Below the pieces are notes generated by a model. The model was not told the DNA's origin. It did no database searches and was given only the letters and a program-made list of their open reading frames with translations. The translations under genes were made by a program, and so were the position numbers. From the NCBI GenBank assembly GCA_964247135.1, contig CAXTTL010000172.1, positions 1 through 10,419 of the forward strand: a DNA stretch of 10,419 bases, read 5' to 3'. Origin of the DNA: an uncultured Deinococcales bacterium. GTDB lineage: Bacteria; Deinococcota; Deinococci; Deinococcales; JAAFIG01. Positions 1 through 10,419 of this stretch are shown here, in pieces. Positions within the stretch are counted from its first letter, which is position 1; every line of letters begins with the position of its first letter.

Positions 1-2
1 TG

Positions 3-1076
3 GGCATTCTGCAAGGCTTCCCAGCTTTAATTCCCTTGCTTCTGCCGCCGTTCTTGGGAATGCTTTCAGATCGCCTCGGCAAACGTATGGGCTTCCTGGC
101 GGGCGGCACGATGCTCAACGTTTTTGGCTTGCTGGTGATGATGTTTTCCCCAAGTTATGTCGTTTATTTTGCAGGTTATTTGCTGGTGCAACTCGGGAAT
201 GCGATTGCAGCCAGTCCGTATACTGCCCTGATTCCCGATGTTGTCCCCGCGAACGAACGGGGTCGTGCCAGCGGTGTGATGGGCTTTTTTCAATTGTTCA
301 GCCAAATTGCGGGCGGCGTTGTGGCGTTCACCTTGGGCGGCTCTCGAGACGGGCAGTACATCGCCATCATTGCGGTTTTAAGTATCAGCGCGGCAATCAC
401 TTACTTCAGCACCCGCGAACCCGCCAAAAAACCGAACCTCGAGGAAAAAATGAATTTGCTGGCGTTCTTTCAACCCGAATACCGCGATTTTCGTTGGGTG
501 TTCTTGACTCGAGCTTTCACGGAAACTGGTAAGTACGCGGTTCAACCCTTTCTGGCGTACTTTCTCGCCGATGTCATCGGGGTTTTTAAAATTGGCTCGC
601 TCGAGATTAAAGGCGCAGGTTTGGCACTGACCTTGTTGCTGGTGATGCTGTCGGTCACGGCGGCGCTGACGGCAGTGGTCAGCGGTGGACTCTCAGACCG
701 CATTGGCAAAAAACCTGTCGTGATGTTCGCTGGTTTTTTCATGGCAGCTTCGGCACTTGGTTTTGCCCTGGTGAAAATTTACCCGCTCGCCATCCTCATG
801 GGTTTGCTTTTCGGACTGGGTTACGGCGCGTTCGTCAGCGTGGACTGGGCGCTCGGCACAAGCGTTCTGCCCGATGAACGCCGTCATGCCAGGGACATGG
901 GCGTTTGGCACATCGCTATGGTTTTCCCGCAACTGTTTGAAGGTTTGTTCGGGCAAATTCTCGACTCGAGCAACAAAGCCAGCCACAACAGCGGTTATCT
1001 GGTTTTATTCCTGATTGCCGTGACGTTTTTCGTGCTGGGCAGTGTGTTCGTCTCGAGGGTCAGGAATGTGAAGTAG
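3..1076 (+). CDS. MFS transporter, 5'-truncated (sugar/GPH-SLC45-like)
   Basis: The frame is open from position 3 (GILQGFPALIPL...), so the true start lies upstream of the window and the track's TTG at 36 is not the start. Many hydrophobic helices. Two MFS motif-A copies, GMLSDRLGKR and GGLSDRIGKK, plus ALIPDVVP..ERGRASG. Stop TAG at 1074-1076. Confidence 0.9.
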   Translation, partial: GILQGFPALIPLLLPPFLGMLSDRLGKRMGFLAGGTMLNVFGLLVMMFSPSYVVYFAGYLLVQLGNAIAASPYTALIPDVVPANERGRASGVMGFFQLFSQIAGGVVAFTLGGSRDGQYIAIIAVLSISAAITYFSTREPAKKPNLEEKMNLLAFFQPEYRDFRWVFLTRAFTETGKYAVQPFLAYFLADVIGVFKIGSLEIKGAGLALTLLLVMLSVTAALTAVVSGGLSDRIGKKPVVMFAGFFMAASALGFALVKIYPLAILMGLLFGLGYGAFVSVDWALGTSVLPDERRHARDMGVWHIAMVFPQLFEGLFGQILDSSNKASHNSGYLVLFLIAVTFFVLGSVFVSRVRNVK

Positions 1077-1135
1077 GGGAGAGATCAATAAAAACGTTGA
1101 GACTCGAGTTATGAAAGCAGTAATTGCGCTTGCCA

Positions 1136-1253
1136 CCCTCATCCCCAACCCTTCTTGCCCCTTACGACAGCACCTTCTTGGTTTCAAGACGCACCTGACG
1201 GGCGAAACCGCTTCGGGCTTGGGGCGCTTCTCCCGCCAGGCGGGAGAAGGGAG
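1136..1253. repeat. REP-like palindromic element (CCCTCATCCCCAACCCTTCT...CCCGCC-A-GGCGGGAGAAGGG) interrupted by a 71-bp insert
   Basis: Perfect inverted repeat CTTCTCCCGCC (1227-1237) / GGCGGGAGAAG (1239-1249). The C-rich leader CCCTCATCCCCAACCCTTCT (1136-1155) resembles the widespread CCCTCACCCC..CCCTCTCCC..GGGAGAGGG intergenic repeats. The hairpin is followed by GAGCTTTGTT and may also terminate the MFS transcript. Confidence 0.7.
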
Positions 1254-1304
1254 CTTTGTTCCTCTACACGTGTAACTCGAGGGTTTCCTAACTGCTTCAC
1301 CCGC

Positions 1305-1310
1305 TAGAAT
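1305..1310 (+). promoter_or_regulatory. -10 box (TAGAAT) of a probable leaderless promoter for the peptidase gene
   Basis: TAGAAT lies exactly 6 nt before the ATG at 1317 and there is no Shine-Dalgarno. This TANNNT-N6-ATG layout is typical of Deinococcus-Thermus leaderless mRNAs. Confidence 0.7.
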
Positions 1311-1316
1311 AGCTTC

Positions 1317-2276
1317 ATGCTCGAGAATCAATCGCTGACCGCTTTGCCTGGTGTTCGGGTGGGGCATTGGACCAATCAAGTGGCTCGCACGGGTTGCACG
1401 GTCATTCTGCTGCCCAAAGGTGGCGCGACGGCTTCGGTGGAAGTCCGTGGTGGTGCGCCTGGAACGCGTGAAACGGCATTGCTCGAGCCTGATAAGAGCG
1501 TCAAGCAGGTTCATGCGCTCTTGCTGGCGGGTGGCAGCGCGTTTGGTTTGGCGGCAGCGACGGGTGTAGTGGAATTTCTCGAGGAACTTGGTGAGGGCGT
1601 GCAAACTCCTGCGGGCAAAGTGCCGATTGTGCCAACAGCGGTGATTTACGACCTGGCGGTGGGTGACGCGAAGGTGCGCCCAGATGCGGCGGCGGGTTTG
1701 GCGGCGTGCCGTGCTGCCTCGAGCGATCCTGTGCCTGGTGGTCGGCTTGGGGCTGGCACTGGTGCGATGGTCGGCAAGGTCTTCGGACTCGAGTGTGCGC
1801 AACCTGGGGGTTTGGGCAATGCGGCGCTGCGGGTGGGCGATTTTACGGTGGCGGCGTTGGTGGTTGCCAATGCCACGGGTGACATTGTCAACGATGCGGG
1901 GGAGGTGCTGGCGGGTGCGATACGACCCGACGGCTCGCGCCCTACGCGCCTGGAGTCCATTGAACGGATGTTAAAAACCGATCAAATGGCGTTTCTCGAG
2001 CATACCAACACGACCCTGGTGGCGCTTGGTACGGACGCGCCGCTAACGAAGCTCGAGTGTTACCGTTTGGCACAGGCGGCGCAAATGGGTTTGGCTCGGG
2101 GGACGCGACCTTCGCACACGCCTTTTGATGGCGATACGGCGTTTGCCTTCAGTGTTTCACCAATCGCCAGTGGCACGTCAGAAGCGCCGATTCAGGCATT
2201 GATTGCCGCCAGCCAAGAGGTGGTCATGATGGCGCTGCAAAATGCGGTTTCTGGTCATTCCCAAACTCGAGTTTAA
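1317..2276 (+). CDS. P1/DmpA-family (peptidase S58) aminopeptidase-like hydrolase, 319 aa
   Basis: Family motifs VGHWT..TGCTVIL, VRGGAPGTRET, LLAGGSAFGL, VPIVPTAVIYDL, GAGTGA, NTTL (presumed autoproteolysis/nucleophile site) and PSHTPFDGDTAFA. Confidence 0.92.
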   Translation: MLENQSLTALPGVRVGHWTNQVARTGCTVILLPKGGATASVEVRGGAPGTRETALLEPDKSVKQVHALLLAGGSAFGLAAATGVVEFLEELGEGVQTPAGKVPIVPTAVIYDLAVGDAKVRPDAAAGLAACRAASSDPVPGGRLGAGTGAMVGKVFGLECAQPGGLGNAALRVGDFTVAALVVANATGDIVNDAGEVLAGAIRPDGSRPTRLESIERMLKTDQMAFLEHTNTTLVALGTDAPLTKLECYRLAQAAQMGLARGTRPSHTPFDGDTAFAFSVSPIASGTSEAPIQALIAASQEVVMMALQNAVSGHSQTRV

Positions 2277-2296
2277 GCCTTACAGAATGAACTTCT

Positions 2297-2338
2297 TTGA
2301 CTTGGAGCTTAAAGCTTAGAGCTTGAAGCTTTTGTCTT
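2297..2338. repeat. Imperfect intergenic heptamer tandem repeat (NNNNCTT x6; core RRAGCTT x4)
   Basis: TTGACTT GGAGCTT AAAGCTT AGAGCTT GAAGCTT TTGTCTT, in exact 7-nt phase. Confidence 0.7.
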
Positions 2339-2375
2339 GCGTCGGTTTTTTGTCCGTGACCATAAACCTATCGCG

Positions 2376-2381
2376 TATACT
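2376..2381 (+). promoter_or_regulatory. Putative -10 box (TATACT) for the three-gene roadblock module
   Basis: Near-consensus TATACT 38 nt upstream of the ATG at 2420. No well-spaced -35 was found (TTGTCC at 2350-2355 is 20 nt away). Confidence 0.4.
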
Positions 2382-2419
2382 ATGAACATTAGAAGTGTCT
2401 TGAAAGCGAGCCGAAACTG

Positions 2420-3574
2420 ATGCCCAACCGTGTTTATTTAACTGTTTGTGATGCCCTGAGCAGCATTGTCTCGCGGCGTGCGGCAGAAAACATTGTGGCG
2501 GATGCCTTGCGGACTGCTGGCACAAATGCCGATAAAGTCACCGCCGGTGAGATGCAAAACTTGCTTCGCAGCACGGTGTTCGCGCGTTTGCAACAGATTA
2601 TTCCGGTGGCGCAAGCCAAAGGCGAAATTCGGGTGATCCTGAGTAAGCTCGAGGCTGGTTTCACAGAATCCAAACCGTCTATCCTCAGTCCAGAGGTGCT
2701 TGAGGGGCTTGAGGCGATCAAAGCCGAGTTTAGAATGTTTAACAATTCGGCGAACCCACGGGTGTTGCGGCTTGCCGATGGAATTGGGTCGCTCTCCAGC
2801 GCGGCTGATCCGATTCAGGCGCTCAATTTGTTGTGGGCGGAGTTGGATTTGTTGCAAGCCGAAGAGTCTGGCTTGCCGCTCAAGGGGGCGTCCTTGCAAC
2901 AGGCGCTCACCATCGATCCTGGGGCATCTGGGGTGTTTTTTCCGGACTATCAGCTTTCAAATCCAGAATTTATTTTGGACCTCGAGGCTGGCTTGACCGA
3001 AGCCGGTTTGATCGAGGCTGGCGCGGCAAAATCTCAGACGCCGACCTTGACCGAAAGCTTATGGATCAAAGATGCCACCCAAACCGATGCGCTCAGTTCA
3101 GAACACGTCGTTCTCGAGGAACCCGAGGAGGGCAATGAGGGTTTAAAGCTCGATTCAAATTCAGGGCTTCCCAGCACCTCAGTCCAACCACCCGTTGCGT
3201 CCAAGAGTGCGCGTTTAAGGGCGCAAGCCAAACTTGCCATGACGCCCGAAGAGCAAGAAAACCTGCTCTCGAGGTTTGCCTCGCAGGAGGGCGTGATTGG
3301 GGTTGCGCTCTGCTCGAGGTTTGGGCAAGTCATCATGGCGCGGCTCAATGAAGGTTCGGCTTCGCACCTTTCGAGCGTGGTGGCGGCGACGGTCATGGTG
3401 CTCGAGAAATCACGGGTGGCACGGTTATTTTATGCCCAATTCGAGAACACCAGCGCCTTTATCGCGCCTTTTGGCGACGGTATCTTAACGGTTTTGGCAA
3501 ACTCTTCGGTCAACGTTGGCAGGGTGCTGTCTGAGGTCAACGCGCTCGATCAAATCATGCTGCAAAGCACTTAA
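2420..3574 (+). CDS. Roadblock/LC7 (MglB-like) domain-containing protein, 384 aa
   Basis: The C-terminal ~105 aa (LLSRFASQEGVIGVALCSRFGQVI...LSSVVAAT...FYAQFENTSAFIAPFGDGILTVLANSSVNVGRV) match the helix-2strand-helix-3strand-helix roadblock pattern, including GV.GV.L...G and N(V/L)G. The protein also has an N-terminal helical domain and an acidic low-complexity linker. Confidence 0.8.
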   Translation: MPNRVYLTVCDALSSIVSRRAAENIVADALRTAGTNADKVTAGEMQNLLRSTVFARLQQIIPVAQAKGEIRVILSKLEAGFTESKPSILSPEVLEGLEAIKAEFRMFNNSANPRVLRLADGIGSLSSAADPIQALNLLWAELDLLQAEESGLPLKGASLQQALTIDPGASGVFFPDYQLSNPEFILDLEAGLTEAGLIEAGAAKSQTPTLTESLWIKDATQTDALSSEHVVLEEPEEGNEGLKLDSNSGLPSTSVQPPVASKSARLRAQAKLAMTPEEQENLLSRFASQEGVIGVALCSRFGQVIMARLNEGSASHLSSVVAATVMVLEKSRVARLFYAQFENTSAFIAPFGDGILTVLANSSVNVGRVLSEVNALDQIMLQST

Positions 3575-3611
3575 CACTTGTACACTCGAGCTTGTTTTAA
3601 AGGGGAAAATC

Positions 3612-3665
3612 ATGCAAACACAAAATAGGAATCAATTGTTGGGCACTGGTTGGAGGTCTTCATGA
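3612..3665 (+). CDS. Possible 17-aa small ORF (MQTQNRNQLLGTGWRSS) overlapping the next start (ATGA)
   Basis: AAGGGG at 3600-3605 lies 6 nt before the ATG at 3612. The stop TGA (3663-3665) overlaps the ATG at 3662. No homology evidence. Confidence 0.25.
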   Translation: MQTQNRNQLLGTGWRSS

Positions 3666-5626
3666 ACATGAATCAAAAATGGCTCGGTTTTATTTTGGTC
3701 GCGGGTTTGACTTTCAATTCCTTGGCTTTTGCGCAACAAGCCAAGCCAACGACCCCGCCCAGCACTCCGGCAGCCACCACGGCGGCTCTGGATTTGATCG
3801 CAGGCTATCAATCGATTGCCACCTCGCTCGAGGCAGCCCGCACATCGGTCACCTCCGACCCTCCTGGTGCTCTGGCACGGGTGCAAAGTGCGCAAAATTT
3901 GTTCAGGCGGCTCGAGCCTCAAATTGGTACGCAAAAATTGATTGATGCCGGCACGAACGCCCTGAAAAAAGCGGTTTCGACGGTCAATCAACGCAGCGCC
4001 ATCAACCTTGGGGCGCAATCGATGCTGGTCAAAAGCATTTTGCAACGCGTGATGTATGACCGTCTGTTCTCGGAAATCACCGCCGGAAAAATTCCGAGCG
4101 CCACGCGTTACGCCAACACCCTGGCGGGGGCTTTCAACATGCCTGCCGCCAGCCTGAGCACGTTAAAATCGGCTGTCAAACGCAAAGACGTCGGCAAAGC
4201 CCGTTCGATTCTCGAGTCGCAAGTCGCGGACATCATGACCAATTCCTTAAAATTGGCTCGGGACAACGTCGCCGACAAAGCAACGGCGTATCAAGCGGTG
4301 GTCCGTGCCTCGAGTCACTTTTTGATCGTTCAAGATTCGCCCAGGGTTTCTGAGGATTTGACGGTCAGCAGCTTTGCCAATGCGGTGCAGTCCATCACCT
4401 CTGGTGACGTGCCTGGGTTTAAGCAGGGCATTGCCAGTTTGCTGACCCGCACCCAAGACTTTGGCAAACGCGCTCGGGGCATTGCGCTCAGTGACTCCAA
4501 TCCTGTGGCAAGCACTGCGCCAGTGGGCACCACGCCAACCCCAGTCGCGCCCAGCAATTCAAGCAATCCGAGCAACCCGAGCAATCCGTCCACGCCAACC
4601 ATCAAGCCCACCACGCCAGCCATTGCGCCCATCACTCCGGTGGCGGCATTGCCAAGTGGGTTTAACACCATCAACGGCGAATTGGTCAAAGCTGGCATCC
4701 CAGCCGTCAGGGCGGGAGCGCTCGCCACCAGCCTCGCCAATCAGAAATTCTCGAGCTTTGGTGCTCTGCTCGACAAACTCAGCGCAACCGTCGGCGAGGC
4801 GCTGACCCAAGTCCAAAATGGCGAGGTTCAAGCGGGTCGCGCCAACCTCGAGCTTGCCAAGAATTTGTTTGATAGCAATGTCAAACCCGCACTCGAGGTG
4901 GTCAACGCAGATCAGGCGGCGCAGACCTCCAAGGTTTTTGAGGCGACAGTCAATGCCATCGGCGTCCGCTCCGTCGATGTCGCGGTTTTGTTGGGCGAAG
5001 TGGTCTCAATTAAAAACCTGTTTCAAAATGCGCAACCCGCCAACACCATGCAAAACCTGTCCGCATCGGTTCAACCCTGGTGGGCGGGAACCCTGCGCGG
5101 CATTTTGTTCTTTGTTGCCGCTTTGTTGTTCTGTTACGCGATTTACCTCTTGAACCTGGCGTTCGGCGGTAAAAACCCGTACTGGCGTTACATTGGCATT
5201 TCGATGGTTTTGCTGTTCATCCCGCCGCTGCTCGAGGGTCTGGCGTGGCTCGGTTCGGTCTTGTCGCAAACGGCTGGTTTGACCTTCCTCGATGGTTTGA
5301 GTTCGCTGTCGGTCTTGCAAAACCCGCTGGCTCAGATCGCTTGGGCAATTCTCATGATCGCGGCGGCAGCCTTTGCCACGGCTGGCTTCAGGGGCATTGC
5401 CACCCAATTCGGGCTGATTCGCAATCGCAACAACCAAACCAACATGGGCAGCGCCAATGTGTCCCCAGCCATGCTGGGCGCCGCTGGCGGCGTGGCGGGG
5501 GCGGCAGCCATGTCAAACAACCCAAGTTTAATCAATACCAGTTCTGATCTTGCCGACCCGCGCATCTCGAGCGATGTTTCGGTCAATCCTGACCGCACGA
5601 TTGTCGAATGGGACGAAGAATTTTAG
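3662..5626 (+). CDS. Uncharacterised membrane protein: signal peptide, large helical exported region with Pro/Thr/Ser linker, ~3 C-terminal TM helices, flexible tail ending VEWDEEF (~654 aa)
   Basis: GGAGG at 3652-3656 favours the ATG at 3662 (or 3668) over the TTG at 3650. MNQKWLGFILVAGLTFNSLAFA-QQ is a Sec/SPase I-type signal. Hydrophobic segments: GILFFVAALLFCYAIYLLNLAF, YIGISMVLLFIPPLLEGLAWL, IAWAILMIAAAAFATAGF. Confidence 0.85.
   Translation: MNMNQKWLGFILVAGLTFNSLAFAQQAKPTTPPSTPAATTAALDLIAGYQSIATSLEAARTSVTSDPPGALARVQSAQNLFRRLEPQIGTQKLIDAGTNALKKAVSTVNQRSAINLGAQSMLVKSILQRVMYDRLFSEITAGKIPSATRYANTLAGAFNMPAASLSTLKSAVKRKDVGKARSILESQVADIMTNSLKLARDNVADKATAYQAVVRASSHFLIVQDSPRVSEDLTVSSFANAVQSITSGDVPGFKQGIASLLTRTQDFGKRARGIALSDSNPVASTAPVGTTPTPVAPSNSSNPSNPSNPSTPTIKPTTPAIAPITPVAALPSGFNTINGELVKAGIPAVRAGALATSLANQKFSSFGALLDKLSATVGEALTQVQNGEVQAGRANLELAKNLFDSNVKPALEVVNADQAAQTSKVFEATVNAIGVRSVDVAVLLGEVVSIKNLFQNAQPANTMQNLSASVQPWWAGTLRGILFFVAALLFCYAIYLLNLAFGGKNPYWRYIGISMVLLFIPPLLEGLAWLGSVLSQTAGLTFLDGLSSLSVLQNPLAQIAWAILMIAAAAFATAGFRGIATQFGLIRNRNNQTNMGSANVSPAMLGAAGGVAGAAAMSNNPSLINTSSDLADPRISSDVSVNPDRTIVEWDEEF
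4550..4591 (+). repeat. 9-bp coding tandem repeat (Pro/Ser-Ser-Asn x4) within a P/T/S-rich linker
   Basis: CCCAGCAAT TCAAGCAAT CCGAGCAAC CCGAGCAAT CCGTCC encodes PSNSSNPSNPSNPS. Confidence 0.8.
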
Positions 5627-5690
5627 ATTTGAATAAAATTCGCTGACGCCTTTTCTTACCGTCCTCTTGTTTTGTCCGTTCGGAGAGTTG

Positions 5691-8600
5691 ATGAATCAGA
5701 TTTATCAAGCGACCCTCAAGCTTCTCGAGTCTGACCCTGACACCAAGGGTTCTCAAGCCATTCTCGATGAGGGTTTAAGCCGTTTGGGGAAAAGCCCCAC
5801 CGATGCCAATGTCCGAGAGATCGAAAAAGCCTTGAAATCCAACGTTTACCGCCAATTGCAGGTGTCTTTACCAGCCAATGCCGCCAAAGAAAAAATCCAG
5901 TCGATCTTGGCAAAAGTTGCCCTGATGGATGCGCCCGCCAGCGTCAGCCAGGCAGCCAACGCCCAAGCCGAACTTGAGCGCCAAGCGGCATTGATTGCGC
6001 CGCTCGATGCGGGACAAAAGCGTTTTACCTTGTATTTTGAATGGTCTGAGGTTCAGAAGTTTCGCAGCCAACTCAAGGTCATTCAAGAGCAGCAACAAGT
6101 CGGCAATTTGATTCCAGATTTGCTGCGCGACGCGGCACGTCAGCTCGAGCTGCTCGAGGAAAAACTGCAAGATTCCTTGGTGCGCCAAGGGCAGGACATC
6201 AACGAACTGTTGGCAGGATTTGAGCGCGTCAAAAGCATGGGCGGACCTCGGGTCAAACGGCTCGAGTCCCTGATCGGGCAGATTTCCGAATCTCAATCCT
6301 CGCAGTCGCTCGCGCCAGCCGAGGTCGAACGCGCCCGCAAGTTGGTCGTCGAGTTGCGCCGACTGGTCGAATCTTCGGTGGTGGCGGTCAGTGCAAGCCC
6401 AATCGAAGCCGAAGAAGATTCGATTGTTATCGAAGAACCTGTGGTTGCGCCGCTCGCGTCCGCGACCGGAGAAATTTTACAAATCGAATCTGCGGATGAC
6501 GACGATTTGGACATCAGTTTTGACTTTACCGAACTCGAACCCGAAGCCTCAGCCCGAATGCAGGAACTCGACCTCGCCGAAGAGCGCCGCAAACTCGAGA
6601 ACCTGGGACGCGACTACCGTGCGGTGCTCGAGGCGAGCGCCGATGCCAGCGTGGCACTCTCTGAGCTGCGGGAACGTAACAACAACAACGAACTGATCAA
6701 AGAAGACTTTGAACAGCTCAAAGCCACCCTCGAGACGCGCCACGCCGAAGAACTGCTGCGTCAACGCGAACGCATCGCGCAACTGCCCAAAGCCTTGGAA
6801 CGTTTTGCCAGCAGCGGCTTGGATGTCAAAGAGGCACGCTTGACCCTGTCCGTTGCCGAGGGCATGATCGGCTCGAACGTGTTGGCTGCCGACGAAATTG
6901 GTAAGTTAGAAGATTTGATCCGCACCTTCGAGCGCCAATTTGAGGAACGCGAACGTGCCAGACTCGAGGAACAAAGCCGGATTGAGCGTGCCCTGACCCG
7001 TCAAACCGCGACCTTGAATCAAATGCGCGAAGTGGTGCTCAGTTTCATGCCTTTGGGGCTTGACGCGATCAGCGGTTTCAACAACCGCCTTGCCGAACTC
7101 GAGCGTGACACCCAGGCGCGGGTCGTGCGTGAGGACATCACCAAAGCCCTCAGCGACGAGATGTTCAGTTTGCAACATGCGCTCGAGGCTTTGGAAACCC
7201 AAAAACGCCTTGAGGCAGAGCAAAAAGCCGAAGCCGAACGTCTGGCGCTGGCTGCCAAACTCGAGGTGGAACGCAAAGAACTCGAAGCCAAACTCGAAGC
7301 CGAACGAAAAGCGCTCGAGGAAAAAATTCGTTTGGAACGCGAAGAAGCCGAACGCAAAGCTGCTGAAAAAGCTGCCCGCGAACAAGCCGAACGCTTGGAA
7401 GCTGAACGCAAAGCTGCCGAAACGGCTGCAAGATTGGAAGCTGAACGCCTGGAAGCCGCCAAGCGCCAGATCGCCGAACGCGCCGAAGCGGAACGCAAAG
7501 AACTCGAAGCCAAGCTCGAGGCAGAACGCATCGCCGCCGCCAAACTCGAAGCAGAACGCGTTGCCGTCGCCAAACTTGAAGCCGAACGTGTCGAAACCGA
7601 ACGCTTAGCCGCCGAAAAAGCGGCGCGTGAAGCCGCCGAAAAACTCGAGATTGAGCGCCGCCAAGCCCAAGCCCGCGCCGAAGCCGAAGCCGCCGCCGCC
7701 GCCGCCAAAGCCGAAGCCGAACGCCTTGAAGCCGTGCGCCAAGCCCAACTGAGCCGCGAAACGGCGGCTTTGCGCACCTTGCGCTTTTCGCTGGCAGCGT
7801 TACCCGACCTTTCAGAAATCAGTGCCTCAATCGATGCGCTCGAAACCAGTTTTGAAACCGCCAGCAAAAAACTCGAGGCGGGCGAATTCATCACCGGCGA
7901 ACTCGAGGCATTCAAAACGAGCTTGGGCAACATTGGTCTGGAAGCCACCAAAGTCTTTGAAACCAAACTTCATAACCTCGAAGAACGCGCCAGCCAAATC
8001 AAAGCCAGCGAACTGCTCTCGGACATCAATGAGGCTCGAGAATCGCTCAAACTCGGAGAGCATCCAGACCTCAACCAACTCGAGGCATCCTTGCGGGCGC
8101 AACGCGAGGCACGTTTGAACGCCCAACGCCGCGAACTCTCCGAACTCGAGAGTGCCGTGCGCGAATACGCCGCCATCCCAGAAGCCTCTGGCTTGCTGAG
8201 CGAAATCACCAACGCCCGCGAAACCCACGAGGCGGGCAAATTGCTTGACCTTGCCAGCGCCTGGGACAAACTCGAGGATTTGCGCTTAAACGAAGAATCT
8301 GCCCTCAGCCAATGGCGTTCCAGAACCGATGCGCTGGTTGCCGAGTCCAAAGGTTACCGCGAAATGGGCGGCGAAACCATCAGGCAACTTTCACGCCTGA
8401 GCGATGCGCTCGCCGCCGAACGCAACATGAGCCGCATCACCCCAGAAACCCGCACCCGCCTCGAGAAAAACCTTGAAGAAGCCGAAGAACTGATTCTTCA
8501 CGCCCGTCAAGAGTATGCCGCCGCCAGCGCCGTGGCTGCCGCCCTCGCCGACTCGAGCCAAATCGACGACCTGCTCGGCGTGTTCTCGATGAAGCCAGTC

Positions 8601-9047
8601 GTGACCGTTAAAGTTCCCGAACCTGTCGTCATTGCCCAAACCCCAAGTGTTCCTGAAAGCCCGACCCAAGAGCACAACTCCCTCCACCAATGGCTGGCAG
8701 ACATCAGCCGCGAACGCGGCATTGGACAAACCGGCATCATTCGCAGCGACGGCACGCTCGAGGTTGGCAATGTCGCCCGCGCCAGCGAACTTGGGCATTT
8801 GCTTGCCGAAACCGAACGTTTCAACCTTGACCTCTCGAGCGAGCTGCGCCGCAAACCAGCCCGCCTTCACACCATCGAATATCAAGGTGGCGCGTTAATT
8901 GCCATGTTCATGCGCAAAAACGAAGCCGAAGCCAGCTCAAAATCGACCATTGTGATTCAACTCGAGGACATGGCAAGTTACAGCCGGATTTTTGCGCAAG
9001 CGCAACGCGATTACGATCAGTTGCTCGAGTGGGCGTTTGCAGGATAA
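5691..9047 (+). CDS. Large helical/coiled-coil protein (~1118 aa) with an N-terminal domain shared with 2420-3574, a central E/A/K/R-rich helix and a divergent C-terminal roadblock-like domain
   Basis: GGAG at 5682-5685 precedes the ATG at 5691. Alignment to the N-terminus of the 2420 ORF also supports this start over the TTG at 5667. The ORF is long, uninterrupted and rich in E/L/A/R/K. No Walker A motif or TM segment was seen. Confidence 0.88.
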   Translation: MNQIYQATLKLLESDPDTKGSQAILDEGLSRLGKSPTDANVREIEKALKSNVYRQLQVSLPANAAKEKIQSILAKVALMDAPASVSQAANAQAELERQAALIAPLDAGQKRFTLYFEWSEVQKFRSQLKVIQEQQQVGNLIPDLLRDAARQLELLEEKLQDSLVRQGQDINELLAGFERVKSMGGPRVKRLESLIGQISESQSSQSLAPAEVERARKLVVELRRLVESSVVAVSASPIEAEEDSIVIEEPVVAPLASATGEILQIESADDDDLDISFDFTELEPEASARMQELDLAEERRKLENLGRDYRAVLEASADASVALSELRERNNNNELIKEDFEQLKATLETRHAEELLRQRERIAQLPKALERFASSGLDVKEARLTLSVAEGMIGSNVLAADEIGKLEDLIRTFERQFEERERARLEEQSRIERALTRQTATLNQMREVVLSFMPLGLDAISGFNNRLAELERDTQARVVREDITKALSDEMFSLQHALEALETQKRLEAEQKAEAERLALAAKLEVERKELEAKLEAERKALEEKIRLEREEAERKAAEKAAREQAERLEAERKAAETAARLEAERLEAAKRQIAERAEAERKELEAKLEAERIAAAKLEAERVAVAKLEAERVETERLAAEKAAREAAEKLEIERRQAQARAEAEAAAAAAKAEAERLEAVRQAQLSRETAALRTLRFSLAALPDLSEISASIDALETSFETASKKLEAGEFITGELEAFKTSLGNIGLEATKVFETKLHNLEERASQIKASELLSDINEARESLKLGEHPDLNQLEASLRAQREARLNAQRRELSELESAVREYAAIPEASGLLSEITNARETHEAGKLLDLASAWDKLEDLRLNEESALSQWRSRTDALVAESKGYREMGGETIRQLSRLSDALAAERNMSRITPETRTRLEKNLEEAEELILHARQEYAAASAVAAALADSSQIDDLLGVFSMKPVVTVKVPEPVVIAQTPSVPESPTQEHNSLHQWLADISRERGIGQTGIIRSDGTLEVGNVARASELGHLLAETERFNLDLSSELRRKPARLHTIEYQGGALIAMFMRKNEAEASSKSTIVIQLEDMASYSRIFAQAQRDYDQLLEWAFAG
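7201..7745 (+). repeat. Coding repeat expansion (KLEAER / AAEKAARE units)
   Basis: A 39-bp near-identical duplication at 7268-7306 and 7490-7528 (3 mismatches). There are also a 30-bp tandem (IAAAKLEAER/VAVAKLEAER) and a repeated AAEKAARE. Confidence 0.8.
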
Positions 9048-9076
9048 AAGATGGAACTAGGACTTGGATTCTTTGA

Positions 9077-9108
9077 CCCTTCTCGCTTTCGAGAAGGGCG
9101 TTTTATTG
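9077..9108 (+). terminator. Probable intrinsic terminator of the roadblock module
   Basis: 9-bp stem CCCTTCTCG (9077-9085), loop CTTT, CGAGAAGGG (9090-9098), then CGTTTTATT. It starts 30 nt after the stop codon. Confidence 0.7.
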
Positions 9109-9131
9109 ATTGCTCGAGAATCCGTATTGTT

Positions 9132-9160
9132 TTGTCACAACTTCCCAAACGCGGTAAACT
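9132..9160 (+). promoter_or_regulatory. Sigma70-type leaderless promoter of ybaB-recR
   Basis: TTGTCA (9132-9137), 17 nt, TAAACT (9155-9160), 6 nt, ATG (9167). No Shine-Dalgarno. Confidence 0.8.
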
Positions 9161-9166
9161 GAATTC

Positions 9167-9478
9167 ATGAACATTCAAAAGCTCATGAAACAAGCGCAAA
9201 AGGCGCAACTTGCCCAAGCCGAAATGCAGGAACGTCTCGACGCCACCGCGATTGTGGGCAGTGCAGGCGGCGGCATGGTCAGCGTGACCGTCAATGGTTC
9301 GGGTGCGGTACGCGGCATCAAACTCGATAAAATGGTGGTTGACCCCAGCGATGTCGAGGCGCTAGAGGATTTGCTGCTGGTCGCCATTCAAGACGCGCAG
9401 AACAAAGCCAATGAACTCCAACAAGCCGAAGTCCAAAAAATCATGGGTGGGCTTGGTGGAATGCCAGGAATGCGATAA
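9167..9478 (+). CDS. ybaB: YbaB/EbfC family nucleoid-associated protein, 103 aa
   Basis: MNIQKLMKQAQKAQ...GSAGGGMVSVTVNG...VDPSDVEALEDLLLVAIQDA is the family signature. The gene lies directly upstream of recR. Confidence 0.96.
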   Translation: MNIQKLMKQAQKAQLAQAEMQERLDATAIVGSAGGGMVSVTVNGSGAVRGIKLDKMVVDPSDVEALEDLLLVAIQDAQNKANELQQAEVQKIMGGLGGMPGMR

Positions 9479-10090
9479 ATGAAATACCCCAACAGTTTGA
9501 TTCAACTCATCCGCGAACTCTCGAGACTCCCTGGGGTCGGACCCAAAAGCGCCCAACGGCTTGCGTTTCATCTGTTCTCGAGTTCCGATCAAGACGTCAA
9601 AAACTTAAGCGATGCGATTCTCGAGGCGAAAAAAATCTTGAAACTCTGCCCGATTTGCTTCAACATCACCGACACGGACTTGTGCGCGGTGTGCAGCGAC
9701 CCAAGCAGGGATCAGAACATCATTTGCGTGGTCGAAGAACCAGGCGATGTGATTGCGATTGAACGCAGCGGCGAGTTTGAAGGTTTGTACCACGTGCTTC
9801 ACGGCGCTCTCAGCCCAATGAACGGCGTGGGACCCGAACAAATCAAAATCGCAGGCTTGCTCGAGCGGATTCAAAACCGCGCTGGCGTTCCTGTCGAAGT
9901 GATCCTGGCGACCAGCACCACCGTCGAAGGTGAAGCCACCAGCATGTTCGTGCAACGCAGCCTCGAGCCTTTGGGCGTGAACGTCTCGAGGATCGCTTAC
10001 GGGCTGCCTGTGGGTGGGGCGCTCGAGTACGCGGATGAGGTCACGCTGGGACGGGCGATAGCGGGACGGCAGAAGGTTACGAAGATTTAA
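9479..10090 (+). CDS. recR: Recombination mediator RecR, 203 aa
   Basis: HhH motif LPGVGPKSAQRLAFHL, C4 zinc finger CPIC..CAVC, Toprim motifs CVVEEPGD, YHVLHGALSPMNGVGP, EVILAT..EGEAT and SRIAYGLPVGGALEYADEVTL. Confidence 0.98.
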   Translation: MKYPNSLIQLIRELSRLPGVGPKSAQRLAFHLFSSSDQDVKNLSDAILEAKKILKLCPICFNITDTDLCAVCSDPSRDQNIICVVEEPGDVIAIERSGEFEGLYHVLHGALSPMNGVGPEQIKIAGLLERIQNRAGVPVEVILATSTTVEGEATSMFVQRSLEPLGVNVSRIAYGLPVGGALEYADEVTLGRAIAGRQKVTKI

Positions 10091-10099
10091 AACTCGAGG

Positions 10100-10381
10100 T
10101 TAAAGGCTGTGCCAAGCATCCAAGATTGCTTTAGGGCTTCGTACTGCCACCCGCAAAAGCATTTTTGCTGCCCCACTTGGGTTTCTGCGCCCTTGCTCCC
10201 AACCTTCGACAGTACGCACCGAAACACCAAGCAGTCGTGCAAATTCGGCTCGAGGTAATTTGAGATTCTGACGAACTTCTTGCACCGATTCGATTTCACG
10301 TACCGAAACTCGGGCGGCTTTTGCCCGTCCATGAGATACTTCTACGGCTTCGAGCAAAGCACGTTTTACAGCGGTTTTCAT
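10100..10381 (-). CDS. Xre-family HTH protein (NadS/YiaG/HigA-antitoxin-like), ~93 aa
   Basis: VQEVRQNLKLPRAEFARLLGVSVRTVEGWEQGRRNPSGAAKMLL is a typical HTH_3 with WEQGRRxPSGAA. The ATG at 10381 (MKTAVKR) is preferred over the TTG at 10411 because of typical family length. Confidence 0.85.
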   Translation of the reverse strand: MKTAVKRALLEAVEVSHGRAKAARVSVREIESVQEVRQNLKLPRAEFARLLGVSVRTVEGWEQGRRNPSGAAKMLLRVAVRSPKAILDAWHSL

Positions 10382-10419
10382 AATGGTTGACGCGCCAAAC
10401 GATAACCGCAATCTAAAAA

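What the first reader, a model, noticed from the sequence alone, without database searches (positions are those of the whole stretch)
343..10254. CTCGAG behaves as a highly iterated palindrome (HIP1-like), about one per 150 bp
Seen: about 68 exact CTCGAG in 10,419 nt against about 2.5 expected for a random hexamer. Leu-Glu usage alone does not explain this. By hand about 45 are in the Leu-Glu phase, about 13 in the xxC-TCG-AGx phase (Ser-Ser/Ser-Arg, often using AGG; e.g. 1052, 3268, 3313, 9985), about 5 in the xCT-CGA-Gxx phase (using CGA; 343, 508, 2266, 8035, 10249), and 5 are intergenic (1103, 1276, 3585, 9113, 10093). Seven lie in the conserved recR gene, so the signal is in core DNA. Established: cyanobacterial HIP1 (GCGATCGC) shows the same frame-independent excess and has been linked to DNA methyltransferase sites; CTCGAG is the XhoI/PaeR7I site and contains the TaqI site TCGA. 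Inference: a genome-wide process creates or retains these sites, such as methylation-coupled repair, a DNA-uptake or recombination signal, or a nucleoid-organising protein. This would be a HIP system outside cyanobacteria. I cannot check whether it is already described for this lineage.
Basis: partly seen in the sequence, partly recalled or inferred. Interest (0 to 1): 0.85.

Follow-up and report, generated by a model that had tools for sequence, protein, structure and literature searches.

The report
Hyper-abundant CTCGAG palindrome in Deinococcales
In this uncultured relative of Deinococcus the six-letter palindrome CTCGAG occurs about every 150 bases in genes and between them, is still being actively created and preserved, and has reshaped codon use and proteins, making it a denser counterpart, in another phylum, of the unexplained cyanobacterial HIP1 repeat.

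Summary
Observation confirmed exactly: 68 CTCGAG in the window (2.5 expected), split 45/13/5 over the three frames plus 5 intergenic. It is genome-wide (33,925 sites in 5.09 Mb, 1 per 150 bp, the commonest hexamer) and family-wide (19 of 19 genomes, five genera of an uncultured Deinococcales family). The excess survives synonymous-codon shuffling (7.2x) and is strongest between genes (37-60x).

Comparison with a congener shows an ongoing directional force. Sites arise 4-12x faster and are lost 5-10x slower than matched synonymous changes. One bias, S about 3.7, fits four codon classes and intergenic DNA. rRNA, tRNA and mobile DNA carry fewer sites.

The methylase idea found no support. No XhoI-type endonuclease or its methylase, no Vsr and no RecC appeared in any of the 19 genomes; MutH appeared in 2. 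No methylase is shared by all.

Instead, half of all other palindromic hexamers are almost purged (GAGCTC 0 sites, GGCC 380), and resident restriction systems match them.

Best reading: a HIP-like word kept up by a site-favouring drive in recombination, repair or DNA uptake. Direct selection for a protein-binding site is the main rival.

This scan had already reported the phenomenon on another piece of this genome, on two other genomes and on a phage. I found no paper describing it.

The parts
343..10254 (.). Array of 68 CTCGAG sites, about 1 per 153 bp; the site is its own reverse complement
   Evidence: coordinates of all 68; frame of each
3..1076 (+). MFS transporter gene (5' end cut by the window) with 6 sites: 2 CTC|GAG, 2 xxC|TCG|AGx, 2 xCT|CGA|Gxx
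1103..1108 (.). Intergenic site at the edge of a dispersed REP-like repeat
1276..1281 (.). Intergenic site at the other edge of the same repeat
1317..2276 (+). Peptidase S58 gene with 8 sites
2420..3574 (+). 384-aa ORF of no known family, with 6 sites
3585..3590 (.). Intergenic site
3650..5626 (+). 658-aa ORF of no known family, with 9 sites
5667..9047 (+). 1126-aa ORF of no known family, with 26 sites (23 read as Leu-Glu)
9113..9118 (.). Intergenic site
9479..10090 (+). recR with 7 sites. Four recode conserved residues (Leu-Ser-Arg, Val-Ser-Arg, two Leu-Glu). Three go with amino-acid replacement relative to Deinococcus (Phe-Glu-Gln to Phe-Ser-Ser, Leu-Pro to Leu-Glu, Leu-Asp to Leu-Glu). No length change.
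10093..10098 (.). Intergenic site between recR and the HTH gene
10100..10417 (-). HTH (Xre-type) gene, cut by the window end, with 1 site

Best explanation
CTCGAG is a genuine, lineage-wide highly iterated palindrome of an uncultured Deinococcales family. It is held at about one site per 150 bp by a continuing fixation bias that acts on the DNA word itself, not on a peptide, an RNA or a larger repeat. Any allele that completes the hexamer is favoured by a scaled advantage S of about 3.7. This holds whichever of the tested positions changes, for transitions and transversions alike, in all three reading frames and between genes. Purifying selection on rRNA, tRNA and proteins holds the word back, and DNA that looks recently acquired lags behind. 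All of that is shown. Inferred: the engine is most likely a molecular drive. A site-reading, probably dimeric, factor in DNA uptake, homologous recombination or heteroduplex repair would preferentially transmit or copy the strand that carries CTCGAG (biased gene conversion). The engine is probably not a classical XhoI-type restriction-modification system or a methyl-directed MutH/Vsr repair. The word coexists with the opposite treatment of most other palindromic hexamers, which resident restriction systems have nearly purged. I put about 0.97 on 'real HIP-like word kept up by a directional DNA-level force' and about 0.5 on 'the force is a recombination, repair or uptake drive'.
For: Scale: 33,925 sites, 24.8x, the commonest hexamer. 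19 of 19 family genomes carry 4.3-6.8 sites per kb.

Not codon usage: 7.2x over synonymous shuffling. Intergenic density is 1 per 131 bp, 37x a zero-order and 60x a first-order Markov expectation with sites masked. Leu before GAG is CTC in 91.5% of cases (15% elsewhere). Glu after CTC is GAG in 93.7% (32.5% elsewhere). The Leu-Glu dipeptide is at O/E 2.38, the highest of all dipeptides.

Directional force: I compared 566 kb aligned with congener G005 at 86% identity. 3,069 of 3,916 G000 sites (78%) and 3,069 of 3,609 G005 sites (85%) are shared, against 45% for all hexamers. Two-state reversible rates with bootstrap gave S = 3.70 [3.53-3.91] for Glu (position 6), 4.23 [4.05-4.41] for Leu (position 3), 3.67 [3.45-3.92] for Arg (position 5) and 3.59 [3.27-3.95] for Ser (position 4). 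Gain ratios were 4.1, 12.4, 8.6 and 4.9. Loss ratios were 0.10, 0.18, 0.22 and 0.13. Glu and Ser match the textbook fixation-bias prediction (gain 3.7-3.8, loss 0.09-0.10). ln(37-60) = 3.6-4.1 from intergenic DNA agrees independently.

Transversions are favoured too. Before a conserved GAG, CTG, CTA and CTT are CTC in the partner in 71% (n=35), 85% (n=13) and 92% (n=95) of cases, against 10-21% in control contexts.

A constant S at near-saturation (77% of all Leu-Glu are sites) is what a per-site conversion bias predicts. A saturating cellular function predicts it less well (inference).

Sites arise by substitution, not insertion (recR).

Constraint and residence time matter. 23S rRNA of G011 has 1 site in 2,933 nt against 18-22 in 3 kb of flanks. 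66 predicted tRNAs hold 10 sites against 34 expected, with flanks at 10.9 per kb. Conjugative T4SS, plasmid RepA and Mu-like transposase regions have 2.4-3.2 per kb against 6.7 overall.

Short-range interference: P(site | Leu-Glu) is 0.41 at 7-12 bp from another site, 0.70 at 18-24 bp and 0.85 at 75-200 bp.

Methylation and restriction routes not found.
Against: I identified no protein that reads the site.

Divergence data cannot separate biased conversion from natural selection; both give gain up and loss down.

The Leu and Arg classes show gain and loss both 2-3x above the simple model.

MAGs are binned partly by k-mer composition, so truly foreign DNA without sites may have been excluded from the assembly.

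Methylase specificity cannot be read from sequence. G000 is 84% complete. Methylase families other than the five searched are untested.

In a sister family, genome G027 has the octamer GCTCGAGC as its commonest 8-mer together with an XhoI-linked-type methylase that looks orphan. This keeps a methylation link alive for the wider clade.

Published HIP1 work argues for selection rather than neutral biased repair (Xu et al. 2018, abstract).
Confidence: 0.5

Rival explanations
1. Direct natural selection for a chromosomal function. CTCGAG would be the binding site of an abundant dimeric DNA-binding protein (nucleoid organisation, compaction or protection of a stress-exposed genome), and each site would add a small fitness benefit.
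For: Sites are conserved far above background. Intergenic flanks show a weak, symmetric extended preference: A at -3 in 43% and G at -1 in 34%, mirrored by C at +1 in 36% and T at +3 in 43% (n=4,150). This fits a dimer contacting more than 6 bp. Exclusion within about 25-50 bp and variance/mean of 0.79-0.83 in 50-300-bp windows resemble a footprint. Xu et al. 2018 reach this reading for HIP1 (abstract).
Against: The marginal S is still about 3.7 at 34,000 sites and 77-95% occupancy, with no sign of diminishing returns beyond 50 bp. Density is highest in the least constrained DNA rather than evenly spread. There is no periodicity up to 1.2 kb. Plasmid-like and conjugative DNA also carries about 10x the chance level. 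No candidate protein is known.
Confidence: 0.25
2. Methylation-coupled mismatch repair, as in Elhai's model for HIP1. An orphan methylase would mark CTCGAG, and a methyl-directed nickase would bias repair so that sites are protected and accumulate.
For: This is the leading published model for HIP sequences (Elhai 2015, abstract and section 3.4 passages). HIP1 boosts transformation only when methylated (Kamoku and Nielsen 2024, abstract). Sister-family genome G027 combines an octamer GCTCGAGC HIP with an XhoI-linked-type methylase and no XhoI-family endonuclease.
Against: In the family itself the XhoI-linked methylase type was found in 0 of 19 genomes, Vsr in 0 of 19 and MutH in 2 of 19. Closed genome G011 has no N6_N4 methylase, one C5 and two D12. 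Its C5 and one of its D12 have no orthologue in G000. In G000 six methylases pair with a linked endonuclease or close homologue pointing to avoided words (GGCC, CCGCGG, CCSGG, GAGCTC/GRGCYC, CAGCTG) or, for one, an unassigned NotI-like enzyme. Protecting existing sites alone predicts lower loss but normal gain, whereas gain is 4-12x up. There is no deamination-type hotspot: the variants at positions 1, 2 and 3 number 114, 120 and 91.
Confidence: 0.12
3. An XhoI-type restriction-modification system, or its legacy, shapes the count.
For: CTCGAG is a classical type II target. The genome is rich in type II systems.
Against: Restriction pressure depletes targets, as seen here for 32 of 64 palindromic hexamers and for CTCGAG itself in the Deinococcus-like family f3 (128-457 sites per 4-5 Mb). 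Here the word is 25x enriched. The XhoI family was found in 0 of 19 genomes.
Confidence: 0.02
4. By-product of codon, dipeptide or base composition, or of avoiding other palindromes.
For: 61% of coding sites read Leu-Glu. The order-4 Markov O/E is only 1.24.
Against: The word is 7.2x over synonymous shuffling and 17x over whole-codon shuffling, and the intergenic enrichment is the strongest. Codon choice is conditional on the neighbouring codon. The alternatives to CTC-GAG contain no avoided palindrome. The Markov-4 figure is circular.
Confidence: 0.01
5. Spread of a tiny mobile element or 6-bp insertion footprint (MITE/REP-like).
For: The genome carries REP-like repeats, and two window sites flank one.
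Against: No conservation beyond weak preferences at +/-1 to 4. In recR the 7 sites align codon for codon with non-site codons of relatives, with no indel (609 nt in all 6 same-genus genes). The gain events seen between species are point substitutions.
Confidence: 0.02

Closest known systems
HIP1 (GCGATCGC) and the alternate HIPs of cyanobacteria
   Same: A short GC-rich palindrome that is hyper-abundant across a lineage, in all frames and between genes, is conserved between species above background, is under-represented in structural RNA and foreign-looking DNA, and has a function unresolved after decades. HIP1 is 15-300x over-represented (Xu 2018 abstract); here the figure is 25-60x.
   Different: A hexamer, not an octamer. 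About 1 per 150 bp, against about 1 per 1,000 bp for HIP1 and alternate HIPs (Elhai 2015 passage). A different phylum. No cognate orphan methylase found, whereas HIP1 has DmtA and DmtC (Rodriguez-Cruz 2026 abstract). Strong enough to make Leu-Glu the most over-represented dipeptide. The 10-90-kb periodicity could not be tested on a fragmented MAG.
GCTCGAGC in sister-family genome G027
   Same: Same core word, same order of bacteria, GC about 52%.
   Different: There 69 of 87 CTCGAG sites in a 79-kb sample carry the G...C extension (2,645 of 3,131 genome-wide). That gives 1 per 1.1 kb, the commonest 8-mer. A methylase 63% identical to one linked to an XhoI-family endonuclease is present. It looks like a classical HIP1-type arrangement, unlike the window's family.
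DNA uptake sequences (Neisseria DUS, Pasteurellaceae USS); recalled, no call
   Same: Lineage-specific words spread through core genes by a transmission bias (uptake plus recombination), tolerated in coding frames. HIP1 is now proposed to act this way (abstract).
   Different: DUS and USS are 9-12 nt, not palindromic, and occur about once per kb. No uptake receptor has been identified here. With dozens of sites per fragment, one more site should add little to uptake.
Very-short-patch repair enrichment of CCWGG in E. coli (Dcm/Vsr); recalled, no call
   Same: A repair bias that raises the count of a methylase target and lowers that of its deamination product.
   Different: Vsr was not found in 0 of 19 family genomes. 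The bias here acts on transversions and on the T position as well. One-off variants are not depleted (O/E 0.5-1.7 apart from the CTAG-containing one).
Chi sites; recalled, no call
   Same: An over-represented 'self' word that modulates recombination. This was suggested for HIP1 by Kamoku and Nielsen (abstract).
   Different: Chi is asymmetric and strand-skewed and needs RecBCD or AddAB. RecC was found in 0 of 31 genomes searched. AddAB was not searched.

Membership tests
Highly iterated palindrome (HIP) in the sense of HIP1 and alternate HIPs | Short GC-rich palindrome over-represented by an order of magnitude or more genome-wide | tested here: met
   33,925 sites; O/E 24.8 (order 0), 35.2 (order 1), 14.4 (order 2)
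Highly iterated palindrome (HIP) in the sense of HIP1 and alternate HIPs | Excess independent of reading frame and present in non-coding DNA | tested here: met
   5.7x, 13.1x and 11.5x over synonymous shuffle in the three frames; intergenic 37-60x
Highly iterated palindrome (HIP) in the sense of HIP1 and alternate HIPs | Shared by a whole lineage and conserved in position above background | tested here: met
   19 of 19 family genomes; 78-85% of sites shared against 45% of all hexamers at 86% identity
Highly iterated palindrome (HIP) in the sense of HIP1 and alternate HIPs | A DNA methyltransferase specific for the word or its core is present, usually orphan (Elhai 2015) | tested here: inconclusive
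   XhoI-linked methylase type found in 0 of 19 genomes. No methylase common to G000 and closed G011 except the one linked to a SacI-like endonuclease. Specificity cannot be proven from sequence, and other methylase families were not searched.
Highly iterated palindrome (HIP) in the sense of HIP1 and alternate HIPs | Quasi-periodic distribution at 10-90 kb (Xu 2018) | not testable with these tools
   The longest G000 contig is 115 kb. Only scales up to 1.2 kb were examined: no periodicity, exclusion below about 50 bp.
HIP1 proper | Sequence GCGATCGC, cyanobacterial host | tested here: not met
   The word is CTCGAG in Deinococcales. CGATCG has only 47 sites in G000.
XhoI/PaeR7I-type restriction-modification target | Cognate endonuclease and methylase encoded in the genome | tested here: not met
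   PF04555 found in 0 of 19 family genomes and 1 of 12 others; linked methylase type in 0 of 19
DNA uptake sequence (DUS/USS) | Word biases uptake or transformation through a specific receptor | not testable with these tools
   No cultured member.
Chi-type recombination hotspot | RecBCD or AddAB present; word is asymmetric and strand-skewed | tested here: not met
   RecC family found in 0 of 31 genomes. A palindrome cannot be oriented. AddAB was not searched.
REP/MITE-type dispersed repeat | Word is part of a longer conserved unit | tested here: not met
   Flanks show at most 43% preference at any position

The most novel reading that the evidence does not exclude
The family runs a two-sided sequence 'barcode' of self. 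More than thirty palindromic hexamers are kept almost absent, so that resident and transient restriction enzymes can cut anything foreign. One palindrome is written into all resident DNA by a methylase-independent, site-specific gene-conversion or uptake drive of constant strength (S about 3.7). This makes kin DNA instantly recognisable for uptake, recombination or repair. It would be the densest known genomic signature word and a sequence-writing mechanism with no characterised enzyme.
Probability: 0.25. Interest if true: 0.9.

Novelty: new variant of a known kind. Interest (0 to 1): 0.8.

Why it matters
HIP1 has resisted explanation for three decades, partly because it was thought confined to one phylum and always tied to its methylases. 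Here an independent, about seven-fold denser system exists in Deinococcales. It offers graded relatives in one order: 25x hexamer, 5x hexamer, an octamer form with a methylase, and active avoidance. The force can be measured (S about 3.7, gain up and loss down). This gives a comparative handle for finding the responsible factor by phylogenetic profiling, and a direct test of whether methylation is essential to such words.

It also shows a non-coding DNA-level force rewriting proteins: Leu-Glu at 2.4x, and residue replacements in recR. Practical consequences follow. The word and the palindrome purge form a strong binning and host-assignment signature. XhoI should shred this DNA, while SacI and HaeIII-type enzymes should barely cut it. 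If the word works like HIP1 in transformation, it would be the first thing to put on vectors for these uncultured relatives of Deinococcus.

Tried and rejected
1. The 'orphan' N6_N4 methylase between fabF and alaS on C36 turned out to be a close M.PvuII homologue (PDB 1boo, E 1.5e-149). It was found in only 4 of 18 other family genomes, so I rejected it as the HIP methylase.

2. The C207 methylase with a weak NotI-like neighbour has orthologues of about 80% identity in only 4 genomes, and its neighbour gave no useful PDB hit. Rejected as universal.

3. The XhoI-linked methylase of G021 and its G027 orthologue, used as probes, found 30 of 151 genomes, none in the family.

4. The SacI-like endonuclease as a possible common factor was found in 10 of 18 other family genomes, two of them with an in-frame stop, and in 0 of 37 genomes of family f2. 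It is patchy.

5. MutH, Vsr and RecC profiles gave 2 of 31, 1 of 31 and 0 of 31 genomes.

6. A model that only protects existing sites, through better mismatch repair at sites, is rejected because gain rates are raised.

7. I looked for nucleosome-like regular spacing. The pair correlation is flat from 60 to 600 bp.

The densest of the 80 loci kept were 63-70% GC phages that also carry GAGCTC and GGCC, so they are not like this family. It says nothing about phages of this family.

9. C1:1-20000 has no match in five congeners at E<=1e-150 but still has 5.8 sites per kb, so it is not a clean 'recent import' control.

10. Rfam found nothing in the window.

11. NCBIfam and Pfam found nothing for the three large window ORFs.

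12. A dicodon-preserving shuffle was not run. It preserves the CTC-GAG dicodon by construction and cannot test frame 0.

13. Sequencing-run and read-laying tools, structure prediction and complex prediction were not used.

Full report
**Observation.** The window holds 68 exact CTCGAG, against 2.54 expected (maximum 7 in 200 dinucleotide-preserving shuffles). With the ORFs, the sites split into 45 CTC|GAG, 13 xxC|TCG|AGx, 5 xCT|CGA|Gxx and 5 intergenic, with 7 in recR.

The window is contig C172 of a 5.09-Mb, 386-contig assembly that is 84% complete. RecR is 96-98% identical to MAGs titled 'Deinococcales bacterium' and 68-73% identical to Deinococcus species.

**Scale.** The genome has 33,925 sites, one per 150 bp, which is 24.8x the zero-order expectation. 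CTCGAG is the commonest of all hexamers. Markov O/E values are 35.2, 14.4, 3.45 and 1.24 for orders 1-4. The collapse at high order is circular, since 87.6% of CTCGA pentamers already belong to the word.

No contig has fewer than 2.56 sites per kb and no 5-kb window has fewer than 8. All 18 other genomes of the same family (five genera, one of them a single contig) have 12,028-35,442 sites, or 4.3-6.8 per kb. The 12 genomes sampled from the other four families of the order have 128-7,001.

**Not codon usage.** I used a crude longest-ORF gene call (4,513 ORFs, 87.7% of the DNA). Coding DNA holds 29,037 sites (17,743 / 4,560 / 6,734 by frame). Shuffling synonymous codons within each gene predicts 4,043 (3,112 / 348 / 584), and shuffling whole codons predicts 1,715. 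The print label swaps the last two frames; the order given here is the right one.

DNA outside ORFs is the densest of all: 4,806 sites in 631 kb, one per 131 bp. That is 37x a zero-order and 60x a first-order Markov expectation computed with the sites masked.

Codon choice depends on the neighbouring codon. Leu before GAG is CTC in 91.5% of cases (15% elsewhere). Glu after CTC is GAG in 93.7% (32.5% elsewhere). Leu-Glu is the most over-represented dipeptide, at O/E 2.38.

In recR, four of the seven sites recode conserved residues (Leu-Ser-Arg, Val-Ser-Arg, two Leu-Glu). Three go with residue replacements relative to 16 orthologues outside the family (Phe-Glu-Gln to Phe-Ser-Ser, Leu-Pro to Leu-Glu, Leu-Asp to Leu-Glu). 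There is no indel. Those 16 orthologues carry CTCGAG at 2 of 112 homologous places.

**A measurable, ongoing force.** I fetched 800 kb of congener G005, taken from seven of its longest contigs and chosen by length only. I aligned it to G000 with blastn and kept 223 of 277 HSPs, dropping those under 400 bp or overlapping a better one. This left 566 kb at 86% identity, with positions within 3 nt of an indel excluded.

Of 3,916 aligned G000 sites, 3,069 (78%) are sites in G005. Of 3,609 G005 sites, 3,069 (85%) are sites in G000. Only 45% of all hexamers are unchanged. The one-step variants are mainly transitions and are spread evenly over the three half-site positions (114, 120, 91).

For four synonymous classes I fitted a two-state reversible model, inside and outside the site context, on 167,512 codon triplets.

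| Class (site position) | S [95% bootstrap] | Gain ratio | Loss ratio |
|---|---|---|---|
| Glu GAA/GAG (6) | 3.70 [3.53-3.91] | 4.1 | 0.10 |
| Leu CTN (3) | 4.23 [4.05-4.41] | 12.4 | 0.18 |
| Arg CGN (5) | 3.67 [3.45-3.92] | 8.6 | 0.22 |
| Ser TCN (4) | 3.59 [3.27-3.95] | 4.9 | 0.13 |

No bootstrap interval for a ratio includes 1. Glu and Ser match the classical fixation-bias expectation for that S (gain 3.7-3.8, loss 0.09-0.10). Leu and Arg turn over 2-3x faster than predicted. The intergenic enrichment, ln(37-60) = 3.6-4.1, gives the same number independently.

Transversions are driven as well. Before a conserved GAG, CTG, CTA and CTT are CTC in the partner in 71%, 85% and 92% of cases (n = 35, 13, 95), against 10-21% in control contexts.

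So one parameter describes a force that favours completion of the hexamer wherever it can occur. A model in which sites are merely shielded from mutation is excluded by the raised gain rate.

**Limits of the force.**
- The 23S rRNA gene of the closed family genome G011 has 1 site in 2,933 nt, while its 3 kb of flanks have 18 and 22.
- In G000, 66 aragorn tRNAs hold 10 sites where 34 would be expected. Their 100-bp flanks have 10.9 per kb.
- The lowest-density windows include a conjugative T4SS region (2.67 per kb), a plasmid RepA region (3.2), a Mu-like transposase (2.4) and a sugar-use cluster (2.4). All are still about ten times chance.
- Sites interfere at short range. A Leu-Glu is a site with probability 0.41 at 7-12 bp from another site, 0.51 at 12-18, 0.70 at 18-24 and 0.84-0.86 at 75-200 bp. 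A spacing of exactly 6 never occurs.
- Variance/mean is 0.79-0.83 in 50-300-bp windows. The pair correlation is flat from 60 to 600 bp, so there is no periodicity at this scale.
- Intergenic flanks show a weak symmetric preference of the form AAG-CTCGAG-CTT, with at most 43% at any position.

**The other half of the picture.** Of the 64 palindromic hexamers, 32 have O/E below 0.15 and 10 below 0.02. The figures for non-palindromic hexamers are 304 and 38 of 4,032, most of the latter containing GGCC. Examples: GAGCTC 0 sites, GGGCCC 1, CGGCCG 3, AGGCCT 4, CGTACG 5, GGATCC 7, CCGCGG 11, CAGCTG 15. GGCC has 380 sites (O/E 0.016). CCSGG has 856 against 12,875 expected. The G005 sample shows the same pattern, with r = 0.94 on log O/E.

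G000 encodes matching type II systems:
- an NgoPII-family endonuclease with a C5 methylase;
- an Eco29kI-family endonuclease with a C5 methylase;
- an MvaI/BcnI-family endonuclease with an N6_N4 methylase, beside ftsZ;
- a SacI-like endonuclease with a D12 methylase;
- a close M.PvuII homologue;
- a weak NotI-like pair.

The specificities attached to those family names (GGCC, CCGCGG, CCSGG, GAGCTC, CAGCTG) are recalled, not computed. These systems are patchy within the family.

**The methylase lead.**
- The XhoI endonuclease family was found in 1 of 31 genomes, a Thermus-like one, and in none of the 19 of the family.
- The N6_N4 methylase next to that endonuclease has 61-72% orthologues in 30 of 151 genomes of the order: f1 0 of 18 plus G000, f2 1 of 37, f3 0 of 36, f4 13 of 23, f5 16 of 36.
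- In five well-assembled family genomes the N6_N4 family hits 4 of 5 (none in closed G011), C5 hits 5 of 5 and D12 hits 5 of 5.
- G011's C5 methylase sits with HD-CE and ORC/CDC6-like genes. It and one of G011's D12 methylases have no orthologue in G000; the best tblastn match is 32%.
- Vsr was found in 0 of 19 family genomes, MutH in 2 of 19 and RecC in 0 of 31.

I therefore found no reader or writer of CTCGAG. Incompleteness of MAGs and unsearched methylase families limit this negative.

**Relatives.** I counted the octamer GCTCGAGC in 151 genomes of the order.
- The family has 838-4,448 copies, with the reversed control near zero.
- Family f3 (35 genomes of one genus, Deinococcus-like by size and GC) has 6-199.
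- Genus g9 of f5 has 4-19.
- Several f2 genera are high, with a low control.

Samples were analysed.
- G019 and G147 (f2) have CTCGAG at about 5x.
- G020 (f3) has it at 0.1x.
- In G027 (f2, GC 51.6%), 69 of 87 CTCGAG sites carry the G...C extension, which makes GCTCGAGC the commonest 8-mer at one per 1.1 kb. Genome-wide the counts are 2,645 of 3,131.

G027 is also the only f2 genome with the XhoI-linked-type methylase. There it is flanked by an asparaginase gene and an unknown 209-aa ORF on a 2.5-kb contig. That looks like a classical HIP1-type arrangement and contrasts with the window's family.

**Interpretation.** What is shown is a DNA-level directional force of uniform strength acting on the hexamer. 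I favour a drive (0.5): biased gene conversion, heteroduplex repair or uptake. Four observations support this. The marginal advantage is still about 3.7 at near-saturation. It is the same in every sequence class. It is highest where constraint is least. It also acts on mobile DNA. A per-event copying bias predicts all four, and a saturating cellular function predicts them less well.

Direct selection for a binding site (0.25) explains the symmetric flanks and the short-range exclusion equally well, and it is what Xu et al. concluded for HIP1. The methyl-directed model (0.12) lacks its enzymes here. Divergence data cannot separate conversion from selection.

**Literature.** Full-text searches found nothing for CTCGAG with 'highly iterated palindrome', with Deinococcus and palindrome, or with over-represented, palindrome and genomes.

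For HIP1 I saw:
- the abstract and passages of Elhai 2015 (PMC4390886);
- the abstract and outline of Xu et al. 2018 (PMC5861425);
- the abstract and outline of Rodriguez-Cruz et al. 2026 (PMC13756078);
- the abstract and outline of Kamoku and Nielsen 2024 (bioRxiv 10.1101/2024.09.10.611283).

Supplements were closed. What I say about DUS/USS, Chi, Dcm/Vsr and enzyme specificities is recalled.

**Earlier notes of this scan.** The same phenomenon had already been reported on another piece of this genome, on two other genomes and, more weakly, on a groundwater phage. My results agree with them. They add the rate analysis, the uniform S, the interference, the palindrome purge with its restriction systems, the negative methylase survey and the G027 octamer.

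Noticed in passing
whole genome G000; in the window, no GAGCTC and no GGCC-containing palindrome: Extreme purge of palindromes. 32 of 64 palindromic hexamers have O/E below 0.15 (GAGCTC 0 sites, GGGCCC 1, CGGCCG 3, GGATCC 7). GGCC has 380 sites in 5.09 Mb. CCSGG is at 0.07x while CCWGG is normal. GGGCTC/GAGCCC at 0.003x suggests the avoided word is GRGCYC rather than GAGCTC alone.
   Followed up: partly
G000 contigs C14, C178, C189, C207, C320, C36 (loci L093-L099): Six type II restriction-modification loci sit among housekeeping genes (one next to ftsZ/ftsA). They carry native CTCGAG density (22-40 sites per 3-5.5 kb) and match the most avoided words. The SacI-like endonuclease has an in-frame stop in G003 and G011.
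   Followed up: partly
window 1110-1290: The intergenic stretch between the MFS and peptidase S58 genes is a dispersed REP-like repeat. It has dozens of 72-98% matches on many contigs of all five congeners. Earlier notes of the scan describe REP/RAYT elements in this genome.
   Followed up: no
window 2420-3574, 3650-5626, 5667-9047: Three consecutive large ORFs (384, 658, 1126 aa) have no Pfam or NCBIfam family. They are conserved at 86-88% DNA identity in congeners and lie upstream of ybaB-recR.
   Followed up: partly
G027 (loci L222, L372-L376): This sister-family genome has the octamer GCTCGAGC as its commonest 8-mer (1 per 1.1 kb). It also has an apparently orphan methylase of the type linked to an XhoI-family endonuclease elsewhere. 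This is a HIP1-like arrangement worth its own report.
   Followed up: partly
families f3 (35 genomes of genus g7) and f5 genus g9: These relatives strongly avoid (G)CTCGAG(C): 4-199 copies of the octamer, and CTCGAG at O/E 0.1 in G020. The same word is therefore enriched 25x in one family and purged in its neighbours.
   Followed up: partly
G000 C75:9800-18000 and C42:10000-22700: A conjugative type IV secretion region (TraG/VirB4-like, coupling protein) and a plasmid-type RepA region have less than half the genome's site density. They are probably an integrated or co-binned mobile element.
   Followed up: partly
G011:C1:4980000-4986500 (L388): A C5 DNA methylase is flanked by HD-CE and ORC/CDC6-like ATPase genes beside ftsW. 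This is a possible defence module of unknown specificity, and G000 has no orthologue.
   Followed up: partly
window 9167-9478: The ybaB/ebfC nucleoid-protein gene (312 bp) is the only ORF of the window without a CTCGAG site; about 2 would be expected at the local density.
   Followed up: no
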